Shown here piece by piece: positions 1 through 51,103 of a DNA stretch of 51,103 nucleotides. The position numbers and the translations under genes are program-made. The notes under the pieces are model-generated. The model saw nothing but the letters and a program-made list of their open reading frames with translations. It searched no databases and was not told where the DNA came from. This DNA comes from Gemmatimonadota bacterium. Its GTDB lineage: Bacteria; Gemmatimonadota; Gemmatimonadetes; Gemmatimonadales; GWC2-71-9. The stretch is taken from the NCBI GenBank assembly GCA_036679645.1, contig JAZDCY010000007.1, positions 1 to 51,103 of the forward strand, read 5' to 3'. How positions within the stretch are numbered: the stretch's first letter is position 1; each line of letters begins with the position of its first letter.

Positions 1-2004
1 ACGGCGCAGGCGATCGTGGCAAAGGTGATCACGGAGAAGGCGCCACCGGTGACGGCCGTGCGCGATACGGTCCCCTCGCACGTCGCTGCGGCAATTCAAA
101 AGGCGTTGAGCAAGCTTCCGGCCGATCGGTTCCCCTCGGCGGCGGCCTTTGCGGAGGCGCTCGTCACACCGGGTGCCGTGCCGCTCATTCCGACCATCGC
201 AACGGGTGCGGCCGTGCCCGCGGGTCGACGCGACTGGCGCGTGATCGCGCTCGCGGCCGGCCTGGTCGTGACGGTCATGATCGCGGCTGCGGGATGGCTC
301 ACCGCGCTCCGTCGGCCGGCTCCCCCCGTTCAGCGATTCGCGCTCGCCGTAGCGGACGAACACCGTATTGCGCCGATGTTTGGGCTGCCACTCGACATTT
401 CCCCCGACGGGCAGAGCTACGTGTTCGTCGGGCCGAGCGATCAGGGTCGCCAACTGTGGCTGCGAGAGCTGGACCGACTCGATCCCATTCCTCTGGGCGG
501 TACCAACGGCGCCGCGGCGCCGCGCTTCTCGCCCAATGGGCGCTGGATTGCGTTCGTGGCCGATCAGCGGCTCAAGAAGGTACCGGTGACGGGCGGCCCC
601 CCCATCACACTGGCGGACTCGGTCAACAGTACGCTCGCGGGTATCACCTGGGTGGGGGATGAAAGCATTCTGTTTACTCACGGCTCGTTTGGGATTCATC
701 GCGTCCCGGCCGCCGGAGGTGTGGCGGAGCCGGTCGTTGTCGTCGACAGCGGGGCGGCCAATGGTTACATGTTCCCTGACGCCCTGCCGGGGGGCCGGGC
801 GGCGCTCGTGACGCACTGCACGGATCAATGCGGTTCGATGACGGTCTCAACGCTGGATCTCGAGACCGGAGAGGTGACTCCCCTGGTGGAGGACGCCGCA
901 CGTGCGTGGTACCTGCCGACCGGTCATGTCGCGTACGTGAATCGCGAGGGCGCTGTGTTCGCGGTGCCATTCGACGTTCCCGCCCTCCGCATGGCGGGGG
1001 CCGCCGTACCGGTTGCTGAAGGCGTGCGAGTCCAGCTCCGCATCGTGCCCGAGATGGCCGTATCCGCTTCGGGGTCCCTGCTGTATCGCGGTGGCCTTGC
1101 GGGCGGGCTGCAACTCGCGTGGGTGGACCGGCGCGGGCAGGCACAGAACGTGGATCCGGAATGGACAGGGATCTTCCTGACGCCATCGCTGTCGCCGGAT
1201 GGCCGCTTGGCGGCAGTCTCCCTGACCGGTGGAGGTAGCCAGGACATCTGGGTCAAGACGCTCGATGCGGGACCGGCGTCCCGCCTCTCGTTCGAGGGAG
1301 CAGCGAACGAGCGGCCCGTGTGGTCGCCCGATGGTAGTCGGGTTCTCTATGTATCGAACCGTGCGGGCACTAAGCGTCTCTACGTCCGGCGGGCGGACGG
1401 TGGCGGGCAGGACTCTCTCCTGCTCGAGCACGCCGACGGAGTCGAGCAGGCGCTCTCGTCTCCGGACGGTCACTGGCTGGTGTTCCGGACCGGTGGGAGC
1501 GATGGAACGCGCGATATCTACGCCATTCGGCCCGGGGTGGATACCGTGCCGACGCCGCTGGCGACCACGCCGGCCGACGAATACGCCCCCGCCCTCTCAC
1601 CTGACGGGCGGTGGCTCGCGTACGTCTCTACCGAGTCCGGGAAGCCCGAGGTGTTCGTCGTACCGTTCCCCGACGCGCAGGCCGCGCGCTGGCAAGTGTC
1701 GGCCCGCGGCGGGAGCGGCCCGGTGTGGTCCCCTGACGGCACTGAACTGTTCTACGTCGACGGCGCCGGCAACATGGTTGCCGCCGAGGTCGCATCGCGC
1801 GCGCCGTTCGCGTTGGGCCAGCAGGAGGTCCTGTTCTCCATGTCGGAGTTCTCCCCGGACGTGTACCACCACTCGTTCGCCGTCCATCCGGACGGTGATC
1901 GGTTCTTGATGGTCCGCCTTTCGACGGAAGGCGGCGACGCGAATCTGATCCTCGTGCAGAACTGGTTCGAGGAGATCCGGGGCCGGTTCGAGGGAGAGCG
2001 GTGA
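1..2004 (+). CDS. Membrane Ser/Thr protein kinase with C-terminal TolB/PD40-like beta-propeller (5' part outside window); kinase paralog 1
   Basis: Frame is open from base 1 (TAQAIVAKVITEK, matching the end of the kinase domain in the paralogs), then a TM helix (VIALAAGLVVTVMIAAAGWL) and repeated SPDG/WSPDG propeller motifs. Confidence 0.9.
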   Translation, partial: TAQAIVAKVITEKAPPVTAVRDTVPSHVAAAIQKALSKLPADRFPSAAAFAEALVTPGAVPLIPTIATGAAVPAGRRDWRVIALAAGLVVTVMIAAAGWLTALRRPAPPVQRFALAVADEHRIAPMFGLPLDISPDGQSYVFVGPSDQGRQLWLRELDRLDPIPLGGTNGAAAPRFSPNGRWIAFVADQRLKKVPVTGGPPITLADSVNSTLAGITWVGDESILFTHGSFGIHRVPAAGGVAEPVVVVDSGAANGYMFPDALPGGRAALVTHCTDQCGSMTVSTLDLETGEVTPLVEDAARAWYLPTGHVAYVNREGAVFAVPFDVPALRMAGAAVPVAEGVRVQLRIVPEMAVSASGSLLYRGGLAGGLQLAWVDRRGQAQNVDPEWTGIFLTPSLSPDGRLAAVSLTGGGSQDIWVKTLDAGPASRLSFEGAANERPVWSPDGSRVLYVSNRAGTKRLYVRRADGGGQDSLLLEHADGVEQALSSPDGHWLVFRTGGSDGTRDIYAIRPGVDTVPTPLATTPADEYAPALSPDGRWLAYVSTESGKPEVFVVPFPDAQAARWQVSARGGSGPVWSPDGTELFYVDGAGNMVAAEVASRAPFALGQQEVLFSMSEFSPDVYHHSFAVHPDGDRFLMVRLSTEGGDANLILVQNWFEEIRGRFEGER

Positions 2005-2061
2005 TGCGATTGGCAATCGCCAATTGTCTTAGAGCGCGAATCGATTGCTCGAGCGGAACCG

Positions 2062-2181
2062 GCGTTGTTCCCGCGCTAAAGCGCGGGCTCGGCGCTGCGC
2101 GGAGCGTCCTGAAGGACGCGTGGGCGGAGAGCCCTTCAGGGCCCACCGCGGCCCGCAGGGCCGCGCCGAGCCGGGGCTTCA
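2062..2181. repeat. 120-bp multi-hairpin REP/REPIN-like element, copy 1
   Basis: Ungapped alignment with 5131-5250 gives 105/120 identity by manual count. Hairpins: cccgcgc-taaa-gcgcggg, gcgtcc-tgaa-ggacgc, gccc-ttca-gggc, gcggccc-gca-gggccgc, and ccggggc-ttca-gccccgg (last one runs into the array). Confidence 0.85.
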
Positions 2182-2350
2182 GCCCCGGAACCGCGTACGG
2201 GGACGAACGCCGTGGCCTTGGCCCCGGAACCGCGTACGGGGACGAACGCCGTGGCCTTGGCCCCGGAACCGCCTACGGGGACGAACGCCGTGGCCTTCGC
2301 CCCGGAACCGCGTACGAGGACGAACGCCGTGGCCTTGGCCCCGCAACCGC
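2182..2350 (+). repeat. 39-bp tandem repeat array (4 full units plus a partial)
   Basis: Unit gccccggaaccgcgtacggggacgaacgccgtggccttg starts at 2182, 2221, 2260, 2299, with a partial unit at 2338. Confidence 0.95.
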
Positions 2351-2368
2351 CCGCGAGGTCGGAGCCCG

Positions 2369-5005
2369 ATGAGCGAAATCACCGAGCGCCTCTCCACCGC
2401 CATAGCCGATCGCTACAAGATCGAGTCCCACCTCGGCCAGGGCGGCATGGCGACCGTCTATCTCGCGCACGACGTCAAACACGACCGCAAGGTCGCGTTG
2501 AAGGTCTTGCGGCCCGAACTCGCGGCCGTGATCGGCGCCGAGCGTTTCTTGCAGGAGATCAAGGTCACCGCCAACCTGCAGCACCCCAACATCCTGGCAC
2601 TGTACGACTCGGGTGAGGCGGACTCGTTCCTCTTCTACGTGATGCCGTACATCGAGGGTGAGTCGCTACGCGACAAGCTCGATCGCGAGAAACAACTGGC
2701 CGTTGACGACGCCATCGAGATTGCGCGTGGCGTAGCGTCTGCACTCGACTACGCGCATCGGCACGACGTTATCCACCGTGACATCAAACCAGAGAACGTC
2801 TTGTTGCACGACGGACAACCTCTGGTGGCGGACTTCGGGATCGCGCTAGCGGTCTCCAGCGCGAGCGGCAATCGGCTGACGGAAACGGGACTTTCCCTGG
2901 GCACCCCGCACTACATGAGTCCCGAGCAGTCGATGGGGGACCGCGAGATCGATGCGCGCTCCGATATCTACTCGCTCGGCGCGATGTTATACGAGATGCT
3001 TGCCGGAGAGCCGCCGTTCACGGGGCCCACGGCACAAGCGATCGTCGCAAAGGTCATCACGGAGAAGCCGGCCATGGTGACGATGGCGCGCGATACGGTG
3101 CCGCGCCACGTGGCGCTCGCAATCTATCGCGCGCTGTCCAAGCTGCCGGCGGACCGGTGGCCGAGCGCAGTCACCTTTGCCGAGGCGTTGGTGCGTCCGC
3201 GGATGGCCGACACGGATGCCTACCCACTTCCGTCCAGCGAGGCGCTCGCGGCGCCGGGGCCGCGCGCGTTTCACTGGAAGCGCATCCTCTGGCCCGCAAG
3301 CCTTGCCGTCGCCGTTGTGCTGGGGGCCATCGGTTGGCTCGAGAGCCCGCCGCCGCCTGAGCCGGTGCGACTCACGGTCACGCTACCAGGCTTCACCGGA
3401 ACACCATTCGGTCCGTCAATCGCGCTGTCTCCCGATGGCTCGACGCTCGTCTATGCGACCGCGGCGGCAGGCAGTTCGCCGTTCGTGGTGCGCCGGTTGG
3501 CGCAGCTTGGCACCACGCCGCTGTCCGGGACGGAAGGAGGGCTCGGCCCGTTCTTTTCCCCGGACGGCGAGCATCTCGGGTTCCTCGCAGACCAGTCAGC
3601 GATCAGACGAGTCAGCATCACGGGGGGGCCGCCAGTCACCGTGGCGGACTCCGCCGCCGGGCCCGGTGCCTGGAGTACGGACGGCTGGATCTACTTCGTG
3701 CATGCTGAGACCGGTATTGCACGCGTGCCGGAGGACGGGGGCACGATTGAACGACTGACCGAACCCGATACCGCATCCGCCGAGTTCGGTCACATCTGGC
3801 CAGATGTGCTCCCCGGTAACAAGGGCATTCTCTTCACATCGGCGCGGTTGCCGTTGACGAGTGCCAACATCATGGTCCTCGACCTGGCAACGCGGGAATC
3901 GCGCGTGCTGTTCGGTGGCACATACGCTCGGTATGCCGCCGGCCATATCGTTTATGCGCTCGCGGACGGCGCGCTCATGGCCGTTCCGTTCGATGCGGAG
4001 CGGCTCGAGGTCACGGGGTCGCCCGTCGCCCTCCTGGAGGGCGTTCCGGTCAAGATATTCGGGAGCGCCGAGTTTGCGCTGGCGCAGAACGGCACGCTCA
4101 TCTATGGAGTTGGCAGCGGCGAGTACGGCATCGCGCTCGTCGATCGGGCGGGAAACGAGGACCTGTATCCAACGACGGAACCTTCGGTGCTCTACCCACG
4201 CGTCTCACCGGACGGCGGTCGCCTCGTGCTGGAGGTACCAGGGGCCTTAGGGAACGATATTTGGGTCTATCACTTGCGCGATTCAACGATGTCGCGGCTG
4301 ACCTTCGAAGGCTTCAACAACTATCCGGAGTGGCTGCCCGACGGCGCGACGATCTCGTTCTCCCGCGGGGGCGTTGCAACAGCGGACCGCAACATCTTCA
4401 TGAAGCCGGCCGACGGCAGCGGTTCGGCGACACCCATCGAGCTGCCGACGTCGCAGGTCGAGGGCGTCTGGTCTCCCAACGGGGAGTGGTTGGTGTTGCG
4501 GCAGGGCGACCGGAGTCGGGGGCAGAACGCGAACCTTGCGGCGTTCCGGGTCGGATCGAACGAAGCCCCCACCGAGATTCTCAACACGCCGTTCATGGAG
4601 CGATCGCCGACCCTCTCGCCCGACGGGCGCTGGCTGGCGTACACCTCAACCGAATCCGGCCGTGACGAGGTGTACGTCCGGCCGTTCCCCGGTCCCGGCG
4701 GCCGGTGGCAGGTGTCGTCGGGCGGGGGCTCCGAGCCTCGCTGGGCACACAGCGGGCGAGAGATGTTCTACCGGGGTGGGAACGGACTGATAGCGGTCGA
4801 GATCCGCACACAGCCGTCGTTCGCCACGGGCAACCGAAAGCGCCTCTTCACGACCGGATCGTATCTGCCCGCCCTCAACCGCGCCGCGTACGACGTGATG
4901 CCCGGCGACTCGACATTCGTGTTCATCCGCAACCTGGGAGAAGCGCAACAGATGGTGATGGTGCTGAATTGGTTTGGGGAGCTGCGGGAAAGGACGGGGA
5001 AGTGA
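2369..5005 (+). CDS. Membrane Ser/Thr protein kinase with TolB/PD40-like propeller; paralog 2
   Basis: GQGGMATV, VALK, HRDIKPEN, DFG and GTPHYMSPEQ motifs, TM helix, SPDG repeats. Start set at MSEITERL by homology to the paralogs; the ORF-track extension runs through the repeats. Confidence 0.93.
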   Translation: MSEITERLSTAIADRYKIESHLGQGGMATVYLAHDVKHDRKVALKVLRPELAAVIGAERFLQEIKVTANLQHPNILALYDSGEADSFLFYVMPYIEGESLRDKLDREKQLAVDDAIEIARGVASALDYAHRHDVIHRDIKPENVLLHDGQPLVADFGIALAVSSASGNRLTETGLSLGTPHYMSPEQSMGDREIDARSDIYSLGAMLYEMLAGEPPFTGPTAQAIVAKVITEKPAMVTMARDTVPRHVALAIYRALSKLPADRWPSAVTFAEALVRPRMADTDAYPLPSSEALAAPGPRAFHWKRILWPASLAVAVVLGAIGWLESPPPPEPVRLTVTLPGFTGTPFGPSIALSPDGSTLVYATAAAGSSPFVVRRLAQLGTTPLSGTEGGLGPFFSPDGEHLGFLADQSAIRRVSITGGPPVTVADSAAGPGAWSTDGWIYFVHAETGIARVPEDGGTIERLTEPDTASAEFGHIWPDVLPGNKGILFTSARLPLTSANIMVLDLATRESRVLFGGTYARYAAGHIVYALADGALMAVPFDAERLEVTGSPVALLEGVPVKIFGSAEFALAQNGTLIYGVGSGEYGIALVDRAGNEDLYPTTEPSVLYPRVSPDGGRLVLEVPGALGNDIWVYHLRDSTMSRLTFEGFNNYPEWLPDGATISFSRGGVATADRNIFMKPADGSGSATPIELPTSQVEGVWSPNGEWLVLRQGDRSRGQNANLAAFRVGSNEAPTEILNTPFMERSPTLSPDGRWLAYTSTESGRDEVYVRPFPGPGGRWQVSSGGGSEPRWAHSGREMFYRGGNGLIAVEIRTQPSFATGNRKRLFTTGSYLPALNRAAYDVMPGDSTFVFIRNLGEAQQMVMVLNWFGELRERTGK

Positions 5006-5006
5006 A

Positions 5007-5097
5007 GCGATTGGCGATTAGAGATTGGAGATTAGTGATTGGCGATTGGGTGAACGTCCGTCAATCGCAAGTCGTCGATCGCAAATCGTCAATCGCT
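5007..5097. repeat. Degenerate heptamer (nnnGATT / AATCnnn) inverted-repeat hairpin
   Basis: gcgattggcgattagagattggagattagtgattggcgattgg ... caatcgcaagtcgtcgatcgcaaatcgtcaatcgc immediately after the kinase 2 stop. Confidence 0.75.
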
Positions 5098-5130
5098 TCG
5101 GCGCGCAAAGAGCACGCGCGAGCGAGATTC

Positions 5131-5250
5131 GCGTTGTTCCCGTGCTGAAGCGCGGGCTAGGCGCTGCGCGGCGCGTCCTAAAGGACATGCTGGCGGAGCG
5201 CCCTTCAGGGCCTGCCGCGACCCGCAGGGTCGCGCCGAGCCGGGGCTTTA
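5131..5250. repeat. 120-bp multi-hairpin REP/REPIN-like element, copy 2
   Basis: Homologous to 2062-2181, with a compensatory change gcggccc/gggccgc -> gcgaccc/gggtcgc. Confidence 0.85.
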
Positions 5251-5420
5251 GCCCCGGAACCGCGCGCGAGGGTGAACGTTGGGGGGGTAGCCCCGGAACC
5301 GCGCGTCAGGGTGATCGTTGGGGGGGTAGCCCCGGAACCGCGCGTCAGGGTGATCGTTGCGGGGGTAGCCCCGGAACCGGCGCCAGCGTGAACGTTGGGG
5401 CTTCAGCCCCGGAACCGCGC
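5251..5420 (+). repeat. 39-bp tandem repeat array (3 x 39 bp, 1 x 38 bp, plus a partial)
   Basis: gccccggaaccg core at 5251, 5290, 5329, 5368, 5406; the remainder of the unit (e.g. cgcgtcagggtgatcgttgggggggta) differs from array 1. Confidence 0.92.
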
Positions 5421-5436
5421 ACCGAGGTCGCCGCTG

Positions 5437-8124
5437 ATGACTGAGATCCCCGATCGTCTCTCCACGGCGGTTGCCGACCACTACCGCATCGAGCGAGAGG
5501 TGGGCCACGGCGGCATGGCGACCGTTTACCTCGCGCACGACGTCAAGCACGATCGCAAGGTCGCACTCAAGGTGTTGCGGCCGGATCTCGCCGCTACACT
5601 CGGCCCCGACCGGTTTCTGCGCGAGGTGAGGATCGCCGCCAATCTTCAGCACCCGCACGTGTTGCCGCTGTACGACTCGGGCGAAGCCGACGGATTCCTC
5701 TACTACGTGATGCCGTTCGTGGACGGCGAGAGCTTGCGTGCGAAACTCGATCGGGAGGGCGAGTTGCCGATCTCGGAGGCCGTGCGGATTCTGAAAGAGG
5801 TCACCGACGCGCTCGCGTACGCACACGAGCAGGGTGTCGTGCACCGCGACATCAAGCCCGACAACGTGATGCTCTCCGGCCGCCACGCGCTGGTCACCGA
5901 TTTCGGTGTGGCCAAGGCGGTGAGCGAGGCCACGGGGCGACAGCAGATCACGACCGCTGGCGTGGCGCTCGGAACACCGGCCTATATGGCGCCCGAACAG
6001 GCCGCTGCCGATCCGCACGTCGATCACCGAGCCGATATCTATGCGCTCGGTGCCATGGCCTACGAGTTACTCGCCGGCCGCCCACCGTTCACCGGTACGA
6101 CACCGCAACAGGTGCTCTCTGCGCACGTCACGACGGTCCCAGAGCCCGTGACGGCGCACCGCGCCGCGGTGCCGCTCGAGCTGGCCAACCTCGTCATGCG
6201 ATGCCTGGAAAAGAAACCGGCCGACCGGTGGCAATCTGCCGACGATCTCCTGCCACAGTTCGAGGCGCTGGGAACGAGCAGCGCAGGTATCACCCCGGTG
6301 GAGACGCGTCCGGTCAGCGCCGTGAGCGGAGAGATTGCCCCGGTCGCAAGGCGTTCACCCTTGGTCATGGCCGGCGTTATTGGGGCGGCTGTCGTCGTGG
6401 CGGCAATTGCCTTTGCCGTGCTGCGGTCTGGCGGCTCGCCGGCTCCAGGCGCAGACAACGGCCGCCCGATGCTCGTCGTGCTCCCGTTCGACAACCTCGG
6501 TTCTCCCAATGACGAGTACTTCGCCGATGGGATCACCGAGGAGATCACCAGCCGGCTCGCTCAGGTGAGTGGACTTGGTGTGGTTTCGCGCCAGAGTGCG
6601 GGCCAGTACAAGGACTCCAACAAGTCGCTGCGCGAGATCGGCGAGGAGTTACGCGTGCAGTACGTGCTCGAGGGAACGATCCGCACCGAGCGCGTGCCGG
6701 ATGGAATTGGCCAAGTGCGCGTGACACCGCAGCTCATTCGCGTATCCGATGACACCCATCTCTGGGCCGACCGGTACACTGCCGACCTCGTACCGGGCGA
6801 GCTGTTCGCGATTCAGTCGAACATTGCCGAGCAGGTTGCCTCGGCGCTTGGCGTGACGCTGCTTGGATCGGAGCATGAGGGTGTAGCGAGTCGTCCTACG
6901 GACAACCTCGAGGCGTACGAGGCGTACATGCGAGGCCTCGAGCGTTATCATCGCAGTTACGACGAAGCGGATCTGCGGGCGGCGGAGGTGGAGCTGCGGC
7001 AAGCCGTTTCGCTCGATCCCGACTTCGCGCTCGCGCACGCGACGCTTTCGCACGTCCACAACAATCTTTTCTGGTTCTCGTACGACATTTCGCCTACCCG
7101 TGCGGCTCTCTCTCGAGCATCCGCCGAACGCGCGTTAGCCATCGATTCCGCCCTTCCCGAAGCGCATATCGCGATGGGCGAGTACCTCTACCACGGCGAA
7201 CGGGATTACGAGGGCGCGCTGCGCGAGTTTGCGATTGCGCTCCCGCGCCGCCCGAACAATGCCGACCTGTATCGCGGTATTGGCGCCGTGCAGCGACGAC
7301 AGGGCCGTTGGGAGGAGGCGCTCGTAAACTTCCGCAAGGTGGCAGACGAGCTGAATCCGCTGTCCGCCACCGATCACTGGGAGATGGGTTCCACCGCGGA
7401 AACCATGCGCCGTTACGATCTCGCGGAACAGCACTACCGGCTAGTCATTGCGTTGGAATCCGCTCGCGCCGACGGGTACCTGAGCATGGCGGGCCTCGCC
7501 GTTCGGCAGAACGGCAACGCGGCCGGCGCGCGCCGGTGGCTGGACGACGGCGCGCGCGAAGCTGGGCCCAGCGCATTTGTGAGCGGATTTGCCACCTTCA
7601 TTGCGTCCGCCGTGCTACCGTACGCAGGCTCCGAGCTACGTGCGACTCTCATAGCACTCCCACGAAGCGCGTATGACGCGCCTTTCCAATACGATTTCTT
7701 CCGCGCGCAGTTGTTCCGTGCGGCGGCTGACTCTGTCCGCGCTCTGGCGTCGTTCGACTCGGCGCGCGTCGCGCTGGAGGTGTTGACGAGCCAGGGCACC
7801 GCCGAGTTTCAGGCTGGATTTGTGTACCCGACGCTGGCTCAGGCATACGCATACCTGGGTCGCGGTGACGAGGCAATCGCAGCCGCTCGCCGCGCGCTGC
7901 AACTCCTTCCCGTGGAGAAAGACGCGTTGCTCGGGAACGGGTCGCGCCTGACGCTGGCGATGGTGTATGCGACGCTCGGTCGGGCCGGGGAGGCGGTGGC
8001 CGAGCTCGAGAAACTCCTCGCCGTCTCTTCATCGGTTTCTCGCGCATCGCTGCGCGTCGACGCGGTTTGGGAGCCGATACGTGGAGATCCGGCTTTTCAG
8101 CGGTTGCTGGAGAGTGAGCGGTGA
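5437..8124 (+). CDS. Membrane Ser/Thr protein kinase with TolB-N-like (VLPFxN) domain and TPR-like helical C-terminus; paralog 3
   Basis: Kinase motifs HRDIKPDN, DFG, GTPAYMAPEQ; TM helix; LVVLPFDNL..DEYFADGITEEITSRL; Ala/Leu-rich TPR-like repeats ending in WEPIRGDPAFQRLL. Confidence 0.92.
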   Translation: MTEIPDRLSTAVADHYRIEREVGHGGMATVYLAHDVKHDRKVALKVLRPDLAATLGPDRFLREVRIAANLQHPHVLPLYDSGEADGFLYYVMPFVDGESLRAKLDREGELPISEAVRILKEVTDALAYAHEQGVVHRDIKPDNVMLSGRHALVTDFGVAKAVSEATGRQQITTAGVALGTPAYMAPEQAAADPHVDHRADIYALGAMAYELLAGRPPFTGTTPQQVLSAHVTTVPEPVTAHRAAVPLELANLVMRCLEKKPADRWQSADDLLPQFEALGTSSAGITPVETRPVSAVSGEIAPVARRSPLVMAGVIGAAVVVAAIAFAVLRSGGSPAPGADNGRPMLVVLPFDNLGSPNDEYFADGITEEITSRLAQVSGLGVVSRQSAGQYKDSNKSLREIGEELRVQYVLEGTIRTERVPDGIGQVRVTPQLIRVSDDTHLWADRYTADLVPGELFAIQSNIAEQVASALGVTLLGSEHEGVASRPTDNLEAYEAYMRGLERYHRSYDEADLRAAEVELRQAVSLDPDFALAHATLSHVHNNLFWFSYDISPTRAALSRASAERALAIDSALPEAHIAMGEYLYHGERDYEGALREFAIALPRRPNNADLYRGIGAVQRRQGRWEEALVNFRKVADELNPLSATDHWEMGSTAETMRRYDLAEQHYRLVIALESARADGYLSMAGLAVRQNGNAAGARRWLDDGAREAGPSAFVSGFATFIASAVLPYAGSELRATLIALPRSAYDAPFQYDFFRAQLFRAAADSVRALASFDSARVALEVLTSQGTAEFQAGFVYPTLAQAYAYLGRGDEAIAAARRALQLLPVEKDALLGNGSRLTLAMVYATLGRAGEAVAELEKLLAVSSSVSRASLRVDAVWEPIRGDPAFQRLLESER

Positions 8125-8204
8125 ATGGTTGTTCTGCAAGCAGGGGATGGTGCGCCACAGTTCGTTGAGAGCCAGGCGGGGTCGATCGACGATCGCGCTG
8201 CTAA

Positions 8205-8247
8205 CCACCAATCGCCAACCGCTAATCGCAAATCGGCAATCGCAAAC
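8205..8247. repeat. AATCGC-type heptamer tandem run
   Basis: accaccaatcgccaaccgctaatcgcaaatcggcaatcgcaaa. Confidence 0.6.
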
Positions 8248-8270
8248 CGTTCACGCGCGCCGGGGGCGGC

Positions 8271-9899
8271 GTGATCGGACACCGAACGCGCGCCGGCATG
8301 ATCAGCGTGGTCGGCTTGACTCTCGCAGTCGCTCCACTGCTCCAGCATCGCATCGACCCACCGCTCCCTCTCATCCCTTACCCCGCATCGGTCGAACGCC
8401 TCAACAGCTCCTTCGCCATACCCGATACCCTGACGACATACATCTCTACCCCGACCGATCCGGCACTTGCTCGGCTCGCCGCTCTGGCAGGTGAGGTAAT
8501 GCAAGCGGAGATGATTCGCACGAACCATCAGGCAGATGCCGGTCTTCAACTGCGGCTCGTCGATGACTTCCGCGATCCCGATCCCGAAGGCTACGAGCTC
8601 GAGATTGGTACCGAGCGTGTCGTCATCAGGGCGAGTGCGACAGCCGGTCTCTTCTATGGAATACAGACGCTGCGCCAGTTGCTGCCAGAGGACGGGTCAC
8701 GCGAGTTGCCCGGGGTGCGTATCGCAGACTCGCCCCGCTTCACCTATCGCGGAATGCACCTCGATATTGCTCGTCATTTCTTTGATGTCAATGTGGTCAA
8801 GCGATACGTCGACCTCATCTCGATGCATAAGTTCAACGTCTTCCACTGGCATCTCACCGAGGACCAGGGCTGGCGCATCGAGATCAAGAAGTATCCCTTG
8901 CTCACCGAGGTCGGCTCGCGGCGCGCGGAGACGATCGTAGAGAAGAACTTCGATCCGTTCGTCGGGGACGGGACACCATACGGCGGGTTCTACACGCAGG
9001 ACGAGATCCGCGAGGTCGTCTCCTACGCCGCCGAGCGATACGTCACCGTGATTCCCGAGATCGAGATGCCCGGCCACTCGCTCGCCGCGCTGGCGTCGTA
9101 TCCGGAACTGGCCTGTACGGAAGGGCCGTTCGAGGTCGGCACGCGGTGGGGTGTGTACGAGGACATCTATTGCCCCAGCGAGCGCACATTCGCGTTTCTG
9201 CAAGATGTGCTCGCCGAGGTGCTCGAGCTGTTCCCGAGTCGCTACATCCACATAGGCGGCGACGAGGCACCCAAGGCGCGCTGGCGGGAGAGCGCGCTGG
9301 CTCAAGAGGTGATGGAGCGCGAGGGACTCGGCGACGAGGGCGAACTGCAAAGCTACTTCATCCGGCGGATGGAGCGGTGGCTGATTGCGCACGGCCGGCG
9401 CCTGATCGGCTGGGACGAGATTCTCGAGGGCGGCTTGGCGCCCGAGGCAACGGTGATGTCGTGGCGCGGCATGGACGGCGGCATCGCGGCCGCGCGGCAG
9501 GGACACGATGTGATCATGACGCCGGGCTCGCATGTGTATTTCGATCACTACCAGGGCGATCGCGAATCGGAGCCACTCGCCATTGGCGGGTTCACGCCGC
9601 TCGAGAAAGTGTATTCCTTCGAACCGGTCCCGGACGTGCTGTCCGCGACAGAGGCAGAGCACATCCTGGGTGCCCAAGGTAACGTGTGGACGGAGTACAT
9701 CGCGACGCCCGAACACCTCGAGTACATGGCGTTCCCCAGGGCGCTCGCGCTGGCAGAGGTCGTGTGGTCACCGCGGCACCTGCGAGATTGGAGGAGCTTC
9801 CGGGTGCGTCTCTCTTCGCGTCTCGCCGAGCTGGCGCGACTGGGTGTGAACTACCGCGAGCCACCGGAAGAAGAGCTGGCCGGTGGTGCACGGCCGTGA
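8271..9899 (+). CDS. Beta-N-acetylhexosaminidase, glycoside hydrolase family 20
   Basis: RGMHLDIARHF, HWHLTEDQGWR, IPEIEMPGH and catalytic HIGGDE motifs; hydrophobic N-terminus. Start could instead be ATG 8298. Confidence 0.93.
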   Translation: MIGHRTRAGMISVVGLTLAVAPLLQHRIDPPLPLIPYPASVERLNSSFAIPDTLTTYISTPTDPALARLAALAGEVMQAEMIRTNHQADAGLQLRLVDDFRDPDPEGYELEIGTERVVIRASATAGLFYGIQTLRQLLPEDGSRELPGVRIADSPRFTYRGMHLDIARHFFDVNVVKRYVDLISMHKFNVFHWHLTEDQGWRIEIKKYPLLTEVGSRRAETIVEKNFDPFVGDGTPYGGFYTQDEIREVVSYAAERYVTVIPEIEMPGHSLAALASYPELACTEGPFEVGTRWGVYEDIYCPSERTFAFLQDVLAEVLELFPSRYIHIGGDEAPKARWRESALAQEVMEREGLGDEGELQSYFIRRMERWLIAHGRRLIGWDEILEGGLAPEATVMSWRGMDGGIAAARQGHDVIMTPGSHVYFDHYQGDRESEPLAIGGFTPLEKVYSFEPVPDVLSATEAEHILGAQGNVWTEYIATPEHLEYMAFPRALALAEVVWSPRHLRDWRSFRVRLSSRLAELARLGVNYREPPEEELAGGARP

Positions 9900-9927
9900 T
9901 CGCTCATGGGATCGACTCTCGGCACCT

Positions 9928-10030
9928 GACGATTTGCGATTGCCAATTTGCGATCGGCGATTGGCGAATGCGGCAGGTCAGACCACCAATCGCAGATCGT
10001 ACATCGCCAATCGTCAATCGCCGATCGTCC
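9928..10030. repeat. Heptamer inverted-repeat hairpin
   Basis: gacgatttgcgattgccaatttgcgatcggcgattggcgaat ... caatcgcagatcgtacatcgccaatcgtcaatcgccgatcgtc. Confidence 0.75.
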
Positions 10031-10081
10031 CGACGCGTTGAGGTCACATGAACGGAATGATTCCTTGGTGGGAGGCAATCC

Positions 10082-10525
10082 ATGGGTCGCCTGATTAGTA
10101 GTGTCGTACTCGGATACATCGTCATTTTCGCGGCGGTCTTCGGTCTGATGTCGGCGGCGTGGTTCGCTATTGGCGCTGACCGCGCGCTCCAACCGGGCAC
10201 GTGGGACATCTCGGGTCTGTGGATTGGGATATCGATCCCTGTCGGCTTGGCCGCTGGGGTTGCCGCAGGCTATGTGTGTGCCGCGGTTGCCAAAGATATG
10301 CGCGGGCCGCTGTGGCTCATTGGTCTCGTCGTTGTCCTGGGCCTCGTGCTCGCGGTGATGGTGGGCGTTGAGGAGGCAACGACCGGACCACGCCCCGATG
10401 ACGTGGCGATGTTCGACGCAGTGTCCAAGTCTCTTCAACCCGTATGGATGGCGTACCTGAATCCGGTGCTGGGGGCGGTTGGGGTGTTTGTGGGGGCTCG
10501 GCTCAGGTCTGGCAATAGTGTCTGA
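10082..10525 (+). CDS. Hypothetical integral membrane protein (about 4 TM)
   Basis: ggagg RBS upstream of the ATG; four hydrophobic segments. Confidence 0.75.
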   Translation: MGRLISSVVLGYIVIFAAVFGLMSAAWFAIGADRALQPGTWDISGLWIGISIPVGLAAGVAAGYVCAAVAKDMRGPLWLIGLVVVLGLVLAVMVGVEEATTGPRPDDVAMFDAVSKSLQPVWMAYLNPVLGAVGVFVGARLRSGNSV

Positions 10526-10536
10526 CGGGACTGAGA

Positions 10537-10636
10537 GCGATTTGCGATTGACGATTTGCGGTCTGCAATCGGCGATTGATAACGGGGCGGCGCCAATTGC
10601 AAATCGCCGATCGGCAATCGCCAATCGCCAATCGTC
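10537..10636. repeat. Heptamer inverted-repeat hairpin ending at the next start codon
   Basis: gcgatttgcgattgacgatttgcg ... aaatcgccgatcggcaatcgccaatcgccaatcgtc-ATG. Confidence 0.75.
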
Positions 10637-11056
10637 ATGACCGAGAAGGCGATTGAGGTCGGGGACCGAGCAACCCGCTCACTTACGGTGACGGCGGATC
10701 ACGTCAAACAATTCGCCGCAATCACCGGCGACTACAATCCGCTGCACTTCGACGACGACTTCGCATCGCGGACGAAGTTCGGGCGGCTCGTAGCTCAGGG
10801 TGGGATTACGACCGGACTGCTTCACGCCCTCGTTGCCATGGATCTCCCCGGACCCGGTACGGTGTTCTTGAGCCAGAACTGGAAGTTCACCGCACCGGTC
10901 TTCATCGGGGACACTATCATCGCCGAGGCCACAGTGGTGAGCGTCCACGAGTCGAAGCCGGTGACGCAGCTCTCGATGAAGGTGACTCGCCAGGATGGGA
11001 GTGTGGTGCTAGAGGGCGAGGCGTGGTGCTATACGATGATTCCAAACCCCGAATAG
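10637..11056 (+). CDS. MaoC/PhaJ-family (hotdog fold) dehydratase
   Basis: FAAITGDYNPLHFD hydratase motif; F.APVFIGDT. Confidence 0.9.
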   Translation: MTEKAIEVGDRATRSLTVTADHVKQFAAITGDYNPLHFDDDFASRTKFGRLVAQGGITTGLLHALVAMDLPGPGTVFLSQNWKFTAPVFIGDTIIAEATVVSVHESKPVTQLSMKVTRQDGSVVLEGEAWCYTMIPNPE

Positions 11057-11060
11057 CGCC

Positions 11061-12270
11061 ATGCACGATCGGCTGTTGCGAATCACGGCGCTCACACTCC
11101 TTTCCACGGTCATGGCGTGCAGCGACGCACCGCCACGGTCGGCTGTCAGCGTCCGCGACAGTGCGGGGATCGCCATCGTCGAGAATAGAGTCGCCTCTTG
11201 GGGGAACGATGATGCCTGGAGCGTATCACCAGACGCACGCATCCGGATTGGTGTGGCGGACGGCGATCTCCCCTACCAGCTCTTTCGCGTCGCGGGGGCC
11301 ACGCGTCTGTCGGACGGCCGGATCGTGGTGGCCAACGGTGGCACGGGAGAACTGCGATTCTACGCCAGCAGCGGTGTGCACCTGCGAAGCGTGGGGCGAC
11401 CGGGTGAAGGACCGGGAGAGTTCCGGTTGCTGTCGCGGTTGTGGCGCGACGAGCACGACTCCCTGTACGCGTGGGACCGCACCCTAGGACGGCTGTCGAT
11501 TTTCGACGGGGTCGGCCGGCTCGCCCGAACGGTACGTCTGCATGTCCCGGTAGGACGGATCGCCCCAAGAAATCGTGGGCCGGTTCGCCGACGGTTCGTT
11601 CGCGACAATGGGCAGCACCGGCTCGTTTGAAGGCGGAGGATCTGAGATCGTTTCGTACCCGCATCATTTCAACCGATTCTCCGCGGACGGCGACTTCCTT
11701 TCCGATTTCATATCCGTTCGCGGTGTGGTGTGGTACGGCTTCGGTGTAGGTGATCAGCACGAGTACTGGATGGTGCCATTCATGCCGGAGCCGCGCTGGG
11801 CCATGGGGACCGGACTTTTTGTAGGGACCGGCGCGTCGTTTGAGGTCGCGGTCTACCAGCCTGATGAGGGGCTGACCCGAATTATTCTCGGTCCCGCAAT
11901 CGACCGAGACCTAGGTGATGCGGTTGTACAACAGTACGGCGAGGAGTTGTTGGCAGACGCCGCCGACGATAGCGAGCGACGTCAGATCGAACAGTTTCTC
12001 GCGAACGCGCTTTTCGCGCGACAGTTCCCTGCGTTCGGTAACATCCGGGTGGACGCCATCGGCGACCTGTGGGTCGAGAGTTACCATGTGTCGGGGGAGG
12101 CCCAACCAGAGTGGTTTGTCTTCGATACAAACGGTCGTTGGCTCGGGACCGTCCGGACACCGCGAGGCTTGCGCGTGCTCGAGATTGGTGAGCACCACAT
12201 GATGGGCGTAGCATATGATGAGTTCGGGATCGAACAGGTCGTGCTCTATGACCTACTTCGCTCTCCGTAA
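11061..12270 (+). pseudogene. 6-bladed beta-propeller-type lipoprotein split by a +1 frameshift (or a sequence error)
   Basis: ORF 11061-11630 has a lipobox (VMAC) and GRPGEGPGEF. ORF 11575-12270 supplies the typical C-terminus (VDAIGDLWV, VFDTNGRWLG, DEFGIEQV). Frame change lies between 11554 and about 11574. Confidence 0.75.
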
Positions 12271-12413
12271 TGGACTCTGTGTCCAGTCAGCGACGGTCCC
12301 GCTGTCCGGGCAGCCCAAGCCCTCCCCGCGCCACACGGTAGGCGGTACCTTATACGACGACCGTGGTGCCGGAAGTTGAAGAGTACGCTTGGGTGAGCCA
12401 AAGGAGACTCCGA

Positions 12414-12854
12414 ATGTCAGGTCAGGGTACGCAGACCATCACGACCCATCGCCGGTGGGTTCCCATGTATCATTTCGTGGCGTCGTCGCTGTTACTGCTC
12501 AATCTTGGCTACGCTGTCTCGATACTGATCCGAGGGGTCAGCTTCGGAAACGTGGTGCAGGTCACGACGGCATTTACGCTGCTGCTGTTGTTCTTCTTTC
12601 TCCGCGCGTTTCCGACCACTGCGCAGAATCGCCTCATCCGGCTCGAGGAACGGCTGCGAATGGCCCGGCTCTTTCCAGATGACATGCAGTCGAAGATCGA
12701 GAGCTTCACTGTGGGTCAGTTGGTCGGTCTACGGTTTGCCGGCGACGCGGAATTGCCGGCGTTGGCGAAGCGTGTGCTCGACGAGGGCATCACGAAGGGC
12801 GAAGAGATCAAGAAACTGATCACCGAGTGGCGGCCGGACGAGGTGCGGGTTTGA
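12414..12854 (+). CDS. Small membrane protein, DUF6526-like
   Basis: aaggag RBS at 12401; HRRWVPMYHFV, two TM helices, QNRLIRLEERLR, LRFA.D.EL. Family assigned from memory of the motif pattern. Confidence 0.75.
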   Translation: MSGQGTQTITTHRRWVPMYHFVASSLLLLNLGYAVSILIRGVSFGNVVQVTTAFTLLLLFFFLRAFPTTAQNRLIRLEERLRMARLFPDDMQSKIESFTVGQLVGLRFAGDAELPALAKRVLDEGITKGEEIKKLITEWRPDEVRV

Positions 12855-12881
12855 GAATGCAGAGTGCAGAGTGACAGAACA

Positions 12882-12963
12882 GCGGCCGCGGATGATCGAT
12901 ACGAACGCGGATCATTCCCGTGCGCCGGTGTTCGCCGAGACACTGAAATGCATCCGCGGCCGC
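12882..12963. repeat. Inverted-repeat element directly upstream of kinase 4
   Basis: gcggccgcggatg (12882-12894) and catccgcggccgc (12951-12963) form a perfect 13-bp IR; related copy at 21582-21680. Confidence 0.85.
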
Positions 12964-12967
12964 AACC

Positions 12968-15592
12968 ATGAGTGACGTAGCGGAGCGTCTATCTACGGCC
13001 GTCGCCGATCGCTACGAGATCGAGCGCGAACTAGGCGCCGGCGGCATGGCCACCGTCTATCTCGCACACGACGTCAAGCACGACCGCAAGGTCGCGCTCA
13101 AGGTGTTGCGCCCCGAGTTGGCGGCCGTGATCGGCGCCGAGCGGTTCTTGCAGGAGATCAAGGTCACGGCCAACCTGCAGCACCCGCACATTCTCGCATT
13201 GCACGACTCGGGTGAGGCCGACGGCTTCCTGTTTTACGTTATGCCGTTCGTGGACGGCGAGAACCTGCGCGACAAGCTCGATCGCGAGAAGCAGTTGTCG
13301 ATTGAAGATGCGGTCGGGATCACGCAGGCAATTGGCAGCGCACTCGAGTACGCGCACGAGCGCGGCGTGATCCATCGCGACATCAAGCCCGAGAACATCC
13401 TCATCCATGCGGGCCAACCCGTCGTTGCCGATTTCGGAATCGCCCTTGCGGTGAGTGCCGCCGGTGGCACGCGACTCACGGAAACGGGTCTCTCGCTCGG
13501 CACACCGCACTACATGAGTCCTGAGCAGGCCATGGGCGATCGCGAACTGGATGCCCGCAGCGACATCTACTCGCTCGGCTGCATGGTATACGAGATGCTC
13601 GTGGGCGAGCCGCCGTATACAGGGCCCACGGCGCAGGCGATCGTCGCAAAAGTCATTACCGAAGAGCCACGGCAGTTGACGTTGCTGCGCCGGACGGTGC
13701 CGCCGCACGTCGAGGCCGCGGTGCACAAGAGCCTCCAGAAGCTCCCGGCCGACCGGTTCGATTCCGCGGCGAACTTCATCGATGCGTTGACCAATCCCGC
13801 CTTCGCCACGGCGATTACGCCGGCTGGCAAGGCATGGTTGACCGGCGTCCTCGGCCTGGTGGCGCTCGTGGCCGTAGCCCTCGCGCTCTGGGGCTGGCTG
13901 CGACCCATCCCGGCGCCTGTTACGCGCGTCAGCATTTCGCTGCCGGAGGAGGAAGCGTTGCAACCCGCCCCCACCATCCGTTTCGTCCTGAGCCGCGATG
14001 GATCCCGGGTCGTCTACACGGGTCCCGGGGACAACGGCCACCAGCTGTGGGTGCGCGAGCTGGACGCGCTGCGCGCCCGGCCTCTGCCGGGGACCGACGA
14101 CGCGCAGGCGCTCTCGCTCTCACCTGACGGCATGTCGGTGGCGTTTACCGATGCCAATGCCGGCAGCCTCCGAGTCGTCCCGATCGACGGCGGGCCGGCG
14201 CGCACGATCGTGAACGAGGCGGTGAGCCCCTGGGGCACCGACTGGGGTAGCGACGGCATGATCTACTTCAGTGGCCAGAACGGCGGGCTGCGGCGCGTCC
14301 CGGCAGATGGCGGGCCGGTGGAGGCGCTGAGCGAGCCGGATTCCGCGCGCGGGATCTCGGAGCACGACTGGCCACAACTCCTCCCTGGGGCGCGGGCCGC
14401 GCTAGTGGCCGAGTGGCGTGGCGCGGTGTCCGACGTAGTGATCAGCGCCGTCGTGCTCGAAACGGGCGAGGTGCGACCCATAGCAGATGCGGTCTATGCG
14501 CGCTTCCTGGAGCCCAACCACCTAATCCTCGCCACGAGCGACGGAACGCTCAGCGTGGCGCCGTTCGACGTCGAGCGGCTCGAGCTGACGGGTCCCCCAC
14601 GCGCGATCGTCGAGGGCATCCGCATCGAGAGCAACAGCGGGGCGGCAGAGTTCTCCGTGTCAGGATCCGGAACCCTCATCTACCAGGGCGGCAGCGCCAT
14701 AAAGAATGAAGTGGTCTGGATCGACCGTGAGGGCACGTCAACGCCCATGGACTCGACGTGGCGGGCGGACATCGGCACGTTGGCGCTTTCGCCCGACGGC
14801 ACACGGTTGGCCGTAAGCATCATCGACACGGAAGGGGAGCATATCTGGGTAAAGCAGCTCGACCGTGGGCCACTGACTCGGCTCACCTTCGACGGGGGTC
14901 AGAACTATCGTCCCGCCTGGAGCGTGGACGGACGGGACATCGTCTTCCTGAGCAACCGGACCACAGGGCAACGCGAGATCTGGATCAAGCGGGCGGACGG
15001 CAGCGCACCGGCCGAACTCTTGATCCACGATGTCAGGCCGCTCGACGAGGTAGAGCCCGTCGGCGATGGGGAGTCATTCGTGTTTCGACGTGGCAGCGGC
15101 GGGGTCAATACTCGCGACCTGGCGGTGATCCGGCCCGGCATCGATACGGTGGCGACCTCATTGGTCGAGACGCGCTTTGACGACTATGCCCCGGCGCTGT
15201 CGCCGGACGGGCGGTGGCTGGCGTACGTCGCCAACGAATCCGGGAGCCAGGATGTGTACGTACGTCCGTTCCCGGAGACGGCGAGCGCGCGGTGGCAGGT
15301 GTCTGTGGGCGGTGGGTCCGAGCCTCTATGGGCGCCGAGTGGTCGTGAACTCTTCTACCGCACGCGGAGCGGCGGCGTGATGGCGGTCGCGGTCACGCCG
15401 GGTCCAACGTTTGCTTACGGGACACCTCAGCTGTTGTTCAGCGACCCCGGGTACGAGACGCACCTGTACCACTCGCTTTGGGACGTGTCCTCGAACGGTG
15501 AGCGATTTGTCATGGTGCGTCGTGAAGGGGCGGAGCGGTCGGACCTGGTGCTCGTGCTGAATTGGCGGCAGGAGCTGGAGAGAGCGAGATGA
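12968..15592 (+). CDS. Membrane Ser/Thr protein kinase with TolB/PD40-like propeller; paralog 4
   Basis: GAGGMATV, HRDIKPEN, DFG, GTPHYMSPEQ; TM helix; SPDG repeats. Confidence 0.93.
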   Translation: MSDVAERLSTAVADRYEIERELGAGGMATVYLAHDVKHDRKVALKVLRPELAAVIGAERFLQEIKVTANLQHPHILALHDSGEADGFLFYVMPFVDGENLRDKLDREKQLSIEDAVGITQAIGSALEYAHERGVIHRDIKPENILIHAGQPVVADFGIALAVSAAGGTRLTETGLSLGTPHYMSPEQAMGDRELDARSDIYSLGCMVYEMLVGEPPYTGPTAQAIVAKVITEEPRQLTLLRRTVPPHVEAAVHKSLQKLPADRFDSAANFIDALTNPAFATAITPAGKAWLTGVLGLVALVAVALALWGWLRPIPAPVTRVSISLPEEEALQPAPTIRFVLSRDGSRVVYTGPGDNGHQLWVRELDALRARPLPGTDDAQALSLSPDGMSVAFTDANAGSLRVVPIDGGPARTIVNEAVSPWGTDWGSDGMIYFSGQNGGLRRVPADGGPVEALSEPDSARGISEHDWPQLLPGARAALVAEWRGAVSDVVISAVVLETGEVRPIADAVYARFLEPNHLILATSDGTLSVAPFDVERLELTGPPRAIVEGIRIESNSGAAEFSVSGSGTLIYQGGSAIKNEVVWIDREGTSTPMDSTWRADIGTLALSPDGTRLAVSIIDTEGEHIWVKQLDRGPLTRLTFDGGQNYRPAWSVDGRDIVFLSNRTTGQREIWIKRADGSAPAELLIHDVRPLDEVEPVGDGESFVFRRGSGGVNTRDLAVIRPGIDTVATSLVETRFDDYAPALSPDGRWLAYVANESGSQDVYVRPFPETASARWQVSVGGGSEPLWAPSGRELFYRTRSGGVMAVAVTPGPTFAYGTPQLLFSDPGYETHLYHSLWDVSSNGERFVMVRREGAERSDLVLVLNWRQELERAR

Positions 15593-15657
15593 GTGCAGAG
15601 TGCAGAACGATTGACCTAATCTGCAATCTGCAATCTGCAATCAGTAATCTGCAATCC
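15591..15657. repeat. Heptamer tandem runs (GAGTGCA, AATCTGC)
   Basis: gagtgcagagtgcagaac ... aatctgcaatctgcaatctgcaatcagtaatctgcaatcc. Confidence 0.75.
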
Positions 15658-15725
15658 TTATGTTGTGGATGAGACCAGGCACCACTGGAACATTGCTGCC
15701 CTCTGAGGCTATGATTAGCCGTCAC

Positions 15726-16073
15726 ATGTCGGGTACTACTCGTTTCCCGTCTCCCCGCCGTCGCGCGGGTGGCATTGCGGTCGGGCTGTTCTACCTGTTC
15801 ACCGCCGCGGTCCTTCCCACGCTCCACGCCGAAACCGAGGGCCTGCTCGGCACGCCTCACGTCGAGGACGGCCACTCCGCCCAGTGCGACCGAATCCATG
15901 ATGACGCAAGCTGCCCGGTCACCGGTGCGTTCCGCTCGGTCGCGCCTGCCCGCACACCGGTCATACGTGCCGAGAACGAGCTTCTGGTTGCTGCGCCCCC
16001 CGCAACGTGGCATCGTCCGCCCACCACCCCGGAGACCGGCCCTCCCGCCGCTCGCGGACCGCCGCCGGCCTGA
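15726..16073 (+). CDS. Putative metal-responsive leader / ribosome-arrest peptide (DUF2946/CruR-like architecture)
   Basis: N-terminal hydrophobic helix (IAVGLFYLFTAAVLPTLH), His/Cys cluster HVEDGHSAQCDRIHDDASCPV, Pro-rich linker, C-terminal ARGPPPA-stop; lies directly before a metal-uptake operon. Confidence 0.7.
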   Translation: MSGTTRFPSPRRRAGGIAVGLFYLFTAAVLPTLHAETEGLLGTPHVEDGHSAQCDRIHDDASCPVTGAFRSVAPARTPVIRAENELLVAAPPATWHRPPTTPETGPPAARGPPPA

Positions 16074-16150
16074 TCCCACACAGATGTAACTCTCACGCCG
16101 ATGTCCCACTGGGCCATCGGTCGGCGTGCCATGTGTTTGGATCAGGAAGG
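16069..16150 (+). promoter_or_regulatory. Predicted mRNA hairpin pairing the leader stop region with the SD of the next gene
   Basis: cctgatcc (16069-76) pairs with ggatcagg (16139-46); acaca (16078-82) with tgtgt (16132-36); cacgccga (16094-101) with tcggcgtg (16121-28). SD aggaagg is at 16144-16150. Confidence 0.6.
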
Positions 16151-16154
16151 TATT

Positions 16155-17417
16155 ATGCGAATAACCGGTTTCATGCCGTTGCTGCTCGGGATCGCCCTTG
16201 TGCACCCGATCGCGGCGTCGGCCCAGCAGCAGCCCCGTACGCGCGCGGACTCGCTCGAGTTGGAGATCCAGCGGCTCAAGGCTCGTATGGACTCGCTCGA
16301 GCAAGCCATCCAGCGGCTGCTGGCTCAGGGTCAGGACACCGCCACTGCGGGTGACGAGTTGGCAGCGCTCCGAGCCCGCGCCCGGGTTGCGGCGGGCCCA
16401 CGTGACACTACCAGACGTACCCCGCAGCCGAGCGTGTCCCGGACGCGCAACCTCAATCGACTGAATCCCGAGATTAGCATGACCGGCGACGTGCGGCTCC
16501 AATCGAATCCGGATATGGCGGCGGAAGACAACGTCGCAGTACGCGAGTTCGAGTTCAGTATCCAATCCGTGCTCGATCCGTTTGCCAGCACGAAGGTCTT
16601 TCTCACCTTCGAGGACGGCGCGATCGATCTGGAGGAGGGGTATCTCTACTGGACTGGCCTGCCGGGGCACTTGCGCGTGGATCTCGGTCGCCTGCGACAG
16701 CAGGTTGGTGAGCTGAATCGCTTTCACCTGCACGCGCTTCCGGAGACGGAGTACCCGCTCGTCTATCGCGAGTATTTTGGCGAGGAAGGGTTGATCGGTG
16801 ATGGACTGCGGGTGTTCTGGCTCGTACCCACGAGCGGCGTGTTCGGCGTCCAGGAACTCACGCTCGAGGGAACGGTCGGGAACAACGAAGTCCTCTTCGA
16901 TGGTGGCAACCGGGCGTCGATCCTCGGCCACCTCAACAACTTCTTCGAACTGTCACCTGCGGTCTTCGTCCAGGTTGGGGGAACGGCCGTATATGGCAAG
17001 AACCCCGATATCGATCTCGAGACGCTGCTCGTGGGCGGGGACGTACGGGTGTCGTGGCGTCCGCCGTCGCAGGCGCAGTACCGCTCGTTCACGTTGCGCG
17101 CCGAGGGATACTTCCTCGACAGGGAATTCGCTGGTCTTGGCGACGCGCGGTTCGGGGGCTTCCTCGGTGCCGAGTACCAAGTCAGCCAGCGGCTGTTCTT
17201 GGGGACGCGCGCAGACTACGTCGAGCCCATCGTCGGTGATCGGGCCACGTGGGGGATCGCACCCCATCTCACATGGTGGCAGAGTGAGTGGGCGTATCTC
17301 CGTGCGGAATGGCAACACGAGCAAGTTCCCGCCCTCGGTGGCGGCCGTGATGGGCAAGACAGACTCTCGCTGCAGGTCGTCTGGGCGGTGGGTCCCCACA
17401 AACACGAGACATACTAA
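16155..17417 (+). CDS. Outer-membrane beta-barrel protein of the metal (Zn)-uptake-associated type
   Basis: Signal peptide, N-terminal coiled coil, NPEISMTGD, RFHLHALP, alternating aromatic beta strands, His-containing C-terminus GPHKHETY; aggaagg RBS. Confidence 0.75.
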   Translation: MRITGFMPLLLGIALVHPIAASAQQQPRTRADSLELEIQRLKARMDSLEQAIQRLLAQGQDTATAGDELAALRARARVAAGPRDTTRRTPQPSVSRTRNLNRLNPEISMTGDVRLQSNPDMAAEDNVAVREFEFSIQSVLDPFASTKVFLTFEDGAIDLEEGYLYWTGLPGHLRVDLGRLRQQVGELNRFHLHALPETEYPLVYREYFGEEGLIGDGLRVFWLVPTSGVFGVQELTLEGTVGNNEVLFDGGNRASILGHLNNFFELSPAVFVQVGGTAVYGKNPDIDLETLLVGGDVRVSWRPPSQAQYRSFTLRAEGYFLDREFAGLGDARFGGFLGAEYQVSQRLFLGTRADYVEPIVGDRATWGIAPHLTWWQSEWAYLRAEWQHEQVPALGGGRDGQDRLSLQVVWAVGPHKHETY

Positions 17418-18487
17418 TGACAAGACGCGTGATGCACATGGTGGCCGCCGTGGTCGTGTTGGCTACGACGATTCCCGTCGGTGCGGCCGCACAGAACAGG
17501 GTGAACGTCGTTACGTCTCTGAGTACCTACGCGGCGATCGCGCGCGAGATTGCCGGTGACCGCGCAGAGGTGCTCTCGATCGGCCGGGGTGATGAGAACC
17601 CTCATTTCGTGCAGCCGCGACCCAGTCTGGCGCTCCGGCTGCAGCGGGCAGATCTCTTCGTGGCCACGGGTCTCGATCTCGAACTCTGGGTACCGGCCCT
17701 GTTGGACCGTGCCAATAATCCGCGTGTGAGGGAGGGTGGTCCCGGGTACGTAGCAGCCTCCACCGGTGTCGAGTTGTTGGATGTGCCTACGTCGGTGAGC
17801 CGCTCGGGGGGAGACATCCACGCGTTCGGGAATCCGCACATCTGGGCCGATCCCGTGAACGGCCTGCAGATCGGCCTGAACATTCTTGCAGGTCTGCAGC
17901 GGGTCTCGCCCGAGAACGCCGACTACTTCCAGCAACGCTATGACACGTGGCGCATCGCGCTGCTGCACGCCCTCGTCGGCGAAGAATTGGTGACTCTGCT
18001 CGGCTCCGAGACAGTGGAGGACCTCGCCGTACAGAACGCCTTGTGGAGCTTCGTCCACGAGCAGTCCTACGAGGGGCGTCCTCTGGCCGAGCGTCTCGGG
18101 GGATGGCTCGGCGAGGCGGCAATCTTCCGCGGACGAGATATTGTCTGCTACCACAAGGAGTGGGACTACTTCTCGCGTCGGTTTGAAGTTCCCTGCGCGG
18201 ACTTCGTCGAGCCCAAACCGGGCATCCCGCCCACACCCGGACACGTCGCGAGTCTCATCCGCCGCATCCGTACAGAGGAAATTCCGGTTGTCTTCTCGGC
18301 GAACTTCTACAACCAGAACCAGGTGCGCACGATCGCTCGTCGGACCGGCGCACGCCCGGTGATCGTACCGGCGAATGCGGGCGGGGCCCCGGGCGCTGAG
18401 AGTTACATCGGCATGGTGTCCCTGTGGGTCCGCGACCTCGCGACGGCGTTCCGCGCCGCTGACGCGGAAGCGGGGAGACACCCATGA
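17417..18487 (+). CDS. Metal ABC transporter substrate-binding protein (ZnuA/TroA, cluster A-I)
   Basis: Signal peptide; DENPHF, GNPHIW, YH and EPKPGIPPTPGH motifs; start overlaps the upstream stop. Confidence 0.88.
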   Translation: MTRRVMHMVAAVVVLATTIPVGAAAQNRVNVVTSLSTYAAIAREIAGDRAEVLSIGRGDENPHFVQPRPSLALRLQRADLFVATGLDLELWVPALLDRANNPRVREGGPGYVAASTGVELLDVPTSVSRSGGDIHAFGNPHIWADPVNGLQIGLNILAGLQRVSPENADYFQQRYDTWRIALLHALVGEELVTLLGSETVEDLAVQNALWSFVHEQSYEGRPLAERLGGWLGEAAIFRGRDIVCYHKEWDYFSRRFEVPCADFVEPKPGIPPTPGHVASLIRRIRTEEIPVVFSANFYNQNQVRTIARRTGARPVIVPANAGGAPGAESYIGMVSLWVRDLATAFRAADAEAGRHP

Positions 18488-19317
18488 GCATGATCGACCT
18501 GCTCCCCCTGATGGTTGCGCCGTTCGCCGCGGCGATGGTGCTGGTGGGAATGCTCTCCTATCTCGGCGTCCACGTCATCGCGCGCGAAGTGATCTTTGTC
18601 GATCTCGCGTTGGCGCAGATGGCGGCGCTGGGAGGGACCGTCGGTTTGCTGTTCGGTCTGGAACCCGGCACCGGCGGTGGGTATGCCTTTGCCCTCGCCG
18701 CCACTACACTCGGCGCGTTCATCTTTGCGATGACACGCAGCACCGGCGGCGAACGCCGCGTACCGCATGAAGCGATCATTGGTGTCGTGTATATCGTGGC
18801 GTCAGCCGCCGTGATCCTGGTAGCCGACCGTGCACCACGCGGCGCCGAAGTGCTGGAGGAGACGCTCGTGGGCACGATCCTGTGGGTATCGTGGCCGACG
18901 ATCGTGAAGCTGCTCGGCGTGTACGTGGCGATCGGCATATTCCATTGGTTTTTCCGCCACCGGTTTCTCACGATTTCGCTGCGACCCGATACGGCGCAGC
19001 AAGAAGGATGGTCGCTACGCTGGTGGGATTTCTTGTTCTATCTCTCGTTCGGTGTCGCGATCACGTTGGCCGTGCCCGTCGCGGGCGTGCTGCTCGTGTT
19101 CACGTTTCTTGTCGTTCCGGCCATTGTGGCGTTCCTCTTTACACGCCGCACAGGCGCTTTGCTCGCGATCAGCTGGATCACGTCGGCGATAGCCTCGGCA
19201 TTGGGACTCTTCGTGTCGTTCCGTTTCGACCTGCCGACGGGACCGGTGATCGTGTGTACGTTCGGCGTCGTGCTGCTGGTGGTGGGTGCCGTGCGGAGGT
19301 TCCTGCCGCAGGAGTAG
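18484..19317 (+). CDS. Metal ABC transporter permease (ZnuB/ABC-3 family)
   Basis: Highly hydrophobic; LGVHV..R..IFVDLALAQ and GVLLVFTFLVVPA motifs; ATGA overlap. Confidence 0.85.
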   Translation: MSMIDLLPLMVAPFAAAMVLVGMLSYLGVHVIAREVIFVDLALAQMAALGGTVGLLFGLEPGTGGGYAFALAATTLGAFIFAMTRSTGGERRVPHEAIIGVVYIVASAAVILVADRAPRGAEVLEETLVGTILWVSWPTIVKLLGVYVAIGIFHWFFRHRFLTISLRPDTAQQEGWSLRWWDFLFYLSFGVAITLAVPVAGVLLVFTFLVVPAIVAFLFTRRTGALLAISWITSAIASALGLFVSFRFDLPTGPVIVCTFGVVLLVVGAVRRFLPQE

Positions 19318-19324
19318 GCCGGAT

Positions 19325-19398
19325 GATTGCAGATTGTAGATTAGGGATTGCAAATCGGATCGATAGATCTGCAATCTGAAATCAGTAATCTGCAATCA
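19325..19398. terminator. Heptamer inverted-repeat hairpin between convergent genes (possible bidirectional terminator)
   Basis: gattgcagattgtagattagggattgca ... atctgcaatctgaaatcagtaatctgcaatc; no U-tract is seen. Confidence 0.5.
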
Positions 19399-19424
19399 GG
19401 GGCCGGGGGCGGAGGGGGAACCGG

Positions 19425-21374
19425 CTACCAGTACCCCAGCTCACCTCCGCAGGTCTCGGCCGCGCCGCCTTTGCCGAAGACGACGCGGAGCGCCATTGCC
19501 AACAGGCCTCCCTCCGTCCGTGCCTGTTGGCCAAACCAGCCGTACTGGAAGAAGTCGAACAACGCCTCGTCGCTGGGGCGCCGCACGAGCGAGGCCCGTG
19601 CTTCATCGAGCCACCGATCGTAGTCTTCGCCCGGACCGAACACGACGTCGTAGAGATTGAAGCACCGCGCAAAGGCGTTCGCGCCGAGAAACGCCTCCCA
19701 CCGCAGCCCGCGGACAGCGGTCGTGTCGAGGGCAATTCGAGGGAACGCGCGCAGCAGGTCGCCGAAGTTGTCGGACACACCGCGTATGTCGCTGAGTGTC
19801 TCGACGTGTTTTACGGATTCCAGTACCCAGGCAAGTGCCGCGGCATCGCTCGTGCGTCCGGATGCGCGGTAGAGCCCTTCGAGTGCCGTCCCGGCGCGGC
19901 GCACCATGACCGTTCCGATCAGGTTGTCGATCAACGTCGGTCCCTCGTCGATCAGGAGAAAGCCCGTCGTCAGGACCTCACGGATAGTCTGCTCGGCCAT
20001 CTCCGGTCGCCCGTCGAGGAACTCCACCGCAGCCTTCGCTACGTGCGCCTGGGCGCCGCGCCGGATGTGAGAGAAGCGGGGAATCGACAGGGTAATCGGA
20101 GACGCTGAGTCCGGCAGAGGCAGGTTATAGCGTGCACTCACGATGTCCGCCGCTGCGGCACGGCCCACGACTTCCCATTCGCTGTGGGCGGGGTGCGACG
20201 CAATTACACGCAGGGCCGCGCGCTGGTCGCGGTTCATCCCCGCGAGCTTATCGAACAACGAGTCCACGTTGGCGAGGGAATCCAGTTCCGGTGGGAACCA
20301 CGGATCGTCGTAGACCGTAACGGGTCCCAGTTCGTCGAACCCGGGCTCGCTCGGCCTGTTGAGCCAGATGAGGTTGTGCAGCGCCTGCCCCGCCGCTTCG
20401 GCGGTAATCGCGGGATCAGGCTCCAGCCGCTCCCGCCGCAGCGCATCGGCCACGGCGATCCTCGCCTGTAGGCGCGAGAAGCTCGGGACGGCGATCGACG
20501 CCACGATAGGTCCCAGCGCGCTTGTGAACGCGAGCGTCGCCGTCGGGATCAGTATCCCCGCGGCGACGACGATCGTTGCGATCAGGGCCCAGCGGAATTC
20601 GCCAGGGGCCGGTCTCGACCCGGCATGGAAGCGGATACCCCGACGCGCAGCGGCTATCCCAACGTTCCATTGCCCGATCTGCGCGCGTAGCTCCTCATCC
20701 GCTGTCGCGCGTGCCTCCCCGTCTCGCCGGGCGCTGCGGCGAACCGCCGCATCCTGGAGCGCACCGCCTAAGCCGATGGCCACGAACCCGAGCGGAATCA
20801 CGACCGTGACGATGCTGACCATTGCCGGACTCAGCACGCCCCGCGCTGCCAACACCACGCTGAACGCGAAGCCGAACGGGACCCACAGGACGGCGGCGAG
20901 AAACGCGAGCGTTCCCACCACGCGCGTGGCGAGGACCGTGTCACGCTGACCCGGTGTGACGTGCCGGTAGAGTCGCGCACCCTGGAGCACGAAACCGGTG
21001 TCGCGCGGTCCGTCGGTGATGACCTCGAGAATCGTGCCGCGATTGTGTCCCCGCTTGCTTGCACGGGTGGCGCGGAAGAGGAGCTTCGTCAGCATCTCGA
21101 AGCCGAACAGGAACACGAGGAGGCCGAGTGCCGAACTGACGAGCAGGACCCACCAACTCTGTCCGAAGGGGCCGAGACTCCAGGCACCGCGCTCAGAGCC
21201 GACCGACCAGAGCAACGGCCAGATCAGAACGACGTCACCGAGAGCGAACGTTAGGATGATCGGCCAGATCCTGGCGTGGAGGCTCTCGAGGCCGGGCGGC
21301 GGCCAGGCCAAGAGGGGAGGTTGGGACGGCTGGGGCGGGGAGGACGACGGGGAACCAGTTGCGCTGTCGGTCAT
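19425..21374 (-). CDS. Hypothetical multi-pass membrane protein with large C-terminal helical extracytoplasmic region
   Basis: Long ORF with about five TM segments in the N-terminal half. Start set at MTDSATG (21374); the longer ORF would reach the divergent kinase start. Confidence 0.75.
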   Translation of the reverse strand: MTDSATGSPSSSPPQPSQPPLLAWPPPGLESLHARIWPIILTFALGDVVLIWPLLWSVGSERGAWSLGPFGQSWWVLLVSSALGLLVFLFGFEMLTKLLFRATRASKRGHNRGTILEVITDGPRDTGFVLQGARLYRHVTPGQRDTVLATRVVGTLAFLAAVLWVPFGFAFSVVLAARGVLSPAMVSIVTVVIPLGFVAIGLGGALQDAAVRRSARRDGEARATADEELRAQIGQWNVGIAAARRGIRFHAGSRPAPGEFRWALIATIVVAAGILIPTATLAFTSALGPIVASIAVPSFSRLQARIAVADALRRERLEPDPAITAEAAGQALHNLIWLNRPSEPGFDELGPVTVYDDPWFPPELDSLANVDSLFDKLAGMNRDQRAALRVIASHPAHSEWEVVGRAAAADIVSARYNLPLPDSASPITLSIPRFSHIRRGAQAHVAKAAVEFLDGRPEMAEQTIREVLTTGFLLIDEGPTLIDNLIGTVMVRRAGTALEGLYRASGRTSDAAALAWVLESVKHVETLSDIRGVSDNFGDLLRAFPRIALDTTAVRGLRWEAFLGANAFARCFNLYDVVFGPGEDYDRWLDEARASLVRRPSDEALFDFFQYGWFGQQARTEGGLLAMALRVVFGKGGAAETCGGELGYW

Positions 21375-21507
21375 GACGCCACCTGTTACCAGGAGGAAAC
21401 GGTCGAGCATTCTAAGAGTAAGGGGTACGGGCGGGGGGCGGCTAGTCGGGGTTCCGCGTCCCCGGTCCCCCTCGCCGACCTCTTTGCTCGGGATTACCTT
21501 TGCGACC

Positions 21508-21570
21508 ATGCCGGAAGCCATCGACCGCCTCACCGCTTGGAATCCGTCGCATCGTTTGGAGGGGGAATGA
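21508..21570 (+). pseudogene. Collapsed kinase remnant (kinase N-terminus fused to kinase C-terminus)
   Basis: Encodes MPEAIDRLTAWNPSHRLEGE-stop. Start resembles MSEITERLTSA / MTEIPDRLSTA; 21550-21572 matches the kinase 5 end at 24377-24399 at 22/23 nt. Confidence 0.65.
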
Positions 21571-21581
21571 TTGCAGAACGA

Positions 21582-21680
21582 CGGCCGCGGATGATCGCTA
21601 AGAGCGCGGATGGTCCCGGTATGCAAACGGCCGCCCAGACACGGTGCGTATCCGCGTCCGCAACAATCAATCCGCGGCCG
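21582..21680. repeat. Inverted-repeat element directly upstream of kinase 5
   Basis: cggccgcggat (21582-92) / atccgcggccg (21670-80), with inner cgcggat/atccgcg; homologous to 12882-12963. Confidence 0.8.
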
Positions 21681-21685
21681 CACCC

Positions 21686-24397
21686 ATGAGCGAAATCACC
21701 GAGCGTCTTACCTCTGCCATCGCCGACCGCTACCGCATGGAGCGCGAAATCGGGGCGGGCGGTATGGCGACGGTGTATCTCGCGCACGATGTCAAGCACG
21801 ACCGCAAGGTTGCGGTGAAAGTGCTGAGGCCGGAGCTGTCGGCCATCATTGGTGGCGAGCGGTTCCTCAACGAGATCAAGGTCACCGCCAATCTCCAGCA
21901 TCCCAACATCCTCCCGCTCTACGATTCGGGCGAGGCCGACTCGTTTCTTTACTACGTGATGCCCTACGTGGAGGGCGAGACGCTGCGGGCCAAGATGGAT
22001 CGGGAGAAGCAACTTACCGTAGAGGAGACGCTCGAGATCGCCAAGTCGGTGGCGGCGGCACTCGACTTCGCGCACCAACACGGCGTCGTGCATCGGGACA
22101 TCAAGCCCGAGAATATCCTGTTTCAGGGTGGCCAGGCATTGGTGGCCGACTTCGGTATCGCCCTCGCAGTTAGCGCCGCAGGAGGAACGCGACTCACCGA
22201 GACGGGACTGTCCCTCGGCACGCCCCATTACATGAGTCCGGAACAGGCCGCCGGCGATCGTGAGATCGATGCACGCAGTGATCTCTACTCGCTCGGGGCG
22301 ATGATATACGAGATGCTCACGGGCGACCCGCCACACACCGGCAATACGCTCCAGGCAATCGTGGCCAAGGTCCTGACCGAAGAGCCGACACCCATCACGC
22401 GCACGAGAAACCTCGTGCCGACGAACGTCGATGCCGCCGTGCAGCGCGCCCTGGCCAAGACGCCGGCAGATAGATTCGCGGGCGCCGCCGAGTTCGCCGC
22501 AGCGCTGTCCAATCCCGCGTTTACGATTGCCACGATGGCAGCGCCAGCGGGCACACGGCCGCCGTCGCCGTTGTGGTCGCGCAGGAGTCTCGCGAATTGG
22601 CACGTGGCGCTTGCCGTCGTCGCGGCGCTCGCAGTTGGCCTAGTGGTGGGGAGGGCGCCAGGTGGCGACAGCGCGCCTATGCCTGGTCCCGTCGCCCGTT
22701 TCACGTTTGGTGTGCGGCTGGGGGATATCGATTTTGGTTCGGGCGTGGCGCTCTCACCCGACGCGAGCCAGCTCGTCTACATCGGTCCCGGCGAGCGCGG
22801 TGGCTCGCGCCTCTTCCGCAGGACGATGGGTGAGTCGGATGCCGCCCCGGTTGCCGGGACGGCCGGGAGCCTGGTCATGACCCCGTTCCTCTCTCCCGGC
22901 GGAGAGATGCTGGGATTCTACGCCGACCAGCAACTCCGAGTCGTACCCGTGGCCGGCGGCGCCGCGCGACCGCTGGCACCGATGTCCCCGACGAGCGGTG
23001 GCGGCAGCTGGGGACCAGACAACCAGATCGTGTACGAGCCGAGTTTCGGGTCTGGGCTCATGGTCGTCTCGGCAGACGGCGGGGATCCCAGGTTCTTGAC
23101 CGTACCCGACACTGCGGTGGGAGTGCTCGATCATCGGTGGCCACATGTCCTACCCGACGGCAAGTGGATCGTGTTGACGATCTGGCGCGGCGCGTTGGAT
23201 CTGGCCTCCATCGGCATCGCCTCGATGGAGACCGGCGAGGTGCGGGAGCTGATGCCGGGGAGTGACGCGCGCTATGTGGATGCGGGCTACCTCGTCTACG
23301 CCGTGCCCGAGGGCGCCCTGCGAGCCATCCGGTTCGATGCCAAGAGCGGCGAGGTGAGGGGTTCTCCGGTCACGGTGCTCGACTCGGTGCTGGTACGCGG
23401 GGACGGCGCGGCGCACTTCGCCGTGTCGCGCAGCGGCACGCTCGCCTACCTCGGCTCGTTGGGAAGCCGAATCCCGGTTATTGTCGACCGCAGCGGGATC
23501 GTGACACCACTCCCGATGGATCCGGGTGACTACGGGGCGCCGCGCTTCGCACCCGACGGGCGTGCTGTAGCCGCGGGGTACCAGGGCGATGTCTGGATCT
23601 ATGACTTCGATCTTGGCACGTTCGGTCCGCTGACGGCCGGTGGAGGGTTCTATCCCGTCTGGACGCCCGATGGGAGACACATCCTGTTCTCCAGAACGGA
23701 GGGACCCGACGTCAACGTGTATCGCGTCCCAGCCGACCGAGGTGAGGAGCCGGTGGCGCTTCTGCAGGCTCGCGGGCAGCAACGGACCCAGGACCTGAGC
23801 CCCGACGGCTCGCACCTCATGCTGCGGCGGAACCTGGTGAGCCCCGGGCGGCCGGCGTTTGCCGAGCAGAGCGCGTCTGCTGGAGCCGGTGGACGGTTGG
23901 GGATGGCCGGTGGACAGTACGACCTCTGGTCGCTTGCGCTCGAAGACGGTGCCGAGCCCGAGCCGTGGCTCACGTCGGACTTCATGGAGCGCTCGCCCAC
24001 GTTTTCACTCGATGGGCGCTGGGTCGCGTACTCGTCGAACGAGTCGGGCAGAGACGAGGTATATGTGCGGCCGTTTCCCGGGCCGGGCGGACGCACGCAA
24101 GTTTCTACCGAAGGCGGGACGGCTCCGGCGTGGTCACCGGACGGCTCCGAGCTGTTTTATCGGATCGGCGACGAATTCAAGGTCGTGGCGGTGCAATTGG
24201 CACCGACGTTTCGTGTGGTCAGTCGTGCGCGCACGCTCTTCGAGGGGCGCTACTATGCCTATCCGTGGCAGCGGCAATACGACATCCATCCAGACGGCGA
24301 TCGGTTTATCATGTTCAGGTATACCGAGGAAGAGACGGATCTGACGGCGGTCGTGAATTGGCTCGAATCCGTGCGGCATCGCTTGGAGGGGGAATGA
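21686..24397 (+). CDS. Membrane Ser/Thr protein kinase with TolB/PD40-like propeller; paralog 5
   Basis: GAGGMATV, VAVK, HRDIKPEN, DFG, GTPHYMSPEQ; TM helix; propeller repeats. Confidence 0.93.
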   Translation: MSEITERLTSAIADRYRMEREIGAGGMATVYLAHDVKHDRKVAVKVLRPELSAIIGGERFLNEIKVTANLQHPNILPLYDSGEADSFLYYVMPYVEGETLRAKMDREKQLTVEETLEIAKSVAAALDFAHQHGVVHRDIKPENILFQGGQALVADFGIALAVSAAGGTRLTETGLSLGTPHYMSPEQAAGDREIDARSDLYSLGAMIYEMLTGDPPHTGNTLQAIVAKVLTEEPTPITRTRNLVPTNVDAAVQRALAKTPADRFAGAAEFAAALSNPAFTIATMAAPAGTRPPSPLWSRRSLANWHVALAVVAALAVGLVVGRAPGGDSAPMPGPVARFTFGVRLGDIDFGSGVALSPDASQLVYIGPGERGGSRLFRRTMGESDAAPVAGTAGSLVMTPFLSPGGEMLGFYADQQLRVVPVAGGAARPLAPMSPTSGGGSWGPDNQIVYEPSFGSGLMVVSADGGDPRFLTVPDTAVGVLDHRWPHVLPDGKWIVLTIWRGALDLASIGIASMETGEVRELMPGSDARYVDAGYLVYAVPEGALRAIRFDAKSGEVRGSPVTVLDSVLVRGDGAAHFAVSRSGTLAYLGSLGSRIPVIVDRSGIVTPLPMDPGDYGAPRFAPDGRAVAAGYQGDVWIYDFDLGTFGPLTAGGGFYPVWTPDGRHILFSRTEGPDVNVYRVPADRGEEPVALLQARGQQRTQDLSPDGSHLMLRRNLVSPGRPAFAEQSASAGAGGRLGMAGGQYDLWSLALEDGAEPEPWLTSDFMERSPTFSLDGRWVAYSSNESGRDEVYVRPFPGPGGRTQVSTEGGTAPAWSPDGSELFYRIGDEFKVVAVQLAPTFRVVSRARTLFEGRYYAYPWQRQYDIHPDGDRFIMFRYTEEETDLTAVVNWLESVRHRLEGE

Positions 24398-24488
24398 TTT
24401 GAGAATAGTGATTAGTGATTACTGATTGGCGATTTGACTGTCACAGTCTCAAATCAGTAATCACTATTCGCTAATCACTAATCGACTG
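24396..24488. repeat. Heptamer (AGTGATT / AATCACT) inverted-repeat hairpin
   Basis: gatttgagaatagtgattagtgattactgattgg ... tctcaaatcagtaatcactattcgctaatcactaatc fills nearly the whole intergenic space. Confidence 0.85.
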
Positions 24489-24493
24489 AGAGC

Positions 24494-27163
24494 ATGAGCG
24501 AAATCACCGAACGCCTCACCAACGCCATCGCCGACCGCTACAAGATCGAATCCCACCTGGGCCAAGGTGGGATGGCCACCGTCTATCTCGCGCACGACTT
24601 GAAGCACGACCGCAAGGTCGCGTTGAAGGTGCTGCGTCCCGAACTCGCGGCCGTGATTGGCGCCGAGCGGTTCCTGCAGGAGATCAAGGTCACGGCGAAT
24701 CTACAGCACCCCAACATCCTGGCGCTCTACGACTCGGGCGAGGCGGACACATTCCTGTACTACGTGATGCCGTTCGTGGAAGGGGACACGCTGCGCGACA
24801 GGCTCGACCGCGAGAAGCAGCTTGGGGTGGACGATGCGATCGAGATCACCAAGAGCGTCGCGGCCGCGCTCGACTACGCGCACCGGCACGACGTGATCCA
24901 TCGGGACATCAAGCCCGAGAACATCCTGCTGCACGACGGGCAGGCGCTGGTGGCGGATTTCGGGATCGCACTGGCGGTCTCGGCGGCGAGTGACAACCGG
25001 TTGACGGAGACAGGGCTCAGCCTCGGCACGCCGCACTACATGAGTCCCGAGCAGGCAATGGGCGACCGCGAGCTGGATGCGCGCAGCGACGTCTATTCGC
25101 TGGGTGCGATGCTGTACGAGATGCTGGCCGGCGATCCGCCGTACACCGGCAGCACGGCGCAGGCGATCGTTGCGAAGGTGATCACCGAGAAGGCGACCCC
25201 GGTGACCGCCGTGCGCGACACGGTGCCGAGTCACGTTGCCGCGGCAATTCACAAAGCGCTGAACAAGCTGCCGGCGGACCGGTGGCACAGCGCCGCCACC
25301 TTTGCCGAGGCGCTCACGAAGCCGGGAATGGCGGAGCTTCCCGTCACGGTCGCCGCCGAGGCGGGCGCCGCGCCCAAGCAGCGCAACTGGGCGTTCCTCG
25401 GCGCGGCTGCTGTTGCGCTCGTTGCTATCGCCATAGCGCTGTTCGGCCTGCTGCGGTCCGGGCCACCACCGCGAGTGGCACGGTTCACCGTCGCTCTGCC
25501 AGAGGCACAAGGTATACGCGACCGCTTCGCCAACACTATCGCGCTTTCGCCCGACGGTTCGCGGTTCGTCTACGTAGGCCCGGGGGAGAGCGGAGCACAG
25601 CTGTGGCTCCGGGAAATGAATCAGCTCGAGGCGATGCCAATCGCCGGTACCGAGGGGGCGTTCGCGCCGTTCTTCTCCCCTGATGGTCAATCGGTCGCAT
25701 TCTTTACCCGCATTCTCGACGCGTCGTTGCGCGTCGTTTCGCTTGCGGGCGGTCCGCCGCTCACGTTGGCTACCGAAGGGCTGTTCGCGGCCGGTGGCTC
25801 ATGGGGAGACGACGGCTACCTCTACGTGGTAGGCGAAAGAGACGGTGGATTGGAGGCGATCGTGCGGGTGTCGTCCGCCGGAGGCGACCCCGCAGCCGTC
25901 GCCGAACCGGACAGCGCCGCTGAGCGCAATTTCTTCTGGCCGGAAATCCTGCCCGGGGGGAAGAGCGTGTTGGTCACGACATGGCCGAGCGGGGGAGCCA
26001 ACAACAGCGACGCGGAGATTGCGGTCGTCTCGCTGGTGACCGGAGAAGTCACGACGATCCTTCAGGGGACTACGGCCCGCTACGCCGACCCGGGTTTCAT
26101 CGTCTACGCACGTGGCGATGGTGCGCTGCTCGCCGCGCCGTTCGACCCCGGGAGGCTCGAGGTCACCGGTCCATCGACACCGCTGCTCGAGGGGATTCTC
26201 ACCAAGCTCCCCGCGGCGGCCGAGTTCTCGATTGCGCAGGACGGGTCGCTCATGTACCTGAGCGGGGAAGCCGGGTCGGAGCAGATCGTGTGGGTGGAAC
26301 GCGATGGTGGCGAGCGGGCCATCGATGCCGAGATGAAGGAGAATTTTTCGTCGCTGGCGCTCTCGCCCGAGGGCGAGCGGATCGCGGTGTCGTACATAAG
26401 TGAGTCGGGTCAGAACATCTGGATTTACGATCTTGCACAAGCCACGCTCTCCCGACTGACTTTTGGCAGCGATTACAACCAACGTCCGGAGTGGTTGCCG
26501 GGCGGGCGGGAAATCACATTCGTCTCGACGGAGACTCCGCCGCGACAGCTGTTCACGATGCCAGCGGACGGTAGCGGGTCATCTCAGCAGCTATTCGCTA
26601 CGGACGCGGTCGTCCAGGAGGCGTCGTGGTCCCGGGACGGCCGCTATCTGGTGTACCGCAGGGGGCCCGGTGGTGGCAGCACTCTACGGGACATCCTGTA
26701 CTTGGAACGGGGTGACACGACCCAGCGGACGTTTCTCGCCACCGAGTACGACGAGCTGAACCCGAAGATCTCGCCTGATGGGCGCTGGCTCGCGTACGTC
26801 TCCAACGAGTCCGGTCGCGACGACGTGTACGTGCGACCGTTCCCGGGACCTGGAGGGCGCTGGCAGGTTTCGACCGACGGGGGTACCGAGCCGTTGTGGT
26901 CGCACGCGGGCCGAGAGATCTTCTACCGCAGCCCCGACGGCAACCTCGTCAGTGCCGCCGTGACGATCGGAGAGACGTTCTCGGTGGGGCAGCGCACGGT
27001 GCTGTTCTCTATGGCGGAGTACGACGCCGATCGCACGCACACGTTCTACGACATCTCGCCAGACGATCAGCGGTTTCTCATGGTCAAGCAGAGCGGTGGG
27101 ACGCGGGACGTGGTGGTGGTGCTCAACTGGTTTACGGAAGTGTTGGAGCGGATGGGAAAGTGA
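24494..27163 (+). CDS. Membrane Ser/Thr protein kinase with TolB/PD40-like propeller; paralog 6
   Basis: GQGGMATV, HRDIKPEN, DFG, GTPHYMSPEQ; TM helix; SPDG repeats. Confidence 0.93.
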   Translation: MSEITERLTNAIADRYKIESHLGQGGMATVYLAHDLKHDRKVALKVLRPELAAVIGAERFLQEIKVTANLQHPNILALYDSGEADTFLYYVMPFVEGDTLRDRLDREKQLGVDDAIEITKSVAAALDYAHRHDVIHRDIKPENILLHDGQALVADFGIALAVSAASDNRLTETGLSLGTPHYMSPEQAMGDRELDARSDVYSLGAMLYEMLAGDPPYTGSTAQAIVAKVITEKATPVTAVRDTVPSHVAAAIHKALNKLPADRWHSAATFAEALTKPGMAELPVTVAAEAGAAPKQRNWAFLGAAAVALVAIAIALFGLLRSGPPPRVARFTVALPEAQGIRDRFANTIALSPDGSRFVYVGPGESGAQLWLREMNQLEAMPIAGTEGAFAPFFSPDGQSVAFFTRILDASLRVVSLAGGPPLTLATEGLFAAGGSWGDDGYLYVVGERDGGLEAIVRVSSAGGDPAAVAEPDSAAERNFFWPEILPGGKSVLVTTWPSGGANNSDAEIAVVSLVTGEVTTILQGTTARYADPGFIVYARGDGALLAAPFDPGRLEVTGPSTPLLEGILTKLPAAAEFSIAQDGSLMYLSGEAGSEQIVWVERDGGERAIDAEMKENFSSLALSPEGERIAVSYISESGQNIWIYDLAQATLSRLTFGSDYNQRPEWLPGGREITFVSTETPPRQLFTMPADGSGSSQQLFATDAVVQEASWSRDGRYLVYRRGPGGGSTLRDILYLERGDTTQRTFLATEYDELNPKISPDGRWLAYVSNESGRDDVYVRPFPGPGGRWQVSTDGGTEPLWSHAGREIFYRSPDGNLVSAAVTIGETFSVGQRTVLFSMAEYDADRTHTFYDISPDDQRFLMVKQSGGTRDVVVVLNWFTEVLERMGK

Positions 27164-27225
27164 TTGCAATCTGCAATTCCTGCGCACTGACAAGATGTCT
27201 GCGTTGACCGAACACGGAGGGTGAA

Positions 27226-28113
27226 TTGACTCGTAATCTCTTGTTTGCACTGACCGCCCTGTGGCTCGCCACGCCCGCCCATGCCCAGCAGCCCGACTGG
27301 GAAAGCATCGAGATCCGCACCATCGAGTTGGGCAGCGGCGTGTACATGCTCATGGGCCGAGGAGGCAACCTCGGTCTGTCCGTCGGTGATGACGGTGCGT
27401 TCCTGGTGGACGACCAGTTTGCACCGCTCACCGAGAAGATCCAGGCGGCCATTTCGGCGGTGACCAATGAGCCCATGAAATTCGTGCTCAATACCCACTG
27501 GCACGGCGACCACACGGGCGGGAACGAGAACCTGGGCCAGGCGGGAGCGCTGATCGTGGCACACGACAATGTCCGCCGCCGCCTGGATCCGGAGAGCTTC
27601 CGCGATCTCATTGGCCGATCCAATCAGGCCCCGCCCGATGCGCTACCGGTCGTGACGTTTTCCGAGGAGTTGAACTTCTACTGGAACGGCGAGCGGATTC
27701 ACGTCTTCCACGTCGCGAACGCTCATACCGATGGCGATGCCATCGTCGTCTTCGAGAATGCCAATGTCGTGCACATGGGGGATACGTTCTTCAACAGTTT
27801 CTACCCGTTCATCGATGTACAGAGCGGAGGCAGTGTCAACGGAATGATCGCGGCGGCCGAGCGCGTGCTCGAAATCGTCGGGCCCGATACCAAGATCATT
27901 CCGGGTCACGGCGAGCTGGCCGGGCAGGAGAAGCTCCAGGCCTTTCACGATATGCTCGTGACCGTGCGAGACCGTGTGCAACGTCTCATGTCGGAAGGTA
28001 TGACTGCGGACCAGGTCGTAGCGGCCAAGCCAACGGAGGATCTGGACGCCACGTGGGGGGACAGGAACGAGCGCTTCGTGCGCGCCGTCTATCAGAATCT
28101 GTCCGGGCGGTAG
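27226..28113 (+). CDS. Secreted MBL-fold metallo-hydrolase (cyclase-like)
   Basis: Signal peptide (PAHA-QQ); THWHGDH, AHTDGD, HMGD and IPGHG motifs; TTG start with ggagg RBS. Confidence 0.88.
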   Translation: MTRNLLFALTALWLATPAHAQQPDWESIEIRTIELGSGVYMLMGRGGNLGLSVGDDGAFLVDDQFAPLTEKIQAAISAVTNEPMKFVLNTHWHGDHTGGNENLGQAGALIVAHDNVRRRLDPESFRDLIGRSNQAPPDALPVVTFSEELNFYWNGERIHVFHVANAHTDGDAIVVFENANVVHMGDTFFNSFYPFIDVQSGGSVNGMIAAAERVLEIVGPDTKIIPGHGELAGQEKLQAFHDMLVTVRDRVQRLMSEGMTADQVVAAKPTEDLDATWGDRNERFVRAVYQNLSGR

Positions 28114-28851
28114 GTGTCGTTCCACCTCGCCGTCTTCGGCGCGGGACTCGTCGCCGGGTTCCTGAACGTGATGGCCGGCGGCGGGTCGCTCATCACCCTC
28201 CCCATTCTCCTCTTTCTGGGTCTGCCCGCGGCGGTGGCCAACGGCACGAACCGCGTGGCCATCCTGGCGCAGAACGTCGCCGCCGTCTCGAGTTTCAGGC
28301 GACAGGGATACGTGGAGATGCGGACCGGGTTCCTCTATGCGCTGGTTACGATCCCGGGTGCGCTCGCCGGAGCGTTCGCGGCGACCCGCGTGTCCGACGG
28401 GCTCTTCCGCGGACTCCTAGCGGGTGTCCTGGCCGTGGCTGTGCTCGGTCTCTTGATCCCCCGACGCCATGGCTGGTACGCCGGGGAACGGATGAGCGCC
28501 GGCCGGCGGGGTGTGGCGCTGCTGGGATTCCTCGGCATCGGGTTCTACGGCGGGTTCATTCAGGCGGGCGTGGGGTTTCTCCTGATGCTGGTACTCCATC
28601 AGGTCCTTTTTCATGACCTCGTTCGCACGAACATGCACAAGGTGCTGATCGTGCTGGTTTTCAGCGTCCCGGCGCTGCTCGTATTCATCGCCACGGGGAA
28701 TGTGGCTTGGGTGACCGGAGCAGTGCTCGCCGGGGGGAACGTGACGGGTGCGCTCGTGGCGACCCGAGTATCCGTCACCAGGGGCGAGCGCCCAATCCGA
28801 ATGGTCGTCGCGGTCGCTTTAGTGTTGATGGCGGTGCGGTTGGTCGTTTGA
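28114..28851 (+). CDS. Sulfite exporter TauE/SafE family membrane protein
   Basis: AGFLNVMAGGGSLITLP, ANGTNR and GFYGGFIQAG.G motifs. Confidence 0.88.
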   Translation: MSFHLAVFGAGLVAGFLNVMAGGGSLITLPILLFLGLPAAVANGTNRVAILAQNVAAVSSFRRQGYVEMRTGFLYALVTIPGALAGAFAATRVSDGLFRGLLAGVLAVAVLGLLIPRRHGWYAGERMSAGRRGVALLGFLGIGFYGGFIQAGVGFLLMLVLHQVLFHDLVRTNMHKVLIVLVFSVPALLVFIATGNVAWVTGAVLAGGNVTGALVATRVSVTRGERPIRMVVAVALVLMAVRLVV

Positions 28852-28884
28852 TCCCAGAACGTACTTGGCGCACCGTATGATGTG

Positions 28885-28952
28885 GGGTGCAGGGTGCAGG
28901 GTGCAGGGTGCAGGGTGCAGGGTGCAGGGTGCAGAGTGCAGAGTGCAGAGTG
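28885..28952 (+). repeat. Heptamer tandem repeat (GGGTGCA)7(GAGTGCA)2 plus a partial
   Basis: Counted directly in the sequence. Confidence 0.95.
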
Positions 28953-29099
28953 TCGCGACAAAGGGGGACCGTGAGCCCCGTGCCCTTGATTTTGCCTGAG
29001 GTGAGTGTGATGGGGCCTTAGAGAAGAGAGGGAGGCGACGGGGTTGAGCTAGGGGGTCCAATCGGCATATTAGGAGGGCAAGCGGCGAGGTGTCAGACG

Positions 29100-29453
29100 A
29101 TGAGCGGGACCCATCGAGACCGGTTTATCAAACGGCTGTCCAGCGTCGGGCTCGGGCTGCGGGAGGACATTCAGCTCGCCCTCGGGGGAATAGTTCACAA
29201 TCTGCGTGATCTGGTCGTGGATGGTGGACTCGACGACGGTGAGGTCCGAGCCGTGATCGAGCTGCACGACAACGTGGAAGCGCTGTGGCGGGCCACGCTC
29301 CGGAGCAACCCGCCGCTCCGGCCTGCCGAGATCGTGGGTCGGCTGCGAGAACTCCGGGCCAACTGCACGGGACCGCTGGAGGGGATTGGCGTGCAGATGG
29401 AGCGTGTGTTCAGCAAGGCCCAACTACTGGAGGAGCAGAAGAAGCTCCTCTAG
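29100..29453 (+). CDS. Hypothetical 117-aa helical protein
   Basis: gaggt RBS; amphipathic helical composition; stop overlaps the convergent gene end. Confidence 0.65.
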   Translation: MSGTHRDRFIKRLSSVGLGLREDIQLALGGIVHNLRDLVVDGGLDDGEVRAVIELHDNVEALWRATLRSNPPLRPAEIVGRLRELRANCTGPLEGIGVQMERVFSKAQLLEEQKKLL

Positions 29454-30514
29454 GAGCGCTCCGTTCCCGCCTTTTCCACCTGCCGCATGCCGGCGTCCAA
29501 CATCGTCAATTGGAGTATCATCTGGTCCCGCACTGGCATGGGGCGCAGGTCGGCGTCATCTGCCTCCGCGCGAATGGCGTCGGTATCGGCGCCCTGTGAG
29601 ATCTGTCCACGCCAGCCTTCGATCCGGGCGCGCCACGCCTCCGCGGCCGGGTCGGGTGGGCCGATCACCTGCCCCACGCCGGGCGTCAGGAACAGCGGCA
29701 TCTCCGAGACCAGCGTCAGGGTGTCCCCACCCAGCGAGCGGACCGTCTCCATCGAGCTGGGCCGAAAACGGGCCGCCGTTGTCTCGTCGCCCAATCCCAG
29801 AAAGTGTGCCCGCATTGCTCTCGAGTCCGGCCGGGTGGTGAAGCCGCGGCCGATCCGCACGAACCCTTTCTCTCCCAATCGCTCGACGTCGTGCAGCTCG
29901 TAGCCGGCTGCCTGCGTCGCGGCGGTGCAGTACGTCATCAACTCGGCGCAGCGGTTCATCCACGCGGCATCGACAAGGAACCACGGTCCGGCCGCAAACG
30001 CCATTCCGTGGAACGAGAGATGGAGCGCAAAGGGGCCATCGGCGCTGCGCCACCACTCGTACGCGGCGCGGTTCTCGGGGCGGGCGTGCGCGTCGGTCGC
30101 GTCTCGCGGGAAGCCGAACTCGATATCGTCGCCGGGTCTCTCGCGAATGACATGGGTTAGATAGGTCCCGATGTCATAGTGCTCGTCGGCGTCGTCGTAC
30201 CACACCCGGTTGCGCCGTTCGCCATCGGGATTGATGTGCGGCACGACCCACCACTCCCAGTCAGTCAGCAGGGGGTGGTCGGCGGGCTGGGACGCGATAT
30301 ACGCACTGAGCCGCCGCAAGAGCAGAGGACCGACGGGCTCGTCGGCGTGACATCCGGCGAGCAGGCTGATGCGCCGCGGTCCGGTCCCGAATCGGAAGGA
30401 GCGAATTGTACGCCCTTCGCGAGACGTACCGAGTGACATGCCGTCGTCTCGCGACGCCGCCGGCGTTGACAGAATCTCTGCGAAATGCTCCTGGAGGGCC
30501 ACGGGGCCGCTCAC
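29450..30514 (-). CDS. M14-family zinc carboxypeptidase-like protein
   Basis: G.S.EGR, AGCHADEPVG (HxxE), VPHINPDG and LSFHG motifs. Confidence 0.8.
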   Translation of the reverse strand: MSGPVALQEHFAEILSTPAASRDDGMSLGTSREGRTIRSFRFGTGPRRISLLAGCHADEPVGPLLLRRLSAYIASQPADHPLLTDWEWWVVPHINPDGERRNRVWYDDADEHYDIGTYLTHVIRERPGDDIEFGFPRDATDAHARPENRAAYEWWRSADGPFALHLSFHGMAFAAGPWFLVDAAWMNRCAELMTYCTAATQAAGYELHDVERLGEKGFVRIGRGFTTRPDSRAMRAHFLGLGDETTAARFRPSSMETVRSLGGDTLTLVSEMPLFLTPGVGQVIGPPDPAAEAWRARIEGWRGQISQGADTDAIRAEADDADLRPMPVRDQMILQLTMLDAGMRQVEKAGTERS

Positions 30515-31530
30515 CGAGCGCGGAACGGTGCCATCCAGGCCGTCTGGGTGACACGCTGCCCACCGAGCATCCCACCGATGACGATGAGGCGATCACCCGC
30601 CAGCACGATCCCACGCAAGTCCATGACGCCGCGTGGCAACGACCCGAGCGCTTCCCAACGGTCGTTGTGTACGTCGTAGCGGTACACGCCAACGAGCGGG
30701 CGCGACGGCTCGCCGTTGTACCCGACCCCGTCGTAGTTGTACGGATTGTCAGACCCACCGAGAAGTATCACGCCGTCGGGGGCCGCACCTCCGCCCGCCC
30801 GATACAGAGTCGGCCCGGGATGGTCCTCTATGCGCCGCCAGGTGATCCGGGTCGGGTCATCCGGATCGATATCCCCACGCCAGGAGGAACGCTCGGCGGA
30901 GAAGCGACGTGGGTTCTCATCCACGCGCACCCCGTCCACGTACACGATCGCATTCCCTACGATCGACCCGGCGTGCCCGAACACCGGCGGGCCCGGAATG
31001 GGTGTGGCCTGCCGCCACTCGTCGCTCGCCGGATCGTAGAACTGGACGTTCGTGATGTTGGCGCGATCGTGCCAGCCGGAAACCAGGTAGATCAACGAGT
31101 CCCGCCACACGCCCGAGACGGCATCGTCCGTCGGAACCGGAATGGGGGCGCCCTTGCGCCACGCGCCGGTCTCGGGGTCGAAGATGTCGACGTCGGGCAG
31201 AGATCGTTCGGAGCCGTCCCCGGCAACCGTGTATCCGCCGAAGACATAGATCCTCCCGCGGACCCCCTGCGCGGTACCGGCAAGGCGGCCGGGGCCCGGT
31301 ACGGGAGCGATCTCGTCCCACTCGGCCTCACTCGGGTTCCAGCGGAAGGCCCAATTCACCGTCCCGTTCCATCCCTTTGTGGAGTCGATGCCGAGGAGCG
31401 AGTAGACCTCCCAGCCACGCGACGTTTCCACCGCCGCGACCGCGTTGTTGCTGACCGGCCGGGGGAGCGACGGGACAGGTTGCCAGGATGGGGTCTGGAA
31501 GGCGAGGGTGGCGATGATGGGGAGGATCAT
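30511..31530 (-). CDS. Secreted Kelch-repeat beta-propeller protein
   Basis: Repeated IYVFGG / IYLVSG / LIVIGG ... YDP...W Kelch motifs; short N-terminal hydrophobic signal. Confidence 0.85.
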   Translation of the reverse strand: MILPIIATLAFQTPSWQPVPSLPRPVSNNAVAAVETSRGWEVYSLLGIDSTKGWNGTVNWAFRWNPSEAEWDEIAPVPGPGRLAGTAQGVRGRIYVFGGYTVAGDGSERSLPDVDIFDPETGAWRKGAPIPVPTDDAVSGVWRDSLIYLVSGWHDRANITNVQFYDPASDEWRQATPIPGPPVFGHAGSIVGNAIVYVDGVRVDENPRRFSAERSSWRGDIDPDDPTRITWRRIEDHPGPTLYRAGGGAAPDGVILLGGSDNPYNYDGVGYNGEPSRPLVGVYRYDVHNDRWEALGSLPRGVMDLRGIVLAGDRLIVIGGMLGGQRVTQTAWMAPFRAR

Positions 31531-31560
31531 TGGCGGAGGATAGCCTGGGAGAACGCAAAG

Positions 31561-31733
31561 ACGCTCAGGTGCTCAGGGGATACGCTCAGGTGCTCAGGTG
31601 CTCAGACGCTCAGGTGCTCAGACCACGTGATGCTACTATCCAAGTGCTTAGCTACCAGCCGCTTGCAGGTGAGCGCTCAGAGGTCTCAAACCTGCACCCC
31701 TGAGCGTCTGAGCGTCTGAGCACCTGTGCGTCT
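31561..31733. repeat. Octamer (GCTCAGGT/GCTCAGAC) tandem repeats forming an inverted repeat
   Basis: Left arm acgctcaggtgctcaggtgctcagacgctcaggtgctcagac; right arm cctgagcgtctgagcgtctgagcacctgtgcgtct (31699-31733) is the reverse-complement type. Confidence 0.85.
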
Positions 31734-31739
31734 CTTAGT

Positions 31740-33404
31740 CTATTGTCCTGCCACCCTCACCGGCATCGCTGCTCCTATCATGGTCCCGTCCCCTAGCTGT
31801 CCCTGATTGTTGCGGCCCCAGCAATACGCTATGCCCAGCGTCGTGATCCCGCAGCTGTGGGAGCCGTGCACGGTCAGCGACGCGAACGATAGTCCGCCAC
31901 CGACGGCCGCCGGTACGGCACTGGCCGTGTTGAGGCCGTCACCGAGCTGCCCAAACGCGCCGGCGCCCCAACAGTAGGCGGTGCCGACGCCAGTGATGGC
32001 GCACGTATGGGTGTCGCCCGCGACGACGCTCGTGAACGTCAGCAGCGTGTTGACGGCGACGGGCGAGAGCGCGTTGGTGGAGTCTCCTGTTCCGAGCTGG
32101 CCTGCGCTGTTGCTGCCCCAGCAGTACGCCGTGCCGGTGGCCGTGATCCCGCACGTGTAGTCGTCGCCTGCGGCGATGCTGATATACGAGAACCCGCTGT
32201 CTACCAAGACGGGCGAGGAGCGGGTGGCGGTCGCTCCTTCGCCGAGCGCGCCACTCTGGCCGTCGCCCCAGCAGTGGGCGAGGCCGGCACTCGTGGCACC
32301 GCACCCGTGGGCGGAGCCGAGGCTAAGAAGGCTGAAAGTCGGACTACCCTGCATCTGGGTTGGGAGTGGGATCGGTGGTGGCGGCCCTTGGCCGCCGCCA
32401 CCAATCGGGTTGCTGGTCTGCCCGCTGCCGTTGTTGCCCCAGCAGAAGCCCGCGCCCGAGGCCGTGATACCGCAGCTAAAGAGGTCACCGACCCTGAGCG
32501 TCGAGAGCTGCAGGTTACCCGCGGAGAAGGTCGGACTCGGCTTGGTCCCGCCGGTTGTGTTGTCGCCAATCTGACCCGAGTTGTTGCGTCCCCAGCAAAC
32601 GGGTGCGCCACCGCGTGTGCGGGCGCAGGTGTGGCTCAGGCCGGTAGCGACGCCCGCGAATTCGGTAGTCCCCGCCACACGAGCGGGAACGAGCTGGGTG
32701 CCGGTGGTCGATCCGTTACCCAGCACCCCGAAGCTGTTCCCGCCCCAGCAGTAGACTGACAGACCGGCCGAGGCGGCGCAGGTGTGTTGCACCCCGGCGC
32801 CGATCTCCACGAACGCGAGCGACAACACGTTCAGCTCCGCGGTATCGGTGACGGTGCCCGCAGTGGCGATAATGAGCGTCATTCCCGGTCCGATGCCCGT
32901 CGCCTCGCCAGTCGTCGCGTCGACGGTGGCAACGGCGGGATTGCTGCTGGACCACACGATCGTATCCTCCACCTCGTTGCCGAACGCGTCCTCGACGAGG
33001 GCCTCGAAGGTCCGTGGTGCAGCCGAATCTGCCACGGCTGTATCGGGTGAGATGACGAGCAACGCCACTGGTCCCGGAGTGACGATGACACTAGCCGTCC
33101 CTCGGAGGCCACGCACGGTGGCTTGCACGAGGGCCTTCCCCGGGGAGACGGCTGTCACGACCCCTTCGGTGGTAACCGACGCGACCTCCGGGTCGTTGGA
33201 CGTCCAGATTGTCGTCTGTCCCGTCACCGGCGCGCCGCCGGCATCCGAGGCGGTGACGGTCAGCGTCACTGTCTTGGATACCCCGATCAGCACCGAGTCG
33301 GGTGTGACTGTGACGGAGGTGACCACTGGGTCCGTGACGCTGTCGCCACAGGCCGCGGTGATCAAGATCGCGGTGCCCAACATCAAACGAAGGGATGGCT
33401 TCAT
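31740..33404 (-). CDS. Lipoprotein with two bacterial Ig-like (Big_2) domains and an RCC1-repeat propeller
   Basis: Lipobox TAAC; WTSNDPEVASV and WSSSNPAVATV Ig motifs; repeated HTC/HSC...YCWG.N..GQLG. Confidence 0.9.
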   Translation of the reverse strand: MKPSLRLMLGTAILITAACGDSVTDPVVTSVTVTPDSVLIGVSKTVTLTVTASDAGGAPVTGQTTIWTSNDPEVASVTTEGVVTAVSPGKALVQATVRGLRGTASVIVTPGPVALLVISPDTAVADSAAPRTFEALVEDAFGNEVEDTIVWSSSNPAVATVDATTGEATGIGPGMTLIIATAGTVTDTAELNVLSLAFVEIGAGVQHTCAASAGLSVYCWGGNSFGVLGNGSTTGTQLVPARVAGTTEFAGVATGLSHTCARTRGGAPVCWGRNNSGQIGDNTTGGTKPSPTFSAGNLQLSTLRVGDLFSCGITASGAGFCWGNNGSGQTSNPIGGGGQGPPPPIPLPTQMQGSPTFSLLSLGSAHGCGATSAGLAHCWGDGQSGALGEGATATRSSPVLVDSGFSYISIAAGDDYTCGITATGTAYCWGSNSAGQLGTGDSTNALSPVAVNTLLTFTSVVAGDTHTCAITGVGTAYCWGAGAFGQLGDGLNTASAVPAAVGGGLSFASLTVHGSHSCGITTLGIAYCWGRNNQGQLGDGTMIGAAMPVRVAGQ

Positions 33405-33540
33405 CCATCCTCCAGCTGCTGTAGTGTCGAGAGGGATTCGTACGTCTCACATACGTCTTGCCGTGGCCCCTCGTTGAGGTCCGGCCGCGTGACCAGCATT
33501 ATACATCGACTGCTGGGGGTGATGTTCCGTTAGGGGAAGC

Positions 33541-33948
33541 CTAATCGTCATCACGAACGGGACCCCGCTGGCGTTTCTGGTCACTCCGTGCTCGTTTGTC
33601 GCGCAAGCGCTGCTCGACCGCGGCCTTAGATGGGCGCGTTTTCTTGCGGCGCTTCGGAACCTGGAGGGCGCCTCGCACGAGCGCGTGGAGCCGCGCCACC
33701 GCGTCTTCACGATTGCGCAACTGGCTGCGATACCGGTCCGACACGACTCGCAGCCTCCCCTTGGTATCGAGCCGCGACGCCAATTTCTGACAAAGACGCT
33801 CGCGTTCGTCGTCCGCCAAGCTCCCACTCCCAGCCACGTCCCACACCACCTCCACACGCGTAGAGGTCTTGTTCACGTGCTGTCCGCCGGGGCCCCCTGC
33901 ACGTGAGGCCCGGAACGCAAGCTCGATGTCAGGTATCTTGAAGAGCAT
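33541..33948 (-). CDS. arfB: Alternative ribosome-rescue peptidyl-tRNA hydrolase ArfB
   Basis: SRAGGPGGQHVNK (GGQ), RSQLRNR, and basic C-terminal tail RRKKTRPS...RL..K. Confidence 0.93.
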   Translation of the reverse strand: MLFKIPDIELAFRASRAGGPGGQHVNKTSTRVEVVWDVAGSGSLADDERERLCQKLASRLDTKGRLRVVSDRYRSQLRNREDAVARLHALVRGALQVPKRRKKTRPSKAAVEQRLRDKRARSDQKRQRGPVRDDD

Positions 33949-34068
33949 AGAGATTGGTGATTAGTGATTAGTGAACAGTGATTGGCGATTTGCCGATCGG
34001 GTGCACGTCCACGACAGCTACGCACCTTGTGTCACCATCAATCACAAGTCACTAATCAGTAATCTCCC
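33949..34068. repeat. Heptamer inverted-repeat hairpin in the divergent arfB/patatin intergenic region
   Basis: agagattggtgattagtgattagtgaacagtgattgg ... caatcacaagtcactaatcagtaatctc. Confidence 0.8.
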
Positions 34069-34119
34069 ATCGTCTCCCTCTATTGGCAAACCAGCACCGG
34101 CCCCCTCATTTTTGGGTCC

Positions 34120-35250
34120 ATGTCATCCAACCTCGCCCTCGTCCTTTCCGGTGGCGGTGCTCGTGCCGCGTACCAGGTGGGTGTCCTCCGGGCCATCGGA
34201 GAACTCGCGCCAGAGTTGCGGTTTCCCATCGTCACGGGCGTCTCGGCCGGTGCGATCAACACGGTCAGCCTTGCGGCGAGCGCCGGCCCGCTGCCGCGGG
34301 CGGTGGAGGAACTCGAGGAGTGCTGGCGGCAGCTCACGACAGACCAGGTCTACTGCATCCAGCCGATGTCGGTCGTGGGCGCGGTCTTGCGTCTGGCCCG
34401 CGACTTCGTGATAGGGAGGAAGTCCGGTCCGCCGGCTGTACGGGGGCTGCTGGGGACGGGCCCGCTCCGAGCCTTCCTGACCTCATCCGTGCAGCTCTGC
34501 GGGATCGAGCGCAACGTGGCGAACGGCACGCTTCGCGCGGTCGCCCTGAGCGCGACCTCGTATACCACGGGGTGGACGGTGACCTTCGTGCAGGGGGGGC
34601 CGAACGTTCCCATGTGGACACGTGCGCAGCGTATGTCAGTACACACGCAGCTCACGCTAGATCATGTGATCGCGTCTGCCGCAATCCCCATTGTCTTTCC
34701 GGCGGTCCGTATAGGGGCGGAGTACTTCGGCGACGGCAGCGTGCGCCAGGCAGCGCCGCTCGCGCCCGCCATCCACCTGGGCGCCGAGCGCGTCATAGCA
34801 ATAGGAATGCGCGCGCCGCGTCCGCCGTCCGTTCCGGTTTCGGGTGACCCCTGCTACCCGTCGTCGGCAGAGGTTTTCGGACTCTTACTGAACTCCGTGT
34901 TCCTCGACTCGCTCGATACCGATGCGGAACGCCTCGAGCGCCTCAACGGGGTGCTTGCTGCGGGCACGGTGCCGACCGACGACCCGAGTCTGTTGCGCCG
35001 GGTGGAGCTGCTGGTGCTCCGACCGAGTCGCGATCTCGGTGCTATGGCTCGGGGCTACGAGGTGCGACTGCCGCCATCGATCTCCCTGCTCGTGCGTGCA
35101 ATGGGCGGTCGACGAAGTGGGGCATCGGACCTGGTGAGCTACCTGCTGTTCGACCCGACGTTCACGTCCGATCTCGTGACCCTCGGCTACGAAGACACGA
35201 TCGCGCGTAGAGCCGATGTCGAAGCCTTCCTCAACGGAGACACGCCATGA
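34120..35250 (+). CDS. Patatin-like phospholipase
   Basis: GGGARAAYQ, GVSAG nucleophile, ASAAIP and DGS motifs. Confidence 0.9.
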   Translation: MSSNLALVLSGGGARAAYQVGVLRAIGELAPELRFPIVTGVSAGAINTVSLAASAGPLPRAVEELEECWRQLTTDQVYCIQPMSVVGAVLRLARDFVIGRKSGPPAVRGLLGTGPLRAFLTSSVQLCGIERNVANGTLRAVALSATSYTTGWTVTFVQGGPNVPMWTRAQRMSVHTQLTLDHVIASAAIPIVFPAVRIGAEYFGDGSVRQAAPLAPAIHLGAERVIAIGMRAPRPPSVPVSGDPCYPSSAEVFGLLLNSVFLDSLDTDAERLERLNGVLAAGTVPTDDPSLLRRVELLVLRPSRDLGAMARGYEVRLPPSISLLVRAMGGRRSGASDLVSYLLFDPTFTSDLVTLGYEDTIARRADVEAFLNGDTP

Positions 35251-35312
35251 GCAGTCGCGTAGGCCTGCCGTTGCGAACCGCTGCGCCCGGCAACCACGGG
35301 TTTACCCGCGGA

Positions 35313-38093
35313 TCAACCTCCAACCATATCTCGCAACACATACTGTAGAATCCCGCCGTGACGGTAGTACTCTACCTCGATGGCGCTATCGAGTCGCACG
35401 GTCGCGTCAAACGACGCCACCTCCCCATCCGCTCCCGTGGCTACGACCCGCAGCACGCATCCCGGCTCCAGCCCATCCGCGATACCGGTAATCGTGAATC
35501 GTTCGGTTCCCGTCAATCCAAAATCGTCTGCGCGTTTGCCGTCGGGAAACTGCAACGGCAGCACACCCATCCCGATGAGATTCGAGCGGTGAATGCGTTC
35601 GTAGCTCGTGGCGATGACCGCGCGTACGCCCAGGAGGCCCGTTCCCTTGGCCGCCCAGTCGCGCGAACTGCCCGTGCCGTACTCGGATCCCGCGAGCACC
35701 ACGAGCGGCGTCGCAGATTCGAGATAGCGCATGGCGGCGTCGTAGATCGAGATCTTGTCTCCGCTCGGGATGTGGACGGTCCAGTTGCCCTCGGTTCCTT
35801 CGACGAGCCGGTTCTTGATCCGGATGTTGCCGAACGTGCCGCGCATCATCACGTCGTGATTGCCGCGTCGCGATCCGAACGTGTTGAAGTCGACGGGCTT
35901 CACGCCGCGCTCGATCAACCACGCGCCGGCCGGGCCGTCTTTGGGAATCGCGCCCGCGGGCGAGATGTGATCTGTCGTTACCGAGTCGCCGAGCCAGACG
36001 AGGGCATATGCCTTCTCGATGTCTCGCATTGGTGCCGGATTAGGTGCTAGGTCGGCAAAGAAGGGTGGGTCGGCGATATAGGTCGATGTCGCATCCCACG
36101 CGTAGCGGCCATCAGCACCTTCCGGTACCGGCAGCGCTTTCCACGCGTCCGTGCCCTCGAAAACGGTCGCATACTCGGTCGTGAACATCTCGGGTTTCAA
36201 GGCAGATGAGACGGCCGCAGCGATTTGGTCGTGCGTCGGCCAGATGTCCTCGAGGTAGACCGGCTTACCGTCCAGTCCCTCGCCCAGCGGCTCGGTCGTG
36301 AGGTCCACGTCCACCCGCCCCGCCAGGGCGTACGCCACCACCAGCATGGGCGACGCCAGGTAGTTGGCGCGCACGTGGGGGTGGATCCGCGCCTCGAAGT
36401 TCCGATTGCCGGACAGGACGGCAGCGGCCACCAGCTCGTGCTCGCCAATCGCCCGTGCGATCGGCTCCGCCAGCGGGCCGCTGTTGCCGATGCAAGTGGT
36501 GCAGCCGTATCCGACGACGTGGAAACCCAATGTCTCCAGATCGCTCAGCAATCCCGCTTCCCGCAGATAGGCCGTTACCACCTTCGAGCCCGGGGCCATG
36601 CTCGTCTTCACCCACGGGCGGCGCCGGAGACCCTTCTTGATGGCGTTCCGCGCGACCAACCCTGCTCCGATCATGACCGACGGGTTCGACGTGTTGGTGC
36701 AACTGGTGATGGCCGCAATCACGACCGACCCGTCGTGCAGGCTGAAACGACCGCCCTCGTACTCCACATCAGCCGCCGTCGCGATCTCGCGTGAGACGGC
36801 GGCACTGGTTGCCGCGGGCGTGTGGCCGCCCTCTCCCGCCCACGCCGCACTCTCGTGTTCCGGCGCCGCTCGTCGCCGGGCGCTGGCTGGAATGAGGTTG
36901 GGAAGCACCTGGTGGAATGCGTCGCTCATCTCGCGCAGGAGAATGCGGTCCTGCGGCCGGCGCGGTCCGGCAAGCGACGGCTCGACCGTTGCCAGATCCA
37001 GTTCCACGACGCTCGAGTACTCGGGGTGCGGCGAGTCCGGAGTGTGGAACAACCGCTGCGCCGTGCAGTAGCGTTCGACCAGCTCGATCAGTTCGGGTGG
37101 GCGACCGGTGCGCGCCAGGTAGCGGAGCGTTTCGTGATCTACAGGGAAGAACCCCATGGTCGCGCCGTATTCCGGCGACATGTTGGCGAGCGTCGCCCGG
37201 TCGGCAAGTCCCAGTGCAGCCAGCCCGTCGCCAAAGAACTCCACGAACCGGCCCACCACGCCGTGCCGCCGCAGCATCTGCGTGACGACCAAAACCAGAT
37301 CCGTAGCGGTCGCACCGGCGGGCAACGATCCGGTAAGCCGCATGCCCACGACCTCGGGCAGTTGCATGAAGTACGGTTGGCCCAGCATGACGGCCTCGGC
37401 CTCGATGCCACCCACTCCCCAACCCATCACGCCCAGGCTGTTGATCATGGTAGTGTGAGAATCCGTCCCGACGAGCGTGTCAGGGAAAGCCATGCGCTCG
37501 CCGTCTTTCTCGACGAGACGTACGACGCTCGCGAGATACTCCAGGTTCACCTGGTGGACGATGCCGGTCCCGGGCGGGACGACGTTGAAATCGTCGAACG
37601 CCTGTTGCGCCCAGCGCAGCAACTGGTAACGTTCGCCGTTGCGCTGCATCTCGCGCTCCACATTGAGCGCGAACGCCTGCGACGTGCCGAAGAAATCGAC
37701 CTGTACGGAGTGGTCGATGACCAGATCGGTGCGCACCAGCGGGTTGATCCGCTGCGGATCGCCACCCAGCAGTGCTATGGCGTCGCGCATCGCAGCCAGA
37801 TCGACGACCGCCGGGACGCCGGTGAAGTCCTGCAACACGACGCGGCCTGGCATAAACGGGATCTCGAGCGACCGGTCCGGCGCCGGGCGCCAATTTGCCG
37901 CCGCGCGCACGTGCGCTTCGGTGATGATACCGGTGCCCGCATTGCGCAGGATGTTTTCCAGCAGGACACGAATCGAGAACGGCAGACGATCCAGCTCCAC
38001 GAGACCGGCGCGCTCGAGAGCATCGAGGCCAAAGATGGTCGCCGGGCCGTCAGGGAGGTCTATGGTCGTACGGGAATCGAAGGGGTTAGTCAT
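35313..38093 (-). CDS. acnA: Aconitate hydratase A
   Basis: [44 protein letters not shown] and GSSRDWAAK motifs; start set at MTNPFD. Confidence 0.97.
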
Positions 38094-38170
38094 GGTTGAA
38101 AGATAGGCGGCATCGCGTCTATCTTCCATCCGCCCATACACCAACGCCCGCCCGTGAGGAACTCGCCTTC

Positions 38171-40195
38171 ATGGCAGAGCCCGTCACCGTAACCCAGCCG
38201 GTCGACATCGATACGCTCTGTATCAACACGCTTCGTACCCTGGCGATGGACGCGGTCCAGGCGGCCAACAGCGGCCATCCCGGCGCCCCAATGGGCCTGG
38301 CACCGCTTGGCTACGTGCTCTGGACGCGGCATCTGCGACACAACCCCGCAGACCCCCACTGGCCTGGCCGCGACCGGTTCGTGCTGTCGGCGGGGCACGC
38401 CTCGATGCTCCTCTACGGGCTGCTGCATCTCACCGGGTACGACCTGTCACTCGACGAGATCCGCAACTTTCGCCAGTGGGGCAGCCGGACGCCGGGGCAT
38501 CCGGAGTACGGTGACACGCCCGGGGTCGAGACGACCACGGGTCCCTTGGGACAGGGGTTCGCCAACGCCGTCGGTATGGCGATCGCCGAAGCCCATCTCG
38601 CGGCACGCTTCAACGAGGCGGGGCACGAGATAGTGGACCACCGGACGTATGTCATCGTGAGTGACGGTGACCTGATGGAAGGCATTTCGCACGAGGCGGC
38701 GTCGCTTGCGGGACACCTGCACCTCGGGAAGCTGGTGGCACTGTACGACGACAACCGCATCACGATCGACGGATCGACCGATCTCACGTATTCCGACGAC
38801 GTCGCCGGCCGGTTTGAGGCGTACGGGTGGCACGTGGTGACTGTCGAGGACGGAAACGATACCGAGGCACTCGATAAGGCCGTAACAGAGGCGAAGGACG
38901 ACACGCGACGCCCGTCACTCGTGATCGTGCGCACGCACATTGGGTTCGGCAGTCCCAACAAGCAGGATACCGCCGCCGCGCACGGCGCGCCCCTTGGCGA
39001 GGAGGAAATCCAACTCACCAAGCGGCAGTTGGGTTGGCAGTGGAGCGAGCCGTTCCACGTTCCCGACGAAGCACGGGACCATTGGGGCAAGGCGCGTAAC
39101 CGGGGCGAGGCGAGACAGTCGGTGTGGGAGAAGCGGTACGACGCCTATCGCTCGACGTATGGAGATCGTGGAGAGGAGTTGGACCGCCGGCTGCGGGGCG
39201 AACTCCCCTCCGGATGGCTCGATGCGGTGCCCGATCTCTCCGCCATCGACAAGCCGATGGCGACTCGTAAGGCCTCGGGTCTGGTGCTCAACGCCGTTGC
39301 GTCTCGGATTCCGGAGCTGGTCGGCGGGTCCGCCGACTTGAGCGGCTCAAACAATACGACCCTCTCCGACGCCGGCGTGTTCTCGGCGGAACACTATGAG
39401 GGGCGCAACGTCTGCTTCGGTGTCCGGGAGCACGGGATGGGCGGCGTGCTCAACGGGATGGCGCTGCACGGCGGCATCATTCCCTACGGAGGGACGTTCC
39501 TTATTTTCGCCGACTACATGCGGCCGGCAATGCGCCTGGCGGCGATGATGCGCCAGCACGTCATCTACGTCTTCACCCACGACTCGATTGGACTCGGAGA
39601 GGACGGCCCGACCCACCAACCGATCGAAACGATCACCGCGTTGCGCGCAATTCCGGGCCTGGTGGTGATCCGACCGGCGGACGCGGTCGAGACCGCCTAC
39701 GCCTGGCAGGTGGCGCTATCGCGCCGGGACGGCCCCGTGGCGCTGGTCCTGACGCGGCAAAGCGTTCCGCCCATAGAGCGTCCCCCCAAAGCGGTCAGTG
39801 GTCTTCTGAACGGCGCCTACGTGATCGCCGCGGAAAGCGGCAAACTGCCCGCAGCCGTACTGATCGCGACCGGTTCCGAAGTGCACGTGGCGGTTGAAGC
39901 GCACGCCAGGCTGCGGGAAGAGGACATCGACGTGCGCGTGGTGAGCATGCCTAGCCAGGAGCTCTTCGCCCGCGAGCCCGCACGCTATCGGGAGAAAGTT
40001 CTCCCCGCGGCAGTAACCGCGCGGCTAGCCATCGAAGCGGGGGCGCCCGATTCGTGGGCCCGCTGGGTGGGGGACGCCGGGGACGTCATTGGGATGGAGT
40101 GGTTCGGCGCGTCCGCGCCAGCGGGGCGTCTCTTCAAGGAGTTTGGTTTCACGGCCCGCGAGGTGGTCCGCCGCACCAAAGCGCTGCTCGCGTGA
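38171..40195 (+). CDS. tkt: Transketolase
   Basis: [27 protein letters not shown] and [16 protein letters not shown] motifs; gagga RBS. Confidence 0.97.
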
Positions 40196-41742
40196 TCCTG
40201 TTGCGGCTCGGCCCGCTTGCCGACAAAGTGTCCGCGCGCCTCGCGCGCGCCCGCGACGAGCATCTCGTGCAGCGCATACTGGACAGGGATTCCACCGTCT
40301 GGTCCCACGATCCAAATACACTGGAGATTCGTGACCGGTTGGGTTGGCTCGACTTGCCGCGCTCGATGCGCTCGGAGATCGGCCATTTGGAGCGATTCGC
40401 CGACGAGGCGCGTGGAGAGGTTGACCGCGTGGTGCTATGCGGCATGGGGGGGTCGAGTCTCGCGCCGGAGGTCTTGTGGCACGTATTTGGGCGGCGCGAC
40501 GGGTTTCCGCGTTTCACGTTGCTGGATAGCACGCACCCACGGGCGGTAGCTGAAGCCGGGACGACGCTCGACAAATCGCTGTTCGTCATTGCATCGAAGA
40601 GCGGTACCACGATCGAGACGGCCAGCTTCGAACGGTACTTCTGGGAGCGCACCGGCCGTGACGGACACCGGTTCGTCGCGATCACCGATCCCGACACCGA
40701 GTTGGCGCACCGGGCGCGCGAACGCAACTATCGACGCGTGTTCGCGAACCCGCCCGACATAGGGGGCCGGTACTCCGCACTGTCGCTCTTTGGGCTCGTC
40801 CCCGCGACACTCCTCGGGATAGATGCGAGTGCGTTGTTGGCGTCTGCCGCCGACGTGGACTTTGATGATTTCCTGCACCTGGGTGTGGCGATGGGCGTCG
40901 CCGCTCGGTCCGGTCGGGACAAGCTCGTCATTCGGTCCTCACCCACGCTCGCGCCGCTGGGTCTCTGGCTGGAGCAACTGATTGCCGAAAGCACGGGGAA
41001 AGACGGGAAGGGTGTGCTCCCCGTCCTCGATGCACATGACGTCGAGACCGCACCGGACGGAGGTGAGGGTGAGGGGGAGGGGGAGGGGGAGGGGGAGGGG
41101 GATCGGCTCAGTGTGCGTGTGGCGCTCGCGGGCGAGAAAGACACGGGAGACGGTATCGCTTCGCCCGCCATCGAGATCACGCTGTCCGACAGGTCACAAC
41201 TCGGTGCCCAGTTCCTGGGATGGGAGATGGCGACCGCGGTCGCCGCGCACGTGCTGGGTGTCCATCCTTTCAATCAACCCAATGTGACCGAAAGCAAGCT
41301 CAAGACGGCGCGCGCGCTCGAGCGAGCCCCGGAAACAGGGGAAGCTGATTCTGCGGATGCGTTTCGCGCGTGGCTGCAGGGGATAAGGCCGGGCGACTAT
41401 GTTGCGGTCGCCGTCTTTTCCCCGCCGTGTGAAGCAACCGATCGGCGGCTTGGAGCGATGCAACGGGCGCTCAATCGCGCGTGCGGCGTGGCCGTGACCA
41501 TGGGGTACGGCCCGCGCTACCTGCACTCGACGGGGCAGTTTCACAAGGGCGGGCCGCCCACGGGTCACTATCTTCAGGTGGTCGAGGACGCGGCGGAAGA
41601 CGTTGCGATCCCGGGTGAGGCATACGGGTTTGCACGGCTCATTGGCGCCCAGGCGGCGGGTGACCGGGAGGCGCTCAGCGCCCGTGGGCGGCCGATCGTT
41701 CGTGTCGGATGGGATCTTCTCGAGCAGGAGTTAGGGGTATGA
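40192..41742 (+). CDS. pgi: Glucose-6-phosphate isomerase (type usually fused to transaldolase)
   Basis: [40 protein letters not shown] and HSTGQ motifs; GTG overlaps the tkt stop. Confidence 0.85.
41062..41100 (+). repeat. In-frame hexamer repeat (GGTGAG)2(GGGGAG)4 encoding (GE)6
   Basis: Counted directly within the pgi coding sequence. Confidence 0.9.
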
Positions 41743-42419
41743 CCGATGCAAAGCTGACGGCGAAACGAGATGCCGCGCTCCGGGCCGTCGATTTCGTCGA
41801 GTCCGGGATGATCGTCGGATTGGGTACCGGATCAACCGCGGCGCTCGTGGTCGAGGAAATTGCGCGGCGATTGAGTGACGGCGCGTTGCGCGACATCGTG
41901 GGCGTACCGACATCGAATGCGACACATCAACAGGCTCTCCTGCACGGTGTACCTCTTACCACGTTGGACGATGCGCCCGCGGTGGATCTCACAATAGACG
42001 GAGCCGACGAGGTGGACCCCGACGGCAACCTCATCAAAGGTCTTGGCGGGGCGCTGCTGCGCGAGAAGATGGTCGCCTCTGCGTCCAAAATGCTCGTGAT
42101 CGTGGTGGATGAATCGAAGCTCGTGCCCCGCCTGGGGACTCGAGCGCCGCTCCCCGTCGAGGTCGTCTCGTTCGGTGCGGGGAGTCATGACGCGGCCCTG
42201 CGCGCGTTGGGTGCCGTTCCGACTCTCCGAGTCGGTGATGATGGGAAGCCGTACACCACCGACGAGGGCCACCGCATCATCGATTGCAGGTTCGCGTCCG
42301 GGATCGAAGACCCGACAGCCCTCGAGCGCGCCCTGCGTGAACGGGCCGGGATCGTAGGAACGGGGCTGTTTCTCGGGATGAGCCCCGAGGTGATCGTAGG
42401 GAAGCCGCCCGCAGAGTGA
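41739..42419 (+). CDS. rpiA: Ribose-5-phosphate isomerase A
   Basis: GLGTGST, DGADEVD and IKGLGGALLREK motifs; ATGA overlap with pgi. Confidence 0.96.
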   Translation: MTDAKLTAKRDAALRAVDFVESGMIVGLGTGSTAALVVEEIARRLSDGALRDIVGVPTSNATHQQALLHGVPLTTLDDAPAVDLTIDGADEVDPDGNLIKGLGGALLREKMVASASKMLVIVVDESKLVPRLGTRAPLPVEVVSFGAGSHDAALRALGAVPTLRVGDDGKPYTTDEGHRIIDCRFASGIEDPTALERALRERAGIVGTGLFLGMSPEVIVGKPPAE

Positions 42420-43084
42420 AGCGTTACCTCCCTATCGTCGTCGGGCTGGTAGTTGGCGCGGTCTGCGCCCGTCTGGGAGTGTGGCAACTCGATCGTCTCG
42501 ATCAGCGCCGCACTTTCAATCGGGATGTGGAAGAGCGGTTGGCCATGGAGCCCATCGTGCTCGGGGAGGGGGCAGTGTCGGAAGATCTCGAGCACCGGCT
42601 GGTGACGGCCCGCGGCCGCTTCGATTTTGCCCGGCAGACGCTCGAGATGGCCCGATCGCATCGTGGCGCACCGGGCGCGTTCGTGCTCACACCTCTTATG
42701 ACCGACAGCGGGCCCATAGTGCTGGTGAATCGCGGGTGGACTTATGCGGCTGACGGCCGGTCGGTGGATCTGGCTGCACTCAGCGAACCGGAGACGACCA
42801 CGGTGAGCGGCGTGCTGCTCCGGCCGCGCCGGGACGGCCTGGGCGTGTCTCCCAGTGAGGTGATGACAGAAGGTGTGGTGATCCCATTTCTCCTGCGGCG
42901 GACCGAGCCACCAAATTCGATCCCCGCCGGACTCGTACCCCTCGACCTGCCCGCAGCGAGTGAGGGGCCGCATCTCTCCTACGCCGTGCAGTGGTTCTCG
43001 TTTGGCCTCATCGCCATCGTGGGCAGCATCATCCTGGTTCGCACACGAGGGGACGAATTGCCCGCCGCAGCCCGGAAGACTTGA
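42416..43084 (+). CDS. SURF1 family protein
   Basis: LGVWQLDR, VLTPL, LVNRGW and HLSYAVQWF motifs; N- and C-terminal TM helices. Confidence 0.9.
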   Translation: MKRYLPIVVGLVVGAVCARLGVWQLDRLDQRRTFNRDVEERLAMEPIVLGEGAVSEDLEHRLVTARGRFDFARQTLEMARSHRGAPGAFVLTPLMTDSGPIVLVNRGWTYAADGRSVDLAALSEPETTTVSGVLLRPRRDGLGVSPSEVMTEGVVIPFLLRRTEPPNSIPAGLVPLDLPAASEGPHLSYAVQWFSFGLIAIVGSIILVRTRGDELPAAARKT

Positions 43085-43136
43085 CACGCCGCGTCCCGCG
43101 GCGCAGTGTCGCGCAGGGATCTTCCGGAGCAAACCA

Positions 43137-44429
43137 ATGTTGTATTCTCGCCGCGATTTTCTGAGCTCGGTCGTCGCCGCGTCAGCGACGATCCCAGCAC
43201 TCAAAGACGATGGTATCCGTCGCATCGGGCGCGCCGTCTCGCGAGTCGACGGGCGGGCGCCCGCGGACGTAGCCGACGACGAGGATTTCTGGCTCGAGAT
43301 CCAGCAGGCGTTCACGCTGGACCGCACGCTGATCAACCTCAACAACGGTGGCGTGTGTCCCAGCCCGCGTGTGGTGCTCGATGCAATGCGACGCTACCTC
43401 GAGTTCTCCAATCAGGCGCCGGTGTATCACATGTGGCGTATTCTCGAGCCCCAAATCGAAGGCGTACGCCGGGAGCTGGCGCGGGAGTTCGGGTGCGATC
43501 CGGAAGAGATGGCGATTACCCGCAACGCCTCGGAAGCGCTCGAGATCTGTCAGCTTGGTACCAATCTCGAGCGCGGTGACGAGGTGCTCACGACAGATCA
43601 GGATTACGGACGCATGCTCACGACGTGGGATCAGCGTGCGCGTCGTGAGGGCATCGTCCTCAAGAAGGTGTCATTCCCCGATCCGCCGCCGAGCCCCCAA
43701 TACCTGGTGGAGATGTTCGAGCGTGCGATCACGCCACGCACCAAGGTGCTGCACTTCTGTCACATCACGAACCTGTCCGGCCAGATCTTTCCCGTGAGAG
43801 ATATCTGCCGCATGGCCCGGGCGCGCGGTATCCGTACGATCGTCGACGGGGCGCATGCGTTTGGGCATTTTCCCTTCACGCTCGCCGATCTGGAATGCGA
43901 CTGTTACGGCACGTCGCTCCACAAGTGGCTGCTCGCCCCAATCGGCACTGGGTTCCTATTCGTGCGGCGCGACCTGATTGCCGACGTGTGGCCCATGATG
44001 CCTGCGCCCGAGCGCATGAACGACGATATCCGGAAGTTCGAGGAGATCGGTACCCATCCCGCAGCGAATCACAACGCCATTGCCGAGGCAATGGCGTTCC
44101 ACCGTGGCATCGGGGGCGAGCGGAAAGCCGCACGACTGCGGTTCCTGCGAAACCGATGGATGCGTCGCTTGGAAGGGCAGCCGGGCGTGCGTCTCTACAC
44201 CAGCTTCGATCCGGCCCAATCGTGCGCGCTGGCCAACGTCGGGATCGAGGGCGTTGCGCCGGCGGATCTGACCAGCCACTTGTGGCGTACCAAACGCCTC
44301 ATCGTGACGCCGATCGGCCACGAAGCGTGTACCGGCATCCGCGTCACACCGAACGTCTACACGACCATCCGGGAACTCGACGTGTTCATTGAAGCGATGG
44401 AAGAGGTTATCCGGAACGGGTTGCCGTAG
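43137..44429 (+). CDS. Class V PLP-dependent aminotransferase (isopenicillin N epimerase-like) with Tat motif
   Basis: SRRDFL twin-arginine motif; LNNGG, TRNASE, VDGAH and SLHKWL (PLP lysine). Confidence 0.88.
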   Translation: MLYSRRDFLSSVVAASATIPALKDDGIRRIGRAVSRVDGRAPADVADDEDFWLEIQQAFTLDRTLINLNNGGVCPSPRVVLDAMRRYLEFSNQAPVYHMWRILEPQIEGVRRELAREFGCDPEEMAITRNASEALEICQLGTNLERGDEVLTTDQDYGRMLTTWDQRARREGIVLKKVSFPDPPPSPQYLVEMFERAITPRTKVLHFCHITNLSGQIFPVRDICRMARARGIRTIVDGAHAFGHFPFTLADLECDCYGTSLHKWLLAPIGTGFLFVRRDLIADVWPMMPAPERMNDDIRKFEEIGTHPAANHNAIAEAMAFHRGIGGERKAARLRFLRNRWMRRLEGQPGVRLYTSFDPAQSCALANVGIEGVAPADLTSHLWRTKRLIVTPIGHEACTGIRVTPNVYTTIRELDVFIEAMEEVIRNGLP

Positions 44430-44507
44430 GAATGTCGAACATCCAACGCTGAACGCTGATCGTTGGATGTTGGACATTCAACGTTCGACGTTCGACGTTC
44501 GACGTTC
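44430..44507. repeat. Heptamer (ACGTTCG) repeat/hairpin between convergent genes
   Basis: aacatccaacg...cgttggatgtt IR followed by acgttcgacgttcgacgttcgacgtt. Confidence 0.75.
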
Positions 44508-44509
44508 TC

Positions 44510-44932
44510 TCAGGCAGCCAAGTCGTCCAACCCAGCCTTCCCGACGGCTCCAACCGCTGTCTTCACCATCTCGCCATTCTCGAACCGGCCAAAAAACGGG
44601 ATACCCCGAATGTTGTACCGCTCACTGATCTTGGGTGCGCGGTCGGTGTCGACCTTCACGACGAGCAGGCGGCCGGCGGCGTCGTGGGCGATCTCGTCGA
44701 GGAACGGGGCCATCATACGGCACGGACCGCACCAGTCCGCGTAGAAGTCCACCAGCACCGGTATCTCCGACTCGAGCACGGTCTTGTCGAAATGCTCTTC
44801 ACTGACCTTGATGGGCCGATCGAGCAGGAACGGCTTGCCACATTCCGCGCACTTGGGTCCCTGATCCTTGCGATCGGGATCGATCTTGTTGAGCGTGTCG
44901 CAGAATTGACAGGGAATCGTTACGGTCGCCAT
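44510..44932 (-). CDS. trxC: Thioredoxin 2 with N-terminal zinc-binding motif
   Basis: CQFC...CAEC followed by VDFYADWCGPC; ggag RBS before ATG 44932. Confidence 0.9.
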   Translation of the reverse strand: MATVTIPCQFCDTLNKIDPDRKDQGPKCAECGKPFLLDRPIKVSEEHFDKTVLESEIPVLVDFYADWCGPCRMMAPFLDEIAHDAAGRLLVVKVDTDRAPKISERYNIRGIPFFGRFENGEMVKTAVGAVGKAGLDDLAA

Positions 44933-44949
44933 GTGATCTCCGATTGTGA

Positions 44950-45981
44950 TTACGCATTGTAATACCGTGTCAAGACGCGTTCCGCGGGTTTCCCCTGTGG
45001 GGTGAAGTTGCGCAGTCGATCGCGCACCGGGGTCCCAACGGCATGCCATTTCCACCAATAGAATCCCGCAAACCACGGCCGCTCCCAGAGCGCCGCGAAG
45101 GCGGCTTCGTATGCCGCGGCTTGCAGGTCGGCGTCTGGGTCACCCTCGATCTCCCAATCCCAGGGGTGCGCGGTCGAGCCGGCGTGTGACTTGTACCCGA
45201 TCTCGGTAAAGAGCACGCGCTTCCCGGTCCTCGCACTGACCGCGGCGAGGTCGCTCGCGATCGGTTCCCAGGCGGCGCGTAGGGCATCTGTACGCTCCCA
45301 GATGGTCCCCGGTCCGGGATCTCCCAGCTCGAAGTACGCCTGGATGCCAATCACATCCACCGCATCCCACCACGGAACGCCGGCGTAGTCGTCCCAGTTC
45401 CCGGCATACGTGAGCCATCCGGGGAACCGCTCGCGCACCTCGTCGATGAGCGGGCGCCAGCGTGTTTCATGCCGCACCGTAAGGCGCAACTCGGTTCCCA
45501 CGCTGAATCCCTCGGCCCCGATGCGGGCCGCAAGGTCGGCATAGTGGAGCAGAAACGCACGATACGATGCGAACCAGCGGCTCCAGTCGTCTTCGGTCTG
45601 CATGCGCGTCTCGCCACGCCAGTGGCCATCACGGAAGTCCTCCAGCGTCGGGACGATGATGAGCGACAGTCCCGCCGTGCGCGCCATGCGGCCTGTCTCC
45701 AGCAGGCCTTCGTCTGTGACGGACCAGTCGGCGTCCGCGCCCTCGAACCGAAAGACACGCGGGTCGGTATGTCGCTCCATGTACCCGTACGGCCAGAGGG
45801 CGAGATGCGTCGCTCCCAGTTCGCGAATCGCGGTGAAATCTTCCGGAGAGGGCGTCCCGCGATACCCATCCCACGCAACGCCCCGTTGCCGCCCCGTCGG
45901 GACAGTGGATCGGACGCGTGCCCGACACCCGAGTGCCAACGCGGCTGTGGAGGCGAGAAACGTGCGGCGACGCATGGTCAC
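44950..45981 (-). CDS. GH113-like (clan GH-A TIM barrel) glycoside hydrolase, probable Tat lipoprotein
   Basis: RRRTFL...LALGC; SVGTEL, TYAGNWD, IGIQAYF, FTEIGY and FAGFYWWKW motifs. Confidence 0.78.
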   Translation of the reverse strand: MTMRRRTFLASTAALALGCRARVRSTVPTGRQRGVAWDGYRGTPSPEDFTAIRELGATHLALWPYGYMERHTDPRVFRFEGADADWSVTDEGLLETGRMARTAGLSLIIVPTLEDFRDGHWRGETRMQTEDDWSRWFASYRAFLLHYADLAARIGAEGFSVGTELRLTVRHETRWRPLIDEVRERFPGWLTYAGNWDDYAGVPWWDAVDVIGIQAYFELGDPGPGTIWERTDALRAAWEPIASDLAAVSARTGKRVLFTEIGYKSHAGSTAHPWDWEIEGDPDADLQAAAYEAAFAALWERPWFAGFYWWKWHAVGTPVRDRLRNFTPQGKPAERVLTRYYNA

Positions 45982-46093
45982 CGCTACTCGACTACGACGT
46001 ACAACATGACTCCGGCGGCGAACGCGAGACCGTGGGGGATGCCGCCCAGAAGGGCTAGCGTGATGGGAGAGAAGGAGGTTGTCCAGGCGCGTG

Positions 46094-47041
46094 TCACGAC
46101 TGGCGGGAGGGCAGCCAGGCGAGGATCAGCAGAGCGGCAGCCACGCGAATACCCCACGTGCCCGGTATCCCGAGGGCGAATGCCTCGGATATCCCGGTGG
46201 CGGCGTACCAGTAGTAGAGCGAGACCGCGGCGGCCGCGATCGCTTTCACCGCCTGCCGTCGGGTGATCGGCAGCAGTTGCACCGCCGCGAGGGCTACGAC
46301 CGTGCTTCCCAGCGTCCAGATGCCCACGTGCAGATACGTGGCGCCTGCCTGCGCGAGCGGAACGTCAGACGCCGTGAAGTAGCCAATGATGAACCCGGGA
46401 AACGCGGCGGCGAAGACGCCGAACGGCGTGCGGGCAAAGGTCAGCGCATCCGCCTCAGCTTTGTCCCTGTTGGCCAGCGCCGTCAACGCCGCCCGGTTCG
46501 GGCCCAGATCTATGCAGCCGCGCTGCGTGCAGAGCGAACAGGGCAGGCACCGCGGGTTCCCCACGCGGAACAGCGGGTCGTGGCCGTACAGACGTTCGAC
46601 CGGGAGTACAGGGCAGACTGCGTTGCAGAACCCGCCTTTGGCATCGACAAACGCCCCGAGGGCCAGAGCGGCAGCGAGCACGGCCAGGATCACGGCGGCG
46701 AGCGCAAGTCCATTTGTGTTGAACACGAAGTGCCGGGCCGGCACCAGCAGGAACAGCAGTGCGACCGCGCCGGCACCGGTCCACGGAAGGGCTCCGGTGG
46801 CGAGCTTGGTAGTTCCTGTGCGATTGAGCGCCATGTGCGCCGTCGCCAGCGGACAGAGGTTGCGCCACAGATCGGGTGTTACCAGCAGCGAGGCGGGCAC
46901 CAGCGGCACGATCACGTTCCAAAAAAGTCGGAGCGTCATCTCGGGCCAGGTGACGAGCCCCACTATAGCCCCCGACAGCGCGACGAGTGCGACCGCTTGG
47001 CCGGTCTGCCACACGGTGCGGGCTCGAAGTGAGATCGACAT
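46094..47041 (-). CDS. 4Fe-4S-binding polyferredoxin-type membrane protein (NapH/RdxA-like motifs)
   Basis: WRNLCPL, FCNAVCPV and CLPCSLC...C motifs; multiple TM helices. Confidence 0.72.
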   Translation of the reverse strand: MSISLRARTVWQTGQAVALVALSGAIVGLVTWPEMTLRLFWNVIVPLVPASLLVTPDLWRNLCPLATAHMALNRTGTTKLATGALPWTGAGAVALLFLLVPARHFVFNTNGLALAAVILAVLAAALALGAFVDAKGGFCNAVCPVLPVERLYGHDPLFRVGNPRCLPCSLCTQRGCIDLGPNRAALTALANRDKAEADALTFARTPFGVFAAAFPGFIIGYFTASDVPLAQAGATYLHVGIWTLGSTVVALAAVQLLPITRRQAVKAIAAAAVSLYYWYAATGISEAFALGIPGTWGIRVAAALLILAWLPSRQS

Positions 47042-47169
47042 AGGACGCCTTGATAGTTGCACCAGCGTGAACGGTTCGTAAAGGCCGGGTGTCAGTCGGC
47101 GGGTGGGCCTCGGATCGTCGATCGTCCTAGTGGGGGATCAGTGCTGGATTGAGATGGCTGTCAGTGGGG

Positions 47170-47206
47170 GCGGTGTAGGGGCGCACGCCGTGCGCCCCTA
47201 CACCGC
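47170..47206. repeat. GTAG-type REP-like perfect palindrome (possible terminator)
   Basis: gcggtgtaggggcgcacg-c-cgtgcgcccctacaccgc, 18-bp arms, 6 nt downstream of the 47213 stop. Confidence 0.85.
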
Positions 47207-47212
47207 GCACTG

Positions 47213-47857
47213 TTAGATCGAGTTGATGTTCTGACCGCAGACTGTGCCGCTGACGCTGATGGCGTTCGGATCTGGGTTGCTGAGGCTGATCGTTCCACCC
47301 ATGCTGATGCTGATCGAGCAAGACCCCGAGCGGCCATCGCTCGTGCTGAAACGAATCCCGCCGTTCATGTTGAGATCCAGGGTAATGCTTGTCTGGCCAT
47401 CGATGCTGACAGATCCCGTCATCCGGATGTTGGGATCGCCGTTCATCGTGAACGTCGTGCCGCTTCCCGAAGACGTGGCGCAGTTGTTGATCTCCTCGAG
47501 GATATCGAACGTCGATGACGTGCCTGACGAGTTGATGCTAACGTTGCCCGAGACCGTCACGGACCCGCCACCATTGCAGGACGCTGTGGTCCTCGGGATG
47601 GGCTCGGCAGCGGCCGCGAGGCCGAATCGCACGATTGGGCCGGCCGGTCCGTCGATGGGGGCTACGACGCTGGGGCTGCCGGTGAAGCCTAGACTGAACA
47701 GGACGCCGAGCACCTCGGACGCCAACTCCTGCGCTTCCACCGCGGTCAGCGCATCGCCGGTGGTGGATCCAGTCGGGCCGTCGTCATCGCCGCACGCGAC
47801 GACGGAGAGGGTGATGCCGGCGGCCAGCGCCGCCACATTCCGAGACAGTTTCCTCAC
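47213..47857 (-). CDS. Hypothetical Ser/Thr/Gly-rich beta-strand lipoprotein
   Basis: GTG start with ggagga RBS; lipobox VVAC-GDDD; four further Cys residues. Confidence 0.75.
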   Translation of the reverse strand: MRKLSRNVAALAAGITLSVVACGDDDGPTGSTTGDALTAVEAQELASEVLGVLFSLGFTGSPSVVAPIDGPAGPIVRFGLAAAAEPIPRTTASCNGGGSVTVSGNVSINSSGTSSTFDILEEINNCATSSGSGTTFTMNGDPNIRMTGSVSIDGQTSITLDLNMNGGIRFSTSDGRSGSCSISISMGGTISLSNPDPNAISVSGTVCGQNINSI

Positions 47858-47967
47858 GTGCTCCTCCAAGGTTCCGGGGTATCCATAATAATTGCGCATG
47901 GATCGACCCCTGCGCAAGGCGCTGGCTGGGGAGCCGACTTTACGGTGTGAGCTGGATCGAGAGGGCC

Positions 47968-50900
47968 TTAGAAGCAGCCGGATCCCCAGCAGGACAGGGT
48001 GGCGCCGTTCTCTTCGACGATCCACGGTGTGAGTGTCACACTCCACGGAGGCGGGTCGGGGAGCGCCAGGGCGAAGGTCGCGTCAAACAGTCCGTTGGTT
48101 GCAGCGTCGTCATCACGCAGGCGGATCCATGCGCCCCCCCCGGTAGGTGTCGCAAGGGTGCTGAAGATGTTGGCCATGAAAACCGGCTGTCCTGTTTGCC
48201 GGATCACCGTCAACACGACATCGGTGGTAGCGTAATTCTGGAACGTGAGGGTGTCGAGCTTGGTCGTGCCCGAGAGCCCGGTGATGAACTCCACGACCAG
48301 CGGCGCCGCATCCCAGGTCATGTTCGAGATGCTCGCGCTCCTGGTCGTGACCGTGTTGCCACCGCCGAAGATATTTCGATTCGTTGCGCCGTCCGGGGTA
48401 CTCAGGAGCTGGCGGATCAGGATATCACTGTTCAGCTTGACGCCGGACAGCGAGGCGTTCCGCAGCGTGAGGTCATTGAATGTGGACGATGTTGGGTTCG
48501 CGAAATCGATGACCTGCGCAGCCGCGCCGTCCAGCTCCACCACGTGGGTGCCCGTAGGCAGGAAGCTCGAAAGCGAGGTTGTGCTGGCCTGGGTGAAGTC
48601 TCCAGCCGCCCGGATCGCGCCTGCCGTCAGCAGCGCCGAGGTGCTACCGCCGTTGAATAGGACCGGACCGGCTACATCGAGGACACCGCCGGCAGTGGAC
48701 ATCGTGAGTGTGCCGGAGCCCGTCGTGCTGAAGCCACCGTTCACGGTGATCGTCTGTGCGCCAATCGTCAGGTTCCCGGTTCCAGACACGATCAGATTGT
48801 CCGGCACGATGTCGGAGCCGGCGAACGTTGCGGTCCCCGTCACCTCAATGCCGGTGTAGTCGAAAGAGAATCCGGTCGGGATGGTCTGGCTCGCACCCGT
48901 GAATCGAGTGAGCACAGCGGGGTTGAATAGAGATCCCCCGAAGACGTCGACAAGCGTACCGCCGATGGAAACGCTGTCGATGGTAACTTCGACCCCGGAG
49001 GAGATCTCGGTGACCAGCAATAGGTCGCGGCCGACGATCAAGTGGCCGATCCCCCACACTCCCCCGAAGCTCGACCCGGGTGCGTTATCCGCCACCTCCA
49101 CGTCGAACAGCACGTAGGCGCGGGTGTCGAGCGTGGCCTCGATGCTGGCGGGCCGGATCTCCAAGAAGGAAAAACGCGATTCCGTCGCCGACGAATTGAC
49201 AAAGCTGATTGTTGGGCTGCCACGCAGGAATTCGGTCACATGGGAGCCACTTGGCGCGTAGCTGGAGGGCGAGGTGGTGCTGAGTTGCGTGAAGTCGCCA
49301 CCGATGATGACTCGTCCGGCGGTTAGGAGACCATCGGTCGATGCTCCGGCAAGGAGCGCGTTACCGGTGATGTCCAGCGTGTCTGCGGCGTTGGTCATCG
49401 TGAGCACGCCAATGCCGTTGATCTCGAAGTTGCCCCCGACACTCAGCCGATTGCCGTTCAGGATGAGGTCGGACGCGTTCGTGCCGAAGATCTCGAGATT
49501 GCCAGTGATGGAGAGATCGCCGAGCAACGTGGCCTGCGTGCCCGACAAGGGTGTGCCGTCAATCTCCAGATTGTTGTACGGTAGCCCGACCGGTATGGTG
49601 ACACCGATGCCGAAGAAGCCCGTCGTGTCGACGACGTACCCGCCCGTTGGGCTGAGTGTGCCGCCGAGGTAGAGGGACTGAAGGTTGAGGTCCCCGACCG
49701 ACGTCACGTTGCCCAACACGCCGACCTTCGAGCCGAGACCATCGACGGGCCCACCGCCCGCGTTCGCGAGATCACCCGTAACGGTGACGTTGCTCAGAAG
49801 ACTTGCCCCTAGCGTGTTCACGATCTGAATGTTGTGGAAGTGCGAGGCCGTCGTCACCAGGGTTGTGACCGACGTGAACGACACCTGTTGCTGTCCGCCC
49901 GTACCGTTCAACAGCGTGACGTGCAGGCCGCTCGGCGCGTAGCTCGACACGTTGCCGGATTGCGTGAAGTTACCACCAATGAAAATGACACCGTCGGTGA
50001 GCAGACCGTTTGTGCTGGAGCCACCGAAGCTGGCGTCGCCCGCCACAACGAGAGAATCGGCGGAGCCGGTCATGCTGATGGCGCCGCCGTTGACCGTCGC
50101 GAATGGGCCCGACACGGTTAGTGCTTGCCCGGCGAACGCCAACGTCTGCGTTCCTGTAGCGGCTCCGACGGTGAGTGACACAACGGTCGTGGTCACGTCC
50201 ACGGTGACCGTGTAGATGCCGGCTAGATCGATCAACACGTCATCGCTTGCCGTGGGAACGGAACCGCCGGCCCAGTTCGTCCCGACGCTCCAGTTGCCAC
50301 CGGACGCATTGGTCCACCGGGCCGGAGCGGGACCGGGCCAGTTCACTAGCGCCCCGCCCAGTTCCTGCTCGAAAGCCGATCCGCCCAGGGGAGACGACCC
50401 CAGCATCTCGATCGTCAGGGTGTTGCCATCGAGGACGTTGTCGTTGGCGCTTATGTAGAAACCAGTCGTGGGCGTCGTGAGGAACGTGATGCCCGTGAAC
50501 GTGAACGGCGTCGCCGCCCCCGCGTGGTTGACGGTGAGTTGCGTCGTGATCGCAGGAAATGCCTGGAACGTCACGAAGTCAAAGCGCGTGATCGTACCGC
50601 CGTTGATGACCAATGGCACGTTCTCGATGACGAGACCGTCGACATCGGTGCCGGCGACCGTCATCGTGTTGCCTTCCCCTGTCATGATGGGGGTCACAGT
50701 GGAGGGCACGATGAGTTGGCCCAGGGCGAGCACGTTGCTGGCGAGCGCAATGCCGTCGGGATTGGCGATCTCGACGTCCTGGAAGTGCGTGTCCGTGGTG
50801 AAGGGCGATACCATCGTGACCGTCTGCGGCGTACCGCTTCCGTTAAACACGATCTTGGTGCCCGACGACTGGAAGCCGTAAATGCTCGTGTTCTGGGTGA

Positions 50901-51103
50901 AGTCTCCGGCGAGCCGGATCTCCCCAGCGGTGAGGGCGCCCCTGGTGTCGCCGGCGAAGAGTCCGTTGCCGCCAACCGTGAGGATGTCGAGCGCGTTGGT
51001 CATGGTCACCCGGGCGCTGCCCTGAACGGTGAAGTCGCCGGTCACGTCCAGCTGATTGCCTGCCAACACCAGGTTGCCGCTGCCTGACTGGACGAGGCCC
51101 GTA
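47968..51103 (-). CDS. Large repetitive surface/adhesin-like protein (5' end outside window)
   Basis: Frame is open past the window end; Thr/Gly/Ser/Val-rich; four internal repeats ending LLTAG.I...GDFTQ; WTNASGGNWS..TNW motif. Confidence 0.8.
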   Translation of the reverse strand, partial: TGLVQSGSGNLVLAGNQLDVTGDFTVQGSARVTMTNALDILTVGGNGLFAGDTRGALTAGEIRLAGDFTQNTSIYGFQSSGTKIVFNGSGTPQTVTMVSPFTTDTHFQDVEIANPDGIALASNVLALGQLIVPSTVTPIMTGEGNTMTVAGTDVDGLVIENVPLVINGGTITRFDFVTFQAFPAITTQLTVNHAGAATPFTFTGITFLTTPTTGFYISANDNVLDGNTLTIEMLGSSPLGGSAFEQELGGALVNWPGPAPARWTNASGGNWSVGTNWAGGSVPTASDDVLIDLAGIYTVTVDVTTTVVSLTVGAATGTQTLAFAGQALTVSGPFATVNGGAISMTGSADSLVVAGDASFGGSSTNGLLTDGVIFIGGNFTQSGNVSSYAPSGLHVTLLNGTGGQQQVSFTSVTTLVTTASHFHNIQIVNTLGASLLSNVTVTGDLANAGGGPVDGLGSKVGVLGNVTSVGDLNLQSLYLGGTLSPTGGYVVDTTGFFGIGVTIPVGLPYNNLEIDGTPLSGTQATLLGDLSITGNLEIFGTNASDLILNGNRLSVGGNFEINGIGVLTMTNAADTLDITGNALLAGASTDGLLTAGRVIIGGDFTQLSTTSPSSYAPSGSHVTEFLRGSPTISFVNSSATESRFSFLEIRPASIEATLDTRAYVLFDVEVADNAPGSSFGGVWGIGHLIVGRDLLLVTEISSGVEVTIDSVSIGGTLVDVFGGSLFNPAVLTRFTGASQTIPTGFSFDYTGIEVTGTATFAGSDIVPDNLIVSGTGNLTIGAQTITVNGGFSTTGSGTLTMSTAGGVLDVAGPVLFNGGSTSALLTAGAIRAAGDFTQASTTSLSSFLPTGTHVVELDGAAAQVIDFANPTSSTFNDLTLRNASLSGVKLNSDILIRQLLSTPDGATNRNIFGGGNTVTTRSASISNMTWDAAPLVVEFITGLSGTTKLDTLTFQNYATTDVVLTVIRQTGQPVFMANIFSTLATPTGGGAWIRLRDDDAATNGLFDATFALALPDPPPWSVTLTPWIVEENGATLSCWGSGCF

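Follow-up and report, generated by a model that had tools for sequence, protein, structure and literature searches.

A candidate ribosome-arrest leader of the CruR/CutF class heads a probable zinc-uptake operon in Gemmatimonadota

Introduction

In the literature that we found, copper is the only metal for which sensing by a stalled nascent chain has been demonstrated, with the proteins CruR and CutF. CruR (Bp2923) of Bordetella pertussis belongs to the DUF2946 family (PF11162); its first cysteine, C90, precedes R139 by 49 residues, and the stalled ribosome has been proposed to act by blocking Rho (PMC9426467). According to the same paper, no riboswitch is known for copper or zinc. The peptides with RAPP/RGPP arrest motifs include ApdA, ApdP, ApcA, SecM and a set from Streptomyces. 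The arrest of CruR takes place at its pair of Pro codons; across four peptide contexts, arrest was most robust with RGPP, and RAPP leaders are also found upstream of DsbA and thioredoxin genes (PMC12992588). In CutF of Rhodobacter capsulatus, copper increases stalling and a stem-loop over the next ribosome-binding site melts; a disulfide model has been put forward for this protein (bioRxiv 2025.02.05.636593). The survey of CutF-like proteins by Ozturk et al. contains His-only as well as mixed His/Cys clusters, not all of which are considered copper-specific, and it suggested in 2023 that His-rich CutF-like leaders might be sensors of metals other than copper (PMC9973294). Nascent chains reach SecYEG approximately 45 residues from the peptidyl-transferase centre (PMC7886326).

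Here we analyze a candidate leader of this class and the operon behind it in a stretch of Gemmatimonadota DNA of 51,103 nucleotides, which is referred to in full as the window.

Results

Anatomy of the leader reading frame

A sequence-only reading of the window had described a 115-aa ORF with an export segment, a His/Cys site, a Pro-rich spacer, an RGPP motif and a gap of 81 nt to the next gene, all of which we confirmed on the sequence (Table 1). The N-terminus of the translated protein is Arg-rich, and the potential ligands follow the pattern H34-x10-H45-V-E47-D-G-H50-x3-C54-x3-H58-x4-C63. Between C63 and RGPP lies a Pro/Ala/Thr-rich stretch, and RGPP is followed by two residues and then TGA. 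The 81 nt separate the leader stop from the ATG of the porin gene at 16155, with AGGAAGG at 16144-16150.

The AlphaFold model contains a helix at residues 10-38, with a pLDDT of ~96 across residues 11-30, but no globular fold (pTM 0.37). The export signal was assessed from hydrophobicity and this model; signal-peptidase cleavage after Ala35, a site read from the sequence pattern alone, is possible. Searches of Pfam and NCBIfam gave no match for the leader protein, and the Rfam search over 15500-19500 returned zero matches and thus no known riboswitch.

Table 1. Positions of the leader, its parts and the genes behind it, with sister leaders of one target type
Feature	Position	Strand	Basis
Predicted -10 hexamer TATGAT, 10 nt before the leader ATG	15710-15715	+	sequence
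Leader ORF, CruR/CutF-like RGPP arrest-type peptide, 115 aa	15726-16073	+	translation, conservation, profile
Hydrophobic export or membrane segment, residues 16-30	15771-15815	+	hydrophobicity, AlphaFold helix
Predicted metal site H34, E47, H50, C54, H58, C63	15825-15914	+	alignment
Spacer variable in sequence and conserved in length; C63 and R110 flank its 46 residues	15915-16052	+	register
RGPP arrest-type motif, R110-G-P-P113	16053-16064	+	sequence, alignment
Predicted long hairpin; basal stem 16069-16076 (leader stop region) with 16139-16146 (start of porin ribosome-binding site)	16069-16146	+	fold
Predicted porin, 420 aa, first downstream gene	16155-17417	+	AlphaFold, Foldseek, profile match
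ZnuA-family substrate-binding protein, three-His site	17417-18487	+	PF01297, E 1e-44
ZnuB-like ABC-3 permease, last gene of the operon	18484-19317	+	PF00950, E 5e-31
Leaders before TolC-adaptor-CusA/CzcA-like operons: L104-L107, L110, L111, L120, L128, L129, L132, L134, L135, L137

The leader is conserved in front of orthologous porin genes

Porin orthologues are present in 89 of 201 Gemmatimonadota genomes. We assembled 95 porin loci, consisting of 26 loci from Gemmatimonadota records, 29 best matches and 40 weaker or more distant ones; 3 lacked upstream DNA and 2 were duplicates, which left 90 distinct loci. These loci are related, and the counts that follow overstate their independence. An R[AGS]PP motif within 12 codons of a stop was found just upstream of the porin gene in 84 of the 90 (73 RAPP, 9 RGPP and 2 RSPP). 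The other six comprise one frameshifted RSPP leader and five loci with another gene in its place. These five loci (L031, L060, L064, L082 and L083) have no Vibrio-type box (see below), and in three of them GTATAC stands shortly before the gene start.

The Arg of the motif is encoded by five different codons (CGC 33, CGA 33, AGA 10, AGG 5 and CGG 4; n=85), and therefore selection acts on the protein. R, P and P are invariant in 79 of 79 aligned leaders. After exclusion of 3 frameshifted leaders from the motif counts, a Cys was found 44-49 residues before the motif Arg in all 82 readable leaders, the window's included, and in 80 of them at 46-49 residues; in the window this is the distance of 47 from Cys63 to Arg110. 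A His lies within 8 residues before that Cys in 74 of the 82, a count that does not depend on the alignment. CxxC is kept in 44 of 82 leaders and an additional upstream Cys in 42. The window's leader has the upstream Cys but has lost the second Cys of CxxC (C63-P-V-T). In the alignment of 79 leaders, column 34 is H, D or E in 70, E47 is present in 60, H50 in 34, C54 in 36 and C63 in 78. A hydrophobic 15-mer of at least 1.6 was found in 78 of 80 leaders.

An R[AG]PP near a stop codon is weak evidence by itself, since the window's genome, with 64% GC, contains 254 six-frame cases; 18% of the R[AG]PP occurrences are no more than 6 codons away from a stop, as compared to 11-14% for the 12 other first residues listed. 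The reality of the leader is instead settled by its conservation in 84 of 90 orthologous loci, and that 15726-16073 is a real, translated leader is close to certain. The sequence-only reading had proposed conservation of His/Cys and of the C-terminal motif across orthologous operons as a check, and the motif counts, the Cys register and the His tally together bear it out.

The ORF could alternatively encode a small exported metal-binding protein that acts in trans, with a Pro tail of no regulatory role, as the signal-like N-terminus and the several potential ligands would allow. Mean column identity among the leaders is only 21%, however, and what has been kept is the ligands and R-x-P-P, while the spacer has a constant length and a changing sequence. 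The lack of a globular fold in the model, the first place of the leader in its unit and the pairing of its tail with the next ribosome-binding site (below) likewise speak against a protein of this kind, which we regard as very improbable.

Family membership

A profile of the leader family matched 2,892 representatives at E<=0.001. Among the best 150 of these 2,892 matches, 142 end in R[AGS]PP, and 113 of the 142 contain CxxC. Matches occur in 157 of 201 Gemmatimonadota genomes. The DUF2946 model (PF11162) gave no match to the window's leader at E<=1; 6 of 19 orthologous leaders matched at E<=1 and 4 of 79 at E<=0.01, the best at 3.6e-5. In one Atlas neighbour cluster, DUF2946 is carried by 11% of the members. 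A search against DUF2946, which had been put forward as a further check, thus connects several of the orthologues to this family at these thresholds but not the window's leader itself. The latter lies outside strict DUF2946 membership, with neither a match to the model nor a CxxC.

The window's leader shares with CruR the Cys-to-Arg spacing, an N-terminal export signal and the first place in a metal-related operon. It also falls within the broad definition of CutF-like proteins (PMC9973294), being shorter than 150 aa with PP in its last 15 residues, a signal sequence and a Cys/His site; the stem-loop over the next Shine-Dalgarno sequence within reach of the stalled ribosome is present by prediction. 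Like the RAPP/RGPP arrest peptides, it is a small exported protein with a conserved C-terminal R-[AG]-P-P. The kinship with CruR that the sequence-only reading had seen is upheld: CruR is the closest described protein, and the conserved leader keeps its His/Cys site at a constant spacing from R[AG]PP, with a metal-uptake operon behind it. The accompanying idea that such leaders form a His-rich class of their own, lacking CxxC and linked to Zn/Mn import, is not supported in view of the CxxC in 44 of 82 leaders, the several DUF2946 matches and the occurrence of the Cys arrangements before all target classes (below). Judged by its sequence, the leader is a divergent branch of the CruR/CutF-like class and not a separate class without CxxC.

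The operon encodes a predicted porin, a ZnuA-like protein and a ZnuB-like permease

The genes that had been read as an outer-membrane barrel, ZnuA-like and ZnuB-like were corroborated by a porin model and by matches to PF01297 and PF00950, respectively. The 420-aa barrel has no Pfam match over the cut-off and no match to a TonB model. Its AlphaFold model (pLDDT 82.7) displays 16 strands and an N-terminal helical stalk, and the best Foldseek matches of the model are porins, including VhChiP, OmpT and OprP. The orthologues contain invariant His motifs. The product of 16155-17417 has an Atlas neighbour cluster as one basis for its naming, and its homologues carry the name TonB-dependent receptor. 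A TonB-dependent receptor is a 22-stranded barrel with a plug domain. The 16 predicted strands, the porins as best matches and the lack of a TonB model match speak against that identity for this protein; by its structural model, what is named a "zinc-regulated TonB-dependent receptor" in these operons would be a porin.

For the ZnuA-family protein, alignment to solved structures assigned the ligands H63, H141 and H246, each of which is kept in 85 of 88 orthologues, with no conserved fourth acidic ligand. Three His without Asp as the fourth ligand is the pattern of the zinc-type cluster A-I binding proteins (ZnuA/AdcA). The NCBIfam scores of the protein were all below the cut-off, AztC being best, and it is 28% identical to ZnuA2 of Vibrio campbellii. 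As compared to ZnuA2 and the solved relatives, it has an insertion of ~40-55 residues near positions 180-235; two further His, H135 and H276, are also conserved.

The gene order is stable, with a ZnuA-like gene after the porin gene in 89 of 89 loci and a ZnuB-like gene in each of the 57 loci where the DNA extends far enough. Only 5 of the 57 loci with at least 3 kb downstream show a Walker A motif, and the other 52 have no ATPase gene. The gene at 18484-19317 is the only ABC-3 permease gene found in the window's genome.

Two other features of the surroundings were observed. Short CTGCAAT/ATTGCAG heptamer repeats flank the operon at 15621-15657 and 19324-19395, with similar text near 9900-10050; there are 15 tandem double copies in the genome, and the repeats resemble repetitive elements of intergenic DNA. 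Around the operon lie three paralogous genes for Ser/Thr kinases with C-terminal beta-propeller (PD40) repeats, at 12968-15592, 21644-24397 and 24494-27163.

A Vibrio counterpart points to zinc

The best match of the permease in a plasmid collection was a 2-Mb V. campbellii record, in which this gene trio is again present and an ATPase gene is not. A tblastn search of the same collection with the porin gave nothing. This record (L099, NZ_CP050465.1; 2.06 Mb) is filed as a plasmid and is probably a second chromosome. Its operon shares the lack of an ATPase gene with the Gemmatimonadota loci. The V. campbellii porin matched the porin profile at 99.9% (E 1e-32, 325 columns). Upstream of it stand two perfect TGTTAT-n3-ATAACA palindromes and no leader. 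The palindromes resemble the Zur sites tabulated for Caulobacter (PMC4176598). Among 18 distinct metagenome loci with a Vibrio-type porin, the box was found in 18 and a leader in none; a single RSPP in a frame of 15 residues was not counted as a leader.

In zinc deficiency, omr, znuA2 and znuB2 of V. parahaemolyticus are up 1033-, 543- and 283-fold, and the Zur regulon predicted for V. parahaemolyticus, V. vulnificus and V. campbellii includes such a cluster (PMC9817125); the induction was measured on V. parahaemolyticus genes, and our homology was computed with those of V. campbellii. The Vibrio operon is thus Zur-boxed and induced by zinc deficiency, and the binding protein is of the three-His type, and therefore zinc is the favoured metal, also over manganese. 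The leader probably senses a metal; given that it does, zinc is a likely identity.

The Vibrio-type box, with up to 3 mismatches, was found in only 3 of 85 Gemmatimonadota rows, and the phylum may use another Zur box. No Fur-family gene over the cut-off was found in the window's genome, which is 93% complete. The idea of a genome without Zur in which the leader replaces it was rejected in that form: a Fur-family gene is present in 171 of 201 genomes of the phylum (a tally that includes four unpublished genomes, which enter no other result), among them genomes of the same genus. The Zur-activated efflux operon czrCBA-zntA of Caulobacter begins with a DUF2946 gene (PMC4176598).

The leader is probably first on its transcript

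In 54 of 80 loci, the pattern TAnnnT stands 4-10 nt ahead of a candidate start of the leader, with ~2.2 candidate starts per locus and 5 truncated or frameshifted leaders excluded. The controls gave 0 of 80 for porin starts, 2% for random ATG/GTG and 8.8% for the long ORFs of the window's genome. Within 15560-16200, neither a sigma-70 consensus promoter (-35/-10 scan) nor an intrinsic terminator was found, and a shared palindrome sought around the 54 leader promoters was absent. These patterns suggest that the leader message is probably leaderless or near-leaderless, with the leader first on the transcript.

A stalled ribosome is predicted to free the porin ribosome-binding site

The predicted hairpin between leader and porin in the window folds at -49.8 kcal/mol, although with a z of only -1.76. 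Opening of the porin ribosome-binding site costs 14.9 kcal/mol in the free RNA of the window and 6.6 kcal/mol with the footprint of a stalled ribosome, modelled as a region that is kept from pairing and that extends to 14 nt beyond the first base of the Pro codon in the P site. Over 85 rows, with start codons picked by eye, the mean cost is 12.5 kcal/mol free, 8.0 with the footprint and 10.0 with the footprint shuffled. All 12 footprint shuffles are surpassed in 33 of the 85 rows (~6.5 expected), and the footprint yields a gain above 2 kcal/mol in 60 rows and a loss above 2 in none. When leader ends were swapped between loci, the own end occluded above the mean in 62 of 85 rows and beat all 12 swapped ends in 24; for the window, its own end was equalled in occlusion by 2 of the 12 swapped ones.

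The rare codon CCT, which yields an anti-SD-like CCUCC, is used for the first Pro in 30 of 85 leaders, as compared to 8% in porin genes. In the two lineages compared, the anti-SD sits in different tail codons, and two-sided covariation of the basal stems within lineages is almost absent. The folding models thus make it probable that the stalled ribosome would free the porin Shine-Dalgarno sequence from the hairpin. This predicted output matches that of CutF (bioRxiv 2025.02.05.636593) and not the Rho model of CruR.

The stall might instead act mainly on transcription by blocking Rho, as CruR would lead one to expect (PMC9426467), with the hairpin as a pause site or of secondary importance. The 3' ends of the leaders have C over G in 84 of 85 rows, with a skew of 0.27 as compared to 0.01 in porin genes, which would suit Rho, but this skew is explained by the Pro codons. 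The gaps are mostly 40-135 nt and thus below the 162 nt of cruR, and the pairing between leader end and ribosome-binding site beats both the shuffled and the swapped controls. We consider a mainly Rho-based output quite unlikely, although translational and Rho outputs can coexist.

Sister leaders head uptake and efflux operons

From 40 regions retrieved around further profile matches we obtained 39 usable leader-target pairs away from the porin, L141 being left out since its downstream frame is ambiguous. The targets are 13 TolC-adaptor-RND operons (Table 1) and 26 TonB-type receptors. CusA/CzcA was the best model for 6 of the 7 RND genes scanned, all as partial sequences under the cut-off, the seventh being in the wrong frame; ZnuD was the best NCBIfam match for 12 of the 24 TonB receptors scanned, under the cut-off. 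RNA folding in which the stall opens the next ribosome-binding site was also predicted here, with a gain above 2 kcal/mol in 9 of 13 RND loci, and in 13 of 26 receptor loci. In L128 and L131, two leader-headed units stand in tandem.

Each of the four Cys arrangements is found at the head of porin-ZnuAB, TonB-receptor and CzcCBA-like operons, with unchanged spacing. The possibility that the Cys arrangement marks the target metal was rejected, as the arrangements do not separate uptake from efflux targets. The same leader types and the same RNA logic are found at CzcCBA-like efflux operons, which speaks against a simple reading of the metal and of the direction of its effect. Release of every stall by metal would turn the pumps off when metal is plentiful. 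Either leaders differ in sign, as CruR and CutF do, or the pumps have another purpose, such as a role under metal limitation.

The window's genome contains a second leader, with RAPP (G000:C7:271903-272226 (-), corresponding to L101 1486-1869 (-)). A copA-like gene is followed there by a copB-like gene whose end the leader overlaps, and no intact same-strand gene was seen downstream; this leader is possibly a remnant. Its position behind copA-copB-like genes is a link to copper.

These observations bear on whether the leader of the porin operon is built from the same parts but works with the other sign, the metal strengthening the stall as in CutF, or with Cu, Co, Ni or Mn as the ligand. In CutF, more copper gives more stalling and a melted stem-loop, which is the output predicted here (bioRxiv 2025.02.05.636593); the leaders at CzcCBA-like pumps share the RNA logic, CxxC, the copper motif of CruR, is widespread among the porin-locus leaders, and a paralogous leader lies behind copA-copB-like genes. 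An importer induced by its own metal would make little sense, however, and both the Zur-boxed, zinc-lack-induced operon of Vibrio and the three-His binding protein speak for zinc. On balance we hold this alternative to be unlikely, although it is the one to be taken most seriously. By analogy with CruR, it is rather probable that the metal releases the stall of the porin-operon leader rather than strengthening it.

A different reading is that the leader monitors secretion or the periplasmic disulfide state, in the manner of SecM or ApdA/ApdP, with the His/Cys residues structural or redox-active. An outer-membrane protein is first behind the leader in each class examined (porin, TolC, TonB receptor), and both the RAPP leaders before DsbA and thioredoxin genes (PMC12992588) and the disulfide model for CutF (bioRxiv 2025.02.05.636593) would fit. 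Against this, the site contains just one Cys in 14 of 82 leaders, which can form no internal disulfide, yet His is kept in 74 of the 82. His makes up 8.8% of the residues in the site region, 44-80 before the Arg, as compared to 3.1% of residues 1-43 before it. The targets examined are, in addition, of metal-transport types. A monitor of secretion or redox state is thus improbable, and a metal sensor remains our preferred reading.

Discussion

Proposed mechanism

We propose that the RGPP leader stalls its ribosome when zinc is scarce, which opens the hairpin and switches on porin-ZnuA-ZnuB; for this scheme as a whole we see an even chance. Transcription would start a few bases before the leader ATG, a position read from the sequence that leaves no room for a riboswitch. 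The hydrophobic N-terminus is expected to bring the ribosome to the Sec translocon, and the ribosome would then halt once its P and A sites are occupied by the two prolines, as in CruR and other RAPP/RGPP peptides. By the same analogy, the leader very probably stalls its ribosome. The halted ribosome is predicted to cover the last leader codons, which otherwise pair with the porin Shine-Dalgarno sequence. The predicted His/Cys site would at that point have reached the translocon or passed it, at a distance of 49-78 residues from the peptidyl-transferase centre. Zinc binding may fold this site and pull on the chain, so that the stall is released, the hairpin re-forms and the uptake genes fall silent; we infer this step from the analogy with CruR and from the role of the operon.

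In a wider scheme, zinc homeostasis at these operons of the Gemmatimonadota would rely on nascent-chain sensors instead of a Zur operator, with one leaderless RAPP/RGPP family gating porin-ZnuAB, ZnuD-like receptors and CzcCBA-like pumps by one RNA switch whose sign is set by the sensor segment. We offer this scheme tentatively and consider it somewhat doubtful. If true, the leader would be the first zinc-sensing arrest peptide, extending to zinc a mechanism seen with copper, and the family would be a natural series showing how one scaffold yields both metal-released and metal-induced stalling. The sister leaders on uptake and efflux operons make the question of release versus strengthening directly testable.

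Comparison with known systems

The sequence-only reading had also held that this combination had not been characterised. With respect to experiments this stands, as our literature searches found no zinc-sensing arrest peptide. As an idea, however, non-copper sensing by His-rich leaders was suggested in 2023 (PMC9973294), and a supplementary table from 2025 has rows with RAPP leaders before this porin name, without remark. The supplements of PMC12992588 and PMC9973294 may list the combination, and ZnuA-type neighbours are unnamed in the passages of the CutF-like survey considered here (PMC9973294). What is probably new relative to the literature found is a CruR/CutF-class leader at the head of a probable zinc importer.

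With CruR the window's leader has in common that it heads a metal-import operon, that it carries an export signal and a Cys ~49 residues before a C-terminal R[AG]PP, that few residues remain to the stop and that an outer-membrane transporter comes next. The two differ in the sensor segment, CruR having CxxC and the window's leader C-P-V-T with an upstream Cys and several His and no Pfam match, and in their targets, a copper TonB receptor for CruR and a 16-stranded porin with ZnuA/ZnuB here. The gap to the next gene is 162 nt for cruR and 81 nt for the window's leader. The output proposed for CruR is Rho termination, whereas the predicted output here is the freeing of a ribosome-binding site, and the start of the window's leader is, unlike that of CruR, predicted to be leaderless.

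CutF and the window's leader share an exported nascent sensor, a Cys motif, a Pro-rich end and a Shine-Dalgarno stem-loop that is melted by the stalled ribosome, the last by prediction in our case. CutF differs from the window's leader in its CxxxC, in an EF-P-sensitive PPP at its end, in stalling that increases with copper and in its target, a detoxifying oxidase.

The Vibrio omr-znuA2-znuB2 cluster (PMC9817125) consists of homologues of the porin, binding-protein and permease genes, arranged as they are here and also without an ATPase gene. It has Zur-type boxes and no leader, whereas the Gemmatimonadota operon has a leader and no such box. This contrast between a Zur-boxed operon in Vibrio and a leader-headed one in Gemmatimonadota yields a clean prediction of the ligand.
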